From Oikopleura dioica (Eukaryota > Animalia > Chordata), in NCBI GenBank assembly GCA_907165135.1, contig OU015567.1, positions 8,308,001 to 8,372,000 on the forward strand: 64,000 bases of DNA, given 5' to 3'. Each line of letters starts with the position of its first letter. Within the stretch, counting starts at the first letter, position 1. A program made the translations under genes and the position numbers. Below are positions 1 through 64,000 of this stretch, piece after piece. Below the pieces are notes generated by a model, which made no database searches, was not told the origin of the DNA, and saw nothing but the letters and a program-made list of their open reading frames with translations.

Positions 1-1173
1 CAAAAACAATCAAAGGAATTCTCTTCCTTGATTTCCGAGTCTCTTTTTACTGTTTATTGAAAAGCTAACCTTGAAGTCTGGATAAAGCGTAAGAAAATAC
101 GCGACAAAGGCGAGGCCAACAAGCCATTCGCAGGCAGCTAGAGTGAGATCGAGTGGGTAGGAGGGCGAGTCTTTGTCCCAATTGAAATCTGTTCGGTCGC
201 CGTCCGTTCCGTTGACTGAAATTGAACAGTCAAAATTGGATTTTTATTGCAAATCATGGATGAAAAGGGACTACTACACATGTAACTGATCCTAGAGCTT
301 CTAGTTTTCATTAGCTTCTTACATGCTCTTTCAATATGCGCCAATTTGCCAACTACAATTGCCGAAATATAGGTTCCCACTGATATGAAAGCAATAAAGA
401 TTCGAATCCAAAAGATCCACATATCCACCACTTCTGGATGCATCAAGTACGTTATCCACGCTTGAAGGCCGCTTACTGCTGTTCCAGCGGTAAAGGTCAC
501 CAAAGCGCCGGTAACATGCGCCAGGTAAACTCATTCGCGCATTGATTAAAGTCGTTCAAGGGATCAATGAGTCTATTAATATTTCCCGCGGAAGAGTTCA
601 ATACGTTCCTTGCGGCCACGGGTCACGTGCTTCTTGGAAATTCGCAACGATGAGGAGACCAGCGGAGGATAAAATGCCGAGGACAACGCCGGCTGCGTTG
701 AGCTTCCAGATTTTCGAGATTTCAGAGCAGCGGGACTGGAAGTGCTGCACCTAAAGAAACGGCTCGTCTAAAGGACCATGATTCAGATTTCTACACAGGT
801 TGTCGAGCCCTGCTTCTCCAGAAGATACCGAAAGAGTCGCAAATGAATAATTTCGTTTCTACTACTGTAATGATCCAGATTGTGGTAAATTTACCTGTCT
901 GAAGCGAAAGTACGAAAGAAAGGCAGACATGACAGCGGACATGTTCATAAATAAAGAAAAGAGTGAAGATTCGGGCCATTGCGCGCCGCACATCGAAATT
1001 AGGGGCAAAAGAGGATCAATATGGCCTGAAGAATAATTACTTTGCGGCTTCTGCTCCCACGGGTTAGCAAATTAACCTGTTAGGACTGCGACGATGTAGC
1101 AAAGCAGCCAGCCGACGAGGGTCCACAGGGCGAAGAAAATCGGCAGCCATGTCAAGTTCAAATCGAGATACAT
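1..1173 (-). CDS. DRAM/TMEM150 (Frag1/DRAM/Sfk1) family multi-pass membrane protein, multi-exon; 3' end may run off the window
   Basis: Exons translate to MYLDLNLTWLPIFFALWTLVGWLLCYIVAVLT, HIDPLLPLISMCGAQWPESSLFSLFMNMSAVMSAFLSYFRFRQ, GLLIVANFQE, HVTGALVTFTAGTAVSGLQAWITY...WIR and ACEWLVGLAFVAYFLTLYPDFK. This matches the TM order and the NFQ and xxEW motifs of DRAM/TMEM150. ATG at 1173, with TTTTTCAG about 15 nt upstream. Confidence 0.85.
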
Positions 1174-2308
1174 ATTTTTCTCTCGTCTGAAAAAGAATCG
1201 TAAATGATTATGTTTTCCTACGGGCAGCGTCATTTAACGAATCGTTAATTTCGTACTGGCGACTCAGAAAAAGTACTCTTCTTTTCTGTTTGAAGGAGGG
1301 GCAATAAAAATACGTTTAGTTTCTTATACAATAGTACAATACTTTTATGACCATTTTGTAAAGAAAAATATATATACTGGTGCTTTTAAATTCCTTATGT
1401 TTGATCTAATTAAAAAATGCATTTTTATATTACCGAAAGCGTAATTTAACACTTCTTCTTCTTGTTCCCTCTTTAATCTCTTCTACGCTTCCATAATTTC
1501 TAGGAAGACTAGCTGATTCCGCGAAACTTCCAGACATTTCAAAGACTTTACTATTTCTCCGGCTCCCCATTTTTTTTATATTTTCGGCCAAAATAAAAAC
1601 GAAGATTTATGAGAAAATTCCTCACAAAAACACAGGTGCATTTTTATATTCAAAAATAAAGCGAAAGCAGTTTGCGGCTTTCGAGTCAAAAATTTCAACA
1701 AAAAGCCGAACGCGGCTAATCGAAGAAATACAAAAATTCAATAAAATTTCGTTCACGATAAAACCTTTTTCGAATCAAAAGTGAAATTTTACCTAGTTAC
1801 GTAACTTCTTCAAAAGTCTTCGTTTCGTAAACTCTTCATAAAACAAACTCGAATCTCTGCTCAAAAAAAGTATCAATTCAAAAAAAGCTCTTCTGGCGTC
1901 TTTCTTTGTTTTTTCTTCTGTCCAGCTACAAGTAAGCTGTTTTTCTCATGGTGAATGGCCAATTGACTAGCCCTTCTATCTTTTCTTTTCTTTTTGTATT
2001 ATTTTCGCGTATTTTGCTGGTTGAGCCACTCTCGGAGATCTGAGCCAGCCCCAGGGAGCCAAATTCGAGGAACAGAGGGCGCCTCGATTGGATACCGACA
2101 GAAAGGGAGGGCCAATCGACGCGCGCGAAGAGGAAAGTCGAAAGATTCAAGGGAAAGCTATTTATTCCTGATTTCGCGGTATCATTAAGTTATTAGTTAT
2201 TAATTAATTATCAAGTTATTAGCAAGAGCTATTGAGTTATGAAGAATATCCATTGAGAATAATTATTGTAATTTGTCTCTTTTTATTAATTAAATACTGT
2301 ATTTAATT

Positions 2309-2894
2309 TTAGAAACAGTAAAACCAAGCGCGGTGGAAATCAAGGCACAAGTAAACAGTACTAGCAATGATGAAGTACAGCATGAACACAATCATTCTGA
2401 TCGCAAAGGCTCTTTCGGCTTGAAGGATTATCAGTTCTTTCGTTGTTTCTTCTTGGATTTCGATCGTTATTTCTTTTGAGATTTTCTCAGTGACTTGCGC
2501 GGCAAGAGCTTGCTCTTGTATTTTTTTGAGCTGGAATTGAAGATGTGATGAAATCGTTGGAAAAGAAGAGTTTTAGATGAAAGACAAGGCTGATAAAAGC
2601 GATGAGAATAACGAGTCCGATGGTCAGCCAAAGGCAGGGCGAATTCCGCACGATTATCGCAAAGTACGAGACGATGAGGATAACGAAGGCGATTAAAACA
2701 GTTACAGAAAGCGCGGGGATCAAGTAGTAGGAGCATCTGTTTCGCAAAAGTCCAACCCGGAAGCTTTCACTGCGGTGGGGAAAAATAGAAAGAACCAACA
2801 TAAGTCCGATGATTGTCCAAACCATCGTTTCGCTGACTGCCTTAGTTGTTCGAGAACACATCGCGTGAAGGTCGTTTTCTTCGTAAAAATTCAT
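2309..2894 (-). CDS. Hypothetical multi-pass membrane protein (spliced; may extend to about 1430)
   Basis: ORF 2487-2894 has three hydrophobic segments (VWTIIGLMLVLSIF; YYLIPALSVTVLIAFVILIVSYFAIIV; LWLTIGLVILIAFISLVF). A further hydrophobic frame (RMIVFMLYFIIASTVYLCLDFHRAWFYCF*) ends at 2309. No family recognised. Confidence 0.45.
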
Positions 2895-3290
2895 TTTCGA
2901 ATTGGTTTTTAGTTTGAACTGAAATGATGAACAATCGCAAGCTTTTATAGAATCTTCTAGGAACGAAAAGGCACGAATCAGTCAAGGTTTCCATTAGCGG
3001 AAAAAGCATTGATGTCAAAAATCAAGTATCGTCTATCTTTCCACAGATATTTTCAACATGCAGTGGGTTAGATTTGCAGAGTGACTAAAGGTCAACGCAA
3101 TTTCCACGACTCAAAGAAAATCAAACGAATAAGACTACGATTCAGGTTTATTGAAGTTTACTCAAAAATGATTATTTCGTCAAACTTAGATTTGAAACTT
3201 CTGAAGTGACTTTTTCTTCTTCGCTCTTTTCTTTGCTTTCTTGAGATTCAGGGAAGAGTTCTGGCATGTAATTCTTGAGCAAAGCCGGTG

Positions 3291-4560
3291 TCATTCTAAC
3301 CGTTTGAACCCAATCGCACTCTTCGATAGAACCATCTTTGACTTCGATCCCGATTCTGAGATTTTTGCTTCTGAAAAATATGAGAAAGGAAAAGAAGAAG
3401 TCCCTTACATGGCCATATGCAGAGCTCTTCGAATGGCAGAAACATTTTCTTCAGCAATCGGCTTTTTAATCACAAAAGCGTCTTCTTTTTCTTCTCCTTC
3501 GATGTGGAACTGAGTGTATTGATACCCTCGAGCTTCGTACTGTGCCCTGAGCTTTTCGAGCGTCGCTTTTTCTAGCAAGAATTAGCGAAAAGAGGGGGGA
3601 TTCTGTACTTACTTCTTATTACATCTGGATGACCCGGGAATAAATCAGGCATGTGTTTGACGAGTTTGTCTGGATTCTTACGGACCTCGTCGGTCCAAGA
3701 AAAGGCCCACATTTGATTTGGGTTTTTGCAAAATTGAACCGGATCCGCGTTCTTCTCCATTACTATCATTCCATCATTTCTACAAGCATCTTATTCATGA
3801 AACAGAAAGTCAAACTTACATGGCTTCGTAGAGAGCAGACTTGATTATCGGAATTTTCTCTTTTGAAAACGGACTAACGAGCAAAAAAATTGGCTCATTC
3901 TTGAATTCCGCCACTTGGTGACAAACATACGCGAATCCTTCTCCTTGACGGATTTTTTCAAAGGTTTCCCACTTGTTTAAGTTTTTTTCGTCGGCGATTT
4001 GCTTGTCCAATTCAGCTACAAAAGACTAAGAAAAGGAGCAATTCTCTTCCTCACCTTCTATATCGGATTTACTCATCAAATTTATATCTTTTTCTTCGTC
4101 GACGAATAGTTCCGGAAGCCATCTTCGCAGTTGTTTTTGTTCTTTTCGGACTAAACTAGCCCATTTGCACTCATAATGGCCCTGTTCTTCTTCAAGCACG
4201 ATTTTAAAGTTCCTCTGCCTACATGAAAAGTGATAGAAATCGCTTGGTAAAGTTGAGTCTTACACTGCTCGATAGACAGCCTCACGAATGGCGCGAAGTC
4301 TACCTGCTTTCAAAGGTATCTGAATGACCATTGTATCTCTGCTCTTTTCGCTGTCTGATGTTGTACTTTTTGCAAAATAAAATCCTTGCGAAGAACTCAT
4401 GTTCTGCTTCTGTATCTCTTTGAAAGCTGCAAATGCGATCGAAATTTTTCTCGAGCGATTTGAACAAAAATATTCTAGAGATAAAAAAGGGAATTAAGGA
4501 TGAATCTACGTATTCATGGTGATTACAAAATAAATGAATGATTTTTTCCTTCCAAATCAT
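3291..4560 (-). CDS. Hypothetical multi-exon protein, family not recognised
   Basis: A chain of open segments separated by short AT-rich introns: MIWKEKIIHLFCNHHEY..., HYECKWASLVRKEQKQLRRWLPELF, KWETFEKIRQGEGFAYVCHQV, NPNQMWAFSWTDEVRKNPDKLVKHMPDLFPGHPDV, KATLEKLRAQYEARGYQY. Confidence 0.55.
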
Positions 4561-4806
4561 GTTTTCGGGAAAAAATCGGAAACTCTACGACCCTAGAATT
4601 TTTCCATAATGTCAGGAAAAAGAAAAAACAGTGATTTGTCCTTTTCAATAGGCGAACAAAAGCTAACTTTTCAAGTGCATGAACTCCATAGAGACCGATT
4701 ACTTTTGTACTCCTGTATTGTTTCCCAAAAGAAAAATGATTCCGCCTGATTCAAAGAAGTGAATAAAAAAAATCTCAATTTTCAACGAGAAAAAAAACTG
4801 ATAAAA

Positions 4807-5144
4807 ATGGAGCCTTCTTGGGAGCTTGTTATTCCTGTTATATTCATAGTGATTATATTATTGATCTTGTTTTGGAGAATCAAGAAGAATGAAGCAACGC
4901 TAGGTGGGTCTTTTTCTTCTTTCAAATCAAGGAAGAGAACGAGCAAAATTTTATCAAAATAGGTCCTACGGAGAGAGGTCTACAAAACTCAACTATGGCG
5001 CGGCAAACTGTAATAACCGAAGTGGATGCTCTACCGAGCCGATCAGAAAATGCTCTTCCCGGAATAACAGATGCTCCTCCGTCTTACGATGAGGTTATGG
5101 CATCTTCCATCTCCCAGAATCACGACTTGCCTAAAGTCGATTAA
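4807..5144 (+). CDS. Small single-pass membrane protein with a cytoplasmic PPxY motif
   Basis: Exon 1 reads MEPSWELVIPVIFIVIILLILFWRIKKNEATL. A canonical phase-1 GT-AG intron (4904-4962) joins it to GPTERGLQNSTMARQ...TDAPPSYDEVMASSISQNHDLPKVD*. Confidence 0.7.
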
Positions 5145-6460
5145 CCCATCATCATCATGTCTGTATATATTCCGACCTGCAGAGAAACAAGAAACTGTAA
5201 ATATGAAATCAAACAACTGTAATTGAGCGAAGTACGTTATTTATTCTTTCCTTCATGTTTTCTTTTATGATTTGTTTTGGGAAAGTTTCCACATGAGATA
5301 AGGAATAAAATAGTATTTGACAAGCTTGGCTCTTTTCTCGGAGTTATCTTTTTATGAGTTTGTTTTGTTGTTGGTTTTTTTAGTAAAATAATAATAATTT
5401 CAAATTGAACATAAATTAGGTAAATTGTATTTTTGGTTGATATTTGCACGAAAAAGGGAGGCGAAAAAGGACTTCCCTGAGAAAACGAGACAAGACCTGC
5501 ATATTTTTTGTAGTAAAACAAGAAGGTTCGGGTCAGTGTTGAATTTTTTCATGGATTTAGGAACTTCAAAATGAACCGGAAGAGAAAGGAGGGTAGAAGA
5601 GTTTCAATTTTGAATTTGGATTCCAGATGTTTTTTTCACAATTTTACAGAGAAAGAGAGAGGAGAGTTAAATATATAAACTTTGAAATAAGGGAATTTTG
5701 GGAGGAACAGATGGAGCACGAACTGAAGGGAGTAAGATTTGGGAATATTGGCTGTCCTTTGCAGTTCGTCTTTTTTTTCTCGACTTGAAAAGACTTGAAA
5801 ATTTATTATTTTCTGAAGTTTGACTGTGGGTAACTTAGACTTGAAAGAGAAGGATAAAAATAAGAGAAGAAGGTGGGGAATTATATAAATATGTAAAAAT
5901 TAGAATAAATCTTTTTAAGAAATAATGAATTTTCGCTAATAACGAAGGCTTAATTTGAATCTATAAATTACCGCAAACGCGGGTGGAGGGAGTCTCATGT
6001 CAAGAGAGAGAGAAAGTGTTTACGGTGACCAGTCATCGTAGTCGTCCGTTTTGGACTTGAACATTGCACACGGATTCTTAACCCTAAAAAAAGATGTTTA
6101 GCTGGCTGATTCTCTCGCTGGGTGATATTTATTCTACCACTTAGGTAATCTTATTTTGGGCGCTTTCGTCGAAATAAAGCTGTTTATAAAACAAATAAAT
6201 TCAATCCCGAAAATCTCATAATTCTGAAGTCGAAATGTTTTGAATGCTGATACGATATTTTAAATTTTAAAAGAAGGCTAATGCATTCAATCAGATTGCG
6301 GTTGTTATCTCTTAATCCCATGCCAAAGAAATATTCTGAAATAAGAAGAGAGGCTCTTTCTATAGGAATTCTTGGGTAGCTGAACTAACAGAAATCTTAT
6401 AAGAGTATAATTACCTGTGTATAAGAAGATACATTGAATTTCGGTATTCGAAGAAGCTGA

Positions 6461-9400
6461 CTAACCCGAAGCTACCTCCAGGGTATTTTCAAGATTTGTC
6501 CTAGAAATTGTTGAAAAACCGATTTTAATTTTGGTTTGGCTTACAGTTGCTTCTCAACACGCTGGACAGGAAGCTCAGCTGAACGGGCCAGCCGTTCGGT
6601 CTCTTCGGAAACGCTAGAGTTTGAGAGTTAAAGAGTGGCTTTTTCAAAGATCGTCTTACAATTTTTTCTCGGCAGGGAGTTGAACAACTTTGTATGAATT
6701 TAAAGGAAGTTTGATTTTCTTTCGAACTGGCTCGCTGGATGGCGATTGCGCCTCGCCTGAGTCGGAGGACAAAGCCGATCCGAAGCCAGAGCTGGAGCTT
6801 GAACTCGACAGGGAACTTGATGAACAACTCCACTCGGAGACGCCCTCCCGGGGCTGCAGAGTTGCTGTTGGCAAAATAATAACTAGATTAGGATTATTTA
6901 GTTGATGGATTTTTTGAAAGTCTTCACCTTGGTTTTCTTCTCTTAGAGTTTGTTTTATCGTATGAATCGTATGCTGGGTATGCTCGGCTTCATGACTCTC
7001 AAGAGAAGAAAGATGCGGAGCAGTCTGATTTTCGTCAGTACGTTTTGGTTTTGGAATGATTGCGCGGGGCCGCTTGATCACCCCTGCCCGAGCTGGATCG
7101 GCAATCGTTACCGCGATTTGACCGACCACTTCTTGGCCGAGTGCGGGAGCGCTAGAAAGCTTCACCAGCTTCGGGCTATTGTCGATGATCCTCTGCGGCT
7201 CCTCGTGAATGTGATGTTGAGTGATCGTAAAGGTCTCGGGCTCGCTTTCGATTACTGGCGCCTTTTCGATTTTGATTGAAACACCTTTTTGTTCTGGCGT
7301 TTTCAAGCTTCGCGACGCCCTTGAATATCAATAAAGCAACAGTTGAACGAAAGATCCTACTTTTTTCTTTCTTTGTTGCTCCACTTCCAGTCAGGATGTT
7401 GTTTGTAATGCTCCTCTTTCATCATCTTAGCTTTGTTTATGAATCTTTGCTTTTCATCACTATTCAGGGTGTTCCACCATTCGCCTGGAAAATGGTTAGA
7501 TAATGTACTGATAGATAAGATGTACCTAATATTTTTGAAACGGATCGATTATCCTGCTTTGGATACATTTTGTGCACCTCCCCACGGTAGAATTTTGAAA
7601 AGAGCATGAATGCATTCATCGGACGCCTTAATTTTTGAATTAGTTTAAAATTGCACACTCAAGTTACTGTACCTGATATGGTTCTTTTTCTTAGCTTCTT
7701 TGGCAGTAAGTTGTTTGTTTCCTTGTGGCTTGCTAAAACAAAAACCATGAGCGGAAATTAAATGAGCTTGAGGTTTACCTGTCATCACTAATGCTTCTGC
7801 CAGCTTGTTCCTGAGTTGTTTCGAAACCACCATTTGACTGGTGGGTGCCGTTTTGACTGCTTGTTGAGCTGCTGCTTCTGTGTCCATTTTGTTGTTGCTG
7901 CTGCTGTTTATTGTTGTTTGGCGAGCCGCTGTGGCCATTTGAGCTTCCGTTTTCGCCAAAGCCGTTTTGCGGGTTTTTATTCGGACCTTCTTTCTTTGAG
8001 TTACTCGGATCGTACTCGTTGTTGTCTTCATTTGTTTCTCCGTTCAAGGGCTCTTCAAAGGTTTCGCCTCTTCTGGGCTTCGGGAATTCAGGCAGGAGCG
8101 AGTGCCAGGGATGGCAGACAATCATACTACTGTTGCTACTACCGCCAGAGGCGCTAGAAGTTGAGTAAGCGTTTGTGGCGTTTGAGCTGCTATTTGCTTC
8201 GGACACCGGAATGGGCGGTGAAATGTTTTCAATCGTTCCGTTTTGCTGGTGGTAGTGGTAGGGCTGGACGGAGGGTAAAGGCAAGCGTGGCAGTAGTTGG
8301 AGCGGCGACTGGACGGTCGAGAGCTTTGGCTCCGGGCGCGTCGTCGAGCTATCGCACTGGATGTGGTCGGTGATCGTCGGCGGCGACTGGCTGCGACCGG
8401 CGGGCGAGATTTCAACACGGAATTTATCGCCTGGGCCAGGTGTTGGAACTAGAAGCAAATATTGAAACTACTGTCGCGTTACTGTTTAGTTTACCGAGTG
8501 ATTCGATCCCAGAGTCGTCCATGTCGCGATTTCGACATGACGATTGCGGCGTGCGGAAGGAGTCGTTGTGGAAGATGCGACCGCAAGTGGGAGTTATTAC
8601 AGAGCTTCGTCCAGATTGGGACATTGGTGTTTTCGTTGACCTTGCGCTCGCTGGGGAGAAGCGTTTTGGCGAAGGACTGAAATCGGTGGTTTTTAAAATT
8701 TAGAAACTCGGAATACCTTGGAGAATAAATAGAGTTGGAAAAATGGATTCCCGTTTGTGGCGTCGTCGACCTGGAGCTATTTTTGAGCGATAAAAGAATA
8801 GAAGCCGCATCGCAATCCGTCAGAGAGGCGTTAGTCGGGATGCTTTTTAAAAGGATAAATTTTGATTGATTTGAATTTAGTTTTCAAAATGAACAAGGAA
8901 ATGAAAGACCAATCCAATAAAAAATCGCGGGAGCGGGGATCTCAAGGATTAGAACGAATAAAAATTTAATCCAATTCCTGTTATCTGCGATGGAACTTGG
9001 TGGACGGGATCGATTTCCATCCTGTTTGGATCTGGCCGATAAGTGACGCGAACAGAACCCGCGCCGCTGGCTTTCCTTCACGCAATCGCCCTAAATTAAA
9101 AATTAATTCCGCAAATATAAACTCTTCTTCTGACCTTAGAGCAAAGTCTCCTCCACTGTTTGCCGTTGAACTTTTTTCGCACGCCGGTTGGTTGAGTTAC
9201 GACTTCGCCTTTTCGATACTTGTGGGTGTAATTCGACGGCTGGCTGGTGATCGAGTTGACTGAGTCGGGCCTGTCGAGGGAGGAGATGTCGTGCGGGGTA
9301 ATGCTCTGCGTGGGGGTGTTTATCAAGGAGGTGCCGTTGCCGTTCGCGAGGGGGCACTCGCCCGGTTCGTACTTTGGTATCACTTCTTCGATTTCTTCGT

Positions 9401-12400
9401 CTTCGTTCTCGGACCCACTGTATTCTTCCTGAAAGAATGGTGTGAGAAAATTGCTAACAAACAGTTTCAAACTTTTGAAGAATCGAGAAGGATCATACGA
9501 CAGAATGTGTAAGAACAAGTTCCGTTTCTACTTTTCAGGTGCCTATTTTAAATAAAAGGACAAGCTGGCAATCGAGTTAGATAGAGAGCGGGGATTACCT
9601 TTTTATCTTTCCGTTGGCAGGGAGCATCAAGTTGTCTTCCGGGCAGACTTCCATGCCCCTTGACGTCTTTCGCACCCGTTTCATGATTTGCTTGTTGTCG
9701 GGCGCCGACTTCCATGGCGGCTCGAAGGGCCTCAACTGGTCCGCCCTAATCCGCAGCTGAAATGCATTATCAGAAAACGTGTGTGTGTTTGGCTCCTTGA
9801 GCTTTTCTGCTTATTAGCGCTAGCTTGATCTATTTTCGAAGAGACTTACTGTTCGATCAATTGGATCAGGATTCTCAACAGGACAGGGATCGAGCTGGAC
9901 GTGCCAGTAATCGCCATCCCGGCTGATCACTGTGCATTCCTTGTACGTGTCCTTGCTTACAGCTACGGCAGCGCGCATGTTCGCTTTGTATTGCACGTGG
10001 GGATCGTATTGATCATTCAGCAGCTAGATATAATCATCAGTTTAGATTAAACTGTTCCGTACTGATTGTAATCGTGGATCCTGTTGGAACTTATAAAATA
10101 CAGAAATAGAGATTACGTGTATTTGTCATCGCTGACGTTTTGGATGGGCACTGGCCCCAGGACGTGTCAGTTTGAAATTCCAAGGCTATTTCTGGATAAC
10201 TACAGCTTAACAGCTCGTGAGAGCGACTGTATGCACAGTTGCTTTTCGTGAATAGCCGTGGAATGCAAATTGACTTGCCCCGAAACGGCCCGTGCCCAAA
10301 CTCACTCGTTGAACTTGGCCAAACAAGTGTACAAATGAAGTCAAATACACACACATAGACCCTGTTTCCGAGTGACAGAAGTTCAAACAAGACCTCTAGG
10401 ATTCAACAATTCTAAAAAATTCAAGGCAACAATTCAATTTCAAGCCGGATTGTTTTCGACATAAGCCGCTATCAATTTCAAAATGCTACATCGGTACATC
10501 GGGGCAGAAATGCTAGAAGAAACGTTCTAGCGTCCAGCTAAAGTCCCCTTGATCTGACGGGTCAGCCAGAGCCGCGCCTTAGATAATCCACCACCAGTGT
10601 TTTAAAGAAACGCTCTTACCATGCATAAGTCGCCCATCGGCTCGGAGAAAAACGTTAAATTGGTGTCGCCGGCCATCATTACTCCAACGGCGCCGTCGTC
10701 TTTGACCTCCTGGACTTGGGCGGTGCGGAAGGTGTCGCCGCGCCGCGCCAGCACCTTGAGACCGAGACATTTCGAAAGCTCCTGGTGGTTGCGGCGAGCT
10801 TCGTCCGACTTCTTCGATGTTACGGAGCCGAATAGACTTCGAGGGTTGGGCCGGCTGGGAGTCACCGGTTGCGGTTGGTTTGGAGTCGCTTGATTTTGGT
10901 CAGCCCCGTCTGATGGAGAAGCACGGTACAGGCACACCCCACCAGCGCCGACTCCTGAAGGTATTTTTAGCACATTGTCATTTCATGTTACCCTGATTCT
11001 AATATTTTAAACGACGTTCAGAATATTCTGTTGTATTTACTCGATCTAAAATGCATATGCATTTTTTATATTTTCTCGACTGGAACAATATTCCATGATA
11101 GATCAACTACCGTACTGGCTCTAGTACAGTAAATAATCTAATGTGACAAAGGTTCATTTCAACTGGCATTGATTTTAGTTGAAAAAAGGCTGAGCACCGG
11201 CGGGCCTCGGATCGAACCACTTCGATACTGTATAATTTCTCCAAGAACTTACGTTGTATTGAAAATTAATAAAACAGCGCAAAAGTGGTTCGATTTCAAT
11301 TTTCGTCTTGTCGATCGATAAGTGATGATGTAAAATATTTCTTCTAACATGAAAGTATTACTGTATAAAAAAGATAAGAAGAGTAGTTCGACCCTCAAAT
11401 CTCAAATCTAAAATCAATCTCAAATCACTTTCATACTCATACAGTAATTTTTGTGCTTCAAATCTTACTCTATGACTATGCAACAGGTTCGATTCGAAAT
11501 AAAATCATCAGACAATTAAAGATTTGAGGATAGAACTACTTTTATACAGTAATACTTTCTAGTTGGAAGAAATATTTTACGTAGCCATCACTAATTGATC
11601 GACTTGGTATAATTGAATTAGACCATCTTTGCGCTGTTTTCATAATTTTCAAAAAAAAGTCAGTTCTTTCAGAAATTATACAGTATTGAAAGACTTCAGC
11701 ACTGCTCTTAGCAAGAAACAAGATAGAATCAATTCTGATAAAAAAAACTAATACTGTAGTAGTAAAGCAGGTCCTTTGAATATGGCGAGAGAAGAAGATC
11801 AATCTAATTGGCTCAAGAATTTGGATAATTTCGAAAGCTTCCGTAATTACCGGGCAATGAGCTTCCGTCTTTTGTATGCGCGCGCGCTCTGAGTATCGCC
11901 AAGTGGCGCCCTCGCCCAGAGAAATCGCGATAAGCCAGAAAACCATTTCAAGCGCATAAAAATGAGCTTCAAATTACTAGTTTTTTCTTTTCAAAATTCT
12001 AACTTTGTCGAACGGTTTTGAGCATTAGAAAGAAAACTAGAAGTTTTGGAAAGGCTATTACAGTACATAATTATTTTTATTTAACTTTTGACGACTTGTT
12101 TTCAAGGCGAATAATATTGAGATAGCTCACGGGCGAAAGAAGCTTAAATTTTTTTTCTATTTCAAAAATAAGGCTCTTATGTTTGTTTAAAAACTAACCA
12201 TTTCTAATTTTGACAAAGGATAAGTTGTAAAGATGTCATTATTGAATTGAAGTCTTAGTCAGCGGGATTAAGGGTGTCAACAACAGCTGAAGATTACGCT
12301 TGGTCGAAGTGCTAACCTAGGAGCGAAATAGTGGAAATTAAGAAAAGTTGTAAAAACTCAATGAATGAAAAATATAAATGACTAAAATGTTCAGTTAAAA

Positions 12401-12710
12401 TTTAAATTATTGAAAAATCACTTCTTTGGGAATGAAAAAGTCAGTGTTTCTATCTGAAAACTCGTAAAAATAAAGCTAAAGATTACTGGGAACCAGATTG
12501 AAAATCAAAAATAAGCTCGATTTTGCAGCAGAAAGCAAATTTTTAAATGAAAACAATATCATTTTTTAGTAACAAATTTTAACCCAAAATCGGCAGTTAA
12601 CCTGAAGTTTGGCTTGGCAGCTGGTGAAATGCGGATTTGAGCGGGGCCGTGTCTGTGGGTGGGTTGGGCTGTAGTATCTGGTGACTCTGAGTGGTGGTTA
12701 GCTTCGACAT
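6461..12710 (-). CDS. CIC: Capicua (CIC-L type) HMG-box transcriptional repressor
   Basis: HMG box [35 protein letters not shown]|[34 protein letters not shown] (about 7380-7630). CIC-L N-terminal motifs: [66 protein letters not shown]. First coding exon 12710-12602 (MSKLTTTQ...QTSG) is phase-compatible with the acceptor before GVGAGG. Confidence 0.9.
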
Positions 12711-12839
12711 GGTTGGGCCCGAGCCACTGTATTCTTGCTTCTACTGTGTTCTCTTCATCCGAAGGCTAACCCGAACCAGCTCGCGTCCGAATTCAATCAC
12801 TAAAAAAGGGCTTCGGTTAATTTCGGGCCATTTGGTTGG

Positions 12840-13700
12840 AGAGAGAGAGACCAGGAGGCTGGTTTACGCTCTGGCCGGATTGCCAGTGAATGGGATTGAA
12901 TGGGACGGGCGAGGGGCGCTGATTGGCCGAGCCCGCCCCCTAGTACGCTCATTCGCCGCGGAGAGCTAATCAGTCGAATTACTGGCCCCGAAGTGAGGGG
13001 GTCCGAACAACGGACCGAACCAAACGCACTGCAGCGCCCTACTCGGCGGCGAAGCAGCTAATCCCCGCCCGGCGCAACGCCAAGGGGGTCCGCAGCCAAT
13101 CGCCAATACTGACGACCCCCGGTTTTAGGAGAGTAGAGACCCCAGCCGCCTGTTACCGAATTTTCGCGACATCTAGTGATGCACAATCAACCACTTGAAG
13201 GCGCCAAAGTTATTTTTTGAAAATCTCCAAAAATGCCATGAATCCTTCAAAATCAAAGAAATTTTAATGCAAATAATTATTAAATTTTTTTATAAAATAT
13301 TTTATCTAAAACTCTTATTTTCCTATAATCTCATCTTTTTTTTTGAGGAAATTTCTTCGAAAAGTCTTTTTTTTTAATTTTTTCTTTATAATTTTAATTG
13401 TCTTCTTTCTTTTTCTTGGAATAGAAGGTCCAATCTGTTACTTTTGATTTAAAAATGGGAAATAGCCCGAGGCGAGTGTCCATGGCTCTAAATTTTCGTC
13501 TCGAAAACCGGCTCGCTCAAGTGGCAGCCCTTAGTCTGACAGTGAAAGAGAGATTAAGGGGTCCGCAGCGCTCGTACGCGGATACACACGAGTCCGGACT
13601 CCGGCCGAGTCATTAAGGGTGTCCCCGCGTTCGTAGCGTTAGAAAGTCTTTGTTCCCACGAGTTAGGGAGTGCACGTGATTGCTTTGCGCTTACGTCTTT
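12840..13700. promoter_or_regulatory. GC-rich divergent promoter region between CIC (minus) and GFAT (plus)
   Basis: Locally GC-rich. CCAAT boxes in both orientations (gattgg at about 12921; ccaat at about 13096 and 13103), a GC box (cccgcccc) at about 12933, and repeated GGGGTC motifs. Lies between two head-to-head start codons (12710 and 13943). Confidence 0.5.
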
Positions 13701-13942
13701 TTTTGTCCGAAGCGGATCTGAATAAATAGTCGCCCAGATTCCTCGGAATAGTTAAATTTGACATTTTTTCAGAAATCAAAAAGGCGCACCGAAACCAATC
13801 AAAGCCCAAATAGAAAAATACTCCACTCAACTCAACTCCAATTCATAAGCTCAAAAAAATTGATCCACGCGCCTGAGGCAAGAGCAGAAGAAGATAAAAA
13901 AAGGGAGGAAAAAGGGAAGATCATTGAATCGAAGGGGCAATT

Positions 13943-16900
13943 ATGTGTGGCATATTTGCGTATGTAAATCATCAGGAAATGTGTTTTCGATTTATATCTT
14001 ATTGATTAAACACATCAACTCAATAATGATTAATTTTTCTAATAAAAAAATCATTCAAAAAACTCATCAAAAGACTCCAAAAACACTCGATGAAATACTC
14101 AAAACTCTTCTGAACGGACTCGGACGACTGGAACTCAGGAATCGACTCAGATAGATAACCTTACTTCTGAACTCTGTTTTCATCGTTATTTTTACTTTTT
14201 CTTTTGCGCATTTCCTGCTGCCCGGAAATGCGACGAGCATAATTGCGCCGGAACGAAGTTGTTTAGAAAGTATGCTTGGGGTTTGTTTAAAACTTAAACA
14301 CTGTTTGAGTTCTTTCGCTCGCTAGAATTTTTTTGCGTTAGTAATTTTGGACTACAGTGGTAATTTTGAATACCTGGGACTTAGGGCTTTGAAAAGGCGA
14401 GGCTAATCTCTCCGACAAAAGGGGAATTTTAGAAATCAGTCGACAATAGAGGATGCGACTCAGCTGGGGTGGCCTTCGATCTGTACGATGATGATGGAGA
14501 CTGCGCCATTGCCACCGCGAAATGCCCCGGAAAGGTAATCATTCTCGTAATTATCGAATGATTGATGACGGGATCAATGATCCTTGTTATTTTTTTTTCT
14601 CGAAAATCAAGGAATGGAAATTTTTCGTGACACTTTTTTACCCATTGATTCGCTCAAAATTTGCTCGAAACCTTAATTTTGGGGTTGGGTTAGGGTCAAA
14701 ATCGAAGAAGAAAGAAAGCTGGGGTTACTGAAAATCATCCCATCCAAGTAAATTTCTTTATGAAAAAAGAAAAAAGGAAGAGTTAGAATTGATAAAATAA
14801 AGCCCTGTTTCCTCAAAATATCAATTTAGACCGCGAATTTAATTGAAACGAGCATTGTTTTTATGAACATAAGATTGAATTTGTGCGCAAGCCCTTGAGG
14901 AAATGGCGAATAATATCCCCCGGCTGCGACAAGCGTGATTGATGCATCCCATAAATAATAGTACATCGCGCCAAATAAAGCGCCAAAACCAGCGTAAAAC
15001 ATGCGCTACTCGTGCTCTCAAATAAACAAAAAAACGCGCGTAGTAAGAAAAAGAATGACGCTGATTTCTTTTTATAGATGCTTATTCTTAAATCATCGGG
15101 AAAGGTAATTAAACACTCGCTTTTGCATGTTGCATGAACTTTGACTCATTTATCAAAAAAATACAAACTAACCCGCTAGCGCCATCTGTACTTATCATTC
15201 ATTCAAATAGACGCTTTAAATATAATACTGTTAGCTAACCTCATTAGCATATATTTCTACCGAGATGCTCAAGTGTTCTTATTTCCAGGTGGAGGAGCTC
15301 AAGAGCCAGCTGAAAAATATTGAAGTCGACTTCGAGGATGAGTATTCTCAGGAACGGCTTTCTCATCGAAAATAGAATCCGGAATAGCTGCTTCGAAGCT
15401 TCTTAAAATGGCTAATTTGCGAAAGTTAGGTGATCCGAATCATCAATTGAAAAAATTATTCTTCGAATCATCTGCGAAAGTTTCTAGCAGAGAAAGCCCT
15501 CGAAAAGCACATCGGGATTGCCCACACTCGCTGGGCCACGCACGGGCCAGTTTCGACGGTAAATTCCCATCCGCACACCTCCGGTGCCAATAATGAGTTT
15601 GTGGTCATCCACAATGGCGTCATTTCCAACTGCGAGACCTTGAGGAAATATCTCGTCTCAAAAGGTTAGCCTTTCTTTGAAGCTTGCTTTTGCTGAGAGT
15701 CATTTAAAATTAAGGGTATACCTTCGAGTCCGATACTGATACAGAATGCATTCCTCTCCTACTGCATTACATTTGGAAACAAAGCGAGGAGAAAGAAGAG
15801 CAAACTCTTGTGAATCTTGTGGAAAAAGTCATGACTCAGTTGGAAGGAACCTTTGCCATCGTTGTCAAGTCAGCTGTATTCCCCAATCAGCTAGTCGCTG
15901 CTAGAAGAGGAAGCCCCCTTCTTCTCGGAGTAAAGTCTTCTTCTTCCGCCACCCTCGATCACATTCCAGTTTATAATCAACAAATGAAGAGTGGCAACCG
16001 TGGCCATCTTCTCAAAACGGGACAGCTTGCTGCTGGCAGGAAAGGTTTTTTCAGTTTATTTGGTAAAATATTGTCGAAAACAGACGAAACATTGGCAAAA
16101 ATTATTTGAAGACGGACAGTTTTTTGTTCATAGAATAAGCTGTTGATGGATCGTACTGGATAAAATAGTAGTTGAACTCTCGATGTGGCTGTATTTGGGT
16201 AAATGATCAGCCTTAGCATTTTTCTACTTGAATTCTTTTTGAACCCTTTCCTTACGCAGGAGAAACATGAGGGTAATTCCAGCTACAGCAATCACTATAA
16301 ACGTTTCGTGATAGGATAATAGTTGTAGAATTACCTGTCGTTAGCAACAGAAGTATTCCTCGTATAATTTTACTCATCTTTTGTCATTCAATTCTGTCAA
16401 AATAATAGTCTTTCTCGTTAATCTAGAACTCACGTAAGATTTTCCTCCAAGAACTATCCTAGGAAAACGATTCAAAACCTCCTTTAAAGCCGCAGCTATA
16501 AAAAGCAATGGAAAGAAGAATGTCCTCCAACAACTATTTCAAACGAGAACGCACCATTTCCGGATCTTCTTGTCATTCCGTCGATTCCAACGCCTCCGTA
16601 GACGGTGGAAAAGTACAGCTCATGTCAGCAAAACTCAAGTCTTCTGAAATTCAAGAAGAGAGTTCCGCGGAACTTTCATCTGCGGATGATTTGATGCATA
16701 ATATTGAATATTTTGTGTCCAACGATGCCCAGCCCATTTTGAGTCACACAAACAGGTTTTTGTATTTTTGATTGTATCAAATTCTCAAATTGGTTGTATT
16801 CAGAATCATCTTCCTTGAAGATGGCGATTTGGCTTCAATTGTAGATGGTAGTTTGATGCTTCAGCGAGTTGGCGAAGATGAACGGCGAGAATTTGCCGAT

Positions 16901-18328
16901 TTTAGCGAAGTAGAGAGCGAAATACAGCAACTGATGAAGGGAGATTACCCGACTTTTATGATCAAGGAAATCAAGGAACAGCCAGAAACGATCGTCAATG
17001 TCTCAAGAGGAAGGGTGAATTACGAAGAGTCGAGTGTGGCTCTTGGAGGACTGAGCAAACATATTGGAGAAATTAAAAGATCCAGGTGAGTCTTCCTTGA
17101 TTTCATTAAACTCATCAGCGCCAAGGCGAATCGTGATTCTTGGATGTGGAACATCTAATCATGCTGCCATTGCTGCCAGACAGCTGATCGAGGAAATGTC
17201 TGATTTACCAGTGACAGTCGATGTCGCTTCGGACTTCGTGGACCGCTCGGGAGCCATTTACAGAGACGATGTTGTCATTTTCGTTTCTCAAAGTGGAGAA
17301 ACTGCTGACACTCTTTCTGCGCTCAATTATGCTAAAAAAGAGAGGATGCCTTCTTGTTGGTGTGACGAATACTGTCGGATCCACCATCTCCAGGTCAGAA
17401 ACAGAGGTGAATACAGAGCTTTAACAGTCATTCAGGGAGACAGATTGTGGAATTCACTGCAACGCTGGACAAGAAATTGGCGTCGCCTCGACAAAAACAT
17501 TTTCCGCCCAGTTCACAGTTCTGGTTCTTTTCGCTCTTCTTCTCAGTGAAGGGAGATTTTCAAAGCGAAAGCGATACACGGAAATTCTGCAGAACTTGAA
17601 AAAGCTCCCAGGTTCAAACAACAAGTCTCTTTTTTTCTGACTGTATTCAGCTCAAATACAGGAGACACTTGCTCTTGAAGAACAATGCAAAGAAATCGCA
17701 AAGCTTTGGAAGGATAAAACATCCGTTTTGATGATGGCTAGGGGCTACAACTTTGCGAATGTGCTTGAAGGAGCTTTGGTAATCCTTACAGTAATTAAAT
17801 TTGATTAATCTTTTTCAGAAATTGAAAGAAGTCGCAAATCTGTTCGCAGAAGGAATTTTGACCGGAGAACTAAAGCACGGACCGTTGGCTCTCGTCGAAC
17901 ACGATCTTCCAATGCTGATGATCGTCTGCGACGACAACACTTTTTGACAAGTGTATGAATGCTGTTCAGCAAGTCACAGCCAGAGGGGTAAGTCTTCGTC
18001 AAAATCTGTAGGAAAATAATTCGTGATAAAGGGAAAACCGGTTATCATCTGCGATCGACATCTAAAACCTAAGCTTGAGAAGTTCTCTGATCATCTTTTG
18101 CTCCTTCCGGAAACGACTGATTGCTTGAAAGGTTTTGAAAATTATATCTTCAACTACCAATCGTGTTTATTTCAGGTCTTTTGAGCGTGGTACCACTGCA
18201 ACTTCTCGCTTACCATGTAGCCACTCTTCGGGGACATAATGTAAGATTTACTTTTGAAGCTTTTGTTGATGAAAAATTTAAAGGTTGACTTTCCCAGAGC
18301 CTTGGCAAAATCGCTCGCTGTCGAATAA
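13943..18328 (+). CDS. GFAT: Glutamine:fructose-6-phosphate amidotransferase (GFAT/GFPT), multi-exon
   Basis: Motifs in order: [10 protein letters not shown] (N-terminal nucleophile Cys), [102 protein letters not shown], and C-terminal [14 protein letters not shown]. Confidence 0.95.
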
Positions 18329-18774
18329 GAAGAAAAAAAATGAGCTGCAATAAATTTTCAATCGGAGAGCGCATCGTACGACAACAACAATCAAACAAAA
18401 TCTGTGCAAAACTTCAGTTCATAAGTGCTTAAATAAAATCAGTTGCTCGACGAAGATCCTTTGCTTTCTCGAATTTTGAAGATTTCAATAAAAGATTTGA
18501 AACATTAGTTTTTGCTAGCGGTTGTTTCGTCACACCATTCTTGAGATGAACGATGTTTACTTACCCATAGCAGTGGCTTAATCGCTAGCAAAATTTTTGA
18601 GTTGTTATAAATCTTTAACCAAAGAGACTCTTCGGAAGAGTGGCATAAGCAAACAAATAAAATCTCCACAACTCTTCAGCTCACAAGTGCTTTGGGTTAA
18701 CGCGAAATGCGCGAGCTGAGGCGTCGACTTCCATATAGATGTACGAACAGTTTTCGGGTGTCGTAATATTTCGG

Positions 18775-18857
18775 ACATATTGGAGAAATCAAAGGATCCA
18801 GGTGAGTCTTCCTTGATCTCACAAAAACTCATAAGCGCCAAATTGAATCGTGATTCT
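18775..18857 (+). repeat. Local duplicate of a GFAT exon-intron-exon fragment (source 17059-17140)
   Basis: acatattggagaaatcaaaggatccaggtgagtcttccttgatctcac...gaatcgtgattc closely matches 17059-17140, including the GTGAGT donor. Confidence 0.85.
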
Positions 18858-19182
18858 TTTCTCGCAAACTCAGGGTTAGGGCCTCCTCTGTAGGACACGG
18901 TAGCCTGGCTACCAAGAACGGTGTGAACTTTGCCATATGATGTAGGTGATTGTAGAGTCTACATTGTAGATAGATCTGTCAAACAAATCTATTGATCAAA
19001 AGTTTTGATTTTCATACCAGCAAAGTTTTCAGCAGCAAAATTTTCAATGAACAACAGAGAACTTATTCTTATTTGGCGAAGTTCAAAATGAAAAACAGTA
19101 TCCACTTTGCTCTTCAAATAATTTTCCTGGAAAAGATTTGAAATTAACTTGAGCGTAACTTCATCATAAATACACAACAATA

Positions 19183-20724
19183 TTGAAACCTTTGAAAAAG
19201 ATAACCGCTGGAATTTGCTTTCTATTAACATTTGGAAATGTCATCGTATTTAATTTTTCATCCTCAAATTCTAAATACCCACCAATTGAAAAAGTAACTC
19301 GAAAGAACATTTATATTTCTGCGTCTTTTCGATCTGGTTCCTCTTTTCTTGGGTCTATATTTGACCAAAATCCTGATTTTCTTTATGAATGGCTTTTCAT
19401 CTCATTACTTGCAATAAGTTGCAAATGACTAAAAAAACTTTTTAACTGTTTCATGAAAATCGATAGATAAAGCCAAAGTACTTTGAGCCCCTTACAGGAA
19501 GTCTCACTGAAAGACTAGAAATTTTAGAAGAAGCATTCAGTTGTAAACTCCCTAAGAATCGCAGAGATAATCCTCAAGATCGTCATCAACTGTCTCATAC
19601 AATCGGGCATTGGTATGGATCAGCGTGGGTCAGCAAGTCATCTTCAGTTAGGTTAGGGTTTGATCAGAAGTTATTGTTCAATAAGACTGCTGACCCCTAT
19701 GAATCAGTGACACTTTGTAGCCCGCCATTTTGTCCGCAATCAAAAATGTGGTGCAAGAAATGTAAGGATCCTTTCAAAACTCCAGAAGGAGAAGAAAAAC
19801 TGATCGAATTTTGCAAAGAGAAAAAGGGCGTTGCAATCAAAGAATTTCGTCTCGATGGCCCAGAAGATCTCTACCACTTGCTAGAGCCAGAGATGAACTT
19901 GAAAATCATTCGTCTGGTTAGAGACCCGAGAAGCATGTTTTTATCACGAAGAAAATTGGGCAAAGAATACCACAATGGGCAGACGGTTGAAAAGATTACA
20001 GTAAATACCGCTGGTCTGGGACGGTCCTAATTCACGAAAGCGTCCCAAAACAGCAGGATTTTCGCATTCGACTCTCGGGCGCCACTTTCGCTTTCGGGGT
20101 AAAGCGGTCAGTTTAAAAACACCCGCCGTAGGCGATTGCCTTTGATCCTTATTTCGCCCGACCGTCCCAAACTAGCAGGATTTTTGAGCGTCCCAAACCA
20201 GCGGTATTTACTGTACTGATGATTGCGAAAAAACATTGAGTTTCTTTGTTGATTCCGAGATTGAAAAGCAGCTCATATTTATTCGTTACGAAGATATATC
20301 CAGATTTCCGACTGAATTGACAATTGATATTTATGAAAGGCTTCAAATCGAGATGAAAGATGATTTCCTTGAGAAGTTTTATCAAGCTACTCATTCAGGA
20401 AAGGACCAAGAGTATCTGAACTTGAATTTTAGACCGTAATTAATTATGGGTATTTGAGCTTCAATGTTGGATTCTTTACAAGAGAAGAGAAGTTCTTTTA
20501 GTATCAATAAAGGCAAAACTGATGATGAACTTTTTGACGAATGGAAAAAGGGGCTAGAAGATGGAAAATTCAGTACTTCAGAGATTCAAACAATCGAAAA
20601 AAGATGCAAAGCCATGATGAAATTATTTGGATACAGAACAAATGTGTTGATGAAGCCGAACGTCACGTCGGTAGAAAAGAATTGGCGTCCGATTGATCCA
20701 AAGATTCTAGCTCCACCAATTTAG
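19183..20724 (+). CDS. Golgi carbohydrate sulfotransferase (CHST, GlcNAc/Gal-6-O type), type II membrane protein; one exon interrupted by a MITE; true start not resolved
   Basis: N-terminal TM segment ITAGICFLLTFGNVIVF; 5'-PSB motif SASFRSGSSFLGSIFDQNP; 3'-PB motif LKIIRLVRDPRSMFLSR; IRYED; C-terminal CKAMMKLFGY. Confidence 0.85.
19999..20213. mobile_element. Tc1/mariner-type MITE (215 bp) inserted in the sulfotransferase exon
   Basis: TIRs cagtaaataccgctggtctgggacg / cgtcccaaaccagcggtatttactg (25 bp, 1 mismatch). TA duplicated at 19997-19998 and 20214-20215. Confidence 0.92.
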
Positions 20725-20784
20725 TTAATTATTTCTTTATTTTCGAAGTATTTTTTTGTTAATAAAATTGTCAGAAGTTGTGAT

Positions 20785-21213
20785 CAGGGTTCGGTATTTT
20801 GAATTCGCGAAATTATTCGTTTTTCATTTGAATTTCTATTTATTCGTTTACGAATATTCTCTATTGAGCGAATATGCAAAACGAATAAAAACGAATTTTC
20901 TCGGAGAATTTTTCAGAAATTCAGCGAATTTCTCAAATATTCGCTCTGCCGCGTGCTCTGATTGGTCGGGCTTTCACGTTGCGCAGCCTATGATTTTATC
21001 TTCACCGCCTAAATAACCTAATAGCTCACGGGCGCCACCCTTTTCTCACCCGCGGCCCTGGAGTTTAGCCAATCCAGGGCCTGGACGCTCAATTTAGAGC
21101 GAATATTCGCGCGAATATGCAATTCGCTAACATTCGCTCATTCGCTTAGAAAAAGAGCATATTCGTCAAGTGTAATGGCGAATTTCTCGACGAATTCAAA
21201 ATACCGAACCCTG
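20785..21213. mobile_element. hAT-type MITE (429 bp)
   Basis: Perfect 23-bp TIR cagggttcggtattttgaattcg. 8-bp TSD gttgtgat at 20777-20784 and 21214-21221. Many subterminal GCGAAT/ATTCGC motifs. Confidence 0.93.
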
Positions 21214-22609
21214 GTTGTGATATCACTTTGATGTTTCTAAGCAAATAAGCAACACTTTACGGATATCGTAATATTGATCATTCGAGGAGCTAAAACTATC
21301 AGCAAAGAGAGGCGTCGCTATTTTGCAAATATTCGCCTGAGCATAATCCGCGAATTTTCGCGAAATTCACACATCACTGAGCGCGTGATAAGGAATGCAG
21401 CCTGATAACAGCGGAATTCCCTCTCCAAAATTTTTGATTCCGCTTCAAAATTACAAATCTCGCTCATTTCTTGACAAATTAAGGGAGCGTCTCATCAGCA
21501 ATCAGGTTTCTCCGCCATAATTTGTTTTATTTGGCGCCAAATAAAGCCTTTATTGAATACTCAATGTTCGTTAATGATTTCACAACATGCTTGGTGACAT
21601 CTTACATGGTGCAAATTTGAACATGCCGAGCACAGCAGACCTTTCTGTTAGATTCAATTGCTTCAATAATATTGAAAACAATTGTTTCATTAGAAGAACA
21701 TGATTCCATTAGGAATGTCCTCGACTCAAAAAGGCGAGTTCTCCAGTTCTGATTTTTGACTCAGAAAGGGAGAAATTTGAGAGAAAAAGAAGCATTTTCA
21801 GACAGCGAAAAACAGAAACGAGGGTCTCAAAGCAAGGGTCGGTAAAAAGAGGATGAGAGGAGCATCTAAACAATGCGTCGCCCCTGACAGGCGGTTAGTA
21901 GATGAACACAAGCACGGAGACGTACGGTAGAACCAACAACGCCAACAAAAAACCAGCAGATGTCATCGATAATTCCAGCTCCGTCACTCAAGTCCGTTCA
22001 AGAAGCTATTTCAAAATCGCCTCCAAGATACGAAGAAAGGATGCTTTTTACGATTCTAGATGGCTCGTTACAGTTGTTTATTTCGTAAAACAGTAGTGAT
22101 CTGAAGCCTCCCCGCTGGCCACGTGCCGACTTTAGCATAAATCTGGTGATTTTCTAGAACAAGCGACAAAGTTTTTGGGTTTACGCGCTTCGGCCACTCA
22201 CTTGAGAGCATGAACCAGGCAACGGGTGACAATTTTTTCGTGAATTTTTTTATCTCAATTTTGACACTTTAATCACTTTTTCGCGCGAATTTCAACACTT
22301 CCAGCACAGCCGACAAGGTGAGCAAGGATACTTACGAAGTATTCTTAATTTTAAGCCGCTTGAGCTTTTGAAAAAATACAATTTAGGGGGAAAACATGGC
22401 AAAACCGATTTTCTTGTTATCCCCTCCCTTGCAGTTAACATAGTAAGCCCCTTATTCATGCATATAGGCGAATAATTAAGAACTTCAAAAGAAGAAAATC
22501 ATTTTTTTACGACGTCAAACTACTAAAAGTTCGTAAAAATAAACAAAATATCTAGAATAGTACTCGTAATAGTAAGTTTTTCACTAGTAGTTTACTCTTC
22601 GAGACTACA

Positions 22610-22998
22610 GAATTGAATCAACAGACGATCGAAATTGTCTTCTGTCGACCCGAAAAAGGAACGACAAATCAGAGTAACCGGCTGCGGCGATGGCCCGTCA
22701 ACCTTCGCAGCGCCACAAGAAGTCAAATTCACCGTCAGCAGCGCACTGTCAAAAGCCCAAATCGTAAGTCAACCACGAGTTTCACGTGTTCATTGTCCAA
22801 GTTGACCTCAATCGCATCATTCCTAATTACCACCGCCGTAGCCACTTCTTTCCGCATAATGTTTTCGCTCCTGCTCCTTGTCCGACGAACTCAGCCAATT
22901 ACGAATTCGACGCGAAAAGGAGATCAGTCGAGACGAAATTCATTTCCCATGCTCGAATTATGACATCAGAGTACTTTTTCGAGCGATCAACTTTGTGA
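22610..22998 (+). CDS. Possible small spliced hypothetical gene
   Basis: Open frame KKERQIRVTGCGDGPSTFAAPQEVKFTVSSALSKAQI ends at a GTAAGT donor and is followed by open frame VDLNRIIPNYHRRSHFFPHNVF...FFERSTL*. No family recognised. Confidence 0.3.
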
Positions 22999-24441
22999 CT
23001 GTAATTCTAGCGAAACAAAGTTCAACTCAAATTTTCTAAAAAAAATTTTATTGTCGCGAGGTGGCGCTTTTCAAATTGACATTAGCCAATCAGAAAGGAA
23101 AATGTCCCATCATTAATTTTTCGTTCAAATTTTTTGAAAACTTTTTGGTTAATTATTTGCTTGATTTTTATCTATCCAATTTATAATTGCGAAAAAAATT
23201 AATGAAAAAATGAAAGCAAAGGAAAAAGTTTTGATTGGATCAGCTTTCGATTATGAGAATAGAAGGGTTGCGGAGGGTTTAACCCTCTTTTGTTATCTGC
23301 TGCCCTTCTAAAAACGCTCTCGAACGGCTATCAATCGAGTGGATGATGCTCGTCGCCCGGTGCCGGTTAATCACTCCGCTTGGAACTCGCCAACCGGTGT
23401 AACAGCTCATCAAGGCGCTGATAAGACAAGGGCCGCCAGCATCAGATGATGCTCCACAAAGCAGTTCCAAACCACTTTAAACTTGATTTTTCTATGACGA
23501 CATCGCTTGAACTCAAAAACAGGCATTTACCAGTGCAAGTTTTCTTCAAAAATTAGCGACTTTTGAATCATAAAATGCGGAAATCTGTTTCTAGGTCAAT
23601 TCGTAATTGAGTTTCTATGTCGCAATTTCCTTGCCCGGCAATTTCGAAAAGACTGTAATCACGATTTCTACGATTTTAGATGCGCCTCTTACGCGCGTTC
23701 AAAGGAAGACTTCCGCTGGATTTCCGTATTTGGACAAGCCCCCCGACATCGTCCATAACTTGTGACTTGCTTCGCGGAAAACGGGCTTTTCTCAAAGACT
23801 TTTGTTTTTCTTAAAAGTCTCTCTCAAAGCACTAACCCTTTAGAAATTCATTGAAAGAAAATTCTAGCTCAAAACACGTTTTTATCAGTTTTCCTATGCT
23901 AAAAAGTGGGTTACTTATCTTTTTTCCCACTTGTTCCCTCCCACGTTACAGTTAGACGAACAGTTAAAATTTAACCAAAGTGCCCACTTTTCCGTCTGCT
24001 CCGTTATCTACCACGAAAGCGCAATCGTCCAATCAATCGTAATTATCCGTTTATTATTCGATTTCTATTCTTGAATTGATTCGCCACACATTTCTATATT
24101 TTCCCCCATACTAACAATTTTAATCGCTACAGTAGAATCAAATCGAGTTAGTGACTTGCTTTTATTAGCAACTAGAATGTCTAATACTATTATAGTCGAA
24201 AAAAGATTCTGTTATTTATTTTGAAAAAAAACTGACTCTTTCATTCAAAAATAGACTTTGTGATACCCTTATTTTATGTTGCATAAGTGTAGTCACCAAA
24301 ATAAGGGTGTCACTATGCTAATTTTGGGTAGACTACGCCCTTAAAACTTTTAAGTTTAAAGTCAAGTTACGGACTAATTACGGAAATTACGGTCAATATA
24401 CGGTCACTTTATCGCTGTAACATGTGCGTTTTCAGAAATCT

Positions 24442-27400
24442 ATGCAAGTCGTCACTGGAAAAATCACCGAGAAGCCGAAGCCCCGACCGCAATCAGCGCC
24501 AATGAAGCTGGTCACCTCGCCCCTCGCTGTAAGTCAAATAAACGCGAATCCAGCTTTAGCAGCGAATTCAGCTGCGAACGCGACATTGCATTGGATTGCG
24601 CGTTTATTTTAAACAATCCTGGATCAACCCAAATCGCCCTCGTTTATTAGAAGCGGAAAACTCAATTTTCCGTTTATATAACGCACCGTTCAGTAGTTTC
24701 ACTTTTTTCTGTGAATTTCGCTCAAATTCACCTTATTTTTTTTCCAACAAAAAGGCTGAGAAAAGCATTTTCGTGGTCAAAACAAGTTGTGGTGGTTAAA
24801 ATTAATTTAACTGTTCGTAATTACCGTACAATCTTGTTAGCATAAAAACTACTTGTAAAGGGAGAGAGAGAGAGTTGCGTTCTAATTTCCTCGATCACGG
24901 ATTTTCCCAAAACAATCCCCTTTTCATGAAAAAAAGAAGGAAAAAACTTGCACTTGTTTCCACCACAGCCTCTCTTTATCACAAAATAAGGCCCATAAAT
25001 ATAGATTCGCTGTTTGGCCCCAAACAGAGCCGCTCTTTTTTCGGGACTGTTGCTATTCCGGATCGGGTTAACGTTTTTCTTTCACGTTAATAGCTACTAG
25101 CTATTGTAATTGGAGGATTTAGTATACTTGTCTCGTTAACCTGTTTCCTTGGAATGAATTTATCCGTTCAAACGTGGATTTATTAAGTAGCTTTTTAACA
25201 AAAAATCATCTAAAAATACCTCTTAATTGACCTTTTTGCCCGTTATTCCGTAACAAGTCAAAATTAAATTGCAAATTCAAGACTATATTTTGCACCAAAA
25301 CACAAAATTATCCGCTCACGTTTTCTGGCCGTCAAAAACTGATCCGGCTTGTTTAAAATATTTAAATATTATGTTCGTGATTTGACCCGGTCGTTAATAT
25401 TTAGTTGATGTATCAAACTTCAAATGGTGCGTATGGAAACAGAGGGCGACCTGTGAGTGCGATTTGCCGACCTTCAGTTCACTACGGCGTAAGTACTTGC
25501 AAACTTTAGTTCAAGCGATTTTAGCCGCTTTAATTTTTGATTTATGTTGATATCTAAACCCTTTTTCTTTTGAAACTTTTCATCGAGAAAGCCGATTTTT
25601 ACGCAAAATTTCCCCTTGTGATGATGATACCCTTATTTATCTAACCAATCGGAAGCTAATACAGTTATCTTGTCCAAAAGTGATTACGATGTTAGTTATT
25701 TCAAACCATTTTTCTTGCGCTATAAATAGTCTAAAATGACCATTCTCTGTAGCATTGAGTTTGGTGGAACTCGTCTAACCCTGTTATTTTTAACTGAAAT
25801 TTGCACACCTCCGAGTTCACTTGATTTCTCGCCAAAGGATGACGTCTCTGACGACCCCTGACAACACCACTGATCTCAAACTGGCTCTCTAGCATTGAAA
25901 ATTGCTGATCAAATTGATTACTTCCGGGAAAATGTTAAATTAAGCCCATCCATGATTGCTGCCGGATAATGCGCCTTGAAATTTCTTGTATAACACGGTT
26001 CAATTAGCTCTGTTTAGCTAAGTCTCTTCTTTTTAACTGTATTCGCATTTTTCGCTGAAGCTGACGTTTTCGGGGATCTTGTATTACAGGAGAGATTCTG
26101 CATTAGAGCCGAAGGGGAGCGCTGTTTGGAGTGAAAATAATTTCGAGATTATCGCCGCCGTCTCCTCCTCTTTATGAGCAGCTTTCCGGGAGATTCTAAA
26201 CTTTCCCGAAAAGCCGCGCTAGAAGATGATAAGATTATTTCGCGCATTATCGAATCAAGTTCTATCGTTTTCTATCTTCCACGACTTCCTTAATTGATGC
26301 ACCAGGGGTCTAAATTCGCAGTGCGAATTCGCTTTATTGCGAAGCGATGCGAAGCGAAGCGAATTCGCTTTCGCTTCGCTTCGCACTGGAGACCGGAATT
26401 CGCTTCGCTTTCGCTTCGCAAAAATTCCCAAATTTTCGCATAAATTTTCGCACAGCAAGCGACTTTGCTATTCGGAAAATTCTTTATCAAAAAGTTGGAG
26501 AGGGGCATTATTGATGCCGTTATAAATTCAAGCTTTCTCAGTCTTCTGAAGACAAGTCTAATGGTGGGTCTAACTCTCAATAAATCCAAGGATTGACTGG
26601 TTATCAAGCTGGTCCTACCCCGGAAAACACGTTGTCACCAGCCTTTTTATTTTTTGAATGATCAGAATGATCTTTATGAACAGGGCTTATCTAGAATCGA
26701 AGATGATCTCATCTCCTATCGAGCAAGGGTGACCATTCGGGCAAGAAATCGTCGATTGGCCATCCGAATGCCCGGCCGAAATCAAAGGCTAAGAGTCGCG
26801 CCGTCCGAATGCCCGGTCGAGCTGGTGATGGGATTTTCAGTAGATAAGGGCTAAAAAAATAAGTTTCGAGAGGCTTTTGATTCAGTTAGAGGAGCAAGAG
26901 AGCAATAATAGTTGTAAAGAATTCGAAATTTAAGAATTTTCCTCGGCGCGGGCTTGACCAACTGCCCGAAAGCGCTGAATTCCCCGAAAGTGCCGAACTT
27001 GCCCAAATGGCCGAAATGCCCGCTTTTGCCCGGCCAAAATTAAGGGGCTGAGCCGCCCGAACGCCCAAACGAACAAATTTTGCCCGAAAATTGTCCGTTT
27101 TCCCCGACTTCCCGATGCCCGAGCGGTCACCCCTGCAGTCGAGTTTATTACAAACTTGGAATTATGAACAGTTAGACCCACCATTCGGCTTATATTGACA
27201 AGCTGAAAAAAGTACAGTAAAAGATGTTTTTTGTAATTTTTTGCCCCAAAAATAGGTTTTTGAAATCACCATCGCTTTTGAGTGGCTGATTGCTAGAGAT
27301 TCTTGCCGAGAATGCGTTTCAATTCAAGCGAAAAAATTTTCGCTTTTTTTCGCAATTTTCAATGATATTTCGCTTCGCTTTCGCTTCGCACATGGGCGAA

Positions 27401-28081
27401 AAATTCGCTTCGCTTTCGCTTCGCAAAAAATTTGAAAAAATGGTTCGCTTTCGCTTCGCTTTCGCACTAGGATTTCGGCTGATATTTAGACCCCTGGATG
27501 CACCAAAAACGCTAGCTTCTAAACCTGTGAGCTCAAAAATGACAGCACGGAATCGGGTTCAAATCTAAGTTTTTTTTTTGCGAAAGCCCTTTTTTCCCCT
27601 AGTTCCCGTTGTGACCTCCTCATTCTCCCTTACTTATTTTTAGACCATTATGATTATGGCATTAATAATGCCGCATTATCTATTTCCTCCGAAAACCGAA
27701 AACACTAATTTTCCAATAATTTTGGCCGCTACTATACAATTTTTGCGGCAGATGTTTCCGTCAATACAGTTTTTTTTCTATAATAATTTCTGATAAAAAT
27801 TTGTATACCAATTTAAAAAAAAACTTGAATCTCAGCTTTTAAGATTCTAGCTTTCTTTTGACTAGATAAAATAAGGGTATCATAACGTTATTTTTTTAAG
27901 AAAAGTATGCTCAAAGATGGAATCATCAATTTGAAACCCAAATAACTTTTCTTTTCAGCAATCCCGCAAATTCTCATCGGACAAGCTGCGCCACGGAATG
28001 TGGAGAAACTGCTCCTTCAACATCGCCTCCGACGGCTCCGTTATCCACAAAGTGCGTCTTCCTCCGAAGAAGACCGATTAA
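24442..28081 (+). CDS. Possible two-exon 69-aa microprotein with a MITE-filled 3.4-kb intron
   Basis: TTTTCAG acceptor then ATG 24442: MQVVTGKITEKPKPRPQSAPMKLVTSPLA, phase-0 GTAAGT donor at 24529. The acceptor ttttcag at 27958 opens phase-0 QSRKFSSDKLRHGMWRNCSFNIASDGSVIHKVRLPPKKTD*. The pairing of the two exons is inferred. Confidence 0.4.
26303..27496. mobile_element. Non-autonomous hAT-like element (about 1.2 kb) with (TTCGC)n subterminal arrays
   Basis: TIR caggggtctaaat / atttagacccctg. Flanking direct repeat gatgcac(c) on both sides. Dense ttcgcttcgc/gcgaagcg arrays near both ends. Confidence 0.85.
26724..27135. mobile_element. Older hAT-like MITE nested in the 26303-27496 element
   Basis: TIR caagggtgaccattcgggca versus caggggtgaccgctcgggca (reverse complement of the right end, 17/20). 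Degenerate 8-bp flanks ctatcgag / cagtcgag. Many internal GCCCGAA motifs. Confidence 0.7.
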
Positions 28082-28348
28082 AATGATCAAAAAGATTTCC
28101 ATCATCTCTATCGAAATTTCTGTATGCTCTCTCACACATCAATTTTGCATTTTACTGAGTAAGTATTTATTTAAATAAAAACAAGAATTTTTATAATAGC
28201 TGGTATTTTATTGAGATCTTATGATTACCAGCAAGAAATTTTTACTCAAACTCATCCCAAGTCTGGGGAACATATTCTGAAGATGAAGTGTCAGAGCCCG
28301 ATTCGTAATCGTACAATTCCTTTGCGCTCTAAATTTAAGGGTCTTGAC

Positions 28349-29042
28349 TCAGGTAAAAATTTTTACCGGGTTATATTCTTCACCAAAGCCCGGGTACTTT
28401 TTCTTCTTTTTCGTAGCAGGTCCAGAAGATGACTTTGGCATAAACCAATTTGGTTTTCGTGTATCGAATCGGTCCCGGGTATCTTCAAAGGTAGTTTCGA
28501 GCATTGAAGTTTCAACAATCGAATCGTCGACGAGCATGCCTAAAGTCATTCAAACACCCAGGCTGATACTTTTTCTTGAGAAACCTTTTGTTTTCTGTTT
28601 ATCATAAGTGTTGAACCAGCTCTTTTTCTTGGGCAGTATCTCGGTCATAATTTTTTGAGGGCTTTCTTTCATAGCAGATCCAAAGCATGACTTTCGTATT
28701 GTTTTTCCTACCCCGAGTCGGTCCGCAGTCTTATTTTCCTTCTCGTCATTGGTGATATCGAGTATAGAAGTCTCAACAACGGAATCATTGATGAGCATGC
28801 CTAAAGTCATTCAAATATCTAGATTAAGCTGTCTCTCCTCAAACCTCTTTCTTTTGATTATCATAACTCTCGAACCAACTCTTCTTCTTTTCCGGCTTCT
28901 TGAACTGGAAGTCGCCCCACTTTTCATTCGCACGAAACATCGAAATCGTGCCGAATGCTCTTCTATTTACCAGTGCAGTTTTCTCTTCCTTCGTTAACTG
29001 TTTTTGCTCGCTGCTTGACAAAAAGATTGAAAATTCTGACAT
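28349..29042 (-). CDS. Hypothetical protein built from tandemly duplicated exon-intron units
   Basis: Repeated peptides KKKSWF(E/N)(S/T)YD(N/K)QK and ML(I/V)(N/D)DS(V/I)VETS. Two introns share the 3' end TTTGAATGACTTTAG|GCATGCTC. Start MSEFSIF at 29042, stop at 28349. Confidence 0.6.
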
Positions 29043-29199
29043 GTCAGAATTCGTTTTTTTGTGCGAATGCAAGTTCAATTGTGCGCGATAATACGAAGGT
29101 TCGATTTTTATCTTTGATCGACAAAAACAACAAAAATGAAAAGCAAAAAATCGGCTATATTTTTGAACAGATAAGGAAAGTGGAAAAAAGAACAGATTA

Positions 29200-29681
29200 T
29201 CATCCTTTTCTCCCTTTAAAATCAGGTCGAAAGTATTCGCATAAAGGATCGTCAAGGTGATACTGGCAGTAAAGCCAGGAAGTGGAAATATTGATCAGCA
29301 CGCAGCCAGCAATCAGATTAGCGGCAACGATGAACATGAAGCATTTGTCTTTGAATCTCGTCCACAAAGATCGCTTATTTTCGGATGCTTCTTCCTAGAA
29401 AATGGTCAGCTAAAGAAAAGTTGTAGAACTAACCGGGACCGTGCTTGAAGAGCTTTGTTCTGAAGTATCTGATTCAGAAAGTGAGCCAGACGATTCCGTC
29501 AGTTGCAATTCCAGTCCGTTGTTTTCCAGCTCAACGAAATCGTCTTCAAAGTCGAATCTTGTTGAAAGACCACTTGTAGCGCTCGGGCTGTCAGAATATC
29601 AGAATCTGATGAAGATTTTTTCATATTTTACCTTTTCGTGATTTTCTCTTTTGAACTGCTTGTTGCTGAATCCGAACTCAT
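29200..29681 (-). CDS. Small Ser/acid-rich protein with a LIR-like motif and one C-terminal TM helix
   Basis: Three exons joined by GT-AG introns: MSSDSATSSSKEKITKS|PSATSGLSTRFDFEDDFVELENNGLELQLTESSGSLSESDTSEQSSSSTVP|EEASENKRSLWTRFKDKCFMFIVAANLIAGCVLINISTSWLYCQYHLDDPLCEYFRPDFKGRKG*. Confidence 0.7.
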
Positions 29682-30135
29682 TTTTGTTTGACCTGCGAGT
29701 TCATCAGCCTAGTGTGTTGATAATACTGTCGTTGCTGGATTCTAGAGACCGTCTTATCTTCTAATATTCCTCGCAAAACCTCCGCTCAACCAAAAGACAA
29801 CGCGTTTTATAGAGGATAACGATATAACTATCCACAAGACATGAAAATACAACTTTATCAAAATTTGCTGATACAACAAACTATCGTGTACCTAGTCTAC
29901 TACTATCAACATGGAAGATAATGCTGACTTTTTCCAAAGTTATCAGCAATAAATCATAGCTTTTTTCTCGACGCACGCTCGGTTGAATCGAGATTTTTAT
30001 GTTTGTTCAGCCGGACACAGACAGACTAGACTTGGGATTTTGTCAGAGGACACGGGCAGACTAGATTTTCAGATTTTGCCTCAAATATAGAACCCTGATC
30101 ATCAACAAACGAAAATTTTTTATTGATAGCTCCGA

Positions 30136-31888
30136 TCAAAAGTCAGGGAAACAGAAATTCTCACAAGAGTCATTGCATTTATCCGGAAGGGTATCAAAAA
30201 CAATGGGATATTCACAAGGGTGGTCATGGTGATGAAGTTTTTCTACTCCAGTTATATGTGTGCCATTCCAGGTTGCCCGTTCCACATCATTACTATGAGT
30301 TTATTTTCTTAACCTTAGCCGGCCAAGGTACTCCAAATATGGCGCCTCTTGACAAGTGCCCGAGAAAAATCATTTCTGACCGACTAGGGTTAATACAAAT
30401 AGTAAATTAATTACCTCTGGTATCCTGCGAATGACAAGAAGAAACTATCATAGAAGAGAATCGACGGACTAACAACCGCCTTAATCAAAATGAATGATTA
30501 TGTATTTAAAACACTTCTACCTCGTTTAAAAACCCAGCAAAGCTCCAAACATGATCACGGAATAAAAAGACATCTCTCATTTTATAATAACTATCGTTAT
30601 CAGAACCTGTGTTGCTACCACCACCCATTGTAACAAGCCCATGACCAAGAGAAACACAACCAGGATTACGCATTGCCTTTGGTGCATCTTGTTCATATGT
30701 CCACCCACTAAAACCCAGTGTCTCAACTTTTGAAGTTAAAGGATAATATTGATGGTCGTATGTTTCCCGTCCTCCACCAATAGCAGTAGGCATATTGTCA
30801 TTGAGGGCCATGCAGCCGTACAAATGATGATGCTGTAAAATAAAAGGGTTTTTTCATGATTCGATTCCATTAAAATTCTCGCATTCTGTATATGGCGAAT
30901 GCCCAAAACATAGGAGAACTTCATTCGGATAGGTAGGAATAGTGACGATTCCACCCCAATAAAGCCTGAAATTATTCACAAGTTTAATTTGAAGTTCTTC
31001 TATTCCACATCCAGATAGTTTAGCGATCTGAATGCAAATTTTTATTGTAAATAATTTTCGTTTAAAGCATTGTTAAATAAAAATTGCCTTCAACAGAAGT
31101 TATTTAATTTTTTTTTACTTTTTTTGAGTCATCTCTTCCTCCAAAAATGAACATTTCTCCATTAAGCGTAGCATAACCAACAGAATCAAGATACGGATAT
31201 GTCTCGTCATGAGATTCCGGTGTAAAATAATACCGATCTTCCAAAAAGTGGCCATCGGCTGATATTATATAATTCATCTGATATCCGTTGAAATGATAAT
31301 CCTGACATAAATATGTCACAAAAGGCTGACATTTGTATCCTTCTTCACAAGGGCACCCTCCAAGACATTGAGACATGCACGGACAAAGTGAGGAATTGTC
31401 GATGAATGATGAATAACAGTCATCAAAGCATTTGTTTTGAGCAGAACATTCAACAAGGCATATTTTTAAGTCAGAAGCCGCTTCATCAATGCACTGTCGA
31501 TAAGTTGGGTTGCTTAGCTCCGGATTTTTACAAGCACAAAGAGGATGATTGCAGTTGGTACAGCCTTCTGGACAATCATGATAACAGGGACAAGAGTCCG
31601 AGCATCCTTCAAAAAGGCTTCACAAATAGATCCTACGTTCTACTCACTTGTATATTCATTCAAGCATTCATGTTCGCAAAAAGAGTCCGCGCAACTTTCA
31701 CGACAAGTAACAAAAATAATTCGGCAAGAGGCATCACATCCGTCACCCAGCTCTTGATCACTAGAATTCATTCAGTTGTGATTTAGTAGAGTATTCCTTT
31801 ACGGGCAGGAGTCCAATTCGATTGACAAAACGGAATTGACGAAGGAGAATAAAATTAAGTCTCTGAGTATCATTCTCGGAATGAACAT
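30136..31888 (-). CDS. Secreted protein: signal peptide, Cys-rich helical repeats (CPC..CP.GC) and a Kelch-like beta-propeller
   Basis: Signal-like MILRDLILFSFVNSVLS. Cys-rich CSDSCPCYHDCPEGCTNCNHPLC and LCPCMSQCLGGCPC. Kelch-like blades ATLNGEMFIFGG, PTAIGGG, LVTMGGG. C-terminus VERATWNGTHITGVEKLHHHDHPCEYPIVFDTLPDKC...PDF*. Confidence 0.75.
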
Positions 31889-32343
31889 CGATTGAGGGAA
31901 CGGTCTTACCAGTAAAATCTTGAGAAAATATGCACGTGTTAGCTCGGAAAAATTCAGAGAACGGTTGAGAATATTTATCTTGATGCAATTCCGGTGCCCT
32001 TCTAAAGAATCCTTCTGGACCCTGCTTACCCCGTGATAAGGGCGATTTCGATAATTCGCCTCCTCCCCTTCTGGTGTTATCAGAAAAATTCACTTTTGCA
32101 TTTGCGTATTTTGCCAACGCTCGAGATCCGGCATTAGTCAGATGCGACAAATAGCCACCGAATTCCGTACAAACTCGATTAAGTTTTAACTCACTTGAAA
32201 CGTGAATCTTGCGTTCTTACGTAAAATATATTTGACAACAAGCGAAATAGAAGTTTTTTCGTGAAAATGCTGGACTGGATTTTCTGGAGTAACTACTGGC
32301 TTTAGAACATGAATTGAACGAGCAAATAATCTCTTTGATTTAT

Positions 32344-34424
32344 TTAGTTAGCAGAGGAATCATCTTCTGAATGAAGTTCCGCCTGGATCATCTCCCGCGC
32401 GGCAGCAACGGCGGACGGATTTCCGGTAATGCTGAGCCAAACGTTGTCTGAAACGAAACTCCAGTTTTCAAGAGCGGCCTGTCAATTTCGATGAAATTAG
32501 CGAAGATCGCAAATTTTTAAGTCGAGCTAGTCAAAACCTCTTCGGTTTCAGTTCTCAGCGATTCTGAATTACTGACGCGCTTTTATAAAAACATGACTTT
32601 TTACCGAGAAAATCATGTAAAAGTTCATCATGAAAAAAGATCGAAACTAAACTGAAATTGGTTTTTAGCGACTGAACCATGATTTTCCACAGATTTTTCA
32701 AATTCATAAAAACGACAAGAGAAAACTACGGGTTGACCCGCAAATATCAATTCTAACTGTATATTTGACAGGTTTCGCGCTTGAAACTTCAAGCGAAAAT
32801 GCAATCTTTCAAAAAATAAGTCCACCTACCTTTACCGTGTTTTATCTTTTTCGTGTCGACATAAATGACTGTATTTGTTTTGTGCTCTGAAAGAATTTTC
32901 ACAATTATTATTAGAAAAAACGTGAGAAAGCCGCAATCAGCAAATTTTAATCACGCAATTAGCAGCTTAAATTTAGAAAGCATCAGAGTTGTACAACTGG
33001 TCCGATTTTCGCCAAGCGATCCGATAATCATGTGATGTTAGCCGCGTCTCAGCTAGTTAAAAAATTTAGAAAATCGAGTGGCACTCGCGTTTTTTCTTTT
33101 TTAAGCTTATGGAACATGGCTAGGGAAATCACTAATATTTCGACTTTTTCTGAGCTTAGTAGGGTGGGCATATTATACAGTTTTTATATTATTACAGGAG
33201 CTGGAGATCATTTTGACTATTGATATTGGGGGTGATTTCGTACCCTGAGGGCATTTAGGTACCTCTGAAGTCCCGAAATCTGGCCAATTTCGGAAATCCG
33301 GCTCGGAATCTCGCCAGAACGGGTCATTTGATCGCGCGGCTTAGCTAGAATTGTAGCTAAGGCTCTGACGGTCATTTTGAGGGGTAGCTTAGTACTGATT
33401 ACCCCCATTCCAGAGCCGCCAGAGGGCCTAGAAGGTTGGGGTCCCGACCGAAAATCTGGTAAATATGCTCCCCTTCTTGATTACTTCCCAAAACGGCAAT
33501 ATTGCGACTGTATCTGCATCACTTCTGACCTTAGAACAAGTTGGGGTCACCTGGGGTCACTTGGGGTCAAGTTTGTCTTACAAAGTTCGAATATCTATCT
33601 TTCAAGAAAAAAATTTCCAAACTTGACCCCAAGTGACCCCAGATGACCCCAATTCGATTTTAGGTCAGTAGTGATGCAGATACAGTCGCAATATTACTGT
33701 ATGAATGATGAAATCAAGAAAGAGAGCATTTTTGCCAGAATTTCGGTCGGGACCCCCACCTTCTAGGCCCTCTAGCGCCTCTGGAATGGGGGTAATCAGT
33801 ACTAAACTACCCTCAAAATGACTGTCAGAGCCTGGGCTACGATTCTAGCTAAGCCGCGCGATCAAATGACCCGTTCTGGCGAGATTCCGAGCCGGATTTC
33901 CGAAATTGGCCAGATTTCGGGACTTCAGAGGTACCTAAATGCCCTCAGGGTATGAAATCACCCCCACTATCAATAGTCAAAATGATCCTCAGCTCTTAAG
34001 CTTTCTGAATCTGTATTATATGCCCACCCTACGAAGCTAGAAAAAAGCTCAATTATTAGTGATTTCCCTAAACATGGCGTAATTCGAGCAAACCGTGCAG
34101 CCGCGCTTATCAAAGTTACATGCTTTATCTGGTTCAGTTAAATCATTGTATCTTGTACCGAAAACTGTTAGAAACTACCTTTTTACAATTAGTAAACGCT
34201 TTAGAAATCGGCTCACGAAATAGGGTAGATCGTTATCTCCGACCCTAGTACCTATTCTTCCACATCCTTTGCCATCTTTTTCAGTAATCAAAGCCATGTA
34301 TTCAGCTGGAATCGCCAGCACAGTCGTCGTGCTTAAATTTCCTCTCTAGTGAAATTTCAACAATTTCAATTTTCAACCTTTTCCACTTTTCCTTATTGGG
34401 AAAGCAACAGCAACCTATGCACAT
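32344..34424 (-). CDS. About 128-aa protein with an N-terminal Cys cluster and a degenerate KH-like domain; a 950-bp transposon lies in intron 2
   Basis: Phase-consistent GT-AG model: MCIGCCCFPNKEKWKS|TTTVLAIPAEYMALITEKRWQRMWKNR|LHFRLKFQARNLSNIQLELIFAGQP|RVSNSESLRTETEE|AALENWSFVSDNVWLSITGNPSAVAAAREMIQAELHSEDDSSAN*. A TTTTCAG acceptor lies upstream of the ATG. Confidence 0.55.
33121..34070. mobile_element. Palindromic (foldback-like) hAT MITE, copy 1 (950 bp)
   Basis: Ends tagggaaatcactaat / attagtgatttcccta. 8-bp TSD aacatggc at 33113-33120 and 34071-34078. The two roughly 460-bp arms are reverse complements nearly to the centre. Confidence 0.95.
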
Positions 34425-34821
34425 TTTTCTACGATCTTATTTCTGAAAAGGGAAGAATCTGAAGGGGGAAACGCGTTGGCTACCTGCTGATTCTTAGGGA
34501 GCTCTGAGGATTATCACATGACAAGTGGCTAATATTTATAGCGCTGGGTACTTGTTTTTTCTAGAGAAGCACGTAAATCTGAGCTGACAATTGTTAAAAG
34601 AGGTCAAATTCAAGGTAAAATATTGCTCAATCATCAAGGCTATTTGACATCAAATAAACTCTTTTGAGGTCACGTGACTTGATTATTTGTATAAAGATAT
34701 AATTTATTTAGAATTGTGTAATGTATAAAAATAATCATTTGAAACATTTCTTGAACTGGCGGGTAAATAAATGTACAAAAAGAGAGATAATTTACAATTT
34801 TGGTCGGTTGAATATTTTTTC

Positions 34822-37800
34822 TCACTCTGGCTTGACCATAATCTTTCTTGGCTCGGCTGTGAGGACGCAGTCGCCGACGCTGGCAGAAACCATGACCGAG
34901 GAGATCAGTTTACTCATGACGTTTTCGAGCATCTTTGCTTCCTCTGGAGTTGCTTCCTCAGCTAGAAATTATCATGAGAGGTTGGAGGAGGGTTGAGTCT
35001 TACATTTAGCGACGCTCAAGTTAGACTCGACCGAGTTTTGAGGAGTTGGAGGAGGCAAAAGATTTTATCCTCTTTCGCCTCCTCTTCCAGAGTCGAGAGA
35101 AGGTTCGTCATCAAGCTGGAGCGCTTGGGCGGCCAGATGGCGTTTTCGAATTGAGAGTAGTATGGAATCTTCTCGTCGCCAGTCAGGAAGAGTTGCTCTT
35201 GGACGGCTTCGTCATCCACAAGAGTTCTAAAAAGAGGCATGAGAATTTACTGTAGAAATTGTGCAATAAGAAGAATGTGAAGATAAAAGCCGCATGCGGT
35301 TTTGATAACTATAAGTGCGGCTACTTTTCAATGAGCTTTTAATTCTTACCTCAAAACGTTGCCGGTGATAGTTTTCAACAACGTAATTTCATCATTTGAA
35401 GCAGCGACCTTCTCGGTGATCTTTTTACTGATTTAGCGCCCTCTTCTGGTGCAGAAATGAAGAAATTGTTTCTGTTACCATTCGTCCTTTCCAAAACTGG
35501 CTGAGCTCGAAAGTACGCGCGGATACATTTAGCGGAAGCAAGTCTGGCTTTGGCGGGAGCGGTTTGTACCACACGTGTTCCTTGCGAGCACTGAAGAAAA
35601 AAGGGTTGAATAAAGGGATTTGAGGCGCCCGTGAGAAAGTGTGAAGATTGACTTACGGTCGACCACGGGAGTACATTCCACGCCGGCGTGTTTCAATCAC
35701 TCTGGGCGAGATTGGAGGTAATGTTTTGTAAGGTGTCACAGGCCGCGATGGGGATTCTTCTGCAGAATCGATCAGTTTCACCTGAGTTTTTTCGTCATAA
35801 AATCAGGTGGAAAAGCGATGAAAAATACCTGTTTAGGTCGAAGATGTCGATCTGTAATGGTAAACTCTTCCTCTTGTCGCTTCTTTTCCATATTCCACGC
35901 GTGTAGATTCGCTAAGTACGTGATTTGATCCGATTCCGAAGTGATTTCGCAGTGAAGATCGACATTGTGCACGGCGCTACCACCAGCGCTGGGAGCTTTG
36001 AATTCGATGACGACTGTTTTTTGAGCGCTTCCTTCGATTTTTCCTTTGCATGGGACGACGGAAGTGGATTCGGTCAAGCCCGCCCAGTTGAAGAAAACCG
36101 GCGCGTCTGATTGATTAGTGATGAAAACGAGTCGTCTTATCGGCGCATCTAGCGGTACTTCTCCAAGCCTTAGCCGGTCGATATTCATGCGACAGAGAGC
36201 TGATCTACTTTCGATGTTTCGTCCGTTGGTCAGGAAGCTCGTTTGGGCCTCCAGGTCGAGCAAGTTTTTAGCCGAATTCCGCGGATCAACGCCACTTCCT
36301 TTGATGCATAGTTCTTGGGTGAGCCCGCGCCCGAGATCCATTTTCAGGGTCACTTTGGGGAGGATTCTAATTATGCTTATGATACTTAGTCATTCTTGGA
36401 CAAATTTGATATTCGATACGTTGGACGATTAGAAATCCTTTCCTGAATATTCCTTGGCTTCGAGTGGAGCGAATCTGACTTTGACGATTCCAGTAGAATG
36501 CGGCTCAATACTGCCCTTTGGAGTTATGATCTGGAAGATTGGCCAGTCCCAGTTTTCAGCCTTCGTCGTTTCTAAAGGAGCAATATCGATAGCGTAGTTG
36601 ATTTTTTGATTGCTTCCATTGTACAATTCAACATCTTGGATCGGCGGGTGAATATCGTTCAGCTCGACCTCTTTTAGCGCGTTTTCTCCAAGTGGCAAGT
36701 GAATCTGAATGTCTTTCTTTGACAAAGTAGTTCCAGAAAGCCTCAATGGCAATTGTCGACCGCCGAAGATTGAAAGAATCACTGGAAGATGATGAGTTCC
36801 GACTAAATGATGGGCGTAATTCAGCCGGACCACGCAGCGCTCGTTTGGTGCAAGAGTTGCTGAACGGGGCTTGACTTGGAAAAGTCGGTTGTCTTCAACT
36901 TGAAGAATGTGCGTCTGACTATCAGAAAGTTCGTTCGCATCTGCCCAGCTTTCTAGCTCGAGTCGAAGATCGGCGGGAAAGAGGAACTTGAATTTCACGT
37001 CCGTTGTTCCAGGATTTACGAGCTCGAAGCGGGCACTGAAAGGATCTGCGTTGATTGTCGAGCTCCCGAGATTGACATCAATTGCTTCCAACTTTGTGTA
37101 ATCCGCATCTTCAAGGTCTTGAGCTAGAGGAGTGCTTCGAAGACGAGAGTCCATTTCAGCCACGCTGATCCATTTGTACAGAAGTTGTTTTGGAATCAAA
37201 TCAGAGCAGGAAACGTGAGTGATGCCAAGAAGCGGGTAGCAAACATCAGCAGTAACGTGGACGAGGAGACCCTTTTCAGTGCCGATGCTGTATTCGATGT
37301 CGAAGGTATATCTGCCATCCTTGGGACAATTGAGAATCAGGTAGAGATTCTGACTGCAGCGGGGTTCCAGATACAGCTCGGTGACAACTTTATTGTTGTC
37401 CTCGATGATCATGTGACTAGATGAACATTCCTCGCCATTCAGTGTCATTTTTGTGGACAAGGCCACGCGGACAGCGCAGTTTGATTGATTGAGAAGTTTG
37501 ACTTTCTTCTCGGCCCGGCAGTTTACCTTTCAAAAGCTCACAAAATTGCTTCCACATACCGGCAAATGCTTAGGCTAGCAAAATCGCCGGTTTGGCAAAA
37601 CTGGACATGTCAGATAGTCACGGATATTTAGAGAGCTCATTCCTTTAGACTGCCAAAGTCGACAAACTTGCTCGATGGTTCTATAGCAGCTTGAAGTCCT
37701 TCAGAGATGACGCGCACGTGTGATGCGTGGACATCTTTGCGATTTGCCCAAAATTTCAGCTCGGGCTTGAGGAGATACTGTATCACCTTGGTCGGCGAAA

Positions 37801-40618
37801 ACGAAACCTCGAACTCTTGAGTTCCGAGCGGCTCGATGACGCCCATTTCTGGGCGAATCTTGATCTCGTTTCCGGGAAAGACCCACTGGTAATTGATGGG
37901 TAGCCGAGTATTGCTCTGGATTCTTGGTCCGGATTTTATAAATCACTATTTATTGAGGACTCAGAAAGTGATTAAATCCGTTCCTAAACATAGTGCATGA
38001 AGTGCCACTTAACATCGTTGGTTGAATATAAATGTCCTTTTCATAATCGAGAACAGGAGCTCCGCCAGGCGTTCGTACCGTCAGCGATTGATCATAACGC
38101 GCATCGCCGTTTAATTTCGCTGTGGCTTTCGCTATTGATGCTGGCGCTTGGGTCACCGTTCGGACCATGACGAGCTGGAACTCGATTTCTGATCGGACCT
38201 TTCCCACTTTGGGGTAGATTTGACAGTTGTCGCCGGAGAAGGAGTATAAAGCCGGCAGCGTGCTGCTATTATTCATGCATATTGTTCTATATGTCGGATA
38301 CGAGGTGAAGCTCGGATTCATAATGATATCTTCTGGAATTTCCACACTAGAAGTTATTTTAGTTTACTTATGGTGTTCCAACGTGGTCGAGTCTTACCTA
38401 GAAGGAAATGCTTCAGACTGCGGCGCAAAGGTATTGGCGGTGAGATTAACGGTGGCACACCAGCTCGGCGACACAAGATTCGTTTTCACTTCCGTGTAAT
38501 CCATCATATCCTTGAAGAAAGCGCTCAACTCCATTTCAGCTCCATACAACGATTGCTTTCCCTTGTTTTGTACGAATCGAGCGGTGAACATCGCTGATTT
38601 TCCAGGACGCAGATTCATTTTATTCGGGTAAACTGAAAAGCACGTTGTTTCGCTGTTGTACCACTGGGCGATGATATCGTCTTTTGTGTGATTCGTCACT
38701 TGGATCGGGTGAGAATTGATGCTTCCATCGGCCAAGCAGCTGCCGAAATCAATGGCGTAGGTGCTCAGGGAAATCGCGGGTACGGATTCAGTATCGTCCT
38801 CGAAGAATGTGGCGCATACATTGTCCGACGCGACTGGATAAGGTTCATCTTTCAGCCTAATCGCATCTTTGTCCTGAATCAAGTCGCCCGATTCTAGCAT
38901 CGCCTGTCGCTTAGCAAGGGGAATCTTTTCTGCATCAGCGGAGAATCGAAGTTGAAGCTGCTCGATCGACACATGCGCTGGCTTGATCAGATCTGTGTAG
39001 GCTGAGCCAGAGAGTTGGATAAACTGGGGTGGAGCGCCTTCGATGAAAATCGGGACTTTTCGATTGTATGGCGCGGGTTCCAATGGTTCGAAAGTGACGT
39101 TAATGTATTTGTGTTCCCCTTTCTTCAAAATTCCATGGCATGGTTCGAAAGACCAGACGCTGTTGGTTGAATCGCACATGAACTGGAATTTCGCCACGTT
39201 TCCGGAAGTATTATCCATGCGAATCGAGACATTGGGTTTTTCTCCAGTTCGGACTCGTCCAAAATCGATGATGCTTTCGCTGAATTCAAGTTTTGCTGGC
39301 AGCGAGCAGCCAGTGCACTCGACGGTGAGAGAACACATCTCTGGAAACTCGGCACAGGCGACTTGCAGCACGCGGCGGAAGTTGACATTCGAAGAGCAGT
39401 GCGGCTTAAACTTGATCGGCAAAATAGCGTGCTTGTGCGGCGCAATGGCGAGACTCTTCGCCAGACACTTGAATGGACTGGGAATGACGTCTCCATCGCG
39501 TTTGTCCGCGTCGAGTACCGACACGCGGGCCACAACATCGGACGAATTGTAGATCTTCACTTTGCGCTCGACTTCATCGCCGAAGTTTATGTTGCCAAAA
39601 TCGACCTTTAGAAAGAATCAACTAAAATTTCGATCGATCAATTAAACTTGAACACTCCAAATTAAAAAAAAAACGTAATTAACGTATTAATTAATTCAAT
39701 TTGATTCCTTTCCTTGGCAATTTTCGATTTCTTCTCGCCAGTTCCCACATGCAACTTCGGCCACATTGATGTCGCAAGGATATTCATCTTTCTTGAATAT
39801 TCAAGCTCAGGGCCAAAGAAGCATTCGCCAACGCCTTTGTATTCAGCAGCATAGTCCGATCGGAACGTGATGATGAACTCTTGGGTATCGCGCGGCTTGA
39901 CGATCCCTTCCGCTGGGTGAATATGGAAATTTTCGGGAAAGACTTCCCAGCGGAAAGGTGTCTCGACTGAAGAACGATTGTGAGCTTTGACGGTTTATTT
40001 TATTTCTCGATTTTGTAAGAAATAATCTTGGCGTTGACCAAAGATTAGATCGCTAACAAGATCCGAATTTCTTGTTGAAAAATAAACCTTTCCTAGAAAC
40101 TTCTCTGATCGATGTTCTTTCACTGGAGTTGGCGTGAACTTGAGCGTATCAGGAAATTGAAATCGCGGCACTTGAAGTCTCGCTTCCAATCTGATCTCAT
40201 AAGAGCCATCTTTGGTCTCGATCCGGACGAAATCGCTGTAAGGAACGAGTTCAGAAGGGCGGAAGACGATCGGCAATTCTTTCGAGCTTCCTGGGGCCAT
40301 TTCGAATTTCTCAGCGCCATAGGGGGAGGAAAAGTTGCGGCTGGTTGGAGGAGTGAATTTTATCTGAAGGCAAATTAGAGAAAGAAGGAGAAAAAGGGTT
40401 TTTACCTTCAAGAGAGTGAGGGATTTGTTGTGAAGCGTAACGTTCTTGACGTATTTCTGAGCTGGTTTCCAATCGCCGGACCAGATTACTTCGACCGGTC
40501 CATCCAGCTCCCTTCCAAGATTGTTCCTTTTTCGTCGCTGGTGAGGCGGTTTTACGGTCACCATCGACAAATTGGAAGAAGTCAAACGAGATGTAGAGAA
40601 TGGCGGCGCTTTTATCAT
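34822..40618 (-). CDS. CFAP65: Cilia- and flagella-associated protein 65 (CCDC108), many exons
   Basis: N-terminal VIWSGDWKPAQKYVKNVTLHNKSL...APGSSKELPIVFRP. Repeated ASH/MSP Ig-like units (VDFGNI, IDFGRV, IDFGSC, WSFEPCHGILKKG, FQIITPKGSIEPHSTG, YPTYRTICMNN). C-terminal DEKIPYYSQF and VGDCVLTAEPRKI. All match CFAP65 as I recall it. Confidence 0.9.
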
Positions 40619-42199
40619 CTTTTATTGCATTCTGAAAAAGCAATCGATCGAAAAGCCCACGAAATTCAATAAAAAATCATGTTTTTACCTTACTTGGAAA
40701 AGAACTGGACAGAAACTGACCATTTCTCGGATAAATTTATAAAAAATAAGCATTGTTCTAGAAACGCGGAAAATTTAAGGCAAACTTACCAATATTTTTC
40801 GGGGGTCGGACTTCCTGAAGAAATCAAAAGACGATTTCTGCCTCTTTCTCTGAAACACGCCTGCAGGCAAAACAGAATCTAAGTTCTAGAAACAATTCCT
40901 TTATTATCAAATTCTCATCCTTTTATTTGATGATTTTTTTTCTCTTTTATGATTTTAAAATTTCTTTCTCGTCGCTCCTAGCAACCGGGAGTCGTGCGTC
41001 ACTGACTACACTTCAGATAAAGCTTTTTCCCATTTTTAATAAACAAATCGCTATCTATGGCAATTTTTTCAGCATAAATTACAAACAAAGGGAGTTATTA
41101 AGTTTATTATCATTTTCAAGAGATTTATTGTTTGCGCGTGTGAAGAGTGTCTGAATGTAACTTTTGATTCATTTTAAATTTTATAATTATAATTGCATTT
41201 TGACACATAAAATAAAACGATTATGGAAATCATCATTTTTGTTTTTGACAGTCATTTTATGTAGAACATAATTTACGGAGTTTTGAATAAATTTCAGAAC
41301 GCTGGTCTATCCATTTCAAAACTTCATTTCAAAATTCAAAATAATTTTTCTTCACTTGAAGATATTATTTTCGCTGAGGATCGTTATTTATACAAACCAG
41401 CAGCTGGTCGTCGCAGATGGTGGCCACTACCCAGCAGGCCTTGTGAAATTTATCAAGATTAATTTGGTTCATTCCAATTTCAAGCTACAATGCGCATATT
41501 TTCGATCGAAAAGGGGCGGAAATCCACTGACAGTTAACATGATCCGTTCTGGTTTCCATTGATCTGGTGGCACGTTTTGCGAAATCTACGGAAGCGGTTG
41601 GACAGAAAGCCGTGTTTTCGCATTTCCTAGCTTAGGCATATCCGATATTTTGCAGCTGCTGAGCTGCATTAGTGTTTTCTAGAACGTGAGCCCAAAACAT
41701 ACACAATCTCGCGCTCAAAGAGTTAGTTTTGTAGTTTTCGCCTGTGAAAGTCAAAATTTTGACTAGCGCGGCGAGTTGAAAAAAAGGAGCCTCAAGAAAA
41801 TATCAAAAAAAACATGTCTAGTTTTAAATACGAATACATTGAAGATTTCATAAAGAATCCACGCTTCAGGATTGTGCTCAATTTTCATTGTTTTCGGAAT
41901 TCGTAAATATTTCGTTGCGCGACTGTAGTGGTGTTTGGTATTACGGTTTTGTTCCGCGAGAAATTAGTGATAATAGTTCTTCGGTTATCGTCACTAGCGG
42001 TTAGTAATTCCGGGCTATGGAAAAATGACGAACGCCACGCTAACAAGTGGAAGCCGGAGAAGCTGCACCTAGTTTTCATTGAACACGGGTCGTTTATGGG
42101 AAACTACCGCGTTTCTCATTTCTGAATTCGGAGCCACAAGCAACTCCTCGGTTTTCAGCATGATTTTAATGTTGTAAATTGCCACGGAAGTGAGTTTAA

Positions 42200-42270
42200 G
42201 GGTGTCCACATCGATTGGATAAGGGTCCATCTTATGATCAGAAAAAATGCCAAAATCGATGTTGACACCC
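42200..42270. mobile_element. 71-bp Kolobok-like MITE (TTAA flanks, GG termini)
   Basis: TIR gggtgtccacatcgatt / aatcgatgttgacaccc (16/17). TTAA at 42196-42199 and 42271-42274. Confidence 0.75.
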
Positions 42271-42274
42271 TTAA

Positions 42275-42797
42275 CCTTAGCCCGCCAAGGTACACCACAA
42301 CTCGGGAATCGTTCATGTTTCTGCTCACTGCGCTGAACATTGACAATTTTTTCGAAAACTGAGGATACGCTGAGACGGTTTGATCGATTATCTATCGATG
42401 TTTGGATCTTCAACCAGTTTCTGATAGACCTTAGCGTCGGAGACCCTTATTTTTGCAAAAAGTCGATGCACCATATATGGTGTCGAGCTACAATTGTTGG
42501 TGCACCATATATGGTGTTTTTGGCGGGTACCCCAGCTTTTTCCCAGCGATTTTGCCGAAAGTTAACCCTGGTCATCTTCTCTGATCCTCAATTTTTAAAT
42601 TCCAGTGAGTGAGTTTTTGTATGAATCAACTCTAGAATCATCATGGGACCACTTAAATGCACCAAAAAATATTTTCTAACAAAGACTTTCAATAAAATCA
42701 TGAGAAACCAAATATGGTGTCGAGCTACAATGGAGGATGCACCATATATGGTGTTCTTGGCGGGTACCCCAGAAAATCCACTTTTGGCGGGCTAAGG
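42275..42797. mobile_element. piggyBac-like MITE (523 bp)
   Basis: TIR ccttagcccgccaa / ttggcgggctaagg. TTAA at 42271-42274 and 42798-42801. Internal direct repeat ...atatggtgtcgagctacaat...gcaccatatatggtg..ttggcgggtaccc at about 42468 and 42710. Confidence 0.85.
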
Positions 42798-43822
42798 TTA
42801 AGTCCCGACTTACCGGTCAAAAGCTACCGTACTGGGGTTTAATAAACATTTTAGACTGAAAATATGCATACTTTTTTTAACGACAATAGACTACTTTTCT
42901 TTAGTAAACAAGTCTTTTTGATAAATATTTAAACGACCGCTCACAAAAGCAAATCCGCTTAGCTGTGCGCTTTGTATTTCCCCTCTTCCGAACTCCCGAT
43001 TCCCGAAAATGTCGATTCTCGCTAAAAACGTAACTGCCGGAATTGTCAGTGTCGGAAGACTATTTTCCTTTAGAAAATTCCTTGTTCAAGAAAGAATGTG
43101 CTCTTCGGTCAGAAACGCGCCCAAACAAAAACAAGTTTTTACTTATGCCTTTTTTGAGCTACTTTTGGAATTAAGGTTGCATAAAGAATTCAACGCCGGA
43201 ATTCGCTTTTTGCTCAAAATAGAATATTTTAGTTTAGGCAGAAACACGAGTTTTTTTAGAAATTCAAAAAGTTTGATGCAACAAATGTTTTATTGAATAA
43301 TTTTTGGTCGAGCAATTAGCTCATTTTCAATCATTGAGTTGTCGAAATTCAACAATGAGTTCGTAGATGATAGATTCGGTGGTTCTAATTCGAGCCGTAA
43401 ATGTTTAGACAAGTGCCGTCACCTTGAACATTAACTTCAAATAATTATGATTCGCGGTTTCAAGAATCCCGGATCGCGCCAATTAACTGTTGCTTCTTAG
43501 AAAACGAGCGCCGATTTGCATAGATTATCGGCTCTTTCCTCGATTCCTGTTCAGTTGAAATCCGAATTTTTTTTTTGCTGAAATAACGGTATTGGAGATA
43601 TTAAATTTGAATAATTCATTCGTGGATAACAAGTAAAACATATAACAAATTTTTCGATAGAAACCGTTTTTTAAACAAAACTACTAGTATCAACTGGCAA
43701 GCAAATTACTTTGTTTCTAATAATCCTTTCCAAATATTCGTGTCTGAATTCGCGGTAGACAGGCGTCAAAAACCACGTGTGCTCAAATCTACGTTTCTTT
43801 CTTTTTGCGCGTCCTTTAGAAC

Positions 43823-44688
43823 ATGAATAGCTCATTCTCGCGATATGCAGCCACCGAGGGAGATAGTAAATTCATGACTCATGACTCAAAGAATTTTAGA
43901 ACTGAAATATGAAGAGAGCACTTTTAAAGATTCCAGCCCCCATCTGACCCGACATTTTCCACCACGAGCAGACGAAGAACTGGCGAAGACGCTGATGAAA
44001 TCAATGTTTTCGCGATTGACTGCGAAATGGTCCGGTAAGGCGCTAGAATTTTCTAAAACACACACTCGTTCCCTCATATCATAATAAACGCCTGATAATA
44101 TATAGATTTTAAAGTCGAACGTGATAATTTTTCATGAATGTCGATTTTTCAATAGAAACCGATTTTCTCGTCGAAAATGAACTGAAAAGCCGGGTTGAAC
44201 TATTTTGGAAACTATGCGGGTTGACAACAAATTGCCCGGAATTGCCGAAATCAGAGCGGTAACATAATTATTAGAACCCGAAAGCGACAGGAATTGGCGC
44301 GGGTGTCGTTGGTGAACGAAGATGAAGAGGTCGTTGTGGACATGTTCGTCAAGCCGCGTTCGAAAGTGATCGATTACCAGACCAAGTACTCCGGCATCAC
44401 CCCGCAGCTCCTCGAAAACTGCACCAACGATCTCAACTCGGCGACGAAGACCATCAGGAATTTTGTCAAGGCAAAGGATATTCTCGTTGGCCACGATATC
44501 AAGAATGATTTGAAGGAACACAGGGGCGCATAAGTTTTTTATTCGAAGAATTCATGAATCATTCTTTTTCTAAAGAAAACGCGCGGCTGAATATAGAAAA
44601 TCTGGTAGAACTTGACAGTGCGCAAATAGGATTTGAATATGCAACCCTGTTCTTGAGTCGCTGCGTTTGAATCACAACAACTGCATTG
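43823..44688 (+). CDS. DEDDh RNA exonuclease (REXO1/REX4-like domain), apparently C-terminally truncated
   Basis: ExoI exon FAIDCEMVR (to 44034) joins TRKRQELARVSLVNEDEEVVVDMFVKPRSKVIDYQTKYSGIT...ILVGHDIKNDLK, then SLRLNHNNCI. No ExoIII H..D motif found downstream. Confidence 0.8.
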
Positions 44689-44759
44689 GTAAGTAGTTTC
44701 CAAAAGAGCATTAGAGAAAGCCCCTTCCCGAGATTAACGCGTTTTTGAATTGTTCCTAA

Positions 44760-45148
44760 TCACAAGTTGGGAATCAGAATAAGGCTGCTTAGAGTGACTT
44801 GGTCTTTTCTTGCTTGGCGGAAGTGGTTTTTGATGACCCAGCAATTTTGGATTCTCAATAGGGTTGACGGTCTTAACTCTTCTGTAAAAGCTGGTCTTTT
44901 CAAGGCTTTTAGACTTTCCTCTTTCTTTTTTTTAGAAGTCAGGATGCCTAACAGAGCTAGAATCACAGTAGAATTGAACGATTCTGTCTCCTCATTCTTT
45001 CTAAAGCTCTCTGACTTCCTGTCATACAAAATACCGCGGTGCAGCGCAGAACAGATCGATAGTAGGAATCTAAATTGCTAAGCCCCGAACAGGCTCTCGC
45101 GTTTTGCATCAATTCATAACTCTCTTCCGGAATTATTGTTGACAGCAA
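44760..45148 (-). CDS. Hypothetical gene convergent with the exonuclease
   Basis: Open segments STIIPEESYELMQNARACSGLSNLDSYYRSVLRC... and KKEESLKALKRPAFTEELRPSTLLRIQNCWVIKNHF...IPNL*. No family recognised. Confidence 0.4.
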
Positions 45149-45518
45149 ACTCGACCACCTCTTTTAGAAAGAGAGAAAGAAACGTATTCGAGAAAATGTG
45201 TATGCATTTACGACTATCTGTTATCAAAATACAAACGATGCAGAAGAGCTAATTGAGAGGACTCCTCTCAGAAAATGAGGCACAAGTTTTCAAATAAACC
45301 ATCTTTTTTCGATTCTTGGAAAGATGATGAAATTGGCAAAAAGGAATAATCTTCCTGGGCAAAGATTGAAATGCAACGTTTTTTCTAATCTATTAACATA
45401 AGGGTATCACATCGGCAAATGGAACCTAATCGATGTTTTTCGATATCAGAGCATATTTTATTGCTTGTATGCCATAAACCCTAGTGGCTTCTGTAACAAA
45501 AGAGGATGATTAAAAAAA

Positions 45519-48177
45519 GGGGCCAACTTCCCTGCGCGGAAAATAAAAACACGAATGGGATTTTTTCCAAAATCGCAAAACACGAATGGTCTTTGCCCGG
45601 AAATCGTGTTGCGCGAATGGCACTTGCACGAAAACCTCATTCGCGCAAAAACTTCCGCGCAAAACGATTTCCGCACAAAAAAACTCCATTTTTTCTCGGA
45701 TTTATTTTTTCTCGAATTTTATATTGCACGCGGAGCGTGCCATTCCCAACTGGCCCACCTTCCCAACTAACCAACCCTCCCCAACTTACTTTCTCTCGAA
45801 TTTTATATTGCACGCGGAGCGTGCCATTCCCAACTGGCCCACCTTCCCAACTAACCAACCCTTCCCAACTTATTTCCCCTCGAATAATATAGGGCACGCG
45901 GAGCGTGCCATTCCCAACTGGCCAGCCCAATTTTTTGGTCGCCCTGTTGGACTTTTTTGGTGAAAGCGTCCCTAGAAAATGGATTTTTTGCGGAATTTAT
46001 TTTTTTGTACCCACGAAATGGTTAGGATGCAACGGAGTTGGGGGCGGGTTGGGGGAAATTTTTGGTCCTCCTGTTGGACTTTTTCGGTGAAAGCGCCCCT
46101 AGAAAACGGATTTCTCGCGGAATTTATTTTTTGTACCCACGAAATAGCTAGGATGCAACGGAGTTGGGGGCGGGTTGGGGGAAATTTTTGGTCGCCCTGT
46201 TGGACTTTTTCGGTGAAATTCCCCCTGGAAAACATTTTTTGCTCGAAATTGTGGGAACTGTATTTTTATTAGCAAGAATTTAGAGTAGATTTTTTGTGAA
46301 TAAATGGCAAGAGATTTAAGATGATATTCAATATTCGGAGATTTAATTTCTAAGCCTCGTTTTTGGCAGAGATGGGGTTTTGCTACGATTTTCCTTTTGG
46401 CTGCTGATTCTAGTGGTGATATTCGTTTTGGGTTTGGGGTTGAAATTCGGGGTCAAAAAGGGGTTTGAACACTTGCGGAATACTTGCGCGAACGAACATT
46501 TGCGCGGAAAATGCTGGCCGTAACCCTAGCTAACCCTAATCCAAATTCAGACCAGGTTCAGACCTCGAAAATTCGATTTCGGCCAAATTGTGATATCGAC
46601 CCACCAATCGAAAGCTCTTGAGCTGCTGATTCTAGTGGTGATATTTATTTTGGGTTTGGGGTAGAAATTTGGGGTCGAAAAGGGGTTTGAACACTTGCGG
46701 AAAATTTGCGCGAATGAACATTTGCGCGGAAAATGGTGGCCGTAACCCTAGCTAACCCTAATCCAAATTCAGACCAGGTTCAGACCTCGAAAACTCGATT
46801 TCGGCCAAATTGTGATATCGACCCACCAATCGAAAGCTCTTGAGCTGCTGATTCTAGTGGTGATATATATTTTGGGTTTGGGGTAGAAATTTGGAGTAAA
46901 AAGGAGTTCAAGCATTTGCGGGAAGGGTGGATCCAGCGTTACATACTCCATCGAGTTCCCAATGAGGCAAAACTAATGCCAAAGCATAATTTCGGTATGA
47001 AAAGGGCACTTTCGTCGCCTGTTAATCTTCTTACGCCTGCAAAACCGTCGCCGGTGAAAAAAATCGAATAAAGCGAATAATTCGTTACTTTACGGTATTA
47101 TTTTTATCGTAAAAATAATTCGTTTTAAACGAATTATTCGTTAGGGTTACCGAATAATTCGTTTTTAAAGGCTATTTTGCCGCTAGGTTCACACTTTGGA
47201 AATGGCACGCTCCGCGTGCAATATATAATTCGAAGGTAACAAAAGCAGTACACGAGACTTTTTGCGAGAAAAAACACAAATTACAGGATAATATTCAATC
47301 ATATTGCTCGGAGAACTAATAAACCACGAAAAGGAAAATCTGTCAAAAGGAAAATCATGGCTAAACCCCGTTTCTGCCAAAAACGAGGCTTAGAAATTAA
47401 ATCTACAGGCAATATCATCCGAATATTTGAAAATTACATAAAATCTCGTGCAATTTATTCATAAAAACTAAATCTTAATTCTTACTTATAAAATGCAGTT
47501 CCCACAATTTCGAGCAAAAAATGTTTTCTAGGGGCGATTTCACCGAAAAAGTCCAACAGGGCGACCCTGACTAACTATTTCGTGGGTACAAAAAATAAAT
47601 TCCGCGAGAAATCCGTTTTCTAGGGGCGATTTCACCGAAAAAGTCCAACAGGAGGACCAAAAATTTCCCCCAACCCGCCCCCAACTTCGTTGCATCCTAA
47701 CCATTTAGTGGGTACAAAAAAAATAAATTCCGCAAAAAATCCATTTTCTAGGGGCGCTTTCACCGAAAAAGTCCAACAGGGCGACTAAAAAATTTCCCCC
47801 ATCCCACCCCCAGCTACCAACCATTTCGTGAGTACAAAAATGGCTGGCCAGTTGGGAATGGCACGCTCCGCGTGCCCTATATTATACGAGGGGAAGTAAG
47901 TTGGGAAGGGTTGGTTAGTTGGGAAGGTGGGCCAGTTGGGAATGGCACGCTCCGCGTGCAATATAAAAGTCGAGAAAGAATAAATTCGAGAAAAATGGAG
48001 TTTTTTTGCGCGGAAAACATTTGCGCGGAAAAAAAAATGCACGAAAGTGAATTTGCCAGGTTTTCGTGCAAGTGCCATTCGCGCAAAACGATTTCCGAGC
48101 AAATACCATTCGAGTTTTGCGATTTTCGGGCAATTCTTATTCGCGCACTTTTATTTCCGTGCAGTCCAATTGGCCCC
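45519..48177. mobile_element. Foldback/MULE-like non-autonomous element (2.66 kb) with roughly 850-bp modular inverted arms
   Basis: Ends ggggccaa / ttggcccc. Flanks taaaaaaa on both sides (45511-45518, 48178-48185). Arm 45519-46385 is the reverse complement of about 47360-48177. Each arm carries 84-bp and about 126-bp tandem sub-repeats. Confidence 0.85.
46401..46900. repeat. 222-bp tandem repeat (about 2.3 copies) in the foldback spacer
   Basis: ctgctgattctagtggtgat recurs at 46401, 46623 and 46845. The unit contains taaccctagctaaccctaa and gaaagctcttgag. Confidence 0.9.
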
Positions 48178-48884
48178 TAAAAAAAATATTTTTTTGTACA
48201 AAAAAATTGATCTGATATTGATAAATTCACTTCCCTCAGAAACGATTTTATAATTTTTGACTCTGCTCCAAAAACTCTGATCCGCAAAGTTTAACCCTAA
48301 ACCGATGATTTCACAAATTACCTGTCGAACTTTTCTGTCGCGCGAAATTCAGATTCGCGTTTCGAAAATGCTCATTTTCTACTCGAATGTCGCCAATTTC
48401 TCTCGTAACTGTCGATCTCAACGTGATAATCGAGATTGATTGATAATTTTTTCTCAATTGCTTGAAGAGTGTTTTTACAGAATCGAGTCATTTATAAATC
48501 GATTAATTAGCGTTTATCAGTAATTATCGTAATGCATTGCCTATTGAGCTAATTTCAAGAGAACGATACTACTAATTGAAGCTAATAATGAAAACGAAGC
48601 TTGATGAAGCGGCGTTTTTTTAATTAGCCATGAACGTAGCTAGAATGTGAGCAAAATAAACAAACCGAAAAAACAAGTTCACACACACACAACTCGGAAC
48701 GTATCTTTTTTTGCGAAAAAACGTTAATTGCTGGCATTTTTGCGAGCTACTCGTTTTTGGAGCCTGACAAATACAATTAGCGTTGTTTTCGATTCTCTAG
48801 GAGCGTGTTTGTTTGACATCTTAATTCCGTTGTTTCCAGAAATAACTCATCAATTTCACTGGTTTAATTTTATTCTGTACGTGG

Positions 48885-49040
48885 CCCTGACTCAGGACTC
48901 CTGAGCTTGAGAACTTGTTAACAGGGACAGGGTCCGTTCTCGCCAACGTGTGCGAAAAAAACTGAGTCAGGCCCTGAGTCAGGGTCTTGAAAAAGCTTCA
49001 ACATAAAAGAGGAGACTAAAAAAGCCCCTGACTCAGGTTT
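48885..49040. promoter_or_regulatory. Cluster of four AP-1-type TGA(C/G)TCA sites, mostly as CCTGA(C/G)TCAGG
   Basis: TGACTCA at 48888 and 49029; TGAGTCA at 48963 and 48975. A further cctgagtcagg lies at about 59086. Confidence 0.45.
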
Positions 49041-49263
49041 TCTGCACAGAATTTTGAGCCCAGTTGATGTCGACCGCCTTAGCTTTCAAATTTCTCTGGA
49101 ATGGAGAAAAAAATTTTGGTAGAACATTTCGATTTCTCGCGTCTTCGGCAGATTAAGCGAGAAAAACAATGAGGTTTTGCGTGTGTTTGGAATCTGCATT
49201 AGAAATGAACGGGTGGCCTGACGATTCTCACGTACTCACGATCATTTCGAATTCACGAAAAAT

Positions 49264-49750
49264 TCAAAAACTCAAAGCAGCACCAGATTCGCTAGAACTC
49301 TCTTCAAGTACATCAGCGACTCGCCCATTTTTTACAAATTTTTCAGGAAGGACATTTACATTTTTAAATCTTTCTGAACTTTTTCTTGAGAAAAATTTGC
49401 ATTTGCAGCAAAATTTCTTTTTTTCTAAGCAATTTGAAAACGCGTTATCTCGCTCTTCAAGAGCTTTTTTCCAAAGTTCTCCCACTTTTGGGCTTTCTCA
49501 CATTGATTTTGGAAAGAAAAGTAAGTTCAACTTTCAGACACTTCAAAAATCTTCCCACACACGAATCTCAACGTCGGCGACACTCCCAGGAACGCGGCTT
49601 TGACAAATTAACGCGAATTCGTCGGTTAGGAAGGAAACCAAACGGTCGTAGAGATTTTTAGGAAATGCGAAGAGCAGCTCATCTTTGACCGCGGAACATA
49701 GATTTTGCTCATGTTTGAGAAAATATCACTAGCACGATGATTTGTCGGCC
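49264..49750 (-). CDS. Possible hypothetical spliced gene
   Basis: Open frames AVKDELLFAFPKNLYDRLVSFLTDEFALICQSRVPGSVADVEIRVWEDF and GELWKKALEERDNAFSNCLEKKKFCCKCKFF. Junctions not resolved. Confidence 0.3.
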
Positions 49751-50616
49751 TTAAATCTGGACCCTTTAATTCTTTGAAAACAAGCCAAAAATTACTTTCT
49801 ACATTTCCTCCTTCCGATAAAAAAATTATTCTATCACGCTTCTGATTGGTCGACCTCAGACCAAGGCTTAGATCAACCAATCAGAATCCTGATAAGTTTC
49901 GTTATCGTGAATTAAAGTTGAAGCGCTGTTTTGTCCTTCTTTATTGTTATTGGCTAGAATATTAGCCAATAAGAGCAATGAAAAACAAAACAGCGCCACC
50001 AGTTGATATTTTCGAATACGCTTCACAAGTAGAATTCTAAAAAGAAATGTTTGTTCTCATGAAAGTTCAGCAAAACAGCGCTTCTAGCAGTAGCATGCTT
50101 ATTACTCGATAGATCATTGATATCAAACTAATCTTTTCGAGAAAAAAAGTTGACGAATTAGAAAAAGTGCCGCTCGATCAAAAACCCAAGCTCGTTCCGG
50201 TTTTATATTGCTGGATAATCCATCATCTTCGCATTTGCTTCTTCTAATCGATTGCCAATGTCAGAACAAAATTCGAAAAATATCAAAGCCGCGCAAAGCC
50301 TCAAATCACTGGCATCAAAATATCTCAAACGTCAGATCCAGTCGGTAAGTCTGACGAAAAATTGGTCGCGCCTTTTAACGCGGTGAATTTCAGATTAGAA
50401 TAGCCGCCGCTTTTTTTCGCGACGTCAGGGTTTTTTGCGCAGCAGCTAGCGAAAATCTTACGTAAGGGGAACGTGTAATTAACCGACAGATTCTTGGACA
50501 AAATATCAATCTGATTATCCGGTAAAGTTCAAATTGCCCAAAACGATAAGTTTTGCCTCACATGATTAATGGAAGGATTGTTTATGGAAAGATCAAGATC
50601 GTCTTTTTTGAATAAT

Positions 50617-50735
50617 CTAACCAATCAAATGAGCGGAAATAAGAAACTGCGCCACCTAGATCTCCAATTTTAGGGAATCGCTTTGAGATCTAGGTGGCGC
50701 AGTTTCTTTTTTTCTAGCTTTTGATTGGTTCGATC
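50617..50735. repeat. Short hairpin element carrying AGGTGGCGC and CCAAT motifs
   Basis: aagaaactgcgccacctagatctc...gagatctaggtggcgcagtttctt perfect 24-bp stem, flanked by aaccaatcaaa / tttgattggtt. Confidence 0.75.
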
Positions 50736-53700
50736 ATTATCTGCTCCTGATATTCCTCTTTCTTTTTTCTCAGTAAAAACTTTCCAAAAGCTTTTTTCTT
50801 GTCTTTTTAGAAGCTAACCGCGTTTAACAGTTATTACCAAGATCAACCGCGCCCGGACTTTAGGGATTTCCTCCCGCGTCTTTGACTGGAAATTCATGCA
50901 AAGTACTGTTATCCGAGCTACCCGAGCGAATTTCGTCTTTGAACACGCCCTTCTATCTTCTCCCTTGGTTTCGCTCACTCGAGATCAAAATTTAATTACC
51001 CACGTGTTTCACTGATCGAATGGAACTTGTTTAACTCGATAATGAGAATGTTGATAGTTGATAATAAAAACTTGGTTATTTTTGGTTGAACCGGTAATCA
51101 CCAAAGTTGGAAACCACCAAAGCACGTTGCTGCAAGTTTTCGATAAGATAAGCTTGGCAATTTTTTCGCCTCGTCAATTGATTTTTTACCGCAGCATCCG
51201 ACATACGCGCTTTTCAGAATTCGGAACTTTGCCGCAGCGACAAATCTCTGAGGCTCGATGAGGAAGTCCCTTTTGATGGAGCAGCGGTTGGCTCACATCC
51301 TGGGCCATTTTTCAACTTGAATATTTTGGAAGCGACACGCTTGTTAAATAAGAAGTTTTACAGTATTGAGTATTCTTCAGGCTTCAAGTGGGCACGATTC
51401 GATCGAAGATGCGCGAACCTGTATTCAACTTCTTAACTGGAGACTTGGTAAGTTGACGCACTCGGAAACCAGAGATTTATGACGGGATAGAGGTACAATC
51501 TCGAGATGAGCACGACTTTTAGAGATTATCAGCTAAATTACCGGATTTTTTTTCTTGCCGATGATTTCCAAAAAATAGGACGAGGTTGTTATATCATTAA
51601 TCTTTCGCCATATTGCTATAGCAAATCTTATTTATAAGAAAATCAGAAATTCTAGCGTTAAATTTTCAATTTTCGCAAAAGCAACTCAATTTCCGCGAAG
51701 GAGGCTGCGGCTGGAAATTGAATCACTCCCGATAAGCATTTTCAGTTATTTTGCGGTGACCGTGAAAAAGGTCAGTTTCAGATAAATCTCTGCCGCGCCC
51801 GAGATTATCGGGAGAATATTCAGTCTTTGGCCCGCTTTTTTTGACGGACGGAGAAACAGATCTCGACATTTGTAACAGTAGTAAATTTGTTAGAATTTCA
51901 AAAATTTTAGAAACGATGGGAAAAATCAGCAACGCGTAATGTTAGGAGCTACGACTAGGGTGCGGCGCTTGTGGAAAAATAAGAGGGAAGCAGTATTTTA
52001 CGCGCTTGAGAAATAACTCTTGTATAATTTACGAGAGGATTATTTTTAGATCAAGAAAACACGGGTTCACGCTTCGGATTTTTAATAAAAAATTTTTAGT
52101 TATTTTGACTACAGGTCTTTTTGATGTTTTTAATTGGTCAAAAACCAGTTCGAAAATAGCGCCACCTTTTTCTGAGATCTCAATTCTGATGGGCTTATTT
52201 TTCAAACTTGATATTTCAAAGAAAAATATCAAAGATATTCCATCTTAGACTCTCTAAAGCAACTGGTCAAGTTTTCGTTTCAATTTTAACCGCGAATCTT
52301 CGCGGTCAATCGTCACCAACTTGGTCACAGCTTTTGGAGACATCTAACACCAAGATCAAGGAAAATATAATTTTGCGTTTGAGAAAACATACCTGCTTCT
52401 ATAACTCTTCTTCTATTTTTTACCGGCAAAGAGGGAGAGAGTCCAGGAAAAAAAGTGAATCAATAATGATTTGAACCGAAAATTTAGCGCTCTAAAAGCG
52501 CCCTCAGAAGACGCAAAACGCAGCTGCTTGTTCGTAAATCCCGACAAAGAAAGATTTTTATGTAAGACGAGTGAACTGGGCAGATGAAACGAGTCACGTG
52601 CGCTCACTCTTTACAACATCATCTCAGCCAGGTGAAAATCCTAAACTTGCGAGAGAAAAGCTCTTGAATCCGGTGGAAAACGGCACACTCGTCGCTTGAA
52701 ATTTGAAGAGTACCTCACGTTTTTCACTTTGAGTTTATTTTTGAAAGCAAAAAGTTGAAAATCAACCAATCAAAATTCAGATTTTCGAAGTAGATGGCGC
52801 TTTTTGATTTCGGAAACTGACTTATTTGGCGAAAATAATCACCACGTTTAACCTAAATGGAAACGTATGTTTTTGAATCAATTTACTGATAACCAAAGAA
52901 TAGACACCGTAGCCCCCTTAATCCTTCCAATTCTCCTGTCGAGGAAAGTCTCAGCCAATCTCTCACTCTTTCCTTCTTTGACGCTGATAACGGCACGTTT
53001 TCTAGTATGAACGGAAAGGCCTAAAACGGACTCATCCTCTTATCGCCATTTTCGAAGGATTTATACTAAACGGCGAATTGAAAAATCACCACCGGTGTTT
53101 TTTCCTTGTTCTATCAATTTTTTCCAGCTCGCTCTTCAAAGTCGCTGAAAGCGTTTTTTAAAGAAAAAGTCCAAACCTACTCGACCTTTTTTTTCACATG
53201 CGAAGCGTATTTTAGACCCAACCTCTTTAAGATTTCCGCCAAAAAGAGGTTGCCTATATTTTCATGTCCGTTTCCAATCCTCCCCGAACTTCCTACCGCA
53301 CCTCTAAACAAGTGTCCCGTGAAACCGTTTTTTCACATTTTTGCGGTGGATTTTTCTCCGTTTCAAAGGAAACAAATACACATGCCGCAGCGGAAATCCC
53401 ATTTATTGCGTTTCTCCCTTTTTCTTTTCCCAAACTGCTTGTCGGAAATAAGCAAGGCGTGCCCGACTTCCTCAAAATCAAGAGGCAACTGACATTTTTT
53501 CCAAAACCGAGAGCACATGTTTAGGATGCTGTTGAAATATTGTATCTAACTTTCTGTAGGAGAAGTGACTCAGTATTTCACTATCAGGGGGTTGAGAGAT
53601 TTTCCGACTTTCTGAAGAGTACTTGAGTGATAAACCAAGGTCACGTGCTCAATTTAGAACACGCCGGGCGAGCTGTAATTGCTTTACGCGCGGCTGACAC

Positions 53701-54958
53701 CTCATGGGAAAACATACAGTCAGTTCTACTCGCTAGTAGCTGCGTGATATTCGCATATTTAGACAGTACCAATTAGATTTTAGGGGCTCTACCGCTAATA
53801 CCTAACTTAAAGGATTTCGCTAATATTTACTATTTTTTCGTCGAAAGTCTTTCTAAAATTAGTTTGGATAAGTTATCCGACGAAGAGGGGCTTTCTTAGG
53901 CAAACTTATGCGAAATCCCTGGATTTGAGCTAAATAGCTTGTTTTGCACAGAGCTTAGGTTGAACAAGCTTTTCCCCGTCGTATTTGTTAAATATTATGA
54001 CTCTCTGGGGCTAATATTTGATTGGCATGTGCATTCTTTGTTTGGCGAGGGCTGACGAACTTTACGTTTTTGTTTGATTGGGTTAATGGCACTTAAAAGA
54101 AATAGGTAAACTTGATTGTTTTCAAGCCAATCAAAAACCGGTAAATTTTCGGTATTTCAAGTAAATTCTGCGCTTTCGAAACTCATCTTCGGGGAAATGG
54201 TACAGTAGAAAATGTTCGCTAATTCCCAAGTGCCGATGAGCCGCAAATGATGATAAGCGCAAACCTCAAAAGTTGCGTTCAGCTGTGCACTAGAATATTT
54301 TTCCGAACCGATGTGGTTTGCCGAAGATCTCTCGGTAGATGAACTCATCATTCAATCTAACAGATTAACGAGAAAATTACTTTCGTTTCTGGTAATTATT
54401 TTTTGGATTTTCAAATCGGCGGAGGCGATTCTAAACCTGTGAGGTTGTCTTGATATGAATACCGCAAGATTTTTGATTAGAATCCTTGTCGGCCCTCAAA
54501 GGGTTAACTTCGACCGCTTAGATAAGTAAAATTTAGAACGAGTTAAGCAGATTTTCCAGGCAAAAAAGTGCTGGCTTGGACTGGAAAAGCTTTGGGCTCT
54601 CATGAAAGCTCATTTTTCGAAGTTTACCTTTTCTCTCGAATTGATCCTCTTTCGAGTCAAAAATCTGCAAAACCAGAAGTCAGTTCATTTCTCGCGGAAT
54701 ATTTTTAAATACACTCGACTTTGGACGACGTGTCCTCGCCGGCACTAAAATAAACGGAATCCTTAACCTACTGCTACGGCTAAGACAAGTTCTATCTTGC
54801 TCTAAATTGAGGGCTCTCTGGTTGGATTGAGTACGTGGATGGGTTAAGAATGGCGAAATTACTGTTATTTCTCAATTTTCTTTCTACTGTTGAAATCAGT
54901 TGTTCACCCGATTTCTACTAGTTACGCATACTTTTACAACTCCTGAAAACACGCGTCA

Positions 54959-55105
54959 CATACGTTTTAGCATATTTATATGAATGTAAGACGTAAGCCA
55001 AACAATTCCGCTTCAGCAGATTACTCCGGCACAATCAATACAACTTTGGTGAGCTAAAGTATGCGCTCTTACGTCTTATATGCATATAATATGTAAAATA
55101 CGTAT
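54959..55105. repeat. About 150-bp degenerate inverted-repeat element (MITE-like)
   Basis: tacgttttagcatatttatatgaatgtaagacgtaag is an imperfect reverse complement of cttacgtcttatatgcatataatatgtaaaatacgta. Confidence 0.55.
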
Positions 55106-55349
55106 GCGGCGCTCATGTTACCTCGAATTGCAATTTCAAAATGTATGCTTTTCGCAAAAACGTTGTATTCCAATTCGAGTGATCTCAAGCTTTCACATCC
55201 TTTCAAGAAAAAGCGGAAAACCACGAGTACTGTCAAGCAGACTTTTTAAATAGCAACAACAAATAGACACTATCTATTTTCGAATTTGAAGTGAGCTTTT
55301 CGAGTCTCGAACGCTCCAGTTTTTTGGAAATCTTATCGGCAAGAAAAAG

Positions 55350-55865
55350 GAGAGAATTTCGGGCTCTTGGAATTTTACCTCGATCCGGTCAAATGTGAAA
55401 AATGTTCCGATAAGCGTCCGGAAATAGCGAGAGCAAGAATTGGCTCTTTTAAAAGAAATGATTCAGGTTTCGAGCAGCGAATTTCAAAGGGGATCTACAA
55501 GAATGTTGAAGGAATGGGGACGAACCACAATTTTATAAATTGTTTCTAATTGATTGAACCATGCAGCGACTCTAAATTTTCATCAAAAATCACCATAGAT
55601 GGCGCTTTCACCGCTTGACCAATCAGAAAGCTCAAAATTGATTGGTTGGCAAGCGGAAAAAAGCGCCATCTATGGCGATTTTTCTCAAAAATACTAATTT
55701 ACTTGAAAAAGGTTCGTCCCTTGAAAAAGAGGCGAAAGAAGCAGTTCTCCTCGCTGCGAAAATGGAACCTGGCTTGAACTTGACGAATCCGGGTCAATTT
55801 CGCCGTACGCTCGAGTCGCTCAACATCAAACTCGCCTGGGAAAATAACATCTACAACTGGGCCAG
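55350..55865 (+). CDS. Possible hypothetical spliced gene, with a hairpin element (55591-55677) in an intron
   Basis: Open frames EFYLDPVKCEKCSDKRPEIARARIGSFKRND... and EKEAKEAVLLAAKMEPGLNLTNPGQFRRTLESLNIKLAWENNIYNWA, ending at an AG|GTAATC donor. Confidence 0.35.
55591..55677. repeat. Hairpin element CACCATAGATGGCGC...GCGCCATCTATGGCG with central CCAAT/ATTGG
   Basis: Visible inverted symmetry. Related copies at 57421-57486, 52764-52800 and 23059-23094. Confidence 0.7.
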
Positions 55866-56159
55866 GTAATCATTACTACAGTAATACTGCTTGTAGCAGG
55901 TCACTAATTGGCGTTTAAATTTCGTGAGGGTCGCTCAGTAAAGCATGTTTTTGGATCAATTTCTGTGGCGTTTTAGCAGATCAGTTAATTAGAAAAAGCA
56001 GTGTAAGAGCCAGGTGCCGCTTAGTGCCGCTTATCATTTTGGAGTATATTTTTATACAAGCTCCTTCGGTCAAGGAACAAAACTTCGAACTGCGCACTGA
56101 AGCTGATCCGACGCATTCTGGGAGCGACTGTATTTTTCCCGAAACAAAGAATACCGTAT

Positions 56160-58081
56160 TAGACTTGTCGAAAATGTTTCTAGTTCTGCATCTGCTCATT
56201 TCAGAGGATGCAAACCATCAAAAATCTATTTGTGGTTTTTTAAACTTATTAAGAGAGTACGCGAGAAAACACAATCGTTTTTCTTTGTGATTAAGCCGTG
56301 TTTTGTTGATTTGAAAATCGAGTTTTTGCAACGTCGTATTCTGAATACGTAGGGTAAATCACTAATAATTGAGCTTTTTTTTGGGCTAAGTAGGGTAGGC
56401 ATATAATACCGTTTTAGAAAGCCCAGAAGCTGGGGATCATTTTGACTATTGATACTGGGGGGTGATCTTGTACCCTGAGGGCATTTAGGTACCTCCAAAG
56501 TCCCAAAATCTGGCCAATTTCAGAAATTTGAATTTTTGAGTGCCTGAGTGGCCTTTCAGAGCCAGTGACTATGCTAGAATTGTAGCCCAGGCTCTGACGG
56601 TCATTTTGAGATATAGAAAGTACTGACACCCGGGGTTCCTGAGGAGCTAGAGGCTCTTGAAGTTGGGAACTCGACAAAAATGAGTACATTTTCATTAAAA
56701 GTACAGCATTTGTGTCACAAATGCCTTCAAAGACTTTTTATCTATGTTTCTTCATTGAAGAATGTTAAAGAAATCATTTGGGGTCATCTGAGGTCACTTT
56801 AGGTCAGAAATTTTGAAAATTTAGAAAACTGTCATGAGTGACCTAATCTGACCTCGGATGACCCCAAATGATTTCTTTAACATTTTTCAATGAAGAAACA
56901 TAGATAAAAGTCTTTGAAGGCATTTGTGACACAAATGCTGTACTTTTTATGAAAAAGTACTCATTTTTTGTCGAGTTCCCCAACTTCAAGAGCCTCTAGC
57001 TCCTCAGGAACCCCCGGGTGTCAGTACTTTTCTATATCTCAAAATGACCGTCAGAACCTGGGCTACAATTCTAGCATAGTGGCTGGATCTGAAAGGCCAG
57101 TCCAGGCACTCAAAAATTCAAATTTCTGAAATTGGCCAGATTTTGGGACTTTGGAGGTACCTAAATGCCCTCAGGGTACAAGATCACCCCCCAGTATCAA
57201 TAGTCAAAATGATCCCCAGCTTCTGGGCTTTCTAAAACGGTATTTTATGCCTACCCTACTTAGCCCAAAAAAGCTTAATTATTAGTGATTTACCCTATGA
57301 ATACGACTTCCAAGCTGACTCCTAAAATGGGACATACTCGTGAGTCGCGCAAATTTTTGACGTAATGATAAATAATTCCGAAAACTCGATTTTCCAAATC
57401 AACAAAACACGGCTTGAATAACCATAGATAGCGCTATTTTATTGCTTTTTGATTGGTCAAGCCGAAATATTGCGCCATCTACGGTGAGCTAAGTTGAAAT
57501 GAAATCGAATATTGTAATCGCATTTTCGCGTCGATTTCGTAAAACAGTGACGTAATTACTATTCCTTGCGAAAATTCGTTAACAGTTAATTCTCCCTGTA
57601 ATCCATATTGGCATGGAAAGCGCGAATTCCGAGCCGGCCGGGCGAGATTCCAACTTCCAATTCGACAAAACCCACGTTATTTTAGTTGAGCCAAATCGAC
57701 TGCTCAAGAATTTCGGACTATTTACAGCGTTTAGCAGCGAAATATGCGCTACAAACGTCTTCGGCATTTTAAGCAAGGATAAAGTGAGTGGTTAATCGGG
57801 CTCATCGTGAGTTACCGTCATTTCCAACATGTTCAGAATCGACAGTTGAATTAAGGGAGTAGACGTCTTAACTTTTTTACTTTTAAATAAAATCGTTAAG
57901 GGTGTCACTATACTAATTTGAGGAAAAGGAAAGCAATTGTGTTTTTCTCGCGTACTCTCTTAATAACTTATTAATTATAACTTATTAATAATAAGTTTCA
58001 AAAACCGCAAATAGATTTTTGATGGTTTGCATCCTCTGAAATGAGCAGATGCAGAACTAGAAACATTTTCGACAAGTCTAA
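56160..58081. mobile_element. Outer inverted-repeat element (about 120-150-bp arms) enclosing nested elements
   Basis: 56160-56280 (tagacttgtcgaaaatgtttctagttctgcatctgctcatttcagaggatgcaaaccatcaaaaatctatttg...) is the reverse complement of about 57925-58081. TA flanks both ends of the gacttgtc/gacaagtc termini. Confidence 0.75.
56350..57297. mobile_element. Palindromic (foldback-like) hAT MITE, copy 2 (948 bp)
   Basis: Ends tagggtaaatcactaat / attagtgatttacccta. 8-bp TSD tgaatacg at 56342-56349 and 57298-57305. Homologous to 33121-34070. Confidence 0.95.
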
Positions 58082-58273
58082 GCAAGATTATAAAGAAAAG
58101 AAAGACGTAGTCAAAATATTTGCCAGGAACTATGCGCTAAGCCAAAAAATGGCACCTGCTAGCTGCACGAACCGCGAAATAGCCACTGATCTGTTCTTTT
58201 AGCGAGCGACTGGTTGGCCATGGATCTGCCGACTTTTACCCAAAGGAACCGATCTTTAGAAACAGTTTCGCAT

Positions 58274-58471
58274 TTATTTGGAGACAGATCTAACATAATG
58301 AGCAACTCTTCCGAAACTCGGGTCTTCAAGAGACTCCATACTCATTTTTCGCAAATAAGTGTAGACCAGATTTTTCAATCTTTTTTCATAAGCCTCTTTT
58401 TCCATTGTTGAACTACCGGTATTTTCACCAGCAATCGCCGAGAAGAAAAGAAAAATCAACGTAAATCTCAT
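58274..58471 (-). CDS. Small secreted protein, paralog A (first exon; 3' exons unresolved)
   Basis: MRFTLIFLFFSAIAGENTGSSTMEKEAYEKRLKNLVYTYLRKMSMESLEDPSFGRVAHYV: signal peptide followed by an amphipathic helix. Confidence 0.6.
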   Translation of the reverse strand: MRFTLIFLFFSAIAGENTGSSTMEKEAYEKRLKNLVYTYLRKMSMESLEDPSFGRVAHYVRSVSK

Positions 58472-59681
58472 TTTTTCAGAGTAAAACTCAACTTTTTTCG
58501 CTGGACTTTGACTTTTATATCGACTATTTATTTTATTATTCATTTGAGCAAGATTGCGTGCCAACTGTCATTTTTGAGTCAAAACTGCATAAATCGTCAC
58601 ATTTGCCATTTTCAATTCCATCAAATATTAAAAAATTCGATTGGACAGTTCAAAAATCTGTTAATTTCGCTGAAAAAAGGAAGATGAAACAAGGTTCTCG
58701 GTTAGACAGTTACAGTAACACTTTAAATTCTACCGCGTTATCTTGATAGAGTTCCACGCTCGTGCGGAATATCTTCTTTCGACCGTGAATATTCTGATTT
58801 TTTCGGATGCATATCAGTAGGTAATGATGGCGGTTTTACGAACGGTTTATGAAATTGAAAATTTGTTGAGCCATGAATTTTAGAAACAAGGTGCATCCCG
58901 TGTCTCCACGGCAAAGGCAAGGGCAGACAGGAAGGATGACAGCTTGTTTTGGAAGGATTAGGGGAAGATCTATATGGGTTCAGCTCGTTTTTTGATAAGA
59001 TAAGGGAAATACTAAGTTGGTTCTTTGAACAAGCTTCAGGTAGATTCTAGCTGTTAGAAATTAGCTAAGCAACCTGTAGAAAAAACCTGAGTCAGGTTTT
59101 GAAGAATCTTAACGTCAAAAATGAAACAGGCGTCTTCCCCTGAAATGATTCTCTGTTGAGAATATGCTGTAGTTCCATCAGCATATTTTATCGACGCCTG
59201 GGCTTGTCCGTTTTCTGAAATTACGCAAATTCAAAATTTTGTGATTGTCTGCGTTTGCAGGCGGAACTTATTTTTTGGGCTTGATTTTTGCATAGTCGGA
59301 CACCTCCAAGAAGATGGGTGACGCCACAGATTCAAAATGTCGCCTTGTGCCTGTCAGCAATGTGTCAGCATGTCACACCAAAACGGCAGCGACAATCATG
59401 TTTCAGACAAAATCCGCCCAATTCCGCCGCAATTTCACACAATCGCCGACATCGCTTGACGTGAACATATTATGCCCCGAATATCATTAACAACGGAAAC
59501 TCCCGCTTTAACCCATAATAAACAGACACGTCAAAGTCTGGCGCCGATTTTCAAAACAACCTCCGATGAAGCTCATTACGAGGAGCGCTCATGTTATCTT
59601 CCCGAAAATCAGAAGAGCATTTCTTTTTTTCTTAACCTAAACAAAAAACGACGAGATCAGTAGTACTACTGTATTCTTTCG

Positions 59682-59858
59682 CTAAAAGTAATTGGCTAGT
59701 TTTCCAAAGTCTTTTTCGTTGAGTAGGTTCTCCGTCTTCATCTTGGTTATGTACCTCAGCATCAGGGTTTTCAGCTTTTGCTCATACGCCTGTTTTACTT
59801 CTGCAGTTATGTTGCCGAGAACGGCAAGAAAAAGGAGCGAAAAACAGACAAATCTCAT
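59682..59858 (-). CDS. Small secreted protein, paralog B (first exon; 3' exons unresolved)
   Basis: MRFVCFSLLFLAVLGNITAEVKQAYEQKLKTLMLRYITKMKTENLLNEKDFGKLANYF aligns with paralog A. Both share the start context AAAAAATGAGATTT. Confidence 0.6.
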   Translation of the reverse strand: MRFVCFSLLFLAVLGNITAEVKQAYEQKLKTLMLRYITKMKTENLLNEKDFGKLANYF

Positions 59859-60296
59859 TTTTTTTTCTTTTGTGAAAGCAAATTGGCGACTAAAAGACAG
59901 CCGTTTTATGCCACGCAAAAAATCATTAATGTAGAAATGATAATTTAGTGCACTTAAAATCGAGAAAATGCGATTGACGCTAAGACGATTCAAATTATTG
60001 CACCTTATGTCTATTTATACGGTAAGTAGGACCGGGTATCGATATTTTAGAAGGTTTTTGTCATCTTTTGGTAGGGGGAGATACTCTGCGAGATACCAGA
60101 AGAGTATCAGGTAATCCATGTTTTCGCATTGTTAACATGCATGCAGCCCTTGAAACAAGGCAAGGGTTTTTGCGCGTGCGCCAATCGCTAAATCGTTTGT
60201 TGCCCAAAATCGAGAATAATCGCATTTCAATAAGCTTTGCTGTAAACATCATATTCAAGGTCATTTTCAACCCGAAACTATCAAGGGTAAAACTAG

Positions 60297-60600
60297 CTCA
60301 ACTTTACGGATAGAGTATCAGAAATCTCTAAAGATCGGATAATACAGGAACTGGAACGAGCAAGACGAGGACGAGGGCACGATTCTGTCACGAGGCACTC
60401 AGAAATTGAGGTAAATGAAAGGCATTCTTGAGAAACGCCTCTGTTATAAATTTTCTTTTCAGGATGCAAAGTCAGCAATCCGCGCTTACCGAGGTGGCAA
60501 GCCAAAATACCAAGAAAGCTTCGTCAATTGGTGCAAAAACAACCTCCGGATTGACGAGGAAATAGTCTCAGGAATGGTTCGCGAAATATACTGTCATTGA
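60297..60600 (+). CDS. Hypothetical gene (last two exons)
   Basis: LNFTDRVSEISKDRIIQELERARRGRGHDSVTRHSEIE, then a GT-AG intron, then DAKSAIRAYRGGKPKYQESFVNWCKNNLRIDEEIVSGMVREIYCH*. Confidence 0.45.
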
Positions 60601-61774
60601 AAAGACTTTAAGTAAAACCGAAATCGGGAACAGCGGATGTTTCGATGAGGAGAAGCGGTGCTTACTCCGTCATCGGTTTCGATGAGCCACAGTCTTAAAA
60701 TTGAATTTTAATTGCACCGGAATCGCATACTTCCTTGTTCTGAAGACTCTTGGCATAATGCTTAGCTTTAGAAGGAGTAGTACAGTAAGTGACCTTCTTC
60801 TTCAAAGCTCCATCAAGAAAAAAAAACGCAAAACTGAAAATTAGGTTACACGGCTTCGGCTTTGGATACCGTCAAAGTTTCGGGCGGAAGTGGCTGACTT
60901 GATTACGTCACCTCTAAATGGGATATTTTGGATAATCGCGAACCATAAATGTCAGAGCTCTGGAAATGGTATCACGAGACTGAGCTGATTGAGGACGAAG
61001 ATGATGATATTTCTTACGAGGACAGGTTCATTTATAAAAAAAAAATTTAACTCGTCGAGGAATTCTGGAGCATTTTCGGCATCAAATTTTTTATAAAAAA
61101 AAACTTACAGTCAAAAAGTTTAGATAAATCAGAGCAGTTCTATGCCCGAGAAATACCACCAAAAGTCTGGCATTTAAATTTTCATAAGATTTCGGCGGCG
61201 GCGAGAATTTGATTAATTTTCTTTTGTAAATTCCCTGGAATCTTTCGCCGCGCAGTGTGGATTGAGCTTAACTCGATTCCAAATTGGATTTTGGGAGCAG
61301 AGTCAGATTTTCTTTCGCCGGAAAGATAACAACATAAATGGACCTGGATGTTATGTCATGTCATTTTATTGGAAAGGAAACGTGTAGGGGTTAATTTTGA
61401 GGATTATCCTGTTTCGGATATTTCCTATGGGTCTGAACTTAGCCACAGATAAAAGTTTTTTCCTTGAAAAATAAAATAAAAGAATTTTAAAGGATATTTT
61501 TTTCTGAAAATTAGTGCGGTTAAAGACTAACTAACGTGTTTCTTGGAGGACAAAACACTTAGATGAGCATGTGTTCTGACCATAATCCAGTTGAGGTCGC
61601 GCCCTAGTTCTCAAAGAACCGATTTGATACGCGGGTCGTCCTCCTAACCCTTTTTACGGGGAGAAAAATTCAAGGGAACAGATTTCGGCTACAAGATCAA
61701 GACATTTTTCTGTTTAAAAATCTTGGTCGAAAATCATATAAAGGAACACTGTTAAAATCGTTAAAAATGAGACC

Positions 61775-62191
61775 GATGACCAGGTTCGTGAGGACTAGGT
61801 TCGTGTGACTAGGTTCGTGGGTGCCATGTCGGAAAAAATGGTTCGTGTGACTAGGTTCTTGGAATTTGAATTTTTATATGTATTTTTGTATCTTCACCAT
61901 TTTGGGGCAGTAAGGGAAATGGCTTGATTACTCACTTGGCAAATATAGTCCCACATTTTTTCATTTTTTAACTTTCACGAACCTAGTCACACGAACCTAG
62001 TCATCAACCCGTTTCCTTTACTGCCCCAAATTTTTTTCTATTTAAAATTTCACGAACCTAGTCACACGAACCTAGTTATCAACCCATTTCCCTTACTGCC
62101 CCAAAATATAGGCCGATTTCAATACTCTGGCAGAACCCACCACGAACCTAGTCACACGAACCTAGTCCTCACGAACCTAGTCGTCATTCCC
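61775..62191. mobile_element. MITE with 13-bp subterminal tandem repeats (GACTAGGTTCGTG)
   Basis: Left atgaccaggttcgtgaggactaggttcgtgtgactaggttcgtgg mirrors right ccacgaacctagtcacacgaacctagtcctcacgaacctagtcgtcat. The right end is ccc|TTAA. Internal duplication of about 74 bp. Confidence 0.75.
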
Positions 62192-62402
62192 TTAAAAATT
62201 GAGAATCCGCAGGTTCAAGATTTGAAAATTTTGAAAAATGAATATGGTTAGTAAAGATGCGGTCGGACTGCCCCAGGAACACGTCAAATAACTGTCTTGT
62301 CAGGGTCGGACTTCTTTGCTCCGCGGTCGTCGGGTGCACCTGACGCTGCCCAGTTCTACGTTTCATCCATTTTTAAGTCTGTAAAATTGAACCTGTAAAA
62401 AG

Positions 62403-62600
62403 CAAGGTCAAAACAACAACAGCAACCAGTACCGCTCAATCGACGAAGTCAAAATGGCGCTGATTGCAAAGGCTCATTCCGGCGTTCCAAGAACTAAAGC
62501 GAGCTTCGCCAACTATCTCAAATGCTCGATGCCGAAAAAAGTCAGCAAGGAATGGAATCACCAACTCTGGAACTGGGCGAAAAAACGATTTGAACTATAA
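62403..62600 (+). CDS. Hypothetical terminal exon, weakly similar to the 60297-60600 gene
   Basis: QGQNNNSNQYRSIDEVKMALIAKAHSGVPRTKASFANYLKCSMPKKVSKEWNHQLWNWAKKRFEL*. Confidence 0.4.
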   Translation, partial: QGQNNNSNQYRSIDEVKMALIAKAHSGVPRTKASFANYLKCSMPKKVSKEWNHQLWNWAKKRFEL

Positions 62601-63559
62601 CAATTTCAAAAGTTCGCAAAAAATAAAGATTTGAAATCTGACTGTATCAAATGTGACTGTATCATGATTTTTTTAATATATTTCTGAAATAAATTCATTT
62701 TTTTATGAAAAAATTTTTTATTAAATTTTTTATTAAATAAAATGATCTCTAAACTGATTGAACCATAAAGATGGAGCGAAAAGATGAGTGCTTTTCTAGG
62801 GTAGATCTTTTGACGATAAGACTTAAATGGACTGTGAAATCATCTGTCCTTGACTATAAAACGACCTTTGCCGATTCAAATTCACGGCATTGAGATTTAA
62901 AATGAAGACTTTTGGCGCGTTAATGTATATTAGAGTGTAGTCTACCCCCAATAGTATTCCTTAATACTTTTTCTTTCAAATGGATCCTTATGTATTTCTG
63001 TTCTTATCTGAAACATAATGTTAATAAACTCGAATAGACGAACTTGTTGTATTACTACAAGAGAGATTGCCGTAACTGTCAACCTTTCATGAAGCTCTCA
63101 ATTATTTCATCTACTTGTTTGAGCAGCTCATAAACTCGATTTATCAGCACGGACATAACTGTCCTGACACATTTCAAATTGCTCAATATTCGGTTATTCG
63201 AAATGATAGTCCACGTGACTCAAGCTAAACCAACAGAAATCAAACCGCTGGTTTTTCAGTTTTGATGATTTTTTTAGTTTATCAGGGCGTTGAAGTTGAG
63301 TGTTCTTTTTTAGAGCTCACGCGGATATTGTGATTATGGAAGTTTTATGGGCGCGCCCGAGTGAAATTTCGCCTTTCTACCGTTTATTATCTGTTGACAT
63401 GTTTGGCGATTTGAGTCGATAAATTCCACAGAATTTCATTAGCAGGAACTTTTTTCATAAAGCTCCCTTATCTCGAGCACGCTTCACGTGAACTCTGTTT
63501 CGGCGAAAATAACACGATTATTTATAAGAAAAATTAATTGAAAAATATTCGAGACTTTT

Positions 63560-63925
63560 TCAAATTTCAGGATATTTTCGGCGATAAGCATCGATCAATT
63601 TTCTAGCGTAGAATTCCGGGCTTTCTTCTTGAGGCGATTCGAAAGGTGGTAAGACAGATTGATGCTTCAAAGTTTGATTTTTCGGAGTAAGGTGCTGTTT
63701 GATAATTATTTTTTGAATCAGGTCGTTTATTTCTGCCTGTGACCGGAGCTCAGCTTGAAGGTGTGTTTCAAGTTTTTGAACCTTCAATGTTAGACTTTCT
63801 ATCAGACTGTTTTGCTCGAAAATGAGCTGTTTATTTGACTTTATCATTGCCAAGAGCTCTTGGTTGATGTCTTTTCTTTCAGCTGTTGGCGGCGGAGTTG
63901 GAAAGTCCACCATTGTTGCATTCAC
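63560..63925 (-). CDS. Small coiled-coil hypothetical protein
   Basis: ORF with heptad-rich INQELLAMIKSNKQLIFEQNSLIESLTLKVQKLETHLQAELRSQAEINDLIQKII. Confidence 0.5.
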   Translation of the reverse strand: MNATMVDFPTPPPTAERKDINQELLAMIKSNKQLIFEQNSLIESLTLKVQKLETHLQAELRSQAEINDLIQKIIIKQHLTPKNQTLKHQSVLPPFESPQEESPEFYARKLIDAYRRKYPEI

Positions 63926-64000
63926 TGGTTTTGGTAAGTCAAAAATGCCTTCGTCTAGGGCTACTTGTTCAAACGGAAGAGGCTTAAATTTTTAAGGAAC

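Follow-up and report, generated by a model that had tools for sequence, protein, structure and literature searches.

Transposons that generate introns, known as introners, have reportedly been found in Micromonas and other organisms, the accounts being attributed to Huff in 2016 and to Gozashti in 2022 and 2025, and the tunicate Styela clava is said to be among the hosts. In introners a splice site is combined with the target duplication, which leads to a precise removal of the element, and the copies located in genes number from hundreds to thousands. Insertions of Tc1 into exons of Caenorhabditis elegans are likewise said to be removed from the mRNA, an observation that is credited to Rushforth and Anderson in 1996.

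Excision from RNA has since been described under the name of SOS splicing. All the exonic Tc1, Tc3 and Tc4 insertions tested in C. elegans were excised from RNA, and the same was observed for Tc1 and HSMAR2 reporters in human cells (Zhao et al., Nature 2025, PMC12779559). Pairing of the terminal repeats was necessary and sufficient, a Tc1 element with its transposase deleted was still excised, and the endogenous targets include inverted repeats from non-autonomous transposons (PMC12779559). The process requires AKAP17A, CAAP1 and the ligase RTCB; it is efficient and imprecise, and only some of the products are in frame (PMC12779559). In a literature search, no paper was found that connects SOS splicing with tunicates or with the gain of introns.

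Among larvaceans, the introns of Fritillaria borealis are mostly of the AG-AC or AG-AT class; an exonic TAC stands before them, they have terminal repeats as well as target duplications, and they are believed to stem from miniature inverted-repeat transposable elements, or MITEs (PMC11282704). In Oikopleura dioica, about 12% of the introns are non-canonical and 76% are at new positions (PMC4122922). The non-canonical introns, 11-12% of the total, are enriched among the new ones (PMC8008620, PMC4122922), and the median intron of the genome measures 49 nt (PMC8008620). Here, a MITE inserted into a coding exon of an O. dioica sulfotransferase gene is described and compared with these systems.

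Results

Structure of the element and its insertion site

The element occupies positions 19999-20213 of the window, that is, of the whole 64-kb stretch of DNA that was analysed. It is a 215-bp non-autonomous element of the Tc1/mariner superfamily with CAGT...ACTG termini and without coding capacity, the open frames within it being only spurious read-throughs. A TA target-site duplication flanks it on the left (19997-19998) and on the right (20214-20215). The left terminal inverted repeat arm (19999-20033) pairs with the right arm (20179-20213); none of these features was assigned a strand. The 25-nt terminal repeats show one mismatch between them, and no shuffle of the 64-kb window reached two matches to this repeat. 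When the TA is included, the inverted arms reach 37 nt and are 86% complementary. Adjoining each end of the element on the inner side, the core of the repeat is present a second time, on the right at 20160-20184 (direct-repeat family D1, inverted pair I2). As RNA, the element is predicted in silico to form a stem of about 19 + 7 bp with one mismatch, which joins both ends (MFE -85.4 kcal/mol, z = -4.0, equalled in 0 of 200 shuffles).

On the forward strand, the upstream reading frame is ended by a TAA stop at 20028-20030, 30 nt into the element. The element together with one TA amounts to 217 nt (3 x 72 + 1), displacing the downstream frame by +1. As DNA, the insertion breaks the gene through a frame shift and an early stop, with the loss of about 37% of the protein from its C-terminal part. 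Removal of the element plus one TA in a script gave ...TVEKIT/DDCEKTLSFF... (slashes mark junctions here and below), which is equal in length to the ...VDKVF/DDCEKTLDFF... of the paralogues. The initial annotation of this DNA had described a Tc1-like MITE of 215 bp with 25-bp repeats and a TA duplication inside an exon, a stop of translation at 20030 ahead of the C-terminal third, and a clean frame once the element and one TA are taken out. All of this could be reproduced, with matching coordinates, and the restored frame proved collinear with three uninterrupted paralogues as well as with an ortholog-like protein of 88% identity. The assignment to Tc1-like MITEs was borne out by the TA duplication, the termini, the inverted repeats and the dispersed family described below.

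The host sulfotransferase gene

The interrupted gene is read on the forward strand. Its first coding exon (MKNSIHFALQIIFL) was placed at 19088-19129, where it lines up with the N-terminal residues of an ortholog-like protein, P0013 (...ALQVIFL/ITAT...). It would be followed by a 71-nt GA-AG intron at 19130-19200, proposed from this collinearity: P0013 is unbroken, whereas in the window MKNSIHFALQIIFL is followed by 71 nt (GAAAAG...AAAAAG) missing from P0013 and containing an in-frame TGA stop, and only after these by ITAGICF.... The next exon (19201-19386) encodes the membrane anchor and the motif RSGSSFLG. Alignment with the paralogues suggests a second GA-AG intron of 92 nt at 19387-19478 (TAT/GAATGG...CCAAAG/TAC); at this position GA is present in two paralogues and GC in the third. 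The main exon consists of a part upstream of the MITE (19479-19998), which includes IIRLVRDPRSM, and a part downstream of it (20216-20409; DDCEKTLSFF...THSGKDQ), whose 3' boundary was set by collinearity with the protein P0001. The last coding exon (20485-20724) runs from KRSSFSINKGK to APPI and a stop, its 5' boundary being likewise deduced, and the simplest placement leaves a probable GA-AG intron at 20410-20484. The join DFLY/YFEPLTGS is present in P0001, a 340-aa protein that fills a contig of 1075 nt, and this contig most plausibly represents the spliced transcript of a relative. All the introns predicted in the window gene would be GA-AG and, as such, non-canonical.

Loss of the start codon (ATG to ATA at 19180) was considered and rejected, as P0013 places the start at the ATG at 19088, 5' of the 71-nt intron. 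With this start and this intron, the view that both halves of the gene are otherwise intact holds. The window gene also contains an extra 84 nt found in none of the relatives compared.

The motifs RSGSSFLG and IIRLVRDPRSM are taken by us to be the 5' and the 3' PAPS-binding motif, respectively. When the exon pieces of the window gene were searched singly against the Pfam profile Sulfotransfer_1 (PF00685), they scored at most 11.9 bits, the cut-off being 22; this cut-off was passed by P0001 (35.3 bits) and by the open frame of paralogue 3 (37.5 bits). The window gene is 53-88% identical to the relatives that score with this profile, and more distant matches carry the name carbohydrate sulfotransferase 1-like. 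Since the single exons give no significant Pfam match, the assignment to the CHST1-like family rests on the paralogues and relatives. With CHST1-like (Gal/GlcNAc-6-O) carbohydrate sulfotransferases the gene shares the RSGSS and RDPR motifs and a type II membrane anchor, whereas it differs from them in belonging to an Oikopleura-specific expansion of at least four loci at 53-78% identity. The identification of the host as a sulfotransferase coding exon is thus upheld by the two motifs and by the CHST1-like relatives. The insertion falls near position 125-130 of the 255 positions of the profile, about the midpoint of the domain, so that the truncated product would be without half of it.

Paralogues, empty site and genomic context

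At least three close paralogues, with 66-78% identity to the window gene, are located on PAR. In the alignment, the insertion site is empty at the DNA level in three paralogues, which have equal length across the site. An ortholog-like protein from an ENA assembly (P0010) is 88% identical to the window gene, compared with 78% to paralogue 1, and runs through the insertion site unbroken (TVEKVIDDCEKT). The empty site in the three paralogues and in P0010 indicates that the empty state is ancestral. A further protein, P0005 (Oidioi.mRNA.OKI2018_I69.PAR.g9366), matched the open frame of locus L034, which is paralogue 3, with 100% identity over 209 residues. Among the matches of a word search over limited length ranges, this P0005 was the only annotated OKI2018_I69 model, and none for the window locus was included.

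The window locus lies on chromosome 2 of OKI2018_I69, the Okinawa reference, and is therefore autosomal; positions 19950-20260 of the window correspond to about 8,327,950-8,328,260 of this chromosome. The assembly comprises 64.3 Mbp in 19 scaffolds (PMC8008620). It is Nanopore-based, with a reported error estimate of 1.3%, and comes from one male with a heterozygosity of about 3.6%, the haplotypes having been merged by HaploMerger2. As a haplotype-merged assembly of one animal, it may contain insertions that are carried by one chromosome of the pair only.

The element family

Searched against the whole genome, the element had at least 33 related matches, five of them at least 95% identical. 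Further subfamilies of 213, 201 and 192 bp were recognised, bringing the number of subfamilies to four. A TA was present on both sides of every copy that could be scored for flanks, and the CAGT...ACTG termini were kept across the subfamilies. The genome was also searched with the pattern of the repeat ends, and 55 ends were obtained, corresponding to about 28 elements.

The window copy shows five private differences over 215 bp from the consensus of the young subfamily, which is identical to copy L002, and all of them are internal. The element is young, and because of these five private substitutions it need not be brand new.

An autonomous Tc1/mariner partner of the element was sought through transposase profiles and through the spacing of repeat ends, and none was found. 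The profile search of the genome gave no match above the cut-off for the DDE_3 transposase, and mariner Transposase_1 was found nowhere in the genome in a profile search whose control likewise gave no signal anywhere. Pogo-like DDE_1 was present at seven places in the genome, none of them near repeat ends of the family. All 55 ends either have a partner at a distance of no more than about 220 bp or occur singly, which implies that there is no autonomous copy with these ends, and none are spaced widely enough to flank a transposase gene.

The family resembles the Stowaway-like and Tc1-like MITEs of the Tc1/mariner superfamily in its TA duplication, CAGT...ACTG termini, terminal inverted repeats with their inner copy and length of about 200 bp, as well as in having no open frame, dispersed copies and several subfamilies. 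It differs from them in lacking an autonomous partner in the assembly and in its very low copy number (about 28). The element is a low-copy MITE of the Tc1/mariner superfamily.

The position of the copies relative to open frames was also evaluated. The window copy is the only one of the 20 full-length copies to split a long open frame, and at its insertion site the spanning open frame measures 221 nt. The spanning open frames of the other 19 full-length copies were shorter than those of random TA sites, the baseline being limited to TA sites within the 64-kb window (median 42 versus 62 nt, Mann-Whitney p = 0.004). A spanning frame of at least 120 nt was found in none of these 19 copies, compared with 14% of the random TA sites. 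The shorter frames point to selection against exonic copies and not to neutral, intron-like insertion.

Splice sites in and around the element

Pairs of splice sites that would leave the transcript in frame and free of stops were counted for donors at 19900-20030 and acceptors at 20100-20330, giving 19 GT-AG and 69 G[ACG]-AG pairs. When the sites were restricted to positions inside the ends of the MITE, exactly two GT-AG pairs were left, 20024/20201 and 20014/20188. These are the pairs that the initial annotation had put forward as an in-frame rescue. They are indeed in frame and stop-free, but are no more than what chance provides: mononucleotide shuffles of the MITE contained one or more in-frame, stop-free GT-AG pairs in 52% of the trials, and two or more in 30%.

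The strength of the sites was judged qualitatively, as an ab initio matrix built from paired open frames was too noisy (293, then 28 candidates, without a motif). The donors ACG/GTCCTA and CTG/GTCTGG are poor, being without the usual signal at +3 to +6, and the acceptor CCCAAACCAG is without a pyrimidine tract. All four of the proposed GT-AG sites fall within the stem that the terminal repeats are predicted to form in RNA. The repeat does contain one strong donor, ACA/GTAAAT at 20001; with it, the in-frame acceptors give either a stop or a loss of 14-18 residues from the conserved DDCEKTLSFFVDSE.

No GT-AG or G[ACG]-AG pair was found that removes exactly the element and its target duplication (217 nt). 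Two in-frame pairs do span 217 nt, namely 20024/20240 (GT-AG) and 19985/20201 (GG-AG); they are offset and would alter the protein. The insertion junctions read TAC/AG...GTAC/TG, an architecture due to the C that followed the TA of the target, and exact removal of 217 nt is possible only as AG...AC.

Discussion

The reading that we favour is that of a disruptive allele. A young non-autonomous MITE of the Tc1/mariner type would have used a TA in the main exon as its target, the gene being one of at least four CHST1-like paralogues. The allele would be tolerated through diploidy, the two very divergent haplotypes having been merged in the assembly, and through the presence of close paralogues. 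The outcome is rather likely to be a null or strongly hypomorphic allele, probably unfixed. This agrees with the initial annotation insofar as it saw a recent-looking knock-out at the DNA level, since the stop lies inside the MITE and the rest of the gene is open. An open rest of the gene would also be expected of a tolerated allele that is repaired at the RNA level.

The MITE is not an established intron, nor is its sequence specially suited to become one. The proposal of an intron gain in progress accordingly found no backing in the chance-level pairs, the weak donors, the location of the sites in the predicted stem or the behaviour of the family. For the latter, the count of terminal repeat copies that had been suggested as a check was carried out, and with about 28 elements and one of 20 full-length copies in a long open frame, no introner-like behaviour was apparent. 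The likeness to introners is that of a short non-autonomous DNA transposon found in coding sequence, in a marine eukaryote where introns are gained at a high rate; in contrast to introners, the family of the window has about 28 copies, only one of which is clearly exonic, and offers no exact GT-AG or G[ACG]-AG removal.

Removal of the MITE by the spliceosome, through one of the cryptic GT-AG pairs (20024/20201 or 20014/20188) or through G[ACG]-AG pairs, would yield an in-frame mRNA with a small indel. The O. dioica spliceosome is permissive (PMC4122922), the introns predicted in the window gene are all GA-AG, and a donor GTT/GAAAAG at 19989 has the same hexamer as the donor proposed for the first intron; both GT-AG pairs, moreover, keep the frame open. 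Yet such pairs arise by chance in 30-52% of the shuffles, their donors are weak, the acceptor has no pyrimidine tract and the four sites would be buried in the predicted stem, while the best donor (GTAAAT, 20001) leads only to stops or to a deletion of 14-18 residues. Using the donor at 19989 with an acceptor at 20268 would cost 21 conserved residues. The resulting introns of 178-280 nt would also be long against the median of 49 nt, and the MITE family does not behave like introners. Removal by this route is therefore judged improbable. The junctions point to another, exact solution, in which positions 20000-20216 (217 nt) would be taken out as an AG-AC intron, as in F. borealis, and the original mRNA would be recovered. 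The required architecture is visible in the sequence of the site, and it is the one found in the MITE-derived introns of the other larvacean, with their preceding TAC, terminal repeats and target duplications. As far as the work of Henriet et al. 2019 is reported in PMC11282704 and PMC13326754, the likeness comprises a larvacean host, the same junction architecture, terminal repeats and a target duplication, whereas the dependence on U2AF paralogues is particular to F. borealis. Splicing in F. borealis has been linked to lineage-specific duplicates of U2AF1 and U2AF2 (PMC13326754), and for O. dioica it is GA-AG that has been reported as the non-canonical class (PMC4122922). An AG-AC removal at this locus is thus very improbable.

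SOS splicing offers a third way of repair, in which the repeats would pair in the pre-mRNA and AKAP17A, CAAP1 and RTCB would excise the MITE imprecisely and without the spliceosome, part of the products being in frame and giving partial function. The genome encodes all three factors above the Pfam cut-offs: the RNA-binding domain of AKAP17A on chromosome 2 at about 10.77 Mb (PF25015, 129.8 bits), CAAP1 on PAR (PF15335, 41.1 bits) and RtcB (PF01139, 360.8 bits). The repeats of the MITE form the predicted stem (MFE -85.4 kcal/mol, z = -4.0), and the element is placed in a coding exon between conserved residues, transcription of the gene being assumed. The locus is similar to exonic Tc1 insertions of C. 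elegans in its Tc1-type element, pairing repeats, coding exon, premature stop and homologues of the host factors. It differs from them in the shorter repeat stem and the tunicate host. The stem of about 19 + 7 bp with a mismatch compares with repeats of 54 nt in Tc1. The imprecision of the process also weighs against an efficient rescue, as 98% of the products were out of frame in one published case and the residues directly after the site (DDCEKTL) are conserved; the depletion of family copies from open frames implies that rescue would be at best partial. On balance, SOS splicing of this transcript is regarded as unlikely, though clearly less so than removal by the spliceosome. If the RNA is repaired, SOS splicing is no worse a candidate than removal by the spliceosome, and for any repair of the transcript we think that SOS splicing or cryptic G[ACG]-AG splicing is more likely than the GT-AG pairs 20024/20201 and 20014/20188. 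That the insertion is not real and was produced during assembly or polishing is scarcely credible. The assembly is Nanopore-based and haplotype-merged, with the error estimate of 1.3% given above, but an artefact would not produce a perfect TA duplication around a full-length element that has intact repeats and belongs to a dispersed family, nor a frame arithmetic that fits exactly.

Taken alone, the disruptive allele favoured here is an ordinary transposon insertion in a redundant gene, and its value is that of a test case. Most of the ancestral introns have been replaced in O. dioica, and many of the new ones are GA-AG. An exonic MITE that can be dated, and for which paralogues and an ortholog show the empty site, allows one to ask whether such an element is retained in the mRNA, spliced by the spliceosome or excised by SOS splicing. 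The answer would be more informative over all the exonic MITEs of the genome than at a single locus. Only tentatively, it may be proposed that the MITE is removed from the mRNA, by an SOS-type process or by a permissive spliceosome, and that exonic MITEs in Oikopleura are tolerated in this manner until they mature into new, often non-canonical introns. If this were true, the locus would show the birth of an intron in a chordate and would tie SOS splicing to intron gain.

The three introns inferred for the sulfotransferase gene, at 19130-19200, 19387-19478 and 20410-20484, are all of the GA-AG type. The first of them, 71 nt in length, has no counterpart in the ortholog-like protein P0013, so that Oikopleura lineages differ in whether this intron is present. 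Its donor hexamer was found again, in identical form, next to the insertion point of the 215-bp MITE. There, the uninterrupted allele would contain a segment bounded by GA and AG (19989-19998 joined to 20216-20268), which follows GTT, begins with GAAAAG and ends with TTGAAAAG, immediately before CAG. In this allele, free of the MITE, the segment would be 63 nt long and in frame. Since the same segment is coding sequence in all relatives, it may be an exitron-like site.

Comparison with the paralogues and homologues revealed an extra in-frame segment of 84 nt in the main exon, at 19624-19707 (equivalently 19619-19702), bordered by the 5-nt repeat ATCAG. It is missing in all three paralogues and in every homologue compared, which carry GSETLCS at this position, and no second copy was found in the O. 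dioica genome. The segment could encode 28 additional residues, or it could conceal an intron, either of 57 nt (GT-AG) or of 63 nt (GC-AG).

A second young MITE, of 429 bp (20785-21213), starts 60 nt past the sulfotransferase stop codon. Its terminal repeats of 23 nt (CAGGGTTCGG...) match perfectly, as do the two copies of its 8-bp target duplication, GTTGTGAT (20777-20784 and 21214-21221), and it was assigned to the hAT type on the basis of both features. This one gene has two fresh insertions within 1.2 kb. Less than 1 kb separates its start from the end of the upstream neighbour (17064-18300, same strand), presumably a glutamine-fructose-6-phosphate aminotransferase, judged by a 10-residue motif.

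Two of the paralogues form a tandem pair on the PAR (loci L032 and L033; C1:2774067-2776777 in the OKI2018_I69 assembly). When one of them was used as query in a protein search, a gene model of 150-476 aa was retrieved for neither locus.

Homologues of the SOS-splicing factors were located in the same assembly, namely AKAP17A on chr 2 (C5:10771373-10772059), CAAP1 on the PAR (C1:15195633-15195818) and RTCB on sequence C2 (4189849-4191311). The O. dioica genome has undergone heavy gene loss, and all three factors have been kept despite it.
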